Made by a program: the position numbers and the translations under genes. The notes under the pieces are model-generated. The model was not told the origin of the DNA. It saw only the letters and a program-made list of their open reading frames with translations, and did no database searches. Below are positions 1 to 64,000 of a stretch of 64,000 bases of DNA, one piece after another (position 1 is the stretch's first letter; the number at the start of each line of letters is the position of its first letter). The DNA comes from Protoeuglena noctilucae (taxonomy: Eukaryota), in contig OY253682.1 in the NCBI GenBank assembly GCA_958009085.1, positions 434,001 through 498,000 of the forward strand, read 5' to 3'.

Positions 1-1758
1 TGGCCCTCCTCGAGCGTGGGCCTCGTCAGGTTGGTCAGGCTGGGGAGCATGTGGGAGAGGAGGAGGAGGAGGCCCGGGGCACCGTGGCATATCTGCACGA
101 GCTTGTCGTTAATTGATCCGAGAGACGAGGGCAGGTTGCCAGTCTGCGTGGGCAAGACAGGGTCTGTCTCAATCGATGTGGGGTTGTGGGGTGGAAGGGG
201 GCGGCACACAGGGCCGGGGCTCGGGTACACGCTGAACAATGCATTTCATCCACCACGCCACCTCGCTGATGGTCGAAAGGAGACGGCCCAGCCCAGCATG
301 CGTGACTTGCCTTGCTGATGGTCGAGATGAGGCCGCCCAGGATGCGCCGGGCCGCCTGCCGGGGGTCTGCGGGGCTCTGATCCTCCAGGAACCCCAGACT
401 GTCCCACCCCACCTCTGACCCTGCCTGCAAGAGGGCCAAGGCGATCCCCGCGTACCCGTGAATGGCGCCCAGGTACACCGACCCATGCCACTGCCAGTGG
501 TGTCCAAACGTCGCCAATGCCTGGGGGGGCAAACGCAGATGTACCTCGCAACTCCCACCGAGCCACTCCCCCGCATCGGAGATCAGTGAGAAACCGCCGG
601 GAGAAACGAAGATGTACCTTGAAACCTCGACCAAGCCACTCCCCTGCATTGGAGGTCATGGTCAACAAGAAACAGCCGGCCCTGACATTCCCATCAAAAG
701 CTGCATCTCTCACCTCCACTGCGACGTTGCCGCCCTCCGCTGCGCCGCCCTCCGCCTCCAGTTCGTCCATCTGCTCGCCCGCCGACAGGATTTGATCCAT
801 GACGTCTCGACACAGCCCCGACGCCACGGCCCCTGGCCCACGCAGCCGCTCCAGAAAGGCCAGGGACCACAGGTACCCAGCCCGGCCATATAGCAGCTGC
901 GGGAAATGCGAGGAGGCGCAGGGAGCTCGCCAGAGGCCCGGAGTAGTGTGCCGGGCTTGGTCGGCAGGTCACGCTGCACAGAGCAACGATGGCATCGGCA
1001 CCCTGAGCATGTATGGGCACCCCTTGCTGTGCCTGGCCACCCGCTGCGCTTGCACACAACAACTCGTCCCCTCCCACCTCGCATTCCCCCGCGGGCATCG
1101 CCGCCACCTCCTGTGCCATCCCTTCCAGCTTGCGCCTTGCCGCCTCCGCCTCCTCCATTCGCCCGGCCTGCGCGGCAGCCACCACGCGCAGCGCCAGCGC
1201 CCCGGACGAGCCCTCCAGGAACGTGACTCGTGATTTGCTGAAACGCATCCGCTTCTCCAGAATGCTCAGCCAGGTGTCGGCCTTGGCGACGCAGTGCTGC
1301 GCCGTGAGGCCTGGGAGGAAGCGGTGCAGCAGCGCCTCCTTGGGAGAGCCCACGGGGATCTGACTCACGATGTCGCCGATGGCGAGGTACATCAGGCTGC
1401 GCGGGAAGAACGACGGGAGCGGTCTAGGTAATGGCGTTCCTGAGCCGCTGCTCGCGGGAAAGAGCCTCCAGGCGCGCACCTGAGGCCCCCGACACCAGTG
1501 TATATACTCGGTCCTTGCAACCCCTTGGTCAAATCGTGCGAGGCGTAGTTCTCGATCGTCTGGATGGCGCGCGACGCAGCGGACAGGCAGCGGGCCAGGA
1601 CCTCGTCGTCTGGAGGAACCTGCGGTGGATTTCGTCGGAAGCGTTGAGATGAAGAAGCTTCATGCTATGTGCCGGCGAGACAGGGTACGGCAGCGCTGGC
1701 AAATAACCACCTTGTCCTCCCGCATGGTATTCACGAAGTGCCTCGGCTTTGACGACAT
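1..1758 (-). CDS. LanC-like protein (LANCL/GCR2 family), multi-exon, 3' end beyond window start
   Basis: Spliced exons read MSSKPRHFVNTMREDK, SIYTGVGGL|SLMYL, RVTFLEGSSGALAL, E|LLYGRAGYLW, WQWHGSVYLGAIHGYAGI and GNLPSS..DKLVQICHGAPG, which are LanC-like family motifs. ATG at 1758. Confidence 0.88.
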
Positions 1759-2010
1759 CAATCCGCGGCCTGGCAAGAGGTGCCGGTGGCAGGTTTCTGC
1801 TTTCGCCCGCGCAAGTTGGCGAATATTTGCTGGGGAGGAAGAGTGTGAGAAGCAGAAAAACTGGCGAGGGCACTACCAGCCTGGAAACCGCTGCTACAGC
1901 TGATACGCAGCCACAACCTCCACACACGTTTGCCGAGTTCCGTGGGCGCAGCCATGCCCCGGATGGCGGGAAGCCCCGCCATCTGAGAAGGTTGCTTTGA
2001 GGGGGTGGCA

Positions 2011-5000
2011 ATGGCGGGGGACGGCACGGTGCCGGATTGGCTCCTGTCTCATCTCTTGCCGGAAATCGGGGGCCGTACCCGGCGCAAGCGAGCGCAGCCG
2101 CTGAGCAGGACCGGGAGCCACGAAGGTGAGACATGTACCGCGCGGCCAGCTCCACCCTCGACACGCAACCCTCCTGTCGCTGACTGGATTGCAAGCATAC
2201 TTCAGTGGCTTTGCAAGCGAGCCCTGCGGAGTGCCGCTGATTCTCTCAGGCCAGAGCAGGGCCGTGACTGTCCAGGTCAGGGATGGTTGGCGCCGGCGCT
2301 GGCCGAGTTCCCGCTTCTCCTCGCCCCCGCAGGCGACGCGGCGAAGCGGTTGCATCATGACGAACCGCGGCGGCTGCAGTGGCCCCAAATCGCCCACGCG
2401 TACCATTTCTCGATGTCCGCCAACTCCGAGTCCCTGCGTTCGGCGATGGGAGACGTGCCCTTCTTCGCGACCCTTCAACTGTCGGACCAGGCCAACAATC
2501 CCTTGGATCCAGCAGCGGTGCGCCAGCTCGCGAAGCGCGTCGCGGTCACGGCATGCCCCGGACACCATGCACGGCCTCTTGCAGCTGTGCCATCGCGCTC
2601 GCCGCATCCCCGATGCTTCTTCCCTCGCCTCAGTGGGGATCTTCCTTCCTCTGCGACCCCTCCTCGCTGCAATTGATGGACCAGAAGGACCGCTCCGACA
2701 GCCCACTCCCGCTCCGGGGTCCCTGGGCGCTCCGCATGTACGAGGGCGTCGGCCCCACGGCGCCAGGAACGACGCGCCGCATGTCCAATGTCCGTCCGTT
2801 CCGCAGGGGACGCGCCGCCCACGCCTCGCCGCCCCCGACCGCCCCCACGCACGTCGCGTCCGAGGACGTCGCGTCGCATGTTGCCATCGAGCTGCCCCTC
2901 CCCGAGCTCAACCGAGTGCAGATCGCGCGCGCCCGGGAAGAGATATCGCGGGACGTGGCAACGCTCAAGGCACGGATGGCAGAGGAGATAAAGGTGACCT
3001 GATGGTCGCGCTTTGGGCGGAGACTTCACCATGCCGTCCGTCGCTTCCCACTGACCGTTCCGCTGCGCCACACTTGCGCTCATGTAACTACTATGCAGAA
3101 AGGGTCAACCATGGTCGAGCTCCTTCGGTCCCGGGCCCAGCGCGCGCGTGCGGACGAGGCCCCGGTGCGGGAGGCCGACTCGGCGCCTGCCAAGCCACCT
3201 GCAGCCCGGCAACAGCAGGGTCCCACGTCGCGCCTCGACCCACCACGACGCACCACTCTCTCCTCCGGGCAGACGGTGAGCGCTGCGCTGTGCGCTCGGC
3301 CGGCCACTGAGCGTCTAGATGACCTGCTGCACAGCTTTGGCATTTTCAGAGCATTACTAAGGCGTGTCTCGGCAGTGACGATGCACATGCTCTGTGCATT
3401 CTGCGCATGCTTCCATGCCGACATAGCAGAGCTCATTCAAATCATCGTTGGCGTTTCCGCAGAATTTGCTGGGTCCCTGGGAGAGGGCCCCGCACTCCAG
3501 CGACCTGTCCACCGCTCCCTCCGCCCCCGCCACGTTCGCCGGACTCTCTGGCGCGCAGCGGAGCGCCGGCCGCGCCGCCGCGAGCCGCCCGCGGCGCGGC
3601 GCGGAAGGCGCGAGGCGTTCTCCGCACGACACCGCGGCCGGCGACCCGCTTGCAGACAGCGCGGGGCACGAGAGCCGAGGAAGCCGCAGCGCTTACCGAG
3701 GGCCTGCCACGGGGGCAGTGGCGGCGCTGGACTTGTTCCTGGAAGCTGACAACGTGGACGAGCCTGGGGACGACCGGGATGCCTGGGAGCTGCCAGAAAG
3801 CGGTGCCGGGGCCAGGAGGGCTGCGGGGCGCGCCCGCATGGCGCGTGGGACGCGATCGGACACTGAGGGTCTCCCCGCCATCTCTGTGCTCGGAGAAGGC
3901 GTGGATGCGGACGGGTCTCGGGGGAACGCAGACGCCCGGGCCGGGTCGGGTGCCAGGGCGGGGCCCAGCATCCGTGCGAGGAGTGCAATGGGCGCCGTCG
4001 GGGGGGCGCTGCAGCCGCCCAGGGGGGTCGATGGGTCCAGCGTGGGCTCTGGGGCGGCGTCGAGTCGCGAAGGGGTGTTGAACGCGGGCAGCCGGGGCAT
4101 CCGGGGCGCGCCGCTCCTGCCCAGTGTGGGCGAGGATGCATGGGAGGGAGGGGCGTGGACGGCGGGGGGTGTCAGCCAGTGGCAGGTGGCGGAAGAGGAC
4201 GGGGGCGGGGGCGCGCGGTGGGGGCGCAGCAGCGACGGCTGGGCCCGAGGCGGGGAGGCAGTGGACTTGGCGATCGGAGCAGACGCGCGGGGCGGTGCGG
4301 GCAGGGCCGTGCGGGGCCGTGGCGCAGGGCAGTTGGCCCGAGGGTCTGCGGCGTCGACGGGGAGGGGCGGCCGCGGCGGCGACAGGCGCCATGGGGTCGG
4401 CAGGCGCAGCTACGGCTATGCGAGGTCCAGCGAGGGTGGCCAGCGCGGCAGCCGAGGGTGGGAGCAGTCGGGGAGGCCGTCTTCGCACGAGCAGGTGAGG
4501 CGCATGGATAAGTGGCAGTCACGGATGGGTGCACAGGGCACGTGTCATGTAGATGCAATGATGTCTAGCACGTGCGGTTCGTTGGCACTCCACAGAGCAC
4601 AGCACGATCCCCAAGTCGTCCCGTGCCGCACCCGCAGCCTAAGTCCCCGCGGTCCCCGGATCCAACGCTGTTCTCGGCCCCGCGGCACGCCCGGGCATCG
4701 CGAGGCCCCCGGGGTCCCAAGGGCGCTCAGTCAATGATGGAGGGTCTGGATGCAAGCGATGCGCTGGGCAGCTCAACCAAGAGAGGCCTCGCCATCAGCG
4801 CCCCGGAGAAGCCCGGGAGCCCCGGGATGCGGGGAACGAAGAAACGGCCCAAGCACAGCGGGACCAGCCAAGGGGGAAAGACGCCGCCGGGCATCGAGGG
4901 GACGGGGCAGGGCGGCAGGGGACGCAAGGCCCAGGGCAAGCGCGTCGCCGAGGTCGGCTTCAAAGCCAACCAGTTCCTCTCGTGAGTGCTGCTACGCTGC

Positions 5001-8000
5001 TGAAACAATAACGAGTATGATGTTCACAGTTCTCTCCGTTGTGTGCCGGGCGTGCGTCACCAGGCAGACCCCGTTCTCAACTTTCGATTCAACCATCTCC
5101 TACTCTCGCGTGACGTGCAGCGTGAGCGGTGCCGCGGGTCACGTGGCCAAGGCATCGCCCGCGCCTCGCCCGGCGCCCTCGCCGCCGCTGTCGCCCGTCC
5201 TGCCCCCGTCACCCCCGCTGCCACCACCGGAGCCCGAACCGGAACCCGAACCTGTGCCCGAGCCTGAACCAGAGCCAGAGCCCGAGCCCGCCCCCGAGCC
5301 CGAACCTCAGCCTGAGCCAGAGCCCGAGCCTGAGCCCGAGCCTGGTGAGGTCCTCAGATGCGCACAGAACGACAGAACGATCCCACCTTCACTTCCATCA
5401 CATGCAACATCGATGGCTCTCACCGCTGCCACGCAGAGCCCGAGCCAGTGCCGGAGCCCCCACCGCCACCACCCCCGCCCCCGCCCCCGCCACCGATGGA
5501 GGCGCAGGATGGCGACGACGACTCGGACTGGGACGCGATGGGCGTGCGACGGAAGAAGGTTCCCGTGATGGCGTTCGCGGGGCTGCGGTACCCAGAGGCG
5601 CACGCGTCATCCGACGAGGGCGCGAGCGGGAGCGGGGCCGAGGGCTCGCGCAAGGCCCGGCAGCGCGAGCGTCGCTTCGCGGAGGACGACGTGTGGAGCA
5701 AGGGTCTCTTCTTGGTGGGATCGCCCTCGCGGGAGGTCGAGGAGGGCTCCGAGCCGCTGATGAAAATCAAAGGGCGCGGGAGATCAAAAAGCGCGAGGAG
5801 GCGGCGAGGCAGAAGGTGGTGGAGATCCGGACGAAGAAGGAGCAGAAGAGGCGGGTGTTTGAGATGGCGAGGTGAGGGGAGGGCAGGTGCTGCGCCTTGG
5901 CAGGCGAAGGCAGCGTGGGTTGATGGTGTGGTGCTCTGCTTGGGGCGGCTCACACCGTGGGGCTAGGCGAGAGAGGGAGACATGTGCATCACCAGAAATG
6001 TCTGTTTTGTAAACTGCTATCTGTGTCTGCTCACACCTGGTTGCGCTTTTTGGCTGGTTGCCAGGAGCAACGCGCCGGAGCTGTGGGGCAAGGAGGCTCT
6101 GAGGCCGCAGGAGGCGACGCCAGAGGTCAAGGAAAAAGTTGTTGGGCTCCTGCAAACGACCGTTCAAGGCGAGTCAGTCGATGGGCGCAGTGCTGGGCGC
6201 CCTGAGGGCGGTGCAGGCGCCCTGCATGCGGGGCAACGTTTCTTGACACGCCACGCTTGCGCACACGCAGATATGGACCACGCACTGACCCATTTTCGCT
6301 CCCACGTGAGCACCTCCACCGTGCCCAGCCGGGGTGAGCCGGGCCGCGAGGTGGCCAGGGCCGGGCGGCGTGTGCTGCGGCATGGGACCATCCCTACCCA
6401 AACACACAACTGTGCCTGACCGCAGCCCGCACCCCAGCCTCCCAAGACGACGCGGCCGCGATCAACAAGGAGCGTCGCCTTCGCGCCGCCACCACCTTCG
6501 GTCACGAGGTGGAGCCGGAGACTCACCGGGAGACGTCACCGTCGGCCGAAGCCCCCGCAGCGGCACCGGGTGCTGAGCCCGTGCGCTTCCTGCAGGGACT
6601 GAAGGGTGAGCTACAGCTCAGTTCAAAGATCACCCCACTTGTTCACTCGATGTGGGTGTCACTGATACCTCTGCGTGTCTCGACTGCCTGCGGCCCACCG
6701 TCCATCTGCCCTGCTGACCGCTCAAACAAAGTTTCCCGCCACTCCTCCCCGATGCAGCTCCCACCGTGGTCCGCCGCGAGCGCCTCGCCACCCAGGCCTT
6801 CGCGGACGTCCGGGGAAAGTTCAAAGCGGCGCAGGTGGCGGTGACGGCGGCCAGTCGGATGCAAGTGAAGCTCGACCCGATGACCGAGGCAAGTGGCGAG
6901 ATGGGATGCAAGGGCGAAAGCTGGGGAACATGGGCAATGTCATTGTTTGTCCTTACCCTTTTCTGCCAAGCATGATGCTAGGAGATGGGGTGACAGGCGA
7001 CAGATGGACCTGCCAGGTCCTCACAGCAGGATGCTAGACCATACACCTGCCCTACCAGCGTCGCTGTCGCACACTCACGACCTCCCTCTTCCTCTCTGCT
7101 CCCCGCAGGCCCAGCTAAACGCGATGGCCACTCAGCAGAGGCGCGAGTCGGACACCCGCGCCCGGCGCATGCGCCTTAAGAGCGTGGTTCACACCGTGGA
7201 CTTCTCGCTGGGCGCCGTGGAGCGGCAGAGCAGCGTCAGCCGCGCCCGCCAGCCCAGCACGTCGATGTCGACGGGGCGGTCCCGCCTCAGCAGCCAGGTC
7301 GTGAGCGTGGAGCGGGAGAGGGGCGCGTCACAAGTCATGTCCATATCCATCGGTGAGGTCGTGGGGTAGCCAACGGACCACACCCTCTTTGTTTCCGATC
7401 GTACGGCTCACGTGACCCTCGCAACTGTCCCACATCTATCCTTGCCTCCCTCCACACGGGCGCGCTTCCCTCACCGCCACTGCACTGATGTGTTGCCGCC
7501 GAGCCCACCTCGTGCCGCCCAGCACTGCTCGCAGACGCCGACCACGCTCAGGCGAGGCAGCAGCGTCGCAAGAGGGCCGCGTCGCGGTTCCAGAACCACC
7601 CGCCCGCGGCCGCGGACGGCCCGCAACTCACGGCGACAGGAATGACAGCCTCCCGATCCATCCGACCCTCCCGCGCCTCTCGAGTCTCCCACACGTCGCA
7701 CGACACCGAGGAGGTCGTGATCGGGGTGGCGCGCCGAGCGGCGCCAATGCTGCTGCCCGTGTCGCCCTCCCCGTCTGCCACCCCCGCTGGCAGTGCCGCC
7801 GCTGGCCAGTCCAACACCGCCAGCAAGGCCAGCACCCCGCGGCCCACCTTCGGTATGTTCATCCGCACGAGCTCAGGCGGAGAGTCGGAAGAGGAGAGGG
7901 ACGCGGCGCCGTCATCGACGCGGGCCTTCCCAATCGGTGTGCAGAGGCCGGCGTCGCCCCAGGGCAGCCCCGTGGAGCACCGCCCGCGGCTCCGGAGCCG

Positions 8001-10713
8001 ACTCAGCGTGGCGTTCGGGAGGTGCGCGAGAAAGGCCATTTGTTTTTGTCATGCCTTTGATGGCCTTTTGCTTAGCGCGCCCAACACGATTGTCAGTGCG
8101 CAGACCCTTGCCGCCCTGCCCCTGGCGTCTCCTGCAGCGCTGGGGATCGATCCAAAGCGCCCACTGCTACCACTGAGTTGACAAACGAGCGTCAGCACAC
8201 CGCATGCACGCAGGGGCTCTCAGATGGAAGAGGACCAGGAGGCGGGCCGTGCCAGCACTGGCGAGGACGACCGCGTCTACTCACAAGCAGAGGGCAGTCC
8301 GCACGGCGACCACCCGGCGCCCCCGCGGTCCCCGCCACCGGCGACGGCCAAAGAGGTGGTCAAGACGCCGCCGCTGACACCGCCCGAGGGCTTTGTCAGC
8401 CCGCGTCAGGACCGGCGACAGTGCGTCCCAGTTCGGGTGTCAGGGTCCGGGCAGGAGGAGCCTGGGGCGGGGATGGGTCGCTCCCGGCTGTCGGTTCAGT
8501 TGAGGGGTGGCTTGTTTGTGTCCCCCGACGCTGACGAGGGCCACGGTAGGCGTGATGAGGCATTGGCAGAACATGGCCTTCCCGTCAGCGAGGAGGCATC
8601 GCTGATGCACTTCGGTGAGATGGGGGAGATCACGGCGCAGCACACGGAGGTCAGCCTGGCCGGGACTGGGGCCGAGGGTCGCGGGGTGGAGGGAGAGGGC
8701 GAGAGCGAGAGCGAGGGCGGCGGGTTGTCTGTCGAGGCGTCGGCATCGAGGTTGCAGGCGGCGGAAGAGCCGACGAATGCGGTGGCCGAGGAGAGCGCAG
8801 GGCAGCAGCAGCCAGCGAGGTCGGGTCCAGCCCAGCCGGCGGCGCCGATCCTTGCGGTTTCGGCGCTGGGGTCGAATGCGATGCGCGCACGGGCGCTGCT
8901 GGAGCCCGCCGCGCGTTTCCTGATCCGCGCAGCGAAGAGGGAGATGCGAAAGGCTGCGACGAGGGTTCGGCCGGCGAGGTGAGAGGCGGTTTGCAGGGGT
9001 GGCGCTGGTCGGGGTGCGACCTAGCGCAGTGGGATGCATGGGCTTTCGTGCACCGCCACGGTTGTTTGTTGTGCTCCGTCACGCCATGCCAGACCACACA
9101 CGACATGACCTTTTCACAACGAGCCACCACTTGCTCTCCACGCAGTGACGTCAAGACTTCCATCCCTGCAACCCCGCACACCGACCGGAACGAGGCAGGT
9201 GACGAGCACCGTCTCGTTAGATCCCACTCGACAGCTGTTAGGTTGCTGAATAGACGAAACGTGCACAGATGTGCAGGCGGGTGCCTGTCGTCGCATGCTG
9301 CAGCCCACGACCCTCTCCATCCCTGCCCGCTGCACCGCAGACACCGAGCGAGTCGATAGCCGCTACTCTCCCAGCGCCGGGCGGCGAACGCGGCCCCTGC
9401 ACCCGCCCTGCACCGCTGCCGCCGCCCACGCATCCCACCGGCAGCCGCCCCTTTCCAACCTGGTGCCGGTCCTGCACGCCCGGCTGCCGTTCGTGGACCC
9501 CGCGAACGACGCGACGACTCGTGGGGACCCGAACCGCGCCACGACCCCGCACAGCCCCGGGTGGGTGGACGCGACTGCGCTGCCACGACACCGGTCGCCA
9601 CCGAGGCACGTGCCGCCCATCACCGGCGGCCTCGCGCCGTACGGCGTCGACGCGGCCGTGTTGAGGTCCGCCGCGCGCGTCAAGGCGCCGCACAAGGTCA
9701 TCCCCGAGGAGGCGTTTGAGGGGCGGCCATGGGGGCCTGCTTGGGGCACGCTCGAGGGCATCTTGGTGGCTCAGCCCAAGCTGCTGCAGGAGCCGTGGTG
9801 GAAGCAGCAATCGATGCAGTTCCAGGAGAGCGACTGGGGGGATGGAGATGGACACGCGGCTGTGGCTGCGGCGACGGGGCGGGCAGGTGAGGCGGTAGAG
9901 GGGCCACGGACGGGGGCGCAGTAGCCCTCTGCAGCTGCTAACCCTAACCTCTGTTGAGTGGCTTCCCCCGCAGTGCGGCCAAGGGCGGCGAGCGCAAAGG
10001 CCTCCCCGCCCCGCCAGGCGCATGCGTCGCATCCCGCTCAAGATTCCCATCGAGCACCTCGCACTTTCGAAAGCGTCGACGGCGATGGTGACGGCGACGG
10101 GGAGGACCTGGGTGGCTCAGGGGCAGAGGAGTCGCCGACGTCAAGCCACGCGGGTGCAATCATTTCACGCTCCCGGAGCCCCGACAGCGCCCAGGGCCGG
10201 GCGGCGAGCAGCGCGGGGGGCGAGGAGCCCGTTGGCATGCGTCGGTCGCCGTCCCGGGGCCTGGTCTCTGTCCGGGTGCCAGTGGCGGCGGTGTCGAGTT
10301 TGGACCTGGCCAAGAGGGCAGAGGAGGTCGAGGAGGTGTTGCGCGGGGAGCTGGTGCCGGCGGTGAGAGGAGGGGCGCGGGCTTGCGATAACAACAAGCG
10401 AGGGGCGTGCGGATGAATTGGAGAGCGGTGTGGAGGGCGTCTTGATGTGTTGTACCGCGCTGTGCTCTCTGTTCGCTGCTCCTCGTAGCTGCATCGCGGA
10501 AGGTGCTTGCATCGAGCAGTGTACTGACGCCCTTCTGCTTTTCTCGACTTCGTGCAGCGCACGCGTCGGCTGGTGGGCCACATGGTGGGGCGGATGGAGT
10601 CGATGCGAATGGAGACGGGCGTCACGGGGACGGTGGACGCTGAGGCGTCCGCGACGTTCGCCGAGGGGGGAGAGGCCGTGGAAGGGGATGCACCAGATTT
10701 ATTAGAAGACTAG
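2011..10713 (+). CDS. Large multi-exon low-complexity (Ser/Arg/Pro/Glu-rich) protein of unknown function; may be two genes
   Basis: Chain of ~15 coding-like segments bounded by GT/GC..AG, from MAGDGTVPDWLL (2011) to ...EGDAPDLLED* (TAG 10711-10713). No recognised domain. One -1 frame break near 5745. Confidence 0.55.
5227..5495 (+). repeat. Coding (Glu-Pro)n hexanucleotide repeat plus poly-Pro tract, interrupted by an intron at ~5345-5436
   Basis: GAGCCC/GAACCG/GAGCCT units translate as PEPEPEPEPVPEPEPE..., followed by PPPPPPPPPPPP. Confidence 0.9.
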
Positions 10714-10861
10714 GCGCGGGGCTCAGAGGCCCGCAAAAGTCTCTGGACACTCATTGGGCTAAGCGTGCCGTGCAAGTTCGCGACGTGCCAAACATGCCAC
10801 TTTTGCCAGCTTTTTGCAACGCACTAACGCGCATCCGCTCAACAGGATGTGCGTCGCCTGC

Positions 10862-12194
10862 TCAGCGACCAACGCGCCTTTCACCGCCTCTTGCCGAACC
10901 GTTTGCTGGTGCTGATGAAGCACGGAGTGGGGCGTGTGTCCTTGGCATCCTTCTGCAGATCCTGCGCGCATATTGGAACAAGGCACTTTCAACGCCGAAC
11001 GCACGGTGCCAGGCGGTGCGCGGATGCCGCGATTTGGATGACTCTATGCTCAGCAGCATGCCCTGTTGCTGCCGAACGAGGCAACTCACCCAGATGCTAG
11101 GGAGGAAGCCGTAGGATCCCGGCCCCATGCCTTCCGTTTGAATCTTCCAGCCGCGCTTGGACTTGGACTTATGCTGCAGGGCAAGAGACCTTGCACCCTT
11201 CACACCATGTTCGCACAGCCCCCCAACCACGCTAGCCACCCCCAGCCACCTCCGTCGCTCACCGTCATGGAGGAGTAGCGGACCCCGCTTTCCATGGCAG
11301 CCTCCGCCATGGGCTTGTACTTGCCGAAGCGGACGTCGTAGTCGGCATTGGCGGTGTCGTGTGCCCCGCGCGTGGCCAGGCGAGGCGCACGCGTGTTCAT
11401 CGCGGAGTATTTGAGCGGCGTCTCTCGGAGGAACTGGCTCACGGTGAGCCTCTCGTGCGTCTCGTACATGACGTCAGGCGCTTCCGATGCCGGCCGCCAG
11501 GTGCCGAATCGCGGGGACGGGGAGAAGGCGGCAGCGTATCGAATCCTGCGGGGGCCGTGGACTTATTGGACCTGTGATGCACAGTGCGGCTCCCTCGAGA
11601 CAGGGTGGTTGACATTTATAGCGAGGCGCACTCGCTAGGTGCATCACATCTCAGGCATGGCTGTCTGCTCCCTGCCATGCATGCGCAGACATGCACAGGC
11701 GAAGCAAGGCACCTGGATTGCTCGAGGGACTTGCTGAATCCGCTCTTGGGGCCCATGTCGATGTTGTACACGCCAAACGGCACGGCGTCTCGCTTCCCGT
11801 CCGGGAAGCGCGGGGACGTCGAGCGCATCACCGCATAGCGCCTGGGACTCTCGACGACGCGCTTGCCCAGCGTGCTCTTGGGCCCCTGGTCCGTGTCATA
11901 GAACTCTGCGGGGGCAGCGCGTGGCGGGTGCGCCGGGCGCGCCGGGGCAGGCAACTGGGTCGCGGAAAAGGGCCGCGAAGGCGCCGCACGCGCGGCATGC
12001 GCGGAAGCACGGTGCGAGCCGTGAGAAGACGATCGCACGTGCAATGAACGCGGCGCATTGGGCCTGCCGAGCCCGAGGAGATGGGCCGGGCGCTTGCAAG
12101 GGTGAACTGACTCACCTGCCGGGTGCGTCAAAGCCAGCGGGTACTCCGGGAATCTAGTCCCTGTTATGTTTTCGAATTGTTCCGCTGCGTTCAT
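10862..12194 (-). CDS. Repeat protein, probable ciliary SHIPPO/ODF3-like microtubule-associated protein
   Basis: Five exons with a ~44-aa repeat (YDTDQGPKS..RYAVMRSTSPRF; YNIDMGPKS..RYAAAFSPSPRF; YETHE..KYSAMNTRAPRL; YDVRFGKYK..RYSSM) and a MGPGSY motif. Start codon uncertain. Confidence 0.5.
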
Positions 12195-12722
12195 AAGGAC
12201 CGCTCCCCTCCCATCTCAGGCGCCGGGGACGCCGGGGACTGGCCGCGGGGCACGGAGCCCCAGCCGCGTCACGCCTCCCCCAGCGAACCGCGAGGAACCC
12301 GCGAGACCACAGCGGGGGCACAAACAGTAAAAGAGCTTCAGGCAGGTTGCCTGCACTGCGGGCAAAAGGTCTCCCTCGCGATGAACGGGGCTCTGCATGT
12401 GCGGGCTCTACACGACCGAACCCACCCCCCACTATCTGGGACCGGGCGACACACACAGCCGAGACAATACGGACACACGCGCACGCACAGGCTTCCGAGC
12501 CTGCTTTTTTCACGCCGCACCTGCTGGGCTGTGGTCACGGAGCTCGGCTAATGAGGCCAACACGAAAGCAGTCGTCCGCGAGTCCTAAATGCAGCAACAC
12601 GGCAGAAAACGTGAACTGAACTCGCCACAGGATCTTTAAGCGTTCTGGCTAGGCACGACATGAGCTGGCAGCGGCACGAGCATGCTGACTCTGACAATGG
12701 CCATCCCATCTCACTTGCAAAA

Positions 12723-15608
12723 TCATGCCCCGTGAACCACTCTATTCGCAGACTCTCGGCCGCCGTCCGCGCGCTCAGCCACCCCTGCGCCGTGCATGCG
12801 CACAAACTCCCGCAGGCTCGTGCGCCCGACCGCCGCTCCAAACAGCGTGCTTGAGCCATGAGAGACGACCTCGACCGCGACGTAATCCCCCGGTGACAAA
12901 TCCACGATCGGGCCCGCGCCCCCGGCCCATCCCCGGTACTGCGCAAGCGAGGGCAGGGGCGGAAACGTTGGCTTTGGAAAGAGGTACGAGCACGGGCGAC
13001 AACACACCAAGTGCAGGACTTCTGCCGCTCCGCACCTCTGCCTGGGCTACCGATCCATCCAGCACGACGCGCTGGTTGCCGCAAGCCCTCCCCGTGAGTC
13101 GGGACGCGTCTCGCTTGGATGGACCCTTGATCAACACCAAGTGCCGCCGGCCGATCTCTGCAGCGCCCCGGCGCTCCAAGGCTTCCCTGCACGCGATATG
13201 GTGGGCAGGGCGGGGGCTCAGGGCGGTGCCGGAGCAACCTCCTGCAAGCCACGAGTACTGCAGTGTCCCTCGCCTTTGCACCGCCATCATTTCTCGGAGC
13301 CTTCGGGCTTTCACGTCCTGCGGGACGTCGTCCTCGTAGTGCCGCGCCGCGTACGTCTTGTCCCTCTTGCTGTACGCAAACATGAACGCCTGGCTGTAGC
13401 CTACACGCGCCAGCAGATTCAGGGACGCCTGCGTCAGTCAGAGAGACAAGACACACATGGCTACCCATACGCACCCAAGCACCGGCGTCACTGACATCCA
13501 CTGCAAGCGGCGGCCTCGGCATTCGTTTGTTCCCGGTGCCCCTCATCTGCCATCATCCACCCCCCAACTGCGACGCCCGCGCTGCAGCAGCCCACCCTGG
13601 CGTTGCTGCCCTCCCCCGCACCTGGTGCTCTTCTTCCGTCTCCCCACAGAATCCCACGATCATGTCAGTGCTGATGCTCGCGAAAGGGATGCGTCCTTGG
13701 ATCCTCTCCACAAGCGCATCGTAAGCTTCCCGGGTGTACCCCCGACGCATGCGCTCTAGCACCGTCGTGCTGCCAGACTGCGGTGGCCGGGCGCAGCGAT
13801 AGCAGTGCATATCATATCGGCCGGCCCGCACCCCCCCGGGAAGCCACAGCGCACTCGCACTTGCATTGGCTGCAGTTGCCAGCCTGGCAGATGCCCGCCA
13901 TCTCACCTGTGCCGGCATGTGAATCCAGGACGTCACGTTGGGGCGCTCTCGGATGACGTCGAGTACATCATCTGAAAAGTCTTTGGGATGCGGGGATGTG
14001 AATCGCACCCGCATCTCTGGGTCCACCTCTGACACTGCAACAAGCCAGAAACCACGGGACTTGTCACTGATGGAGCAAATGAAGGCAGCTCCCTGGCGCA
14101 TTGCCTTTGGGCTCCCCTCAGCGCACCTCGGTGGAACAACTCTGCAAAGGGCACCGCCCCAGCCCTCCTTGGCTTGTAGACGGACTTGAATCCCGCTGCA
14201 TATACCGCGAATGGATCATTCTCCTCCCCAATGCCACGCCCGCTCGGCCCCGCCTCAGCGCGCCCGTCGGCGGAGGTGAGAGTCGCCCTGCCCTCCGGCA
14301 CATACGCGTAGCTGTTGACGTTCTGTCCCAGCAAGGTCACCTCCTTGTATCCCTGGTCGGACAGAGCCCGCACCTCGTCCAATATGCTGCGGGGATCAAT
14401 GGGCCATTAGTTGCCCATGTGGCTTGCCAGCAGAGCAGAGCCAGGACTGTTGCAGCGGGGAGTTGGCTCCCCGCCTCGCCCACCTCTGCACGGGTCGCGA
14501 TCGCTCGCGGCCGCGAGTGAAGGGCACCACGCAGAAGGCGCACATGTTGTTGCAGCCCCGTGTGATGGACACGAACGCGTCCACGCTCGATCCCGCCCGC
14601 ACCGGCACCACGTCTGCATAAGTCTCGTCCAAGCTCAGCTGCACGTTCACGGCCGCGCGGGGACGCTCCCCCGGCGGCGCGCTGACCGCATCCAGCAAAC
14701 GCGGGAGGTCCCTGCCAGGGAACACAGGCCGTGCGTTGTCCGCGCCAGTGCCGCAGCTGCCAGCCTGCCACACGCACAAGGCGCGCCGCCCACCTGTAAG
14801 CGTCCGGACCCACCACCACGTCCACGAGCTTCTCTCGGTCCAGCACACGCTCCCTCAGCCTCTCTGCCATGCACCCCAGCAAGCCCACCACTGGCCCCCG
14901 GCCTCGCCCCCCAGTCGCCCCCACGCCCCGCTGATTAAAATGACCATCTGCTCCGACACTTGGCGCGGCCGTCGATGCGTCCGTGGTGCCGCGCCGCGGA
15001 CTGTCACCCCTGCTGCCCTTGCCAGAGACGCGGCCACGCAGGGACGCCAGGCGACCCCACACGCGCTCCTCCGCGCTCTCGCGGATGGCGCACGTGTTGA
15101 TCAGCACCACGTCCGCTCCCAGCTCGTCCCTCGTCTCCGTGTAGCCAGCGTCCCGCAGAATCGCCCGGACGACTTCTGCGCGAAGCGAAGGGGGCCTTGC
15201 TCGATGCCCTGTGGCATCTCGTCTAGCCGCTGGCGCCTGAGCTGGATGGCGCGCCGGCAATGTTTCGCGTAAAACGTCGGTTCTAGCCTCACCCGTGTCG
15301 TTGACGTTCATCTGGCAGCCGTATGTCTCGATGAACACCGAGCGTGAGGGCGAGCGTGGCGCCGATGTCGGCGAAGGCAGGCCGGAAGCAGTCGCAGGCG
15401 TCGCATTTAAATCCATTGGACCGCGAAGGAAGTCGGAGAGGGTCAGCCCATCCTCGGGGAGCCGGCCGTGGCTCGTTGTTCGGGCGTCAGAGACGCTCCG
15501 TCTAGCAGGGGGCTCCTGGGCGCGCAGGCTGCATGTCGCACGTCCAAGAAGCGTATCCTGATAGTGCCATGCCCTGCGCAGCCTCCTGCACGCGGCGAGG
15601 GAACCCAT
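12723..15608 (-). CDS. CDK5RAP1: tRNA methylthiotransferase MiaB/CDK5RAP1 (UPF0004 + radical SAM + TRAM), probably organelle-targeted
   Basis: [52 protein letters not shown] (CxxxCxxC), [45 protein letters not shown]. Arg/Ser-rich N-terminal extension. Confidence 0.95.
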
Positions 15609-16050
15609 CCTCGTCGCGCAGCCCGCCAGCGCCCTTCCAAAGGCCCGATTCCGCCGCCGTCTTCTAGGGCCCCATCAGCATGGACAGCAGGCGATCTGTG
15701 ACTGTCAACGAGCATGCGTACAATGCTTGGTTGGGCTCGGGCAGGGGTCAGCGCACCGGCAGCTGCAGCACAAGCCTGGTTGCGCAATTGCTTGCCTCCC
15801 CACCAGCAGGGCGGCACATGCGAGGTGAGCCTTTGTGTGTCCACGCGTCCACGCGCTTCTTCACCGCCCTCGCCGTCCTGAAGGGTGTGCGCTGCAGCGA
15901 GCAAGGCGGCGTTGGCGCCCCTCCGCTACGTTCCTAGGTATTGGCCTGCTCGTTGGTTTTGTCCAAGCTTGAGGTCACGCACTCGACGAAGGAGGGGCTT
16001 GCCACGGGCGTTCGCGGCAGCCTCTGGGCGGGGCGGCCGCGGGGCCGAGA

Positions 16051-17727
16051 ATGGGCCCCAAGGCCAAGGACAAGACCCCGAAGAGGCGGCCCAGCGGTGA
16101 AGAGGAGCGAGATGTCGACAGTATCGGGGAGCGCACTCGCCACATCAAGAACAAGATGCGCCGTTCGGAGGTGCGTGCTGGGGGGGGACGCACAGGCCGG
16201 CCCGCTGCGGGCCGTGGAATGCGAGGCGCGGGTTGCTTGGAACCCGTATGTGTCGCTGGTACCCCCGCAGGTCTATCTGAAGCTCAAGACGGACTTGAAG
16301 AAGCAGAAGCGCCAGGCACGCAACCAGCGCAAGGAGGAGCGGGAGAGGTGGGGCCCGCCCGCGTCGCCAGTGTATGGAAGAATCGACAATGCTGCGAACG
16401 CGACTTCCAGGACATCCCTTCCCGCAGGGCCGAGGAGCTTGGCCAGGAGCCGCCCCCGCGCCTCGTGCAGCGCACCATTGACAACACACGCAAGGCGGAC
16501 GAGACGGTCGTGCGACCTGGGGATGACGAGGTCGAGGCGGAGGATGCCCAGGACGAGTTTGCCGAGCACTTCTCGTGCGCGCACCCGCCCAAAGGTGAGG
16601 CGCCCCGAGTGGCGGCGCATGACCACGCCTGCCCCTGCCATGGCAGTGGCGAGTCCTGCCTTCTCTCGTGCCCCCAGTGATGGTGACCACCAATCGTCGC
16701 TGCTCTCGCGCGATGTTCGCCTTCCTGGCGGAGTTTATGGAGGCGCTGCCCTGTGCGCACTTCTGCGAGCGTAGGGGCTTCGAGATCAAGAAAATCGTGC
16801 AGTTCGCGAACAATGAGGTGAGCTTAAAGAGGGACGTACCGTATGGCGATGCAAAGGACGCGCAGGCATGCCACGATAGGGGTCCAGCACAACGAAACAG
16901 ATCATTGCTTTGCATCAGTGCCATGCAAGCAAAGTCGCGATTCCCCCGCGCCCCAGAACTTTTCCGACATCCTGATCTTCAACGAAGATCGCAAGAAGGT
17001 GGACGGGGTGATGCACATCCACCTGCCGGACGGCCCGACTGCGCGGTATCGCCTCATCAGCCTCAAGCTGAGCAAGGACATCGCCAACTGCGGGCGGTCC
17101 ACGGAGCACAGGGTGAGCGGCGCAGGCGCATCCAGAAACCTTGTAGTTCAGTACCTGTCATGTGAGCTTGGGCACGATGGGTATGATGCTCTGTTGCACC
17201 GGCTCGAGCCCTTGGCTTGGCCCGAGAGGATGACCAATGCGTACACGTTAGCAGCAGTAGCATGACAACAATGCGCCCGGTTTTCCGCAGCCCGAGCTCA
17301 TCCTCAAAGGCTTCACTACGCGTCTGGGTCACCGTGTCGGGCGCATGTTCGCGTCCCTTTTCCACCAGAACCCAGAGTTCGTCGGCCGGCGCGTCGCCAC
17401 TTTCCACAACCAGCGGGACTTCATTTTCTTCCGGCACCACCGGTGAGTCGAGGCCATTAGCTAACATGACAGAGTTGTCGTGGTGTCTACAAATATTCAC
17501 GTTGCCTTGCATGCACCTGCAGGTACGTGTTTGAGGAGAAGGAGAAGAGGGACAAGCCGGGCGGGGAGAAGACCAAGCAAGTGGGCGCGAGGCTGCAGGA
17601 GCTGGGCCCGCGCTTCACCCTGCGGCTGCAATCACTGCAGAAGGGCACCTTCGACAGCCGGCACGGGGAGTTCGAATGGGTGCGCAAGAACGAGCTCGTG
17701 GACTCCAAAAAGCGCTTCTTCCTTTAA
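16051..17727 (+). CDS. RPF1: Ribosome production factor 1 (Brix domain)
   Basis: [111 protein letters not shown]...KRFFL*. Confidence 0.95.
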
Positions 17728-18102
17728 TCTGCTTGTTCACCTCTCCGTCTGTCTCCATGTTTCCTTCGCGAGAGCGCGGTGAGGCTGCTGCTCTCGCTGG
17801 CCCCAGTTGCAAGAGATGGGGCCTGCGTCGCCCCTGCTTAGCTGAACGGTATCACCGCGCGTCTAATTCAAAACCCCTTCAGCCAACAAAGCGTGCCATT
17901 GCACCCCAGCACCCCGACGCATCACCCCGGCCTTAAGCGCAATGGAGCCTCGGCTGCATGCCCTGCGACACCGCCGCTCAACCGTACCGCGCCCGTCCGA
18001 CACCCTCACCCACCCCGCGCGCGCTCCTCGGCTCAGACATGCCACCCTTGCAGCCCGCAGCCGTCGCGCCTCCCAGTAAACCGCTCGCCGGCCGTATGGC
18101 CC

Positions 18103-20660
18103 TCACTCCTCCTTCCGGTCGTAGAACTTGTCGAGCGTCTTGGCGGTGATGCGGCGGAGCATCTCGCGCGGGAAGAGGCGTAAGAGCTCCCAGCCCAGGT
18201 CGAGCGACTCGAAGATGCTGCGGCCCTCGGAGCCCTGGTGAACGAACCGAGACTCGAATTTGTCGAGGAACTCCAGGTACAGCAGATCCTCGCTCGACAG
18301 AGCCTCCTCGCCCACCACGGCCTTCATGGCAGACACGTCCTTGCCTGCAGGCCAAGGGATGGGGCGCCGTTGCCGTACGCACACGTGTGGGGCGAGGGCT
18401 CCCCGGTTGGCTCTCAGCGCTCGTGACGAGCAAGCGCATCGAGTGACACGACAATCACTACTAGACAACTGCGTGGCCCTCACCGATGGCGTAGTTGGCG
18501 TAGAGCTGGTTGGACACCTCCGAGTGGTCCTCCCGGGTCATGCCGTCACCGATGGCGGACTTCATGAGACGCGAGAGGGAGGGGAGCACGTTGATCGGGG
18601 GGAAGATCTGGCGGTTGTGGAGCTGACGGTCGATGAAGATCTGGCCCTCCGTGATGTAGCCCGTGAGATCGGGGATGGGGTGCGTGATGTCGTCGTTGGG
18701 CATCGTGAGGATGGGGATCTGCGTGATGGACCCCTCGCGGCCCTCGATACGCCCCGCGCGCTCGTAGATGGTCGACTGCAGGGCGAGGGACGGGCGCTGA
18801 CGCTCGCGGCGTGCGTGCAAGGACCACCGCTCGGCGCGGGGGCCTCGGTCGATGGGCCTATCCACAACTGCCCGCTGCACCCATGTCTTCGCGACTCACC
18901 AGATCCGTGTACATGTACCCGGGGTACCCGCGCCGGCCGGGCACCTCCTCGCGTGCGGCGGACACCTCACGGAGCGAGTCGGCGTACGACGACATGTCCG
19001 TGAGGATGACGAGCACGTGGAGGCCAAGGTCGTAAGCGAGGTACTCCGCGACCGTGAGGGCGATACGGGGCGTGACGATGCGCTCGATCGTGGGGTCGTT
19101 GGCCAGGTTGAGGAAGAGGCACGTGCGCTGGAGGGCGCCCGTCTGCTCAAACTCGCGGCGGAAGAAGTGAGCCGTCTCCATGTTGACACCCATGGCGCCG
19201 AACACCACGGCGAACTCCTCCTTCTTGCCCCCGTGCTGCATCACCAGGCCGGCGTTCTTCACAATGAGGGCGGCGATCTGCGCGGAGGGCGGAGGGACTG
19301 CGAGGTCACGTGCTGCTCCAGGCAGGCGCGACAGCAGAGCCTTCGAAACCAGGCGCGGTCCTTGTCTGCGGCAGCGCATACAGGGTCCGCGGGTGTGGTG
19401 TGTGACGAGCAGCGGCGCGTGTGCGGGGCCGCACCTCATTGTGCGGCAGACCGTTGGCAGAGAAGAGGGGGATCTTCTGCCCACGGGCGATGGAGTTCAT
19501 CACGTCGATGGTCGAAATACCCGTCTGGATCATCTCCTCGGGGTACGTGCGCTGCGGGGGATGGGATGGAGCGGTGACACGTGTGAGCGCCCCCGGGCAT
19601 GGAGTTGAGAAATGCTGCTGCACACACACGCGAGGAGTCTTCCGTGCATGCGCGAGAAGAAGAAACGAATGAAACGCAGCCGGCGAAGCGTGGGAAGCAG
19701 CGCGGGGCGGCCCGCTGCCACGGGAGCCTCGGAGCACAGGCGTCGGCGACCCTGCATGCCGGCAGGCTGCTTGCCAGTCGCGGCCAGGGCTGCCTCCGTC
19801 CCGGCGGCGCACGCAGATCGCGAAAAAACCACTTCCGCATGTTGCGGGGCGCGGCGGCTGGGCGCTTGCCTCGGAGGGGTTGATGGAGGCCCCGTTGATG
19901 TCGCGGAACGTCTCTGCCAGCACCGGCGGCCCCCCATCCACGGGCTTGCCCGACCCGTTGAAGACGCGGCCGAGCATATCGGCGGAGACGGGCGTCGTCA
20001 TGACGTCCCCGGTGAACTCGAGCTTGGTGGCGCGGTTGTCAATCCCGGAGGTGCCCTCGAACACCTGCACCACGGCCTTGTCCCCGTCCACCTCCAGCAC
20101 CTGCCCGCGCCGGGCCGACCCGTCGCCCAGACGAATGTTGACGATCTCCGCATACTTGGCATCCTTGACCTGCGCGGGTTCCGGGCGCGAGTCGCGTGTC
20201 GGGCCGGCCGGGAAGCGCGGGCGATCGCCCTCGGCAGAGACGAGGGCATCGCGCCGCCATGGCCGGCCCGCAACGCAATCGGGGCCCAGGATGGGCAGGT
20301 GTGGACACCATGCTCGCAGTCAAAGGCGCAAGCAGCGCCCCCGGCCGCCATCGCGGCGAGCGGGGGGGGTCTGGCCCCTCGCCAAACGCCCGCGTTTCTC
20401 CGCGGCCAGTGCGCGGGACGATGGGGAAGGACACGTAGCTCGCCGTGCAAGGACTCAAAGGGCGACGAGATGCGCTGCGCAGCCGCTGCTATCCAGCGGC
20501 GCGCGCGAGGGAGGTGCCCCACCTGCTCGAGGATGACCAGGGGGCCCGAGACACCGGCGATGGTGGAGTACTCGGTGCGTGGCTCCAGCTTGTAGCCCTT
20601 CTCGATGATATCCAGCGTGGCCATGGCCGCCTGGGCCTGGGCCATCGCGCTGGGCGACAT
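18103..20660 (-). CDS. VHA-B: V-type proton ATPase subunit B
   Basis: [135 protein letters not shown]. Confidence 0.98.
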
Positions 20661-20723
20661 CCTCTGGCCTTCTAGCGTGCTGTGAGAGGGAAGCACCGCG
20701 CGAGATGGACGCGCCGGACCAGC

Positions 20724-20736
20724 AGTATATAATAAG
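20724..20736 (-). promoter_or_regulatory. TATA-like element upstream of V-ATPase B
   Basis: Minus strand reads CTTATTATATACT about 65 nt upstream of the ATG, an AT island in very GC-rich sequence. Confidence 0.5.
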
Positions 20737-21166
20737 GCCGCCGGATGACTTGCGTGGCCGCCCGGGGGAGTGGCGAGCTGCAAGTGCGGTTTGGCGAGAG
20801 GGAGCGTGCGGGAGGGCGACCAAGGCGGCGCTTGAAGAAGTGCACCAGACGCCAGCTCAAACTCGACGCTAGGAAGACGCTGCGGCCCTGCATCTGGCCC
20901 CAGGGCGCGCACCGAGGGCTGTCAGACCTGACGTCAGGGAGCCTGGGCCTCAAACCACGCTTTGCGCCTCCAGACGACGGCCATACCGAGCGAAGAGACC
21001 CACCACAGGGACCGGCAGCCTCGAGTTAGTCCGCGGAGGCCAGGAAGTCACCGTGCAGGCACCCTCGCCACCGCTGGCCAGCAGTGGGGGAGTTCCGCCC
21101 ATCTCTCGACGCCCAGCTCGAGGAGGGCGATAGGGAGCGTTTGTGGCGTTGTTGGATTGGGCAGAA

Positions 21167-21606
21167 ATGGCCTCGGAGCAAACGAAGGCGTCCGACACCA
21201 AGGTGGGGTGCCGCACGCAGATCCCGTCTCCTCGGCTGCCTTCCTCGCTCGACGCGACCCCGCGCTCCATAGAGCTTGCCGTCATGATGACCGGCGAGTG
21301 CAAGTCCTTGACATCCCGGCCCCAGGTGGAGGAGGAGCTCACCCTGGAGGAGGACGACCTGTTCGAGGAGTTTGAGGACCAGGTGGTCGACGAAGTGGGG
21401 AAGGAGCAGCTGTGGCAGGTGTGTGGAAGGCGCGCGGGTGCTGCGCTGCCGCGGGTTGGGCGTGGATTAGGCGCAATTGGCTGTTTTCATTGACGCAATT
21501 GGTTGTTTTCACTGCGCCCCGCAAGCAGGCTACGTGGGAGGACGACGACACCCACGAGGACTTCGCGCAGCAGCTTAAGTTGGAATTGAGCCAGAACTCG
21601 CGATAG
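21167..21606 (+). CDS. DSS1: DSS1/SEM1 (proteasome lid/BRCA2 cofactor), 3 exons
   Basis: MASEQTKASDTK|VEEELTLEEDDLFEEFEDQ...QLWQ|ATWEDDDTHEDFAQQLKLELSQNSR*, showing the LEEDDxFEEF and WEDD..DFxxQL motifs. Confidence 0.92.
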
Positions 21607-21661
21607 GGTTGGGCGGAAAGCACGGCAGGTGCTGCCTGGGTCCCTGGCAGCCACGTCTGAC

Positions 21662-22909
21662 CTATGCCCTTCCCATTTTGCCACCCTTGGACTTCTTCGG
21701 CGCCCTGAAGTCCACTCCGTTCTTCTCCCAGTCCGGGCCCCAGTGCGCGTAGCTGGCCAGCAGCTTCCTGCGGCCAAAAGCACGGGGATGGTGCAGGCCA
21801 GTTGTGTGTGTTGAAGCGTGTGCAGAGTGGCCAGGCCAGCACATGCCGCTTTCCACCACTGCGCTTACCGCAGCTGCCCCGCCGAGTGCTGGTACGTGTT
21901 GATCTTGATGTCGCGGGCCATGGCCTCCACGCCGTCCTTGTGAGCGGCAATGAGGGCCTCCACGAGCTTTATTTGAGTGTCTGCAGGCGAGGAGCACGCC
22001 ACGTTAGCTGCAGGCGCATGCCGACGTAGCGGGCAGCCCAGCCACGCGTGGCTGCTGGTCTCACCCGTGAGCCGCTTCGGTGCCGCCTTCCCCGTCTTGC
22101 GCTCCTCCGCTCGGAGCGCCCGCACCTCGTCGTCGTCCATCCAATCCAGGTCCAAACCGCGCTCCTGCAAACACAATGCCGTCGGCATTTACAAGCAAGC
22201 ATCGGGGACAGTGCCGGTGTGACCTGCCAAAGTTGCATGCATCCCTGTGCCAATGCACTATGCATCCTGCCTCTGTGTAACATCACACCTTGGCAGCCTG
22301 CTGCGCCTCCTCGTCCTTCTTTTTGTAAAACCTCTGCCTCCCAAACTTGTCGTTCGTGTTCACAGCAAACCTGGGACCACGCAGATGGGTGAGTGAGAAG
22401 TAGCAGCCAAAAGCATGCAATGGCAAACTGGTGTGGAGGTAGCCGCAGTCATCCCCGCATGTCATTGGCGACTCCTTCGCGGCGGCTGCGCCCCACCCAT
22501 TGCGTCGGTAGTTCTCCTCCATCGTCCGCTCCTTGTTCCACTCCGCGTCGACCCCCAGCTTTTTCTTCACGGCATCTCCCTCGTTCAAAATCTCCTGCGG
22601 TACCTTGGCCTTCAGCACACCTGTCCGTTTCTTCTTCCGGGACACCTGCAGCAGGCGACGGCACAAGCACAAGTTGCTGCGGTCTCCCGAGGAGCGGGGG
22701 CTCCAGAAGCAGAGGAGACGCCTCGCTGATACCAAGTGTACATCGAATATAGTGAACCCATGACCTTGGAAAAAACGTTTGGGGCGCAAGCTCGGAGTGG
22801 GGCTCTAGACGGGCAGAGGCACTCGCCCCGCCGCGCAGGCCTGCGCTTCCAGAGACGCACGCACCTTCTGGATGCCTTTCCTACGTTTCAGCTTCGCCGT
22901 GACGCCCAT
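21662..22909 (-). CDS. NOP16: Nucleolar protein 16
   Basis: Basic N-terminus MGVTAKLKRRK, AEWNKERTMEENYRRNG, and C-terminal LVEALIAAHKDGVEAMARDIKINTYQHSAGQLR|KLL typical of Nop16. Confidence 0.85.
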
Positions 22910-23356
22910 GGTGTCCCACCGGGTCCGCGAGCGATGCGCCGGCGGGGAGGCTGGTGCGCAGACGCGAGCAACCCTAGCGACGAGCGGTGCCTTTTCCTCC
23001 CCAGCGTATCAGCACGCACGGCACACAACACCTCTGCAGATTGAGGGGTGTGGGGCGGCCGCTCGTTCCTCCTCGTGCCTGCCAGGAGCGGACTTCTGAC
23101 GGCGGCTGGGTTCTCCCCGCAGCGCAAGGACACAACCGACGATTCTGCGGTGGCTTCGGCCGAGTTTGCTGGTTCACGAGACCCCCGGCTGTGGGAGTGT
23201 CGCTGCTTGCATACCCGCCGCGCCTTTGCATTCACTCCGTTAGGGTCGGCGCGTCCCCTGCCGCGAGCGCTGCCCAAGTAGCGAGCCCGAAGAGGGCCGA
23301 GCGTAGGGGGCACATCGACAGAGCCGTGGACGGTGGCCGGCCTCGAAACAGCGCCC

Positions 23357-25764
23357 ATGCCGCGCAAGCCCGGCTCCAAGAGTGGGGCCAAGGGCAAGGG
23401 GTCGGGCAACGAGGCGAGCGCGGCCAAGAGCAGCGAAAAGAAGAAAGCCGTGTCGAAAGTGGAGGAGGTGCCGGCACAGCCACGGGTGAGGAACGCTTGC
23501 GCGGGTCGCCGGGGCGCTCTGCGTCTGGACTGCCGGCCAACGTGTCCCTGGCGCGTCTTCGCGAGACGAACGCGCGCGGCGGCGCCACGTACGTTGGCAA
23601 CATAGCGGTTTCTATTTGGTTTCGATCCCGCTGGCCACCGCCATGCGGTAGAGATCAGCGCCGCCCGTGGCTGCCCGTTACAGGTGTGGCGCCCTGGTGT
23701 CGACGAACTGGGGGAGGACGAGGAGCTCGAGTACGACCGCACGGCTTACTACTGCTTGCATCGCTTCCAGGTGCGGCCGGGCAGCCGCGGAACGGCCAGT
23801 GGGCGGTCATGCTTGCTCCAGGACACACCTCCTCGTAGTCCATCTGCTGCACGCTCCTGGCCCGCCTTCCCTGCAGGCCGAGTGGCCATGTCTCTCGTTC
23901 GACATCGTCCGCGATGATCTCGGCGCGCCGCGGACCCAGTTTCCGCACACGATGTACCTGGTGGCAGGGACACAGGCGGAGCGGTCTTCCCAAAACTACA
24001 TCGCGGTCATCGGGCTGCGCGGGATGGGCCAGGCCGGCCACGGTCCTCGACCCGAGCGCAGGAGACCTGCGGACCGGGGCAGGTGCGTGGCGCAAGGGGT
24101 CCGATACAGCGTGACGCCGTCACCGTACCATCGCTGATCCTCATGGCCCGTCCCAGCGCACTCCGCAGCGAGGCGAGCGACGATTCCTTGGATGAGTCGT
24201 CGTCGGAATCGGAGTCGGAGGCGGAGGAGGACCCTCCCGAGATGCGAGTGCGGCGCGTTGAGCATGCGGGGGGCGTAAACCGGGTGCGCTGCATGCCTCA
24301 GCGGCCCAACATGGTGGCCGTGTGGGGCGATGGGGGCAGGGTGAGCGTTTTTGACCTTTCGGACCAGCTCCGGGCGGTGGCGGGGGACGCGTACAAGGAG
24401 GCCAAGGGGGGGCCGCAGAAAGTGGCGCCCAAGCAGATCTTCGGGGGCCATTCGTCCGAGGGCTGGGCGCTCGACTGGTCGCCGGTGGCTGAGGGCAGGC
24501 TGGCGAGGTGAGCCGATGGCCCGCTGCGACCCCCGTAGCACGTGCCGCATGCCGGCGCGCACAGCACGTTGCGGAATCGTGCCTCGCCCTCCCCGCAGCG
24601 GGGACTGCCGCTCGCGGGTCTTCGTGTGGGAACCCAACGGGGCCGGCAAGTGGACCGTGGCTGGCAAGGCCTTCCAGGGCCACACGGCATCCGTGGAGGA
24701 CATCCAATGGTCCCCTGTGGAGCCCGGGGTGTTTATCACGTGCTCCGTGGATCAGGTGGGAGCCATCGCGCTGCCGTACCTGTGTCTCGCTGCTTGCCAG
24801 CGCGGATCGCGAGTGATGGTTCGGGGTGACTGGCCTGAATCTGTTGCTTGTTGGAACGGTTTGGCAGCGCTTGTATCGATGCGCACTTCAGAATCTACAT
24901 TTAATTCACGGCGTGCACGGCATCCGCAGACGATTCGCGTGTGGGACGCGGGGGCGCGGGACAAGCCGCAGATCACGGTCAAGGCGCACGACGCGGACGT
25001 GAACGTGCTTTCGTGGAATCGGCTGGCGACGCACATGCTGGCGTCCGGCGGGGACGAGGGCGCGCTCAGGATATGGGATCTCCGTATGTTCGCGGAGGGC
25101 AAGCCCGTTGCGGACTTCCGGTACCACGGGGGGCCCATCGGGGCCGTGGAGTGGGTGAGTGTGCGCGTCGTCCCATGGTCGGTCGCCGTCGTTACCGACT
25201 ACAATCGACAGAGCATATTAATCTCGCTTTCGCAAAGCGACGACATGCGAGCGTTCCTGACTGCAGTGCCCGTACGAGAGCTCCATGCTTGTCACGACGG
25301 GGGCGGACGGCCAGACGTGCGTGTGGGACATGGCGCTGGAGCGGGACGCGGAGGAGGAGGCCGCGCTGGGGCCGGAGCTGGGGGGGGAGAACAACGCGGA
25401 GCTCCCGAGCGACGTGCCCGCGCAGCTGCTGGTGAGAGGCGGGCGGGGAGTCGATGCAGCGGCGCTTGGCGTGTGGCTGCATGCTGCGCCACGCTGGGCC
25501 CCGGGAGCCGGCTCTGCGGGCCTTTCGGCACTGGTCAGGGCCCGCAGAATGCCGGACTGCCGTGCTTGATGCCATGGGACGCTTGCGGCGCGCTCGCTGG
25601 CTTGTGGCGAGGTGTCCAGGAACGTGAGTCCTGTTGTGCCTCTGCAGTTTGTCCACCTGGGTCAGCAGGACGTCAAGGAGGCGCACTGGCACTCCCAGAT
25701 CCCTGGGATGCTCGCGACAACGGCGCTGGACGGGTTTAACGCCTTCAAGCCATTCAACGTGTAA
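23357..25764 (+). CDS. GRWD1: Glutamate-rich WD40 protein GRWD1/Rrb1
   Basis: [113 protein letters not shown]. Confidence 0.95.
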
Positions 25765-25820
25765 CGGGGCCCGACGTTGCACTTAGCAGCCCGTCTCGTC
25801 ATGCGCGCCCGCCGCCGCTT

Positions 25821-28800
25821 CTAGTGCATGCGGGAGAGCTCCTCCACGAGTCGCAACACCGTGGCTAGGTCCTCCCCGGCTGCCTTGGCCACCCGCTCCT
25901 GCCGCTCGCGGGGCAGGTCCAGCAGACCTTCGATCAAATCCCCATCGATGAACCCGCTGAGCTCGGAAATGCGACGGTCAGCCTGCGCGTTTAAGGTACA
26001 ACACGGGAGTGAGGACAGGGGCGGAGGTGTCACTGCAGTGCCCTTGCATGACTGCAATGCTTGGCAGGGCGAGCGGATCACCATGCGTGGCGTAGGGCGA
26101 CGCGAGCCACGACCGAAATGAACGCAACAGCGTGGACGGCGCACCGCGGGGCAGTTCCTCACCTCGCACCGCCTCCACGGCCCATGGGCCAGGTTGCCGA
26201 CGCCCGGCACCTCCGCCATGACGCCCTGCACCCTCCAGAGCACGTCGAAGGCCTGCTGCGGGAGCGGCGCCATCATGACCACCGCGCCGCTGACGCAGCC
26301 CATAAGCAGCGTGGGCCCTCCGCCCAGTTCCGCGTCGGGAGGGCGCATGACCAGGGACCCACGGTGCACCCGGTTCACGGCGGCCCCCAGGCTCATGACG
26401 CCCACGGCCTCGAGCCGCGCGCGGTCCTCGTCCGCCTCTGCCTCCCCGCGCATCCGCAGCACCTTGAGGTTGCCCTGCGCATCTGCGGTAAGAAACACAT
26501 CGTCCGCCAGCGTCTTGGACGCCGTGGGCCATCCCATCTCGTAGTCGTGCGCCCGCTCCTCCAACGCGCCCTTCCCGTCCGCCCCACGGTTGTACAGGAG
26601 CACAGACACCGACCTGCACGCGGAACGCAATCGCAAGGTCGTGCCACAGCGTGCGTAGGATGATGGTTGATGCGCTCCCCATGCACGAAATGACACAGCA
26701 CGCGCCCCAGCGCTGCTTAGATCGACCAAAACGCACCGCATGAGATCCCCGACGAGGATGAAGTCCCCCCGGACGTCGATCTGCAGCGTCATGGTGTTGC
26801 CCGACCACCCGCACTCGTGGGTAAGCTCCTTGGACCCGGTGTTGCCCTCCGCCAGGTGCAGAACGTGGACCTTGGCTCCCACGGACACGACAATCCGGTC
26901 TCCTGCGGCAGGCGCAGGCGGGAGTCAGGGATCAGACAGACGCAGCGACTGGAGCGCACACGGATGCTGCACGGCCTGCCGACCGGGACCTGCCGCCTGG
27001 CTGGCCTTATTGCATAGCTCACGAATAGCTGCATGCAATGCATGGCACGATGGGGTCGCGCGCACAAAGCGAGCGTGCTTTGTCGATGCGCGACTCGCCA
27101 AAGGGAGCGATGGCGTGCACTGCGTTCTTGACCGTCTTGCTGGCGACCACTTCCAGCCGCGTCCCGTCGTCCTCGATGGAGAAGACCACGATGCGGCCCT
27201 CCTTGGGCTCTTCTTCCGCCTTCGGGTCCACGATCGCCGTGCCCAGCACGTAATGCGCAGGTGCGCCCGGGGCGGTCGAGAAGGGCGCGGCCGCGAGCGA
27301 ACAGACGTCCTCGTTGGCTGCGGAGGAAAAACGATTGCAAACGCAGGTTCAAAGGACGGCGGCGCGGGCGACTGGCAGGCGTGGGCTCGATCTGCTCTGA
27401 AGACGACGCGACATGCAGCAATCCGTCCAGCCGCGTCGCAGTGCCTCCCGCTGCTCACGGAGGAGGTCCATGGAGAAAAGTCGCTCAAACGTCCCCGCCG
27501 CCAGCAGGTGCACGCGCGACACCTCCCTCACGGCTCCCGTCGCGTCCGCCGCGCCCTGCCCTGACCCGCTCGCGCCGTCCGCGCCCGGCCGCACCACGGG
27601 CACTTCCGTGACCGTGCCCAGGCACAGGGTCCCCGTCGCCGCGTCGTAGGCGATGCGCCTCGGCTGCTCGCCCAGCGGGACTGTCCGGACGTGTAGCTTC
27701 TGGATGTCGTCGATGGCCCCAATCGACAGATCGTCCCTGGAGACCGTGACGATGCAGTTGGGGAACGCGGCGGCGTGGAAGGGACACATGGCCGTCACCT
27801 CGCCTGCAATCACGGGAACGATCAGGGTGCGATGGGTCCCTGTACAGGCGCAGGTGCAGGCGATGTGTTGTGAGCAAGCGGACGCTCACCGGTGTTGACG
27901 TTGCAGAAGAGAAGCTTCCCGGCGCTCAGGTACACGACGGAGGGGCGGTCGCAAGCGGCGAAGACGCTCCGGGCGCCCCCTTGGGCGAAGGACGTGAGCG
28001 TGATGGGCTTCGTGCCGAGCGCAGCACGTTTGGGAGGCCCCGTGGCCAATGCGGGCGCCTGGCCCTCGCCGCTCGTCAGCGACAGCGGCACCGTGAGCAG
28101 CTGCCCGTCTCCCAGCGCGCACAGCAGCAGGGCCGCCCTCTCCTCATCGCGGTCCGATGCGCCAGGTCGTGCCTTGCCGCGCCCGGCCCCTCCCGCCGCG
28201 TTGTCCAGCTCCCCGACGTACACCGACCTGCAGAGCACGCGGAATGCGTCAGCGAGTCACTTTCAGTGCGATCCATGGTGCCCCGATGCTGCCACGTCCC
28301 AGCAGATTTCCCCATCTACTGTGCGCAATGGCTGACGGCCCTGAATGAAGTGGATGTCTGATGTATCGTAAACCTTGTTGCTGTGTCTTCGCATCGACTC
28401 ACCGGGGCACCATGTCGCCCTCAGCGTGCACTGTCGCCAGCGTCGCCATGCCATGGACGGCCACCACCTCCACCATGCGGCTCCACAGCCCGACGGCGCA
28501 CACGGCCACACCCGCGACGCGCCCCACGCTGACGCACGCAACCTCGTCGCTGAAGTCGCGCTCGCCGGCGACTGCGAGCGAGCCCCGCTCGACACGCAGG
28601 ACCGTCACGTGGCGCGGCCCTGTGACGAGCGCCACGTGGGCCCCGTCGTCGGAAGCGCCGGCCTTGGTGATGGGCGCGGGGGGGTTGGGCGCGAACGAGG
28701 AGACCAGGGAGAGCGCGGGCTGCAGGGAAGGGCAGGGTGCGCGGTTAGCCATGCACGGGGCATGTACTCGTGCGACTTATTTTGCCAGAGACACAGGGCA

Positions 28801-31379
28801 GGTGCGGGCTGTGGCGCAACAGCACTGCGGTGTAAGCGCCGGAGGTGCTCCAATCGCACCTCGCTCGCGCAGGCTGGGCTCACCAGGGACAGGAGGCGCG
28901 CCTCGGCTGGGGTGACCTGCACCGCCTGCCCGTGTGCCACCCCGGCGGCCGCCAGGGTCTGCCGGGAGGCGTCGATGCCGCTGGCCTCTTCCTCGCCAAT
29001 CTCCGTGCCCTGCAGCTGCAGGACCCGGGTGCCTGCGACGAACGAAACGACCAGCCGCGAATGCGTCGAGGCATCAGGGCCCTCTGGCAGCGCCCACACG
29101 CCCCGGATGCCCGGGAGCGATGCCGACGCTTGCTCCGTGATGCCGATGCCAGACCGGACGACGCGCAGAGAGCCCCACGGACCGAGGCCGGCGCAGGCAA
29201 TGATCTGCAGGACAACGCACGGGGGCAGCGGTTCATCAATTGAGCATAGCGGCACGCGGCACCATGGCCAGAGCAGCACAAAATCTGTTCTGCAAAACTG
29301 GGCTGTGCCCCACCATGCCTAAGATCACACCGCCGATGCTTGCGCATGCAAGGATGGGTCAGCACCGCCCCATCGGTCAGCCTCTCGCCTGTCCCTGCCC
29401 GTGCCCCTCGACGTCCACGACCGTGAAATCCACGATGGGCCCCAGGTGCGGCATCTCCTGCAACACCTCGACGAAGTTCGGGCCCTCCACTGCACCCTCC
29501 CCATCCATCGCGGCATCGCCCGACGTGTCTGCAGGTGGCAGAGCTGGTGACGTCTTCGCGCGGGTAAGGTATGCTAGTCATGCCGGCGATTGCAACCCCT
29601 CTGTCAGAGGTGTCGCACATGATACACAGCAACGGGCGACAATAGGCGACATGCGCATGCACCCACCAATGGGCTCCTCGTGGATGCGTATGAGCTGGCT
29701 GTCGGCCGCTTGGGACCCCACGAAAGCGAGACCGTGGCCCAGGAACGCCAGCGAGTGGGGCGGGTGGATGGCACCGAGCTCCTCCACGCGCACGCGAGGC
29801 GCGCCGCCCTCGTCCGTATGCACCGCAACCAGGTGCAGGAAGCCCAGGTCGCTGCCCACGAGCGCGCGGAACGAATCGGAAGCGCCGCCGAGCACCGGCG
29901 ACCACGCGCGGCGGGCCGAGGGCGGCAGCGGCTGCGCCACTTGCGTTTCGGTGGACGCCAGATAGTGCGCGGTGGCCTCGCCGAGGACCAGGGCACCCCC
30001 CAGGGGACGGGGCACGGGGACCAGCGCGTGCGCGCCGCCCTCGAGGTTGGGGACGTGCGCGATGGGGCCGGGGTTGAATGCTTTCTTGGCCAGGTCAACT
30101 GCATAGGTGCGGAGGTGCCGGGCGTGCTGCAAATCTTCGGAGAGCACTGCCAGCACGGCGGTAGGGCCGGAGGTGTCCAGGAACGCCAGGTCGATGACTC
30201 TGCGAGGGCGGGAGTTGGCGACGCCGGTTAGCTGGGGCGAGGTGCGCGGTGGCCTGTTGCACGTTGCACCTGGCATCGCGCTGCATGCGAGTGCTCCCAT
30301 CCTCACGTGAGCTCCTCGATGCGGAAGTTGACGGCGCTGGAGAGGATCGCATCGGAGCCGCCGCGGCCCTTCTCGAGCGGCAGAATTTTCACCAGGCCTG
30401 CGAAGGAGGACGGAGAGAGGTGGTGAAACGAAGGGGTGGTAAAACGAAGGAGTGCCACAGCGCAGGGCGGCTGACGGCCCATCGGCGCACGCCCAGCTCA
30501 CCGCTGTACATGTGAACGGCGATGCAGCGGGCAGCGCTGTCCACGGCAGCGATGGGACCTTCGTCAGCCGGACGCCCCGTGCGGTCGGACAGGTCCCCGC
30601 AGGCGCGAGTCACCAGCGCGCCGCGGGCCGCGTCCCACATCAGCATGGTGAAGCGAAAGTCCTGCACAAACGGGACGCAACCGGCACGGTCCTAAGATCC
30701 GGGAAACGCCGCACGCGCTCGCATACGCGAGCCAACAGCCAAGCTTGCACACTTGCTCACCTCGAGCAGCAAGAACAGCGCGTCCGTCGCGTCGCCCGGA
30801 AGCCGCACGACAAGAAGGCAATGGACGTTACCGTAAATGGGGGCGCTCGTGACGAGCTCCATGGAATCGGAGCTGCATCGGTACACCTCCAAACACGACG
30901 CCTTCCTGTGGGCAAAGATCAGCTTGGCTCGGCAGGCATCGGTGTCTACCCGCAACAAACAATCTCAGCACCGTAGGGAGCGGCGGCAAGACCCGGGGGA
31001 CGCGCCGGGCTGCGCGTGGGGGGAGAGAGGGTCCTAAAGTGGTCACCGCGACGAGCGACGAGCGGCGCCTCTAGATTGCGACCCACGTCGCGTGACTGAC
31101 ACTAAGAGCGACGAAGATGCTCGGAAGCAATCGTCCCGCTGCCCAAGTGCTGCGCATGCCCTCAGGAGGAAAGGGCGCGCACCCCCAGCGTGCGATTGGG
31201 CGATGGCACGTGCGGACGAGCCCGCGAGGATCCAAAAGGCGCCCGCCCAGTCCCTTCACTCACGCGACGACGAGGTTGCTGTCCGATGGGCCGGTGAAGA
31301 CCGCGTGCGCGCAAGCGTTGGCCAGGGTCGGCTTCAAAGCGGTTACAACGTAGTTGTGCCGGGGCGATGGAGCGTCCAT
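25821..31379 (-). CDS. DDB1: DNA damage-binding protein 1 (CUL4 adaptor), ~20 introns
   Basis: HNYVVTALKPT, GDLSDRTGRP, ARHLRTYAV, HLGPIVDFTVVDVEGHGQGQ|IIAC..GSLRVVRSGIGI, SVFAACDRPSVVY, IGAIDDIQKLHVRTVPLGEQPRRI, DFILVGDLMRS, GFIDGDLIE...VEELSRMH*. Confidence 0.95.
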
Positions 31380-31669
31380 CTTCGTAAATGGCACGCAACC
31401 ACGTCGCGAGACTCGGCCCGGGACTCGGGATGCGCGGGCAAGCAGCGAGTAGCGACCAGTACTGATGCGTCCGCCTGCCCGTCCGATCAGCAATACCGTC
31501 GGCATCTGCGATCGCATGACGGCGTGGGGATCGGAGTTTGAGTCGTGGCGGGAGGCACTGGCTGCGTCGCGATCGCCAGCATGTGCGTGCACACCGAAGC
31601 GCTTCATCATCGAGGCCACCACCTCCGTCTTCGACAGCTGAGCAGGCTCTGGTGACAGTGGTGAGCGCA

Positions 31670-32821
31670 ATGGCAGGCTCAGGCTACGACGTCGACCTCC
31701 CCGAGGTCCGCTCGTGGATGCTTGCGGGGTGGGCGTCGTCTTCGCCATTGTCGCGGGCCTGGTGGGCATCTTGTACGTGCGGTCGCGCCAGGATGTCTCA
31801 GATGCGGAGGGCAGGGAAGCTGGGGCGGGCAGGGGCGGGCAGGGACGCGCTGAGCGGCGAGAACAGCAGAGGCGAGAGCGTTTTTGGGATCTCCGCGGTG
31901 GGATGTTTGCCTGGATTGAGGACCTCTTCGCCGCAAACCTCCGCTTCCCTTGCGGCCGCTCGCAGGCTCCTGCGTCGCCGTGCAGGCCGACGTCCGCACG
32001 CTGCAGGCACAGCTGCGGAGGACGACGAGGGCGATGGGAGGGACAGGGGGCTGATGGAGGCGGTCATGGAACAGGGCGGCCGTGCGAACCTCTCCAAGCT
32101 CAAGTGAGGGCGGCGATCGATGTGTCAATGGGTGCGTGCGAGGCATGTGTGGATGTGAGGCGCGAGAAGGGGGGTTCGCGATGCGCAGGTACGAGCAAAA
32201 GATCCGGGAGAGGGAGAAGGAGCGTCGGGCGCGGGAGGAGGAGGAGCGATTGCTCGAGGAGGAGAGGCGGAAGGAGGAGGAGAGGGCGTACGCACAGTGG
32301 AGGGGAGAGTTTGGCGTCGACGGCGCGGGGCACGAGGCGATGAGCAAGGAGGAGGAGCAGAGGGCGCTGGGGGATCTCGCAGGCAGGTCGCTGTGTAACC
32401 ATACGCAGCCTTCGGGCAGGGCTGGTGTGCCGGTGCATGGCAACGAGGGTCGATCTCGCTCCCTTCCCCTCTCAGAGTATCTTTTAGCCCAGGGCACCGT
32501 GGAGCTGGCGCAGCTGCCGCAGAGGTTCTCGTGGCTGCCCAGCCGGGACGTCTACCGTCGCATCCAGCAGCTGGAGGCGGAGGGGCGTGTGTCGGGGGTA
32601 TTCGACAGCGAGCGGGGGCGCTACGTGTTCATTTCCGAGACCAAGTTCCGGCAAATCGCCGACTTCATTAACGAGCGGGGCCGCGTCAGGTGTCCTGGCT
32701 GCCGAAGATGAGATGTGGAGCTGCGGGGTGCGCTGTGTGGTCTTTCAGAGTGTGTGCTTCACATCGTACCTGCAGCGTCCGAGACGTGCGGCAGAGGTGT
32801 GCACAGGTCCTGGGCATCTGA
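31670..32821 (+). CDS. DDRGK1: DDRGK domain-containing protein 1 (UFBP1); apparent -1 frame break at 31726-31729
   Basis: N-terminal TM segment (GVVFAIVAGLVGILYV), charged coiled coil (REEEERLLEEERRKEEERAYAQWRGEF), PCI-like end RIQQLEAEGRVSGVFDSERGRYVFIS..IADFINERGRV|SVRDV...LGI*. Confidence 0.85.
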
Positions 32822-33303
32822 CACAGTGTGAGTTCCAGAGCCTGTGCTGCACCGTCAGATTGGGTAAGACCTGGTGAGGTTTTACCCGCTCTGGAGCCCA
32901 CTTATACCGCAAGAGGAGCCCCGACACGGTCATAACCAACCTCACCGAGCTCGACAGCCGACCTCGCGACCTTCGCTTCAGCCTCTCAGCTTCAAGCATC
33001 CTTCCCTCCAGCCTCTGCATCGGGTGAGGACAGCACGGGCGCTCTCTTGCGCACCGGGAGCGCTCCTGGTGGGGGACATTGTGTAAGCTGCGCGCACGGA
33101 CCCTTGCGCTGGCGCGCCTCGCCGTGAACTCTCCGCTGGCCGGGTGTGCTTCATAACACCGTGCTCAATCCCGCCCCGCCCGCCCCCTCTCGTCCTCTTC
33201 TGCGCCGGCCTCTCGGATGAGCGATGCTTGCCAAATTTTGCATCCTTTGCGGGGCGGTCCGCTGGGACCAAGCCGGCTTTCCTGTAGTCCCTCGCAGAGC
33301 ACG

Positions 33304-36300
33304 ATGACGGTCGAGGCCGCTCCCGACGACCCGCAAGTAGACGGGGCGTTCCCCAACGGCGCCTCTTCGGGCGAGGGCGCTTTCAACGCGTTCGCGGTGC
33401 TCCCGCGCATCCGCTCCGTGGTGCCGAGCGCCAAGATCCGCGCCGCGGCAATGCTGGAGGATGCGGAGCCCGCCTACGCCTCCATCGCGCCCCATATGCT
33501 CTTCAGCAGCGAGGGGATCAGCGACGCGGACCACGTGCAGACGTCGGCGAGCGCGCACTGGTCGCTCGTCGCGTGTCTCGGCCACGCCTTCCTCGACCGA
33601 ATGGCCGTCCAAGCCCTCGGCGCTGGCCAAGCCCAGCACCCGGAGGAGACGTTCCTGACGGTGCTCGACCAGCAGGGCAGCGACGTGTTGACGGCGGAGC
33701 AAGCGGCGACCGTCGTCTCGGCGTGCGTTGCCCTGCAAGCGACGGCGACGGACGACCACCCCTCGCCACAGGAGGAGACCCGGCAGAGGGCCCTGGGATG
33801 CCTCGCGGCACCCGCGGTGTTCCAGGCTCTGGCGGAGATCCTGTGCAAGGCCGCCCAGGACAACTTGACGGACTGCTTCCAGCCCGTGCGTGCGCTGGGC
33901 CTCCGGTGCGGCTGCTCCGGGGAGGTGTGCGGCACGGCGGCGCTCCTGGGCAAGGCCGTGGGAGACGGCGAGCGCGACGCAGTGGCGTTCCAGAAGATGG
34001 CGGAGGTGGCTCTGCTTCCCCCGGCGTGTGACGCGTCCCTGTCGCCGCTGGCCGCCGACCTCGCGGTGGCCAGCCTCGCCCTGGCCATCAGCCGGGCGTC
34101 CGAGCAGATCCGCGCGGGCGGCGTCTCGGTGGACGACCATGTGCTGCAGGACGCCGTCAGCCCGCTCCTCTTCTCCGTCGCCCACGACAGGCGCCGGTCC
34201 CTGCCTTGTGCGCACCTCCTCGCCCCTCTGCTGGAGGCGTGGGCGGACGCGGTCGAGGACCAGCCCGAGCGGCACAAGGACGTCCGCCGCGCTGCGATCG
34301 TCGCCATCGCCCTCGCGCCCACGTGGGCAGAGGGCTTCGAGCAGGTGCGGCACGTCGCGATGCCATGCAGAGCAGCGCATCCGTCTGGGTGCATCCGCCC
34401 ACTGCCACCCGCCACTTGCGCTGCCTTCGTCTCACGCTTCCCTCTCTCTGTCCTTTGGGTCGCAGGTGATCGACGTGATGGCCAGGCACCCGTGGCTGCG
34501 CACGTGCTGCCAGCTCCGCGCGAGGGACGCCGAGACGGGCGCCACTCGCGGGGGTCTGACGCCCGTGGCCGCGGCGATCGTGGCCGTGCAGGCGCGCCTC
34601 CTGAGCTCCTCGTGGCCCTCGGGCAGGCTGTCAATCCCGAGCGACCTGGCGACCCGTGACGATCCGCGGCATACGCCCCAGCCGCGCGGCCGCCGCAACG
34701 CCCCGCCGGCCTTCGTCATGCGGCGGGTCCCGCCCCCGGCCCAGCTGCAAGACGATGCCCCTGCCAGGCCCGGCGTCGTCCACTTCACGGGCAAGCTCGA
34801 CGTGCCCGGCATCCTCGACAAACTGCTGGGCCCCTCCCCGGACCCGGAGGCCCTGGCCGCTCCCGAGACGCTGTGGAATTTGCTGGGCACCACGTCGGAT
34901 GGCCCGAGGCCGTCACTGCTCGACGTGGCGCTATACCTGCGGCACTGGACCTTCTCCGGCGACGAGACGGCCGTGAAGGGCAGGGTCTTGGGCCGGACGT
35001 ACCTGGCGTGCCCTTGGCCCGGGCTGCGCCTGGAGACGTGCCTATGGCGCCTGGGGGCTCGGGCCCTGCCGGCGCAGGTGTCGTTCTTCCTGCCGGCGGT
35101 GGACACGCTCAACCTGTCGACTTTTGAGAACGACGACGTGTTGCCGAGCTCGCACGACGGCATGTGCGCGCGGCCGTTCCTGGACCTGCGCAAGTGGGAC
35201 GGCGCGCTAGACGGCCTCCTGCTCCTGTGCCTCATGCTGGGCGATGCCGACGCCAATGACGCGCAGGCGGTGGGCGGGGCGACGGCGCTGCTGGAGGCGG
35301 CGGTGGGGGCGCACGGCATCCCGACGGCAGACGAGGTACGCCTGGCGCTGATCGATGCGCTGCTGATGCTGGACAGGGCGGGGGTGGAGGTGGCGCATAG
35401 GGTGGCGGCGGAGTTGCGCCAGAAGTGCAGTCCGGCCCTGCCGCCCTCCCGGCTACCCGAGGAGCCGTCGCGGGTCGCGGCGCCCGTTGCGATCCAGGGC
35501 GGCGTGCGCGTGGCGGCCCAGAACGCCTCAGCGCTGCTCAAGGCCAAGTTCATGGGGGAAGTGGCGGATTTGCTGCTGAGCATCAAGGTTGCTCTGCAGA
35601 AGGTGAGCCGAGCGCGACACCTACCGCGTCCGCCGCGCTGCCTGCGCACCTGACATTTGTTATCAGTCCTCAAGCTCATTTCTGAGTGTTTGCCCCCACG
35701 CAGGCCGACGAGGGCGACTTCGTCCCGCTGTCCAAGCTGTGCGTTCCGCACGCGAACGTGACCGGTTTCGGGCACATGGTGGTGCGGGTGGAGAGGTGCA
35801 CGGGCCGGGACGCGCTCGCGGACGACTTTGCGGCGCTCATGGATGCGTCCAACCAGCGCAAGTTCATCCTGTGCGTGAGCCCGGCGGGGGGGCCGCGAGC
35901 CGGCCCGCCCTGTCCGCGCAACTGCACCAAGTGCCTAGACCGGGCGATGGAGTCCGGCACGCCGGTCTTACTCATCCCGACCGACACGGCCGTGTCTGGG
36001 CCCGGCCTTGTGGGCCAGCACCACAGCGCGGTGGAGTGGCTTAAGCAGCGCTTCGATGTGCTGGAGCAGCAGGCGACCCAAGTCGGGGCGACGCTGGAGG
36101 AGTGGCTGTTGCGGTACGGCCTCTGTGGCGAGGACATGGCCCATGCGTCGGACGACGTGTGGCTGCGGGCGCCAGAGCGGGCGATGCTCGGGGTCGGCGG
36201 CCAGCGCCTGGTGGGCCTCCCCGGGTTAATCCTGGGCCGCACCAAGACGGCGGACGGCCACTGGGGCTACCAGCTCACCCTTGGGGTGGGCGACAACTCG

Positions 36301-38972
36301 CCCGTCCTGAAGAAGCTCTTCAACGCAGCCGAGGAGAGCCGTTTCCTGGTCCTGCCTTTCCCGAACACGAAGGCGGTGAAGGGGGAGTACGCGGCGATCC
36401 GGAAGATGCTGCAGGAGGACGGAGAGTTCGACGAGCCAGACCCGGTGGTGCTGGCAATGCTGGCGAAGAAGCGCAGCGACAACGGCGGGACCAGCGCAGA
36501 GGAGGATGGAGAGGCGGGCGACGAGGAAGACAGCGACGACGGCTCGGCATCTCAGTCTGACGCACCGTGGGGCGACGTGGAGGACGAGGACGGCGAGGGT
36601 GTCAGGCGCACCCGGGACGGCTACCTGGGCGCGATGAAGATCACCCAGCGGGCGTTCACGAACCTCCCGCTGCTTGCGTCCGAGGGCGACGAGGGTCTGG
36701 GTGCGCGCCCGCTGACGGACGCGGAGGTGGCGGCGGCGGTGGAGGAGCTGCGGGCGTCGGGGAAGGGCCTGCTCGCCTCGCGGCTGTTCGACGCTCGTTA
36801 CCGGGCCACGGGGGAGGAGGCGCGGCGGAGGCTCCAGGCCGAGAAGCATCTGCGGGCCATGGTCGCGGCAGCGTTCGCGCAGGGGTCCGACGAGGCCCTG
36901 GACGGGCGGCTGCAGTCGCGGCCGGCGTGGCGGCGGGGGCCGGTGCCGCTGTGGGCACAGGACCGGGGATGGATGAACGCGGCACGGCTCCTGCTGCTTC
37001 TCATGGGCGACCCACGAGTAGCGGAGCAGCCGAGTGAGACGCGGGGGGTTTTGGGAGAGCTCAACCGAGAGCAGATCACCGTGGTTACGGAGGCCCTCTT
37101 CTCGCCCTTGTCCCTGCTGCGGGGTCCCCCGGGCACCGGCAAGTGAGTGCAGCACTGCGGTGCAGCTCTCTTCTGGCGCGATGTTTCAAGTTGTCACTTG
37201 TGGATGTGCTCTCTGCGATCGCTGTGCAGTGCTGGGACCGTGCCATGATGTGTTTGTGTTCGCTCCTCGCCTGCAGGACCCGCACCCTGCTGGCAACGCT
37301 TGCCGTCGTCTCCTTGCTCGAGCGGGCAGGCCTCGGGGGCCCAGGGACGGTGCTGGTGACGACGGAGACCAATCACGCCGCCGACCACTTCGTGCGCCAG
37401 TCGATCGCGGCCGGCCTGCACTCTTGCCGTGTGCTGCGCAAGCAGCTGGATGGCGCCGAGGCCGCGTCCCTCCACCACACGGGCTTCCTGTCGAGGCACT
37501 CTGCCAAGCACGAGTGCGTGTGGGAGATCTGGCGGCAGTTGCTCGCGAGGGACCGGCGGTCCAAGCCTGAGCCCCGCATGCTTGCGGCGCTGCGGCGCTT
37601 CCAGCTCAACGCGCGCGAGGACGCATTCGACGCCGCGGAGGCCCTCGTGTGCACCACGGCGGGCGCGTCGACTTACGTCCAGGTGTCTGTGGAGGGAGGC
37701 TCCGCGACGCTGGAACCCAAGACGGACCTGTGGATGCGGGCTTTCCGGCTCGTGATCGTCGACGAGGCCACGCAGATGGGACCCCTGGCGGCGTTGGTGC
37801 CCCTGACGCGCGGGGCGGAGTGCGTCGTGCTGGGCGGGGACCCGCGCCAGCTGCAGCCCATGGTCTCTCAGATCCTGGCGAAGGCCCCGGACGGCGCAGC
37901 GCGGGTGCGGAAGCTGGAGGCGACGATGTTCACGCGGTTCATCCGGTGCGGGGCGGCGGAGATGTGGCTGACGGTGCAGTACCGGATGCACGAGCGCATC
38001 GCGCAGTACTCCAACGCCCTCTTCTACGGGGGCTCCTTCGTCACGGCCAACACGATCGTCCGGCCGGAAGTGCGGTTCGGGGAGCCGCTGGCGTTGCGGC
38101 TGGGGCTGCCGCACGGGGTGCTCAGCGACCGCGTCGTGCTGCTGGAGGTACCGGGTCCCGAGCAGCAGTCGGGCTCGTCCAAGTACCACAGCGGGGAGGT
38201 GGACATGACACGAACCTTGGTCCAGAGCCTCCTGCGTGGCGGAGACGGGCGGCTGCTGACCGTGGCGGTCATCTCGCCCTACAAGGCCCAGGTGGGGCGC
38301 ATCAAGGAGGAGCTCCTTCGGGCGCTGGCGACGACCCAGGAGGGCCGGGCGCGGCTGGTGCGCTCCGACGACGGCCGCGATGAGCTGGGACCGACCATCA
38401 AGGTCGACACGACCGACGCATTCCAGGGCCAGGAGGCGGACGTGTTGATTGTGTCGACCGTGCGGCGGGACCGGCAGCCGATCTGGACGTCCTTCGCCCC
38501 CGACCCCAGGTGCGACCTTGTCTTGGTTGCATTGCTCGCGCCCGTCGTCGCGGCATGTTTGGACAACCTTTGCCGCCGGCCCCAGGTGGTCGCGTGGCTC
38601 GCCGCCCGCCGCCGCAGTCCCATTCTCCCCGTCGCTCATCCGGATGCCGTCTGTGCTGTCGACTGCAGGCGCATCAACGTCTCTCTCACGCGTGCCAAGA
38701 GTCAGGTGGTCGTGCTGGGGGAGCGCGTGGCGCTCGATAACCTCCGGTTACACAGAGCCCATGCCGACGGCCTCATCCAGGACGCCTGGAGCCAGTGGGT
38801 AAGGGGAGTCCCTTCGTTTGCCCCACCCACTGTGGTCAGCATCGACGCCCTGGCCACACCGGCCGCCGGCAGGGCGGACGAGGCGGACGAGCCGGTGGGC
38901 AAGCGTGGGAAGGGCGGACACGCGCGCAGAGGAGAGGCCGCGCGGGGCAGGAACCACAGGGGCCGCCGATAG
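33304..38972 (+). CDS. Large superfamily-1B (UPF1/DNA2/SEN1-like) helicase, ~1717 aa, unrecognised N-terminal region
   Basis: Exons 33304-34344, 34466-35602, 35704-37142, 37277-38509 and 38669-38972 join in frame (5154 nt). Motifs LNREQ, GPPGTGK|T, TNHAAD, IVDEATQ, GDPRQLQP, LTVQYRMH, ISPYKAQV, DAFQGQE, RINVSLTRAK. Confidence 0.88.
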
Positions 38973-39152
38973 GCAGGTGCGCGATGATGCCAGCTGCCTT
39001 TTCTGGCGCTGCGGTTCAGGCGCGTTGCGCTTGCGTGATTGGCCACGCCTTCTCTATCTCATCTGCTGTTTCTGCGCCCGTCCCGGCGCGTTGTTAGGCA
39101 TTGAATTGAGAACTGCAAAGGGCAGCGGACAGACGAGCTCACTCTGGGCGCG

Positions 39153-42100
39153 ATGGCCGGCCAGGCGAAGCGCCTTGGCTTCCGACTTCCCCTCAAGGAG
39201 CTCCCGTCGGCCATCAACAGCCAGCGGGCCCCGCATGGCATCGCTGCAAGGGCTCCCGTGGCACCAGCGAGCGGCCGGGACGACGCGACGCAAGCAGCAG
39301 CGGGGCCCTCGAGAAGCGAGCGGACCGTTTTCAGGGTTATCTACACAAAGCGCAACCCTCAGAAGAAGGCGCGCCGCGGATGAGGGAGAGCCGCTTGAGT
39401 TGCAACTGCGAGACGCTGAGCCATGCCGTGACGCCGCTGCGCTCCTGATGCCCGCAGCGCAAGAACAAGCAGTACCAGGATGGCATCCTGGAGGTTGTGG
39501 AGTCTGATGATGGATCGAAAATCTGCACGCTCTTCGACCAGGAGGGCCGTGCTGTAATGTCCCGGGCCAGGCTGCCCAAGGCTGCAGCTGCCATCGGCGA
39601 TGGCACGGAGCTCGAGCTCGGAGCGTGGGAGCTCGAGGTCGACTGCGCGCTGCCGCTCGACGAGCTCACCTCGGGACGCTGCTTCATCAAGGGCGCGGAG
39701 CCGCCCGCGCCGCCCTCTGCAGGGCTCTCTGCCCGTGCCCAGCGGCAGGGGGCCTTCGTCCCACCAAGCGTCTCCGGGTCCCTTGGACCTGGTCGGCCCT
39801 TGGCACGCGGAGCCCTCCAGGGTAGGGGCAGCGCTGTGGCTGCGGCCCCGCACACCCAGCCGCGTCCGGACAGCATTTGGCTGAACAAGGCATGCCCGGA
39901 CCAGCACCCGGTGGTCGTGGACCCCCACGTAGGCAGGCGCTTGAGGCCCCACCAGGTCGAGGGCGTGCAGTTCCTGTACGACAGCGTGATGGGCGCCAAG
40001 GACCCGAGCCTCAGAGGAGCACTGCTGGCTGATGAGGCGAGGAGCTTTGTTTTGGAAGAAGACGCTTGCTCGTGCACGCGATTAGCTTGACCCCACGAGG
40101 TCTCAGTCCGCTCCGCTCGCAGATGGGCCTGGGAAAGACCCTCCAAGTCATTGCGCTGACGTGGACGCTGCTGCGCCAGGGACCGTCGGGAAGGCCCAGC
40201 ATCGGGAAGGTCCTCGTGGTGTGCCCGTCCAGTCTGACGGAGAACTGGGCCGACGAGTACCGCAAGTGGCTGGGGGACGAGCGCCTCAAGGCACGGGCCT
40301 GCTGCAAGCGTACCATCTGACCGCGCCATGCACGTGTCTGATCGTGTCGTCAAGGCACCGTGGTGGGGCCTCGCTGCACCCCCACTGCGCATCGGCCGAC
40401 ATCCCCGCAGACGGTGGTGCTGACGGGGGGCGCCGAGGCCGCGCAGAAGGTGCAGATGTTCCTCGCCTCGCCGCAATACCCCGTCTGCATCTGCTCCTAT
40501 GAGGCCGTCCGCAAGCATGCCCCCGCCATGGCCGGCAAGTGCCACCTCCTGATCTGCGACGAGGGCCACCGTCTCAAGAGCGCCTCGGGAAAAAAGACCA
40601 TCAGGCACGGCAGCAGCTTGCCTGGCTGTCATTCTATTACCGCAGCCAGTCTCAGGAATGCCCGTTTGATTTCTGCTGCCAACCCCCTGCCCGCAGCGCC
40701 CTGCAGAGCCTCCAAGCCCCTCGTCGTGTCCTCTTGACGGGCACCCCAGGTACAACACCGTGTCTAATGCGCACCTACATTCCTGCCACCGCGGCATGTC
40801 TCATGTCCACACCCTGCCTGTATCCCCCACGTGCGTGCAGTGCAGAACAACCTTGCGGAACTCTACGCCATGGTCGACTTCGTCCTGCCCGGCCTCCTGG
40901 GCATCCCTGCTGCCTTCGGCCGGGTGTTCGGGCAGCCCATCGCGCGCGCACGGGACCGGGAGGCCACGCAGGAAGAGCGCGACTTGGGCCAGGAGCGGGA
41001 GGCTGAGCTCAACAGCCGCCTGCAGGCCTTCATCCTGCGGTGAGCACACGGAGAGTGAACGACGTCACAGCACGGAGTGGGCGGCCACGGCAACGCTCGA
41101 CCCGTGCCACCATTGCAGGCGCAAGCAGTCGATGATATCCAAGTACCTGCCCCCGCTCCAAACGTTCGTGGTGTTCATCCGGCCCACCCCGCTGCAAGTG
41201 TCGCTCTACAAGAACGTGCTGCGGTCTTCCAAGCTGGTGGACGCCCTGCAGGGCCGTTCGGGGACATGCGACGCAGGTACGCCATTAAAGCTATATGTCT
41301 GTTGTCGCCGCAGCGCGATGTGCTGCTGCTCATAGCGAGCTCTGTCGTTGCAGCGGAGGCGCTGACGCTGCTCAACGCGCTCCGGAAACTCTGCAATCAT
41401 CCTGCCCTGCTGGGCCAGGCCAGCGACAGAGACGGCGGCGCTGGGACGTCGGTGGCCGGCGCAGACCTGGACGGCGGCGCCAAGTTCCACGCTCTCCGGA
41501 TCATCCTCGAGGCAGTCAAGTGAGATGAGGTCTCGTGACCCCAGGCTGAGGCCACTCATAGCGGGGCGACGAACATCGGCGTTGACTGCAGGTCTTCGCA
41601 GGACGAAACGGACAAGATTGTCGTGTGTTCCAACAGCACGGCCGTGCTGGACATGGTCGAGACCCTGTGCGGCACGTGTGGCCTGACCACCTGCCGCATC
41701 GACGGCAAGACGGCCGTGGCAGGCAGGCAGGAGACGGTCAGGTGAGGGCGTGCTAGTGCTGTGTCGTCTTGGCATGCAGCGCGTCGCGTGAAGCACAAAA
41801 TCATGCCATCTGACTCAGCACCGTGTCCTCAGGTCCTTCAACCGCGTCAACGTCTCTCGGGTCTGCCTGCTGAGCACCCAAGCGGGAGGCGTGGGTCTGA
41901 ACCTGGTGGGCGCCAACCGCCTCGTTCTCTTCGACTCGCATTGGAACCCCGCCATCGACCTCCAGGTGTGACTCGCGGCGTGCACTTACCAAGTGCCTTG
42001 CCGGCAACTGCACATTGCCGGTGGCGGACTAACCCAAAGCTGCCGCGGTCGCAGGCCATGGCGCGCGTGTGGCGCGCTGGCCAGACCAAGCCCTGCGTGG

Positions 42101-42771
42101 TGTACCGCTTCCTGCTGACAGGGTGCCTGGACGAGCGCATCTACATGCGTCAGCTCCGGAAGGGCGAGCTGGCCACGGTGGCCGAGGGCAGGGCCGGCGC
42201 CAAGGCCGGTGCCGCCCGCTCCGGCACCGGGTCGCAGAGGCGGCAGTTCACAGAGGACGAGCTGCGGGAGCTGTTCGTGCTGGAGACGCAGACGGCATGT
42301 GCCACGCGGGACGTTCTGGCCCAGGCGGCGGAGGGGACGCAGCTGGGGCATGTGAGGGTCGCTTTGGTGGCTGGAGCAGGAGATTTGAGTAAGTGCATTG
42401 TGAGAGTAGCGACTCCACTCGTGTGACCCCATGACAGCGTCGCCTGCAGGACTGGGAAGACGTGACGGCGAGCGTGACGGACGGGCCGCTGTCTGCAGTC
42501 ATCCAGGCGGGGCTGACGACGTTCGTCCGGTGCGACCGCTGCGCTGATGAACAACTTGGCACCGCCCCTGTTGGGTGAAGCCTGACCGACTCCCACTTGC
42601 TGCCTCTGCAGGGAAGTGGCACATGAGTCGAGTGGCATGGAAGCCACGAGCGACGAGGCGGAGGCAACTGACGCAGCAGATGTGGATTCGGAGCCAGATG
42701 GGGCCGAGGGCGCGGAGCCAGCGCCCATGGGAGACGAGGTGGACGAGCTGGCGATCGACGACGTCGAGTGA
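39153..42771 (+). CDS. RAD54B: RAD54B/Rdh54-like SNF2 DNA translocase
   Basis: N-terminal [21 protein letters not shown] (DUF2439-like), [103 protein letters not shown]. Confidence 0.9.
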
Positions 42772-43120
42772 CGGCGGCTGGCTGTATTAAGTGGTGGCTG
42801 AGCACAGAGAGGCATTTGCAAACTCAGATGCGAGCGGACATGCTTAGCAGCGGACATGCTTTGCTAGGCAGCACAGCACTTGAACTGATATCAATGCATG
42901 CGGGTGATGTCACTTGCACCAAAAGCGGGGCGCCAGGCGTCTGCACGATCCAGTGGCAGATCCATCGGAGCTGCCCAAATCTCACAAGTCCCCAAACTTG
43001 AAACTGGCGCCAGTTCGGGCGTTTGCTGGGCAGATTGGGCACGGGGCCGGGACCCGAACGGCAGCTAACCAATTGCCCTTGGTTAACCCTTTGCCCTGCC
43101 CCTCACCGCCGCCGCCCAGG

Positions 43121-46100
43121 CCCAGGCGCGTGCAGCTTGGCCCACCCTCGCCACGGTCACTACCTCGCCCCACGCCGATGTCGTCCTCTCCCTCACCTCC
43201 CTCGGTCCCAACTCCGCCTCTATCGCGGTCTCCGTACCCCCGGGCTTCTTCGGGCAAATCGCGGTCGCGCCCGCCCCCTCCCTCGCCGCCCTGGTTCCGG
43301 GACCCGGCACTGCCCACGTGGGCGGCACCCTCACCCTCTCCACCGACGCCTCCGCTCCTGCCCCGGCGCTCTCCGCGGCTGGGCCCCGCATCCTCACCTG
43401 CGGAGGCACCGCGCAGACCACCCTCAGCTTCGGCAAACCCATTGTCGGGGGTGTGTCTGCCGTGCAGGCCGCCCTGGTCGTGCAGGGCCCGGGCGCAGGG
43501 ACCGACGCGGCCTTCGACGACGCGCGGGGGTCGTTCACGGTTACAGTCACGGCCAATACACCAGAGGAGGTGGTGTATGTGTCAGTGGCATCGGCCAGAG
43601 TGGAGGACGCGTACGGCAACGCATGCCTGGCGACGCCCCAGCCGCTGTCCTTCATGTGCACGGCAGCCACGGTCAGCGGGCAGACCCTCGGCAACGCGGC
43701 CGTCGCCGCTGCCGCCGCCGCCCCCTCGGTCGCGGCTGCGTTGTCGGTCGCGGTCACGGTCGTCGCGGTGCAGGCCGCCGTGGGGGGCGCGGGGGGAGGC
43801 GGGGCCGTGACGGCTGCATTGGCAGTGTCTGCGGCGCGCATCGCAGCCGTGGCAGAGTGAGTGGCGGGTCGTGGCAAGTTGCTGCTGTAATGGTCATGTG
43901 CAGCATGAGTGGGCGCTAGCGGCGATGGTGGGACAAGCCCTTTCTAACCCCCGCCCTTGCAGAGCCATGCAGTCGGTGGGGGGCTGCAACGCGCTTCTCC
44001 CTTCCCTCGTGAGCGCGAGCGTGTCTTACTTCACCGGTGCCGTGGGCACCGCCTTCAACATGGTCTGGCCGGCACCCACGGACGCTCTCGGCAAGCGCCG
44101 CGATGGCAGACACCACCGCCACCAGCAGGCGAGCCCCACCTTGGCCTCGTAAGGCTGTCATTCCCCCACTCCCCGCTTCCTCACCCACACCTCACCGTGG
44201 CTCCCTCGCAGGCAGGAGGCTCCTTGCCACCGGCGGCTCCTCCTCCGCCCTCACCTCCGTGCAGCTGGCAGCTTTGCGCCAGGCGTCCCGGCAGGTCTTT
44301 TGAATCGTCGCCCTCGGCGCTGGCCTCACCGTTGCTCACCTCGTCGCCTTCCTCGCCCTGGGCTTCGACGCCCCGGGTCAGCGCTTCGAGCGCGCCCTGG
44401 GTGCCGTGGCGGGCGCCAGCCACCGCGTCACGCGCGCCGCCTCCCAGCTCAGATACTACCTGCCTCTCGTCTCTGAGAGGTCGATGCCCGTGGCTGCCGC
44501 GCCTGCCGACCCAGAGGCAAGCACCCCGGGGCCAGGCGGCGCCGCTCGCCTGTCCCTCTCAGGCCTCCCAACCCCAGGGCCGGGTGGCGGCGCATCCCTG
44601 TCTTTTTCAAGCACAACGATCCTAAAGTACGCGTCCCCTGCCGCCCTGCATGCGCCCTCCCCCATCGCCCTCTCCTCTCCCTCCGTGCGGATGCGCCCCT
44701 TGGCAGCGCCACGCAAGGGCATGCGCCGTGTGGCACCCCCCCTGCTGTCGTGGCCCAAGCCAGAGCTCTTCCTCGCATCTCTGGTCCTCCCCGTCACCTG
44801 CCAGGCCGCGGGCACGCTCCTCAACCTCCAGGCCTGGCAGGCGGTGCCGGTGGCGGCGTTGGTCCTCCTGGCCCTCACCCTCCCGGTGTTCTTCCTCGGA
44901 CTCGCCCTCGTCACCGCCCTGCAGGTGCGACGGGAGCAAGGAGTGTGCATGCATGCCCGGCTGCGATCCCATGCCTGCCGACCCATGGGCTCTCGCCCCT
45001 CCCCTGCAGCTCGTCGCGTACCCCCAGGAGCGCATTCTGGTCTACGAAGTGACCCCCGAAGAGGCCAGGGAGGCGCGATGGCCCGTGCCCGTGCTGTCGG
45101 GGTTCGGCTTCTTCCGACGCAAGCTGCAGGGAGAGTGGCGCGGCGCGACCCCCCTCGGCCGCTTCCTGGCAGAGTCATGCAGCGTCATCTTCAAGGGACT
45201 CGCGGGGCCAGCCGTGGTGCGCGGCGGGGCCACCTTTGACGTCGATGCCACGGGGCCCGCGCCCATGGACCGGGGAGTGCTGGTGCCGGTGCCAGCGCCT
45301 GTGCGGAGGAGGGCAAGAGACGAGGCAGGGAAGGGAAAGCAGGAAGGAAGGGACGGTGCCTTGCGAGCGGCCGACGCGCGGCGGTGGCAGGCGCTGCAGC
45401 ACGGCGGCCTGCTGACGGCCGTGTACAGGTCCGGGTACAGCCTGGTGGCGCTGGGGCTGATGGGGGCGGCGGCGGCGAGCGGCCAGTCGCAGGTGCCCCT
45501 GGTCCCCACGCTCGCCATCACGGGCATGTCCGCGCTGGGCCTGGCGCTGGACGTGGCCTTCTCCCCCCTCAAGGGCGCTGTCGACCAGCTGATGGACGCG
45601 CTGGGCGCTGTGGCGGAGCTTACGCTCTACACGAGCATCCTGGCGGCGCAGGTGCACGAGGTCAGGAACAGGGGCACCGACAGGGAGAGGCTGCTGTTCG
45701 CCAAGGCCATCTCCCGCTACATCCTGGCGGCGGCCGTCTTTCTCGTCGTCGTGCAGGTGACGATGGGCATGCGTGGCCCGGCGAGCCTCGCCTGTTGCTG
45801 ACTTCTCTCGCGTCCCTCACCGCCCCGCACCCTCGCATGCCCCCAGGTCGTGGGCCAGGTGTACCAGGTGGCCAGCCTCACCGTGCCCCTCTTCCGTGCC
45901 GCCATGCGTTCCCTCCGCCGCATCCATTGCGCCCGCCGCGTCCTGGTCCGCCGTATCATCCGCGAGCCCCACGTGCTGGCCGCCAAGTACGCCAACCGGT
46001 GGGCCAACCGAGTCCTGAGGCGGCCCATACGGGGGTGGCCGTGGCTCGTCAGCGAGGAGGAGATGCAGAGGGCCGCAGAAGCGAGGACGCCCGGCAAGGT

Positions 46101-48333
46101 AGCGGCCACGTTCGTCCAGGACCTGGAGCGGGCCATCGCGTGGTCGGGGTTGGAGAGCGAGGGGCGAGTGCTGAGGGCCCTGCGCGTGCGGGGGAGTGCC
46201 CCGGCCTGGGCGCGGGTGGGCGAGTCCGTGGGGCTGACGGAGGAGGCGCGGCAGGATGCGCTGAGGGAGGGGCAGAGGATCCACCAGCTGCGGCTGGTGC
46301 GGGGCCGGGCCCTGCGGAGGGCCGCCAGGCCCGCTGCCCTGGTGGCCGAGGAGGGCGACGTGGAAGCGTGCCGTGTCGAGGGTGTCGAAGCGGACCTCGG
46401 CGAGGAAGATTCCAAGGGCACTCGGGAACGGGACGAGGGAGCGGAGGGAGACGGGAGCGGGACGGTGGCGCGGGGCCAGCGGGGGAGCAGCGCCATGCTC
46501 CTGCTGCCCAGGGCGGTCGACACGCCGGCCTTCCGGCGCGCTCGACCGGGGCCCCTGCCGGGCATGCTGCAGCGGGCGCGGGCGGCAGTCGCGGGGGTGG
46601 GGGCGATGGCAGCGTGGGGGTGGGGCCGGCAGCGGGGGAGTGGGGGGAGTGCATTGAGCGCAGGGGTTTTCAGCAGCGCGCTGCCCGCGGCGGGGGAAGT
46701 GGAGAGCGGGCACAGAGACAGGGCGGGTACCGGGAACTGGACAGGGAGTAGGACGGACCGCGGCGAGGGTGGCGACGAGGTGGCGGGGTGTCCGGGGAGC
46801 GCGGTGGAGGGGGCATGCGGGGCATGCGGCTGATGGTCAAGAAGCCAAGCTTGGGTCGTGGCGACTGGTCTCGCCCCGGCGTCTCCCCCAGCACTATCTC
46901 GGGCCCCAAGCCTGCCTCCCCAGCCGCGCCTCGGGTCAGGGACCCTGGGCAGCCGGGCTCGGGGGTCAACGACTCGCCGGACTCCGCTGCCCGTGGCACC
47001 GGGTTTGCGTTGCCGAGCCGGGGCCGGGAGGGTGGGACCGGGGACGAGCGTGGCGTGGTGGCGCAGCGTCCCAGTCGTGGCAACAGCGGCATGCGGCTGC
47101 TGATCAAGAAGACAAGTCTGGGCCGGGGGGAGCGGGCCCAGCCCGGCGTCTCCTTCAGCCCGACCGCGAGCCCCATGACTGCCTCTTCTTCAGCCGTCGC
47201 CCGGGGAGGGCCAGGCACCGGCAACCTAACGGACTCCGCTGCCCGTGGCACCGGGTTTGCGTTGCCGAGCCGGGGCCGGGAGGGTGGGGCTGGGGACGAT
47301 CCTGGTGTGGTGGCGCAGTGTCCGGTCCGCGGCAACAGCGGCATGCGGCTGCTGGTAAAAAAGCTCAGCCTGGGCCGCGGGGAGTGGACGCAGCCACGTT
47401 CCTCGCGCCAGGCGCAGCCGGTCCAGGGAGCGGGGGTGGGCACAGCGTCGGCTGCAGTGGCAGGGGAGGTAGGGGGTGGGGATGGATCGGCAAGGGAGGG
47501 CGGCGCCGTGGTCATGCGGCCCAGCCACGGCATCAGCGGCGTGTGGCTGCTCTCCCAGCCCCCCAGGGAGCGCGGTGCGGGCGCGCGCTCGGGGATGCAA
47601 AGGGGCACGCGAGGGCCCCTCAGCCCGCGCGACAACGGGCCCGCCGGGTCCCAGCCGCCGCGAGACGTCCCGCGCACGGGGCTGCTGCCGACGCTTAGCC
47701 TGTCTCGGTAGTGATGATGGCGTGATTCCTATATACCACGAGGTGGTTTTCCGCAGCTGTTTGGATTGCTCAGACGTGATTGCTTGCTTGCCACCATCTG
47801 TTTGCTTTGTCTTGCTGCTACCTCCTTCATGGTCAGAATGCCCCTACTACCGTGTATATACTTTCCTTAACGCTGCCATTTGTGCCTTGTGACGAGCTGG
47901 TGATTGCTTGCATTGCGTCGGTTCCTCTTCTCCATGTTTCCTTTCTTTTGAAACGCACCCCACCAGCACGAGCCGGTCCAACTTCATACAGGAGCCATCA
48001 AGCATGCTTCAGGTGGGAGAGCAACGAGCACCATCGCCTTGCACAATTGCCTTGCCACTGTGGCGCCCCCACGGCCCCGCGGTGCTGGGGCGGAATGTGC
48101 CGCACTTCGAATTCTCCTCCTCGGCCGCCTGGCGTGTGCGTGCGCTGGTGCGCGAGTGGGTGGCCAGCGTGGCGCGCGTGCCAGTCCTCAGTGTCGACCT
48201 GTTGAATGACCCGGACGGCGCGAGGCCGCGGGTTTGCGCGCCTGGGGGGTGCCGGCAGGGGCCAGGGGCGAGTGCGCACGCGTGGTGGACTACCTCCGCC
48301 GCACGGCGGGGGACCCGGAGCGCCCCTAAATAA
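43121..48333 (+). CDS. Putative cell-surface multi-pass membrane protein (Ig-like ectodomain, several TM helices, long repetitive cytoplasmic tail); 5' end unresolved
   Basis: Beta-rich segment (TTLSFGKPI..SFTVTVTA..VSVASARVEDAYGNA) followed by hydrophobic helices. Tail has LAAKYANRWANRVL. Frame break near 46785. Last exon 47967-48333 joins in phase. Confidence 0.6.
46824..47390 (+). repeat. Coding direct repeat, ~252-267 nt period, about 2.3 copies
   Basis: GACTCCGCTGCCCGTGGCACCGGGTTTGCGTTGCCGAGCCGGGGCCGGGAGGGTGGG at ~46980 and ~47232. MRLxxKKxSLGRG starts at 46824, 47091 and 47343. Confidence 0.9.
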
Positions 48334-48423
48334 ATACGTTTACCACCAGTCATGATCCAGGTGGGATGATTGGCAGCAAATGTGCTTGGCAGCACTGTTC
48401 GTGTGGGCTGACGTGCACCGATG

Positions 48424-48858
48424 TCAGCCGCAGCAGGAGCGGGGGCCCGAGGGCGTCTGCACGATGCAGTGGCAGTCTGCGGGTAGCGCAAGAATGCAAA
48501 AAAGGTTTCACACATTATAAACAAACTCGTAGTACGGCATTTGGACACGCATCCTCTCTCACGGACTGCGCCTCGGCTGATGGGGCCCGGTGAAGCTGGG
48601 GGGGTCCAGGAAAGGTAGCGGGATCCTGTCCAGGGCATGTATCGCAGCTGTCTGGGCGCGGAGACGGGCATGACGGCCGAGGGTATGTCTGCGGCGGGGA
48701 GCGCAGCAATTAGAAAGCAGCAGCACCGCAAAAACTTCCCTCGCGCCCGGCCTTGGACGCGCCCGGCCTTGGAAGCGCTCGCCTGCCGCGGTGTTCGCCG
48801 AAACAAGCCACAAGAGGACCGTGAACAGGCTGAAGAGGGCGGAGGCGGGGAAATCCAT
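48424..48858 (-). CDS. Small secreted Cys-rich peptide precursor, 84 aa, 3 exons (not visible as a single ORF)
   Basis: Exons 48858-48783, 48688-48563 and 48476-48424. Introns GCGAGC..CTAAT..CGCAG and GTGAGA..CGCAG. Product: MDFPASALFSLFTVLLWLVSANTAADIPSAVMPVSAPRQLRYMPWTGSRYLSWTPPASPGPISRGAVHCHCIVQTPSGPRSCCG*. Confidence 0.65.
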
Positions 48859-49051
48859 CGTAACTGCCCTCGTTCCCTGAGCAGACGTGGCTTTCTGAAT
48901 TGATGCGGGCCGGCGGATTTTCAATATGTAGCGTCGGCTTGAACTCGTCATAGGCATCTTTTTGGCAGGAGCAGGCTTCAAAAATCAGACGCCAGAGCCA
49001 TGCACTGCAACCCCAAGCTCCCGGCTTCTACCCCCGTTCACAGCGAGCCGG

Positions 49052-51791
49052 CTACTTCTGGCGGTAGAGCCGCAGCTTGTGGTCGGCGGAGCCCACGAAA
49101 ATCGACGCCGCCCGTTCGCCGAACGCCACGGCGTACGTCCCCTTCTCCGGCAAGCCCGTCAGCTCCCCCTGCATGTCCCAGGTCTTGGCCTGGTACACCT
49201 CCACGTTGCCCGCCCCCACCGCGAGGTACTGCGCGGACGCGTCGAAGGCCACCGAGCGGGGGATGCCCCGGCCAGAGAAGTCGATGGCGTGGACGCACTT
49301 GACCTTGCGAAGGTCCCAGATCTGGACGCCAGTGTCCGAAGCCGTTGCCAGGATGTAGCCGTTCTCGCTGCGAGGTCGCGAGAGGATCGACAGCAGGTGG
49401 TTGCCCGGGGGTTGTGCGGCGGCTGGTGCATTCGTCCCTGGCGCAACAAACGTGTACAAATCGGCCTGCTGGGTGTGCAATGCCGAGCGCGTGTTCGCTG
49501 TGATCCGCACCTGAACGAGAGGGAGTGGACGGCGCCGTCCGCGGCAATGGTCGCCGCTGGTGCCGTCTTGCCTGACGGGAGGTCCCAGATCTCCACCGTG
49601 GCAGCCCGCGTGGCGCACCTGCGGCGGATTGCAATCGATATTGTCACTTCCAGTCGTCAGAGACCGAGCCTGGCTGCAGCCGGGTCGCATGCAAGCATGA
49701 CACGCCCCCCGCTGTGCGCGCTGCCCCGAGCGCGCCGCGCAGTCACCCCAGCAGGACCCCGTCTGGGTGGAAACGAGACGAGATGTACTCGGTCGGCGAC
49801 TGGGGATCCGGGGACTTGTACAGCAGCGAGGCGGCCGCCAGGTCGTACAGGCCCCAGATGCCCGACGATGCTGCGAGAGAAATCACATGTGGAGCAGCCA
49901 TTCACAGATCTGCGCTCAATTTAATAAGACTTGTAAGCTACGCAAAGTCTGGAGCTCACCCGACGCGGCGAAGTAGCGTCCCGAGGGCTGCAGGGTCACG
50001 GACGTGACGGCCCCCACCAGGTCGGTCAGCATGGACTTCTGCGAGCCCTCCGACGCGCTCCAGATCCGCACGGTACCATCCGCCGAGCCCGACACTGCGA
50101 GGGAGCGGTCGTGGAGCAGTCAGAGTCCTTAGTTGCAGGTTGGGTGGTCAGGAGCGGGTGCTTGTGCTTGTGCTAGCGCGCCTCCCCGCTCCTCACCAAC
50201 CGAGTCGCCGGCGAAAATCACCGAGTGCACGCGCTTCCCGTGGCCCTTGAGAGTCGCCACCACCTCCTCCTTCCCATAATCGAACACCCGGACCTGCACG
50301 CACCGTCGTTCACGACCGCCTCTCAGCCATCGCCGGGCCAGCAGAGGGCCGCTACATGCGTGGGGTTGCGTTCCAAGCAAGCCGCGAGCGAGGCAGTCGA
50401 GCGCGTCACCGTGCTGTCTTCCCCGGCCGTCGCGACGAGGCTGTTGGCGCCCAGCGCGACGCTGTGGATGCCGCCCTTTGCGGTCGTGTGCACTGCGAGA
50501 GAGAAGTGAGCGAAGCAATGATGTCTGGTAGTGGAGGTGGCGAGGGTGACAGTGTCCCCTAGTCACACGTGTCCCTCTCAGGGTGGCATACCCAGGGACG
50601 ATCGTGAGCAAAGAGCACCGCCCATGGCACTCACCGGGATACGCGACGGGGTCCAGGGACTTGAAACTGTCCGCGCTGGCGGCCGCCTCGGCGGCTTGCT
50701 TGGTGCGCGCCTTGCGGGTGCTCGACAGGCTCTTGCTGCGACACAAGGACAGGAGCGACAACGTTGGGGCATGCACCGCCACCTTGAGAGGGTCATTGCA
50801 GGCCCTGCTTGCACCAGTCGGCGACGCGTGCGACGAAGCCCCAAGTGGACGTAAGGCATAAACCCAACGGGGATAGCAAGGGTTCATGCACCGAACTAGC
50901 GCTGACCTGACATCCACCATGTCGGAGATGGCCTTCGGCGGGATGCCCTCAGCCGCTGGCTTGGCTCGCTTCGCCGGCCGGCCGTCGCCTGCCTCCTCTG
51001 CCGCCTCGGGCACGCCTCGGGCCACCAGCTCCTCCTTTTCCCTCAACAGCCGCGCAATGACACGGCACGCCGCATCGTTCTGGTACAGCGCCGCCGAGAG
51101 CTCCTTGCGCAAACCCTGGAGCTGCTGCCGCAGCTGGAAGGTCTCGAGCATCTGGGTGCGAAACACACGCAATACTGGTCATGGCGACTGCGCGCAGGTA
51201 CTCCATTACGCTGCTTGCCCCCGCTCAGCGCACGCAGACCCACCACAGCGTCCCATTCCGACTGGAAGAGGCTGAGCAGGCCTGGGATCGAGGTCGCCGA
51301 CGCGGGGCGCGGGTTGAGCTTGGCCGGGCCCTTCACGGGCAGCAGATCCTCCTTCGCCAGCGACTCATTCGTGATCGGGCAGGTGCCGTGCTGCGCGGAA
51401 GAAAGCGCACACATCTTCGCAAGGGATGCCAGTGCCGGGGGAGTCGGGCGGGAGGCGAGCGCGGAGGCCGACCGCGAGAACGGCTCGGGACCTCGATGCG
51501 CCCTCTCACCTCCGCAAGGTGCTTCTCAATCACCCTGCGCTCGAAGAGATGCCCCGACTTGGTCGATACGACGGGCTCTTGGGGCACATGCCCCGTGACT
51601 GCGGCGGAGGAACGCGAAGGCCGGCCGCTGAATCCCGCGGGCCCCACGGACGCGCGAACGACATTTGACGAGGCAAAGAACCCGCGACAGCCACAAACAT
51701 AACATGAACAGGCCGCTGAAGCAGTCCATCGCATGGGCCGGGCCACGGGGGCGGCGAGCTCAGGGCTGGGCGCCGCACTTGCGCAAAACAT
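49052..51791 (-). CDS. PRP19: Pre-mRNA processing factor 19 (U-box + coiled coil + WD40)
   Basis: [100 protein letters not shown]. Confidence 0.96.
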
Positions 51792-52559
51792 GGCCCCCGT
51801 CCTCTCGCGGACCCTCTCCCCACAAAGCCCCCGGAAGCGCTCCCTGTGTCAAGCTAGCGAGACGGGAAGTCCACGCTCGCCACCGCCGGGCCCTCGGTCG
51901 CGCGTGGTTTGCGATCTGGGCTACGCCGACGCAAGGGGTGCACAGGCCGTCTCAGCTAGGGCGCCAGCAGTGTCCACGACGAGTGAGCTCGTCGGCAGCG
52001 CCGTGGATCAGTTCATCGCAAGCCACGCTGAGTCCGAGGCGGCACCCCGTCGGACTGCTTGACACAGGTCCTGCCGAGTCGAGCGCTCGAAGGCACGCGT
52101 GGCCGCAATTACTTTGTTGCTTAACATAAGTGCGAGGGGGTAGCGGTGGCGTTGTTGAGGTGCAGTGGAGGCCGTCATTTGATTCACCCCGCGGCAGGGC
52201 GAGCGCGGCAATCGCCGGAGAGGTCGCGAATCACCGCAAGGTGAGTAAGGGCATCGCGCGGGGGCTTGGTGGCATCAACTTCGAACGCCACGCCGAAAAT
52301 GGCTGCACACATGCATCGCCGCGCGCATCCCGTGCCGCCAAGCTCAGGGAATGCCTCGCGCGTGGAGAGCGCTGCCTTTGACAAACGCGCCCTGATCTCT
52401 CCTGCCGTTTGATGGCGCGGCCGCTCACCCCAGCGCAGGACCTGCAGGGCGGTCGTGAGCACTGTTGGGCGCTTCCTGCCCCTCAGTCGTCACGGGGCGC
52501 CCCGAGCGTTTGTAGGGGAGGGGTTTCGCTGGTCGGCGGCGTGGGGCTAGCGTCGGGAC

Positions 52560-54776
52560 ATGGCCCCGAAGAAGAAGGTGGGTGGAAAGCATTGCGCTTG
52601 CAGACCTGCCCCAGGTTTGCGCCTTTCATCTGCGCATGGACACCGAGCACCGCGCTCTCTCATCATCTTGTCCAGCCGCTTTGGTGTATCCAACCCTCGC
52701 GCGTTGCTGAGGGGGGCGAAGAGAGGGCGGAGCGGCATGTTGACGTCCAGCATTGATGGCCGGGGGACCCCGTTGCCGCCCCGCGTGGATGCACGCCCAT
52801 CAGGATCGATCATCTGTTACCCGACGTTGCCGCAGAAGGGGGGAGACAAGGCCCCGAAGGGGGACGGCGATGACGGGCCGTCGATGGAGCAGCTGCTGGC
52901 GCGCATCAGCGAGCTGGAGCTGGAGAAGGAGGAGGAGGCCAAGCAGCGGAGCTATATGCAGCTCGAGAGGGACAAAATCAACCAGTTCTGGGAGGTGCGT
53001 CGCTGCCTGCCTCCAGCATCGCTGCCGTGAGCTGCGGGGGCGCACCTCGGGACGCCCCCCTGGCCCGTGACGCGGCGCAGGTGACGAAGAAGGAGCTGGA
53101 AGACATGCGCGCCGAGCTGCGGAACAAGGACCGGGACATGGAGGACTTGGAGGAGCGGCACCAGGTGGAGATCAAGGTCTACAAGCAAAAGGTCAAGCAC
53201 CTGCTGTACGAGCACCAGAGCAACATCACGACGCTCAAGGCGGACGGCGAGTCGTCGCTTATGGCGCAGCTCGACGACTTCAAGAAGCGCGAACAGGAGC
53301 TCCTCAAGGACAAGCGCTTCTTGCGGTGCGTGCCGTGCGGGTGGTGGGCTGGGGCGCGCTCCGATGCCCGGGTGCAGCTCGAGACGCGCGGCGCTGGGGG
53401 ACCCTGCGCGCAGACGGGACCTGCGCCGCAACGACATGGACCACGAGAAGCACATCCGCGACTTGGAGTTCAAGCACGCAGCCATGATCACGGCCATGCG
53501 CGAGCAGTTCGACCGCAAGGCCAAGGAGCTGCAGAAGGAGTACCAGGACAAGATGCACCATTTACGCGGTGCGTGCCGCTGCAGCTGCGCGTCTCAAGGG
53601 GCGCGGCAGGCGTGTTGCGCCTTCAGGGTCCGTAGCCAGAGGCTGCCGCATGTGACTTGCAGAGGAGATGGATCTCAAGAGGAAGGAGGAGACGCATGAG
53701 ATCGAGGAGAGGAAGAACGACCACATCTTCGAGCTGATGGAGAAGCACTCGCGGGCGTTCAGGTGTGACCACGCTCGCTGTGGTCTCAGTTGAGGCGCAG
53801 TGCAAGCAGACACATTGGTGGCATCTACGTACTAACCGGCCCCGGCTTCCCCGCGCTCTCAGTGAGATCAAGGCCTATTACAACGACATCACGCACAACA
53901 ACCTGGACCTAATCAAGGTGCTGAAGGACGACGTGGCCAAGGCACGGCACGACGCGGCGGCGACGGAGAAGAAGATGGCGGAGATTCGGCAGGAGAACAA
54001 GCGGCTGAAGGAGCCCAAGGACCAGGCGGAGAAGCAGGTCGTGGAGCTGCGGCACCAGCTGCAAAAGTACGAGAAGGACCAGCTGAGCATCAAGACCACC
54101 ACCGAGCGCCTCCTGCTGGTGGAGAAGCAGCTCAAGAACCTCGAGTGGGAGAACGAGGTGCTGCAGCAGCGCTTCCTGGAGGTGCAGAAGGAGGTGAGAA
54201 GCCGCTGGCACAGGCGCAGGGAGGCTGTCGCAGGCAAAATGGGCCGTCGCAGGCAGGGGCAACTGGTGGCTGAAAGCCTGCTTGCTTGGCCCTCGCAGCG
54301 GGACGAGCTGTACGAGAAGTTCGAGAAGAACATCTACGAAGTGCAGCAGAAGGCCGGGCTTCGGGCGGTGCTGCTCGAGCGCAAGCTGGAGGCGCTCAGC
54401 GAGGTGGGCAACGTACAGCTGCGCTCAAAGCGCCCTTCTGTCGCGAGAGGTTCTGCTCTGAGCGCTTCGCTTCCCTCCTCCGCAGCGGCTGGAGCTCAAG
54501 GAGGCCGAGGTGGCGCAGGCCCTGGCGGAGTCGAACCTGGACCCCCAGACGCTGCAGAAGGTCAACCAGAAGCTCGAAGAGATCCTCGACAACAAGAACC
54601 AGATCATCAAGGCCCTGCAGTACGACATCGCCAAGGTGTGCAAGGCGCACAACGACCTCATCCGCGTCTACGAGGCCAAGCTTGCGGAGTTCGGCATCCC
54701 GGCGGAGGAGCTGGGCTTCCGCCCGCTCGTGACCAACACCACCACTGCGCCCGCCGGGCTGGTGGTGGGGCAGTGA
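52560..54776 (+). CDS. DRC4: Dynein regulatory complex subunit 4 (GAS8/PF2)
   Basis: MAPKKK, RSYMQLERDKINQFWE|VTKKEL, EERHQVEIKVYKQKVKHLLYEHQ, EIKAYYNDITHNNLDLIK, KAHNDLIRVYEAKLAEFGIPAEELGFRPL. Confidence 0.96.
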
Positions 54777-55012
54777 GGGCCCCTGGTGGCTGGTGGGCCT
54801 TCTTGGGTCCCGACACGTGCCGCCAGTTGAAGTGTGCCAGGACTCCCTGAGGAACGCGGCGCTCGTGACGGCCCCGCGCCCTTGCGGTGTCAGCAAAGCG
54901 TCAGAGATAGCGGCACTGACAGCGAGCCGGACTGTGCCCGCCCCCGGGAGTTAGAACAGTCCTTGAAAGGGTAGGGCTGCCTGGTCGCGCGCCGGGGCGG
55001 CAGGAAGGCGCC

Positions 55013-58000
55013 ATGCTGGCGCACGCGAATGCCATTTCGACAGGGTGTGCGGCCGTGGCGGGAGATGCGCGCAGGAGGTGAGCCGGGGCGCCGCTACGTT
55101 TCCGCAGCCGCTGCACGTTTGGCCCCCGCCTTTCGCGCCCTGCGCGCGCCGAAGTGTCGGGTTCTCATCGCACTGCCGTGTCGTGCGTTTACACACTCAC
55201 GTGAGTCTGTGTGCTCGGCCCTTGGCGCGGTCCTCGACGCAAAAGGTGCAGGCACCCCCTGGCGACGCGTCTCCTCGGAGCGCGTGCGCGTTTGTTTGCG
55301 CCGCTCTTTTGCCAGGCTTTTCTTTAGCAATAGTTGCGGCCATCGGGAGCCTGCTGGCCCCGTGAGGGCCCCGCGTCGTTCGGGGCTCGCCCCGTCGGGC
55401 ACCCCAGGCCCCCGCGCGAGAGTGGTGGGCGTAGCGCACGTTTGTTGTTTGTTTCTTGTCCAGTGGTATGCTGTCAATCGCCCCATGCGTGACCAGGGAT
55501 CGCCGTCGCTGCATGACGCGCTGAGGGGGCGCAGCAGTCGGGGGAGACAAGGAGGGCCTGGGTGCGCGTGCCGTGTGGCTTTCGACGGTCCCTCCCGCAC
55601 TGCATCACTCATGATATGTAGCGGTTGCGCTGCAGTCAGTTTGATTGCACCAGAGGGGCCCTTTCTGATGAAACGGGCGGTTTCTCTGCTCTTGCCGCAC
55701 TCGTGGGCCCCCCGCGCCTCTCTTGCGCCCTCTGCAACCACATGTACCCGCCACGGACCTTTGCAAATGTCATGGCGTGGTGTTCGTGCCGTTTCCGTCG
55801 CCTAGCCATGCCTGGTGCGGAGGTGACCGCCACTTGACAGTTACGGTCGAGATTGTGACCCACCCCGCCCCCGCCGTGACCCCAGGGCTGTCGCGCGGTC
55901 GCTGTTCACGGCCTACGGAGGTGCTCGGCAGAACCTGCGCCGCTGTGGTTGCATCCCGATCCGACCCGTGCGCCAGGGGCCTGTCACCTGCGCCCAGAGC
56001 CCTGCGGCGCCTGCCCCGGCGGCTGAGGGTGCCGCGGCAGTGTTGACGGGGACGAAGGCGGGGTCCGTGGTGCAGCTGTACCGTTATCCCTTCATGGGCA
56101 AGACCCAGGTGAACTCTAACCCGCGCGGCTGGCTCAGAGCAGCACGAGGCCACATTGGGACCTTCCCTCACCACCCCGCCTCGGCCCGCCTGCGCAGGTC
56201 GCGACACTCTTGCACAAGGCTCAGTCGCGCGTGTCTGAGTCCATCACTTCCATCGGTGAGTCGCAAACACGCTTTCTGCTGCTTTGGGAGCGAGGGCGTC
56301 CTCACTCACCTGCAGCAGTGCAACACACAGGCATGGTGTGACACGTGCCATCATCAGTGATGGTTAGGTCTGCAAACATCAACTGCGTTTCGTGACGCAG
56401 ATACGGAGATGCGCTTCAACATCGAGCTGGCGGAGCCCCTGACGGCCCGTGAGGCCGACACGCTGCAGTGGCTGCTGCGCGAGACGTTCGACCCCGAGGG
56501 CCTCTCGCCCCAGTCCTTCCTCGCGCGGGGCCGTCAGGCGCAGGGCGCTCGGGTCGTGGAGGTCGGTCCCCGGCTCAGCTTCTCCACCGCCTGGGCCACT
56601 AACGCCATCAGCATCTGTAGCCAGGCGAGTGGGAGTGTTCACCCACGCGATCTGCAGTCTTGCCAAGTGGGCCGCCAGTGCAAGGCCACACCATCTTAAG
56701 ACAAACGTCGATGCACTCGCTGCGCCTGAGTGCGTTGCGGTCACCCAACTTTAACCGCTCCCCTTTCTAATCACCCAGACGCCCCGCATCCATCGCCTGA
56801 CCTCACGCTCGCTCCACTCCACCCCCAGGTCGGCCTTACCAAGGTCCGTCGCATCGAGATGTCTCGGCGTTATCTCGTGGCCGGCCTGGCTGAGGAGGCG
56901 GTCGCCGCCTTTGCCGCCATGGTCCACGACCGCATGACCGAGCAGCTCTACACGGAAACCCTCCGCTCCTTCCGCGTCGACAAGAAGCCGGAACCCGTGG
57001 TGAGTGGCTGGAATGGGTCTGTTGTTTGCAGTGTTTTGACAGGGTTTATCGTGGCAGATGTAAAGCCTGGACACCATTAGGCATGCACGTGCCACCTCAG
57101 CTGGCAGCACTTGGAAGCAAGCTGCAGCCGCCGCCCAGCTCAGAAATCTTCCTCACTTCATTGCCCATTGTAGTTCACCGTGCCCGTGCTGGCCAAGGGC
57201 CGCGCGGCGCTGGAGGAGATTAACAGGCGCATGGGGCTGGCTTTTGATGACTGGGACCTCGACTACTACACCCGGATGTTCAGGCGAGAGGCAGAGGCTG
57301 GTTGCACTTTTTCAGCCACACCTCTCGTTCTGTCATGCACCTCCTGTCCACACCTGCATCTCTATCTCTCTTCTCCCGCTCCTGTTTCTTCTCCCGCTCC
57401 TGTTTCCACCGCCTGCCTGCCGCGCTGCTAACACCGCTTGACGCCCCGTCTCCGTTCCAATCGCCTGCCACCTCCCACCTCCCCCACGCCCACTCTCCCC
57501 ATGCCCTCAGGGAAGACATGAAGCGCGACCCTACCAACGTGGAGCTCTTCGACATTGCCCAGTCCAACTCGGAGCACTCTCGGCACTGGTTCTTCCGCGG
57601 CAACCTCTTCCGGGAGGACGGGACGCAGTACCCCAAGGCGAGCAACGACGAAGATGGCCTGGTCCTTCTGTACCAGAGGATGCCCTTGCATGAGCGAGGC
57701 TGTCGTGACCACCCCAATACTGTCATGGCTGTCACGCGCACCCCCCTTGTTTTCCTGGTTGCCATGCGCACCCAATACTGTCGTGCACATCCAACCCAAT
57801 GTTATCCTGTTTCCTGCAATAACCTGCAGAAGCTCTTCGACATCGTCAAGGCCCCCTGGAAGGCCAACCCCAACAACTCGGTTGTGGCGTTTAAGGACAA
57901 CTCGTCCACCATCCGGGGCTTCAAGGCCGCGCCCATCGTCCCCGCCGAGCCGGGCACGACCTCGCGCATGGAGCTCCAGGCGAGGCTTTTGATGTGACCT

Positions 58001-61000
58001 GCGTCACTTGTGTGCTGCTGTGGGCCCATGCATTGTGCCATATGTGCTGTGTTGCACACTCAATCATCCACGGAAACTTCATTCCCATGCACGTCGCACC
58101 CGCAGGAGCGTGACCTCGACTTGCTGCTCACGGCAGAGACCCACAACTTCCCCTGCGCTGTGGCGCCCTACCCCGGCGCAGAGACGGGCGCGGGCGGCCG
58201 CATCCGAGACACGCACGCCACCGGGCGGGGCTCCCTGGTCGTCGCCGCCACCGCCGGATACTGGTGCGCAGAGCAGAGAGCACGCAAGGGTGCTGGCTTG
58301 CTAGTATGCCAGGGCATCGCCTGGCGCTTTGCTTTGATGTCTGCTTGCCATGCCGCTGCAGCTCCGGTTTCCTGGGCATGAGAACTGGCCACGCCTTTCT
58401 ATCGCTCGCAGCGTTGGTAACCTGCACATCCCCGGGTACCCCCAGCCCTGGGAGGACCCCTCGTTTGCGTACCCTGCGACGCTCGCGAGCCCCCTGCAGA
58501 TTCTCATCGACGCCTCCAACGGAGCCTCGGGTGGGTTAGCTGCAACAGCGTTAGTAACGATGCCATTGGTAGCATGGATGAGCGATGAGAGCAACATCGC
58601 TCTCACCGACAGTCTGCGGCCACATGCCGGGGCATGTGGATGATTTGCGTTCGACTCTCGCCACCTGTGCAGACTACGGCAACAAGTTTGGCGAGCCTCT
58701 CATCGCCGGGTACACCCGGTCCTTCGGGGCTCGCTTGCCGGGTGGTGAGCGTCGCGAGTGGCTGAAACCCATCATGTTCTCCGGTGGCGTCGGGACCATG
58801 GACCACACGCACGCGGAGAAGCACGAGGGGCAGCTGGGGATGCTCGTCGTCAAGATCGGCGGGCCCGCCTACCGCATCGGCATGGGTGAGGGCGCACAGC
58901 GCAGGTCATCATCATCAACTATGGCAAATAAACTGACCTTTCAGAATTGCCCGGCACTGGACGCCTGGCAGGCTGTGGCGGTGCACACACCTGAGAGCGT
59001 TGTGCTGCACTACGCACCCCTGTCCCCACCACAGGCGGCGGTGCGGCGTCGTCGGTGCCGTCCGGGAGCCAGGATGCGGAGTTGGACTTCAACGCGGTGC
59101 AGCGCGGGGACGCGGAGATGGCCCAGAAGCTCTGGCGCGTGGTGCGGGCGTGCGTCGAGATGGGCGGGCGGAACCCGATTGTGCAGATTCACGACCAGGG
59201 CGCGGGCGGCAACTGCAACGTGGTCAAGGAGATCATCTACCCGCTGGGCGCCAAGATCGACATCCGGTGAGCCAGCTGGCGACGACGCCGGACCTGTCGC
59301 ACGCTGCGAGCGCTGCATAAGTGTGTGGTCTTGCAAAGGCGATGCTGCTTGGGCTGCCGATGGCTGCGCGCTCTTGTTGCTGTGATGCTGAGCTGTAAAC
59401 ATGCCTTGAGCTGCAATGTTGTTGGGGTTGTAAGGCACCCCCATGTGTTCCAACCCTAATGTGTGGCCCCTGCAGGAAGGTCAAGCTGGGGGACGACACG
59501 ATGAGCGTGCTGGAGATCTGGGGCGCGGAGTACCAGGAGAACGACTGCGTGTTGATCAAGCCGGAGGACGAGGGCCTCCTGCAGCGCGTGTGCGAGCGCG
59601 AGCGGTGCAACATGCAGGTCATTGGGTCGATCGATGGGTCAGGGAGGGTCACGCTGGTGGACGCGCAGGTGAGCGGGTGGACAGAGACGGAGTGGAGCAA
59701 AAGCGGATTGAGGGTGCATTGCGTGAATGTGCATCAATTGCGTCGATGTTTGTACAACATGCGCTGCTCGGGAGGGCGGATGAGGACACCTACAGACACC
59801 TGGATGACTGACAGGCGCGGGCCACCGGTCCCGCCACATGCGGAACGTCTCTATTTCAATCCTCACTATGCCGACGCCCCTGGATCCTGAGCGGTTGCGC
59901 TGTTACACAGCTGTACTGCTACTACGCCATTCCTGCGCTGTTTGGCGACTCCATGGGTCCGCGTGTGTTCACCCCTGCAGGCCCCGCCCGACAGCCCAGC
60001 CCCGGTGGACCTGGATCTGGACAAGGTGCTGGGGAAGATGCCCGATAAGGACTTCAAGTTCAAGAACTTCGCCACGCAGTCGGGGCCCCTGTCGCTACCC
60101 TCTGAGACGGCTGCCGGGGCTGCCTTGGAGCGGGTGCTGAGGCGAGTGCTGGGGCAGCTGTCACGTGTTACGTCGATGGCCAGCTGGTTTGCTCGGGAAA
60201 AAAACCGATGCGGCCACGTGCGAGCCTGATTGAGAACCTCACTCTCCGCTGTGTCTCTCGCAGGCTCACCGACGTGTGCAGCAAGCGCTTCTTGACCTCC
60301 AAGGTCGACCGTTCTGTCACTGGCCTCGTGGCTCAGCAGCAGTGCGTGGGGCCGCTCCTGCTGCCTCTCTCGGACTTCGCCCTCGTCGCCACGTCTCACC
60401 AGGACACGACGGGGCTGGCCACGTCGATCGGGGAGCAGCCGTACAAGGGCCTCATCGACCCCGCTGCCATGGCGCGGCTGGCGGTGGGTGAGGCGGTGAC
60501 CAACCTGGCCATGTGCAAGATCACGGCGCTGGCGGACGTGAGGGCGTCCGTCAACTGGATGCACGCCGCCAAGATGGGATGCGAGGGCGCCGCGATGTAC
60601 GAGTCGGGTGAGAGCACGCGTGCCTGTGGCTTCATACTCACACTAAGCTTGGCCTGGGAATGCGGTGGCATGTTGCTGGCTTTAACAGGCGGTGAAGAGG
60701 TGTCTCTGCATTGCGAATTGTGTCGTGGTGCACGTGAGACGGCTGGCGTTGTGTTTGCCCCGCAGCGGAGGCGATGGCGGAGGCGATGATTGAGCTGGGC
60801 ATGGCGTGCGACGGCGGCAAGGACTCCCTCTCCATGGCGGCGGTGGCGGACAAGGAGGTTGTCAAGGCGCCCGGGCAGCTCGTCATCTCCGCGTACGCGC
60901 CGTGCCCGGACATCACCGGTGCGTGGGTGCTGATGGCAGGGCATGACGCGGCAAGGCGGCATGCGGCATCCGCTCGCTGGCATTCATTCATTGGTTGACA

Positions 61001-63389
61001 GTCTTTGCTTGGCTGTTCTGTTTGGTTTTTAAACAGAGTGTCGCCCCCGCCCTTGCAGTCAAGGTCACGCCGGACATCAAAAGGCCCGGGAACTCGTCGC
61101 TGGTGCACGTGGACCTCGGCCGGGGCCGCAGGAGGCTCGGGGGCTCTGCGCTGGCGCACGTCTTTGCGCAGGTGGGTGCCAGGCTTGCAGCTTCTCTGTT
61201 TTGACACCTGCCTGGCAGCTGTCAGCACAGCACGCGCAGCGCCTGCTCTCTCTCTGTTGGTACATGCGCCCTCCATTGATGCGCATCGCGACGCTCGCTT
61301 CGTCACCTGCAGGTGGGCAACGTGAGCCCAGACGTGAAGGTCAGCGACCTGAAGGCCGGCTTCGAGGTCACGCAGCGGCTCCTGGCAGACGGCAAGCTCC
61401 TGGCGGGCCACGACGTCTCGGACGGTGGCATCGTGGTCACCGCCCTCGAGATGGCCTTCGCATCCAACAGGTGAGGCAGCAAGAAGGGCAGTGAGAGTGC
61501 TGAAATGGCCTTCGCGTCCAACAGGTGAGGCAGTGGCCCAACAGACGCAAGTCTGCTCATGCTATGCTCTTGTCTTATTGTAGCTATGTGAGCAACCCAG
61601 TCTCACTGCTTGTGGCCCGTCTCACCATGTAATGTACGCCCCTCCGCCCAGTGGCCTCGACGTGGACCTTCCGGCCCCTTCCGACCCCGCGGACGCCAAG
61701 TTCGGCCCCCTGGCGGCTCTCTTCGCCGAGGAGCTCGGGTGGGTGCTCGAGGTGGCCTCCGCCGACGCCGATGCGGTGGTGAAGGCGTATCGCGACGCGG
61801 GCGTGGAGGCACGGGTGGTCGGCAAGACCCTGGCAGGCGGTGACGTCACGTTCAAGGTGCGGCGGACTGCGCGGCTGCGACCTGCGCGCTCGCATTCCTG
61901 CTGTGGTTGGGCTCGGGAGACGTGAAGACCACACCCCCTCGCACGGTGGGTTTGCAGGTGGGCGGCGCGGTGCAGGTGCAAGGCCCGGTGACGAAGCTCC
62001 GGCAGTCGTGGGAGGAGACTGCGTTCGAGCTCGAGAAGCTGCAGTGCGCGGGTGAGGGCGCGGCTGCATCGGTGCGAGGGCTCGTTACGGTGCGGGGGCG
62101 TTAGCGGGTTGCGAGCAACCTGGCACATGGGGAGATGGGCATGGGAGCTTGAGAGCGCGACAACCGACTCTTCAGCAAACATAACTTGTCGTTATCCCTC
62201 CGCGTCTCGCGATGCCCGCAGAGGAGTGCGTTGAGTCGGAGCGTGCGTGCCAAGAGACGCGTGTTGCCCACACCTGGCGCACGTCCTTCACCCCGGCCTT
62301 CACGTCGCCGCAAGTGCTCGAGACCGCGAAGTCGCACCGCGTGGCCGTGATTCGCGAGGAGGGCTCCAACGGGGACCGTGAGATGGCCGCCGTGCTTCGT
62401 GCTTCGGGCCTCGAGCCATGGGACGTCCACATGTCCGACCTCCTCTCCGGCAAGGCCACCCTCGATGGCTTCTCCGGCATCGTCTTCGTCGGCGGCTTCT
62501 CTTACGCCGACGTCCTCGACTCGGGTGAGGCACAGCGTTGGCACGACGACACGGAGTTGGCACGACACGGTCACCCTGCAGCTGGGGTAGCAGAGTGCAC
62601 CGGGGTTGCACCACGCTCGCTGCCGGTTCCGTCGGCGCAGTGCGAACCCCTTTCCTCCTTACACCCTCTTGCAGCAAAGGGCTGGGCAGGCAGCATCCGC
62701 CTGAACCCGTCCCTGGCGGCTCAGTTCGAGGCCTTCTACGCCCGCCCCGACACCTTCTCGCTCGGCGTCTGCAACGGCTGCCAGCTCATGGCCCTCCTCG
62801 GCTGGGTGCCCGGCCTGGTCGCGGGCGGCCAGCGCCCCGCCGAGGTGCACCAGCCGCGGTTCGTCCACAACCGCAGCGGCCGCTTCGAGTTTCGCTTCAC
62901 CCAGGTCTCCATCGACGCGTCCCCCGCCATCCACCTCCGGGGCATGGAGGGCTCCTCCCTTGGCGTCTGGCTGGCGCACGGGGAGGGGCAGGCGCTCTTC
63001 CCCGACCCTGCCGTCCTCGAGACGGTGCGCCGCGACAAGCTGGCCCCCATCCGCTACGTGGACCCGACGGGGAAGCAAACGGAGCAGTACCCCTTCAACC
63101 CCAACGGCAGCCCCGAGGGCATCGCGGCCCTCTGCAGCCCCTGCGGCCGGCACCTGGCCCTCATGCCCCACCCGGAGCGGTGCTTCCTCGGATGGCAGCT
63201 GCCCTACCTCGAGGGTACGGGCTTCTCGGTGCGTGCCGGGTTGGTGTCTCGCGCGCAGTGTCGAGAGATGAGTTTGATATCTTTCGATGCACACGCTCCG
63301 ACCCCCCCTCGCAGGCCAAGGGACCGGGGCCGTGGCTCAAGCTCTTCCAGAACATGCGCTCGTGGCTGAACGAGGTTCGCGCAGAGTAG
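55013..63389 (+). CDS. PFAS: Phosphoribosylformylglycinamidine synthase (large single-chain PurL/PFAS), ~25 introns; first exons uncertain
   Basis: [134 protein letters not shown]. Confidence 0.96.
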
Positions 63390-63532
63390 CCGGCGCTTGC
63401 GCCGGCGTTGAATCTAGAGTAAGATGGGCGGTTAAACGGGACAGAACGCGGGCAAGGTGGTGGAAGCCCGTGTTGGGCAGAAACTGGATAGATATATGCA
63501 TCTAAAAGCGGGAAGGTAGTTATCGCAATTTC

Positions 63533-63606
63533 GGGGTTGTGGACTAGTGGCCTATGTTGTCTGCTTTGGGTGCAGAAGGTCCCGGGTTCGAATCCCGGCT
63601 ACCCCC
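63533..63606 (+). tRNA. trnP-UGG: tRNA-Pro(UGG)
   Basis: GGGGTTG/CTACCCC acceptor stem (one U:U), anticodon arm TCTGC-TTTGGGT-GCAGA, T arm CCGGG-TTCGAAT-CCCGG. No intron. Confidence 0.93.
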
Positions 63607-63610
63607 TTTT
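63607..63610 (+). terminator. RNA polymerase III oligo-T terminator
   Basis: TTTT immediately after the tRNA discriminator base, followed by a further T-rich tract. Confidence 0.6.
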
Positions 63611-64000
63611 GTGTTTCTTCGGGATTTGCCGTTTTGATGACGGAAAGTTGTTTCTTTTGTTTTCTTTTATGCGCGGGGTGCAAGAACCCGGCGTGGGGGG
63701 ACTCGGACGCGCGATGGCGCGATCCGCCGGCCGCCTCCTCGTGGCGCCCTCTGGACACCGCGCCTTTATGGCCGGTGACGAAGAGCCGGTTCACAAAAAA
63801 TGGCGCGGTGGCGCGCAGTGCGGTGGTTCGGCGGTGGTTTGGCCAAGGTGGAGGCTGGCGAGTTGGCGAGGGGGTGCGGTTGGGTGTTTTGCGTGCATTC
63901 GCGACGGCTGAGGCGGTCGCATATCCCCTGGCAGGCGCCAGGCGGCAGCACGACGCGCTCGAGTTCTGCTGGTCGGGACAAGCCGCGCCCCCGAGTCTAG

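Follow-up and report, generated by a model that had tools for sequence, protein, structure and literature searches.

A candidate for a hidden spliced gene was recognized on the minus strand of the window, the stretch of 64,000 nucleotides that was analysed, in tandem behind the gene encoding PRP19. The existence of this gene, which would encode a protein with a signal-peptide-like start and a last exon that holds four cysteines and ends in glycine, is statistically supported. It had been put forward in the original prediction, and the strength of its splice sites, its rank among all enumerated models and a run of G/C third positions in exon 3 agree with that proposal. We prefer, at even odds, the reading that a marine green alga has here a real orphan gene, single-copy, lineage-specific and condition-specific, whose product is a small disulfide mini-protein that is secreted.

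The window, with a GC content of about 65%, is part of contig C15 in a genome of 27 contigs and 26.3 Mb. The neighbours in the window are housekeeping genes and include those for V-ATPase B, a DDB1/RSE1-type protein, SNF2, PRP19, GAS8 and FGAM synthase, GAS8 being a flagellar gene. Nearby is a nuclear psaE, whose best PDB matches are entries that we take to be green-algal photosystem I. Sequence near-identical to the window is present in marine metatranscriptomes, and on these two grounds the host is taken to be a marine green alga. The host lineage is isolated in the databases, too much so for a conservation test of the peptide gene: apart from P0021, the alga's own transcript-derived protein, the closest PRP19 shows 43% identity over the last exon, and a metagenome scan for PRP19 gave two loci, both distant.

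The genome is rich in small secreted proteins: of the 13 gene models shorter than 200 aa in 264 kb, 5 appear secreted when judged by eye. At C15:340968-352577 (L026 and L027) four genes are clustered whose predicted products are small secreted proteins with Gly/Asn-rich repeats. The repeats are largely placed one per exon, two of the copies are identical and inverted, and RxL motifs occur after the pro-region; the members of this cluster are better candidates for multi-core precursors, or for wall or coat proteins, than the 84-aa peptide. The gene L039 (C15:535639-536070) encodes, in two exons, a predicted secreted protein of 114 aa which by eye looks like a cupredoxin.

The three exons of the peptide gene, all on the minus strand, join in frame to give 84 codons, and both introns are in phase 1. 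Exon 1 (48858-48783, 76 nt) carries the start codon, with A at -3 and G at +4, and encodes the hydrophobic, signal-peptide-like residues 1-25. Intron 1 (48782-48689, 94 nt) is of the GC..AG type, has a CTAAT branch-like motif at 48713-48709 and contains a 16-nt tandem duplication at 48773-48742. Exon 2 (48688-48563, 126 nt) is symmetric, being in phase 1 at both ends, and encodes in order a Pro/Ser/Ala-rich pro-like segment, an RQLR site, a twin RYxxWT motif and a Pro-rich linker. Intron 2 (48562-48477, 86 nt) is of the GT..AG type with 45% GC and a strong acceptor, and exon 3 (48476-48424, including the TGA) encodes C-H-C-x10-C-C-G-stop. The sequence thus has exactly the arrangement of three exons in phase, one GC-AG intron with a CTAAT motif and one GT-AG intron that had been described.

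The hydrophobic N-terminus of about 25 aa that had been claimed was also recognized, with a Kyte-Doolittle mean of 2.44 over the best 11 residues; it has small residues at -3/-1 and is devoid of a basic n-region. Judging by eye from these small residues, the putative signal peptide is likely to be cleaved after Ala21 or Ala25. The twin R-Y-x-x-W-T motif, at 48603-48644 on the minus strand, is made of two 24-nt units in which 13 of the first 17 nt are identical, and these units are probably an old local 24-nt duplication. The strength of the twin motif was equalled in 19 of 5000 residue shuffles, and its pattern has 63 matches genome-wide, two of them at the peptide locus. The cysteines are residues 69, 71, 82 and 83, and Gly84 is terminal, so that the twin motif, the four cysteines in the last 16 residues and the final glycine of the original prediction are all present. 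With 84 aa and four clustered C-terminal cysteines, the protein has the short length and the even cysteine number of small Cys-rich proteins.

In order to score gene models, splice matrices and codon tables were trained, in a supervised manner, on ten neighbouring genes with 88 introns. The trained model recovered the four PRP19 joints that are seen in RNA, and its PRP19 agreed to 99.2% over 485 aa, with no gaps, with the transcript-derived P0021. The 604 nt at 48334-48937 separate the end of the PRP19 mRNA from the next plus-strand feature, and on their minus strand the four sites of the peptide gene are the two best donors and the two best acceptors. When all models with up to three introns were enumerated, the 84-aa model ranked first with a score of 9.3, the runners-up being a 53-aa form whose exon 2 is shorter (9.2) and a 42-aa form that skips this exon (8.5). 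None of 1000 dinucleotide shuffles scored 9.3, their maximum being 3.0. Among 112 real intergenic tile-strands one scored above 9.3 and none did so with a hydrophobic N-terminus as well; the sole higher-scoring tile holds a spliced gene that resembles what we take to be TOM22. The GC donor of intron 1 is ordinary in this genome, because 12 of the 88 training introns, all predicted, have GC donors (GCGAG in 9 of the 12). Both sites of intron 1 lie at the median of the training introns, and the acceptor of intron 2 is equal to or above 86% of the training sites.

The codon usage was analysed exon by exon. Exon 1 has a GC3 of 0.84 and a codon score of +0.03 per codon. Exon 2, which bears the twin RYxxWT motif, has the weakest coding signature of the three, with many rare codons and a non-coding-like score of -0.13 per codon, a level as low as this being found in only 2.8% of 142 coding windows. 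In exon 3 there are 17 G/C third positions in a row (48427-48475), bounded exactly by the acceptor and the stop codon, and the exon has a score of 0.34 per codon, which no window of 16 codons among 4864 intergenic ones attained. A less strict comparison took combinations of strong acceptor and phase in intergenic gaps: of 174, four equalled the summed codon score of exon 3, two of these four belonging to the real TOM22-like gene. The codon score falls off outside the model, to -0.42 upstream of the ATG and -0.16 after the TGA. A plain Markov coding model gave -0.2, -8.4 and -1.0 for exons 1, 2 and 3, none of them positive, and the codon bias of the whole model is 0.02 per codon versus 0.10-0.25 in 9 of the 10 training genes.

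Other models of the same DNA were tried and rejected. A plus-strand intron at 48361-48433 with its exon, which forms a competing frame, has a codon score of -0.27, and an in-frame N-terminal extension of 33 codons scores -0.42 and has its ATGs inside the PRP19 3' UTR. The frame past the TGA (48340-48423, minus strand) has 27 further codons with several His, one Cys and one Cys-Cys, and selenocysteine read-through of this stop was considered; the score there (-0.16) is non-coding. Rfam gave three matches in all, every one under its gathering score and none a SECIS. One of them is a weak fluoride riboswitch match at 47982-48047 on the minus strand (21 bits versus a gathering score of 34, E 0.0045), which is probably due to chance.

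The PRP19 stop codon and 3' UTR (48938-49054, minus strand) lie upstream of the peptide gene, and the distance from that stop to the peptide ATG is 193 nt versus 542-2400 nt in 14 of the 15 tandem gaps of 264 kb. About 100 nt after the peptide stop there is a plus-strand copy of part of a C4 gene exon (48112-48326; source gene L004), which is 88% identical and, at 48220, lacks one base relative to the related transcript; it is a duplicated pseudo-exon within the intergenic gap. A convergent plus-strand gene (44300-48035) belongs to no Pfam family and has internal repeats near its end. Its 3' UTR occupies 47712-48035, with the stop at 47711, a TTGAA at 47948 and the end of an RNA contig at 47979. 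This gene has a paralogue on C12 (L005), with similarity that extends into the 3' UTR, and RNA contigs cover both copies.

The word TTGAA is enriched about 20-fold in 3' flanks, with 1.76 per kb versus 0.09 in introns and 0.06 in CDS, and it occurs within 500 nt of 30 of the 55 gene models in 264 kb (C15:334001-598000). At two genes the RNA contig ends about 30-45 nt after it. TGTAA, which commonly serves as the poly(A) signal in chlorophytes, occurs nowhere in the 500 nt that follow each of the 55 predicted stops, and UUGAA may be the poly(A) signal of this alga. TTGAA is found twice after PRP19. Downstream of the peptide gene it was not found on the same strand, searched to 47600, and on the plus strand it occurs at 48202 and 48939.

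No splice joint was seen at either intron of the peptide gene in two metatranscriptomes (X1 and X2); two further runs, X9 and X12, yielded no contigs for the region, which counts neither way. X2 contains a spliced, identical PRP19 contig with four PRP19 joints, which ends at 48938, and does not cover the peptide gene. The peptide ORF is therefore not part of the PRP19 mRNA, and the suspicion voiced with the original prediction, that the region is only PRP19 3' UTR, fails, as the spliced contig ends 80 nt before the ATG. X1 has zero-difference, unspliced contigs at 47982-48278, 48313-48480 and 48462-48710, the last two of which cross intron 2 and enter intron 1 without splicing. X1 likewise reaches, unspliced, into an intron of PRP19 (50294-50409), and no PRP19 joint occurs anywhere in this run; because of this its cover of the peptide gene may be DNA, pre-mRNA or plus-strand read-through. 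Splicing of the peptide gene is thus neither shown nor excluded, and there is no detectable expression in the samples examined. The protein collection has the spliced PRP19 of the alga on five contigs. Over the peptide locus it has only an unspliced genomic ORF of 220 aa (P0001), as expected from the earlier claim that gene callers may miss the gene; the spliced peptide is absent from it, and nothing was found there at 22-72 aa.

The peptide gene is single copy and has no detectable homologues. Searches of its own genome with the DNA and with the exon 2 protein gave the peptide locus itself as sole match, and no paralogue. The pattern CxC..CCG with TRR matched 31 times versus 17 in the control and the pattern YAG with CxC..CC 78 times versus 25; among the 20 of the 31 and the 25 of the 78 matches that were compared as sequence, none resembled the peptide. 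The best tblastn match in 68 loci (L015, 29.6 bits) was discarded, having no start codon and being equalled by 1 of 40 shuffles, as was a pattern match on C12 at an apparently syntenic place, which is out of frame and inside an unrelated ORF. A word-index protein search confirmed one of three candidates, namely the unspliced ORF of the locus, and gave no homologue. Atlas scores were all 0.80 or lower, again with no homologue, and none of 597 stretches of metagenome contigs was confirmed. The four viral pattern matches are all unrelated Trp/Tyr-rich stretches. The viral contigs L047, L048 and L049 have long frames of tandem Trp/Tyr/Arg-rich repeats that match the twin-motif pattern and are unrelated to the locus. 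The remote searches were made exon by exon, so that a family recognizable only from the complete 84-aa product could escape them. A narrow literature search found no paper on orphan peptides of this kind, small, secreted and cysteine-rich, in marine chlorophytes.

The 19 other proteins matched by phmmer are long and mostly repeat-rich, 13 of them having a motif like that of the fibronectin type III (FN3) domain; three of these matches were rescored and gave at most 9.5 bits per stretch. Exon 2 follows P-x-A-P-R-x-L...L-S-W-x-P-P over 27 residues, as FN3 (PF00041) does, and aligns without gaps to strands A-B with 21 bits against a profile built from search hits, a circular test because those hits had been selected by exon 2 as query. 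Against the same profile, 426 of 500 shuffles gave a reported score, at most 4.9 bits, and exon 2 ranked first among 6393 six-frame segments, ahead of one with 6.7 bits. Of eight PDB matches (best E 0.034), seven are chains of titin, DCC, neogenin and the like, which we presume to be FN3 in nature. Unlike a full domain of seven strands, exon 2 covers a third of FN3; Pfam fn3 has no match to the exons, no second half of the domain was found near the peptide gene, and the one FN3 locus of the genome has no similarity to exon 2. We take the resemblance to be either chance or an eroded fragment.

Some of these observations could be explained in other ways. A possible, rather unlikely explanation is that the locus is the decaying remnant of a once-functional secreted-protein gene, from which the C4-derived fragment removed the 3' end or the poly(A) signal, and exon 2 may then be the eroded first half of an FN3 domain. 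The position of this fragment just behind the peptide stop, the lack of TTGAA downstream on the minus strand, the rare codons of exon 2, the missing transcript, the gap-free alignment to strands A-B and the short gap to PRP19 all suit such a decay. However, the frame is open across the three exons, none of the four splice sites is damaged or weak, and the GC3 of exon 3 is perfect; as to FN3, the circular profile, the silent Pfam model, the missing second half and the dissimilar FN3 locus argue against it. We consider it unlikely that there is no gene at all and that splice-like words occur by chance in the 3' flank of PRP19, any transcription being read-through from the plus-strand neighbour. 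The unspliced cover in X1, the plus-strand TTGAA words and the Markov scores are compatible with this, and the model was picked by eye, post hoc, among many intergenic gaps; but neither the shuffles nor the tile-strands gave an equally strong model with a hydrophobic start, the GC3 run coincides exactly with the ends of exon 3, and the X1 cover, which reads through a PRP19 intron, may be DNA. A very improbable arrangement is that the peptide is the second cistron of a bicistronic PRP19 mRNA, translated via leaky scanning. The 193-nt gap on the same strand would fit, and bicistrons occur in green algae, where start codons are under-represented before ORF 2 at leaky-scanning loci according to the report on them (PMC11291117), but the PRP19 contig ends at 48938 and the PRP19 CDS model contains 13 ATG triplets.

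Two more specific proposals concern the processing of the protein. A sub-case of the preferred reading, which we hold to be quite improbable, is a prohormone-like precursor amidated by PAM that would serve as a cell-cell signal; it is just as doubtful that cleavage after Arg41, Arg49 and Arg64 would release two Tyr-x-x-Trp peptides and a 19-residue two-disulfide Cys-amide of about 1.95 kDa. The signal-like N-terminus, the repeated motif with its rarity in shuffles and Gly84, an ending open to amidation, speak for such a precursor, and PAM or PHM has been reported in several chlorophytes, namely Chlamydomonas, Gonium, Volvox, Ostreococcus, Coccomyxa and Chlorella (PMC6529398), with an amidated gamete attractant known in Chlamydomonas (PMC6919629). 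On the other side, the 84-aa protein contains no dibasic, furin or G-K/R-K/R site, so that the basic cleavage sites of the original prediction reduce to single Arg residues, and the one R-X2-R (RQLR) fits a rule that holds for 756 of the 771 Chlamydomonas proteins predicted to be secreted (PMC6313938). The terminal Gly carries little information, because 49 of those 771 proteins (PMC6313938) and 4 of 55 gene models around the window also end in it, a base rate of 6-7%. The region of the motif has non-coding-like codons, and a genome search for the PHM families PF01082 and PF03712, of limited sensitivity, gave 0 candidates with silent controls; the same search found seven Brix matches elsewhere and missed the window's own Brix gene. 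With no spliced transcript either, the claim of a prohormone precursor was not sustained.

The other proposal, which we regard as the most improbable of all, is a repeat-core RiPP precursor of burpitide- or dikaritin-like type whose Tyr-x-x-Trp cores would be oxidatively cross-linked. A signal-like N-terminus followed by two aromatic cores in tandem would be in keeping with it, as would the repeated short cores with aromatic residues of split burpitide precursors, such as those of cyclopeptide alkaloids and hibispeptin (PMC11253845). Those cores are flanked by repeated recognition sequences (PMC11253845), whereas the twin cores of the peptide are two adjacent 8-residue units devoid of a separate repeated spacer, and are followed by an extra Cys-rich tail; the word 'algae' does not appear in the available text of that source (PMC11253845). 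No BURP cyclase was found adjacent or in the genome (PF03181, 0 candidates and silent controls in the same search of limited sensitivity), and the 133 window ORFs that were scanned gave no Pfam match to a peptide cyclase, P450, copper-oxidase, PAM or BURP family. The locus is moreover single copy, and the earlier suggestion of a RiPP precursor with YxxW cores is not supported, the motif exon also being the least coding-like one. The only radical-SAM match among the window ORFs is a MiaB-like gene more than 30 kb away.

The layout of the protein recalls other known peptides. Short two-disulfide peptides with a C-C-CC framework exist in animals and likewise have four cysteines in less than 20 residues after a pre-pro region, with an amidation Gly; the likeness would be one of pattern only, and such patterns arise convergently. 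Compared with RALF (PF05498), the C-x-C...C-C spacing is different and no RR precedes the site, only RQLR and RYLS being present, and PF05498 had no match exon by exon or in the genome. As in RALF, there is a signal-like N-terminus, a pro-segment, an R-x-L subtilase-type site and four C-terminal cysteines, and an aromatic motif soon after the site, RYLSW here versus YISY in RALF (PMC12605736). RALFs are absent from green algae according to the same review (PMC12605736), and the likeness is one of layout only. It is quite doubtful that the gene encodes a stage-specific peptide-hormone precursor that reached a RALF-like layout independently, from which a subtilase, cutting at RxL/Arg sites, would release Tyr-x-x-Trp peptides and whose terminal C-C-G would be turned by PAM into an amidated two-disulfide hairpin. 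A nearer comparison in terms of host is the GATI-amide precursor Cre03.g204500, together with other PAM substrates of Chlamydomonas, which are secreted proteins of a green alga with a C-terminal Gly, a residue open to amidation with no need for prior endoproteolysis. With its 94 kDa, the GATI precursor belongs to a gene family, and its amidation was proven by MS (PMC6919629), whereas the peptide is of 9 kDa, single copy, Cys-rich and predicted from sequence, in a genome in which no PAM was found.

Returning to the orphan gene for a secreted mini-protein that we prefer, we infer its secretion, disulfides, processing and role as follows. The gene would be expressed under conditions outside the samples, for example in gametes, in zygotes or under stress. 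The signal peptide would direct the protein to the ER and be removed after Ala21 or Ala25, and the four cysteines (C-x-C...C-C) would either pair into two disulfides, closing a short hairpin, or share the binding of a metal with the His residues nearby. Trimming of the pro-segment by a subtilase may take place at RQLR, and the product of residues 41-84, which would be basic (pI 9.3) and of about 4.8 kDa, could be an extracellular ligand, a defence peptide or a coat component. As exon 2 is symmetric, it could be skipped to give a 42-aa form with only the signal and the Cys-rich part. Amidation of the last Cys would be optional and would depend on a PAM, none having been found so far.

The present value of the gene is that of a testable candidate, a single orphan with no relatives and no expression seen. 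Should it be real, it exemplifies the genes for small secreted peptides that algal annotation overlooks, and its product would be a synthesizable candidate of 19-44 residues for algal cell-cell signalling or defence. If the hormone reading were true as well, a unicellular chlorophyte would have a compact, neuropeptide-style, disulfide-bonded amidated signal. The amidated algal peptides described in the papers cited here come from larger Chlamydomonas precursors, and a compact amidated disulfide peptide would extend this range.
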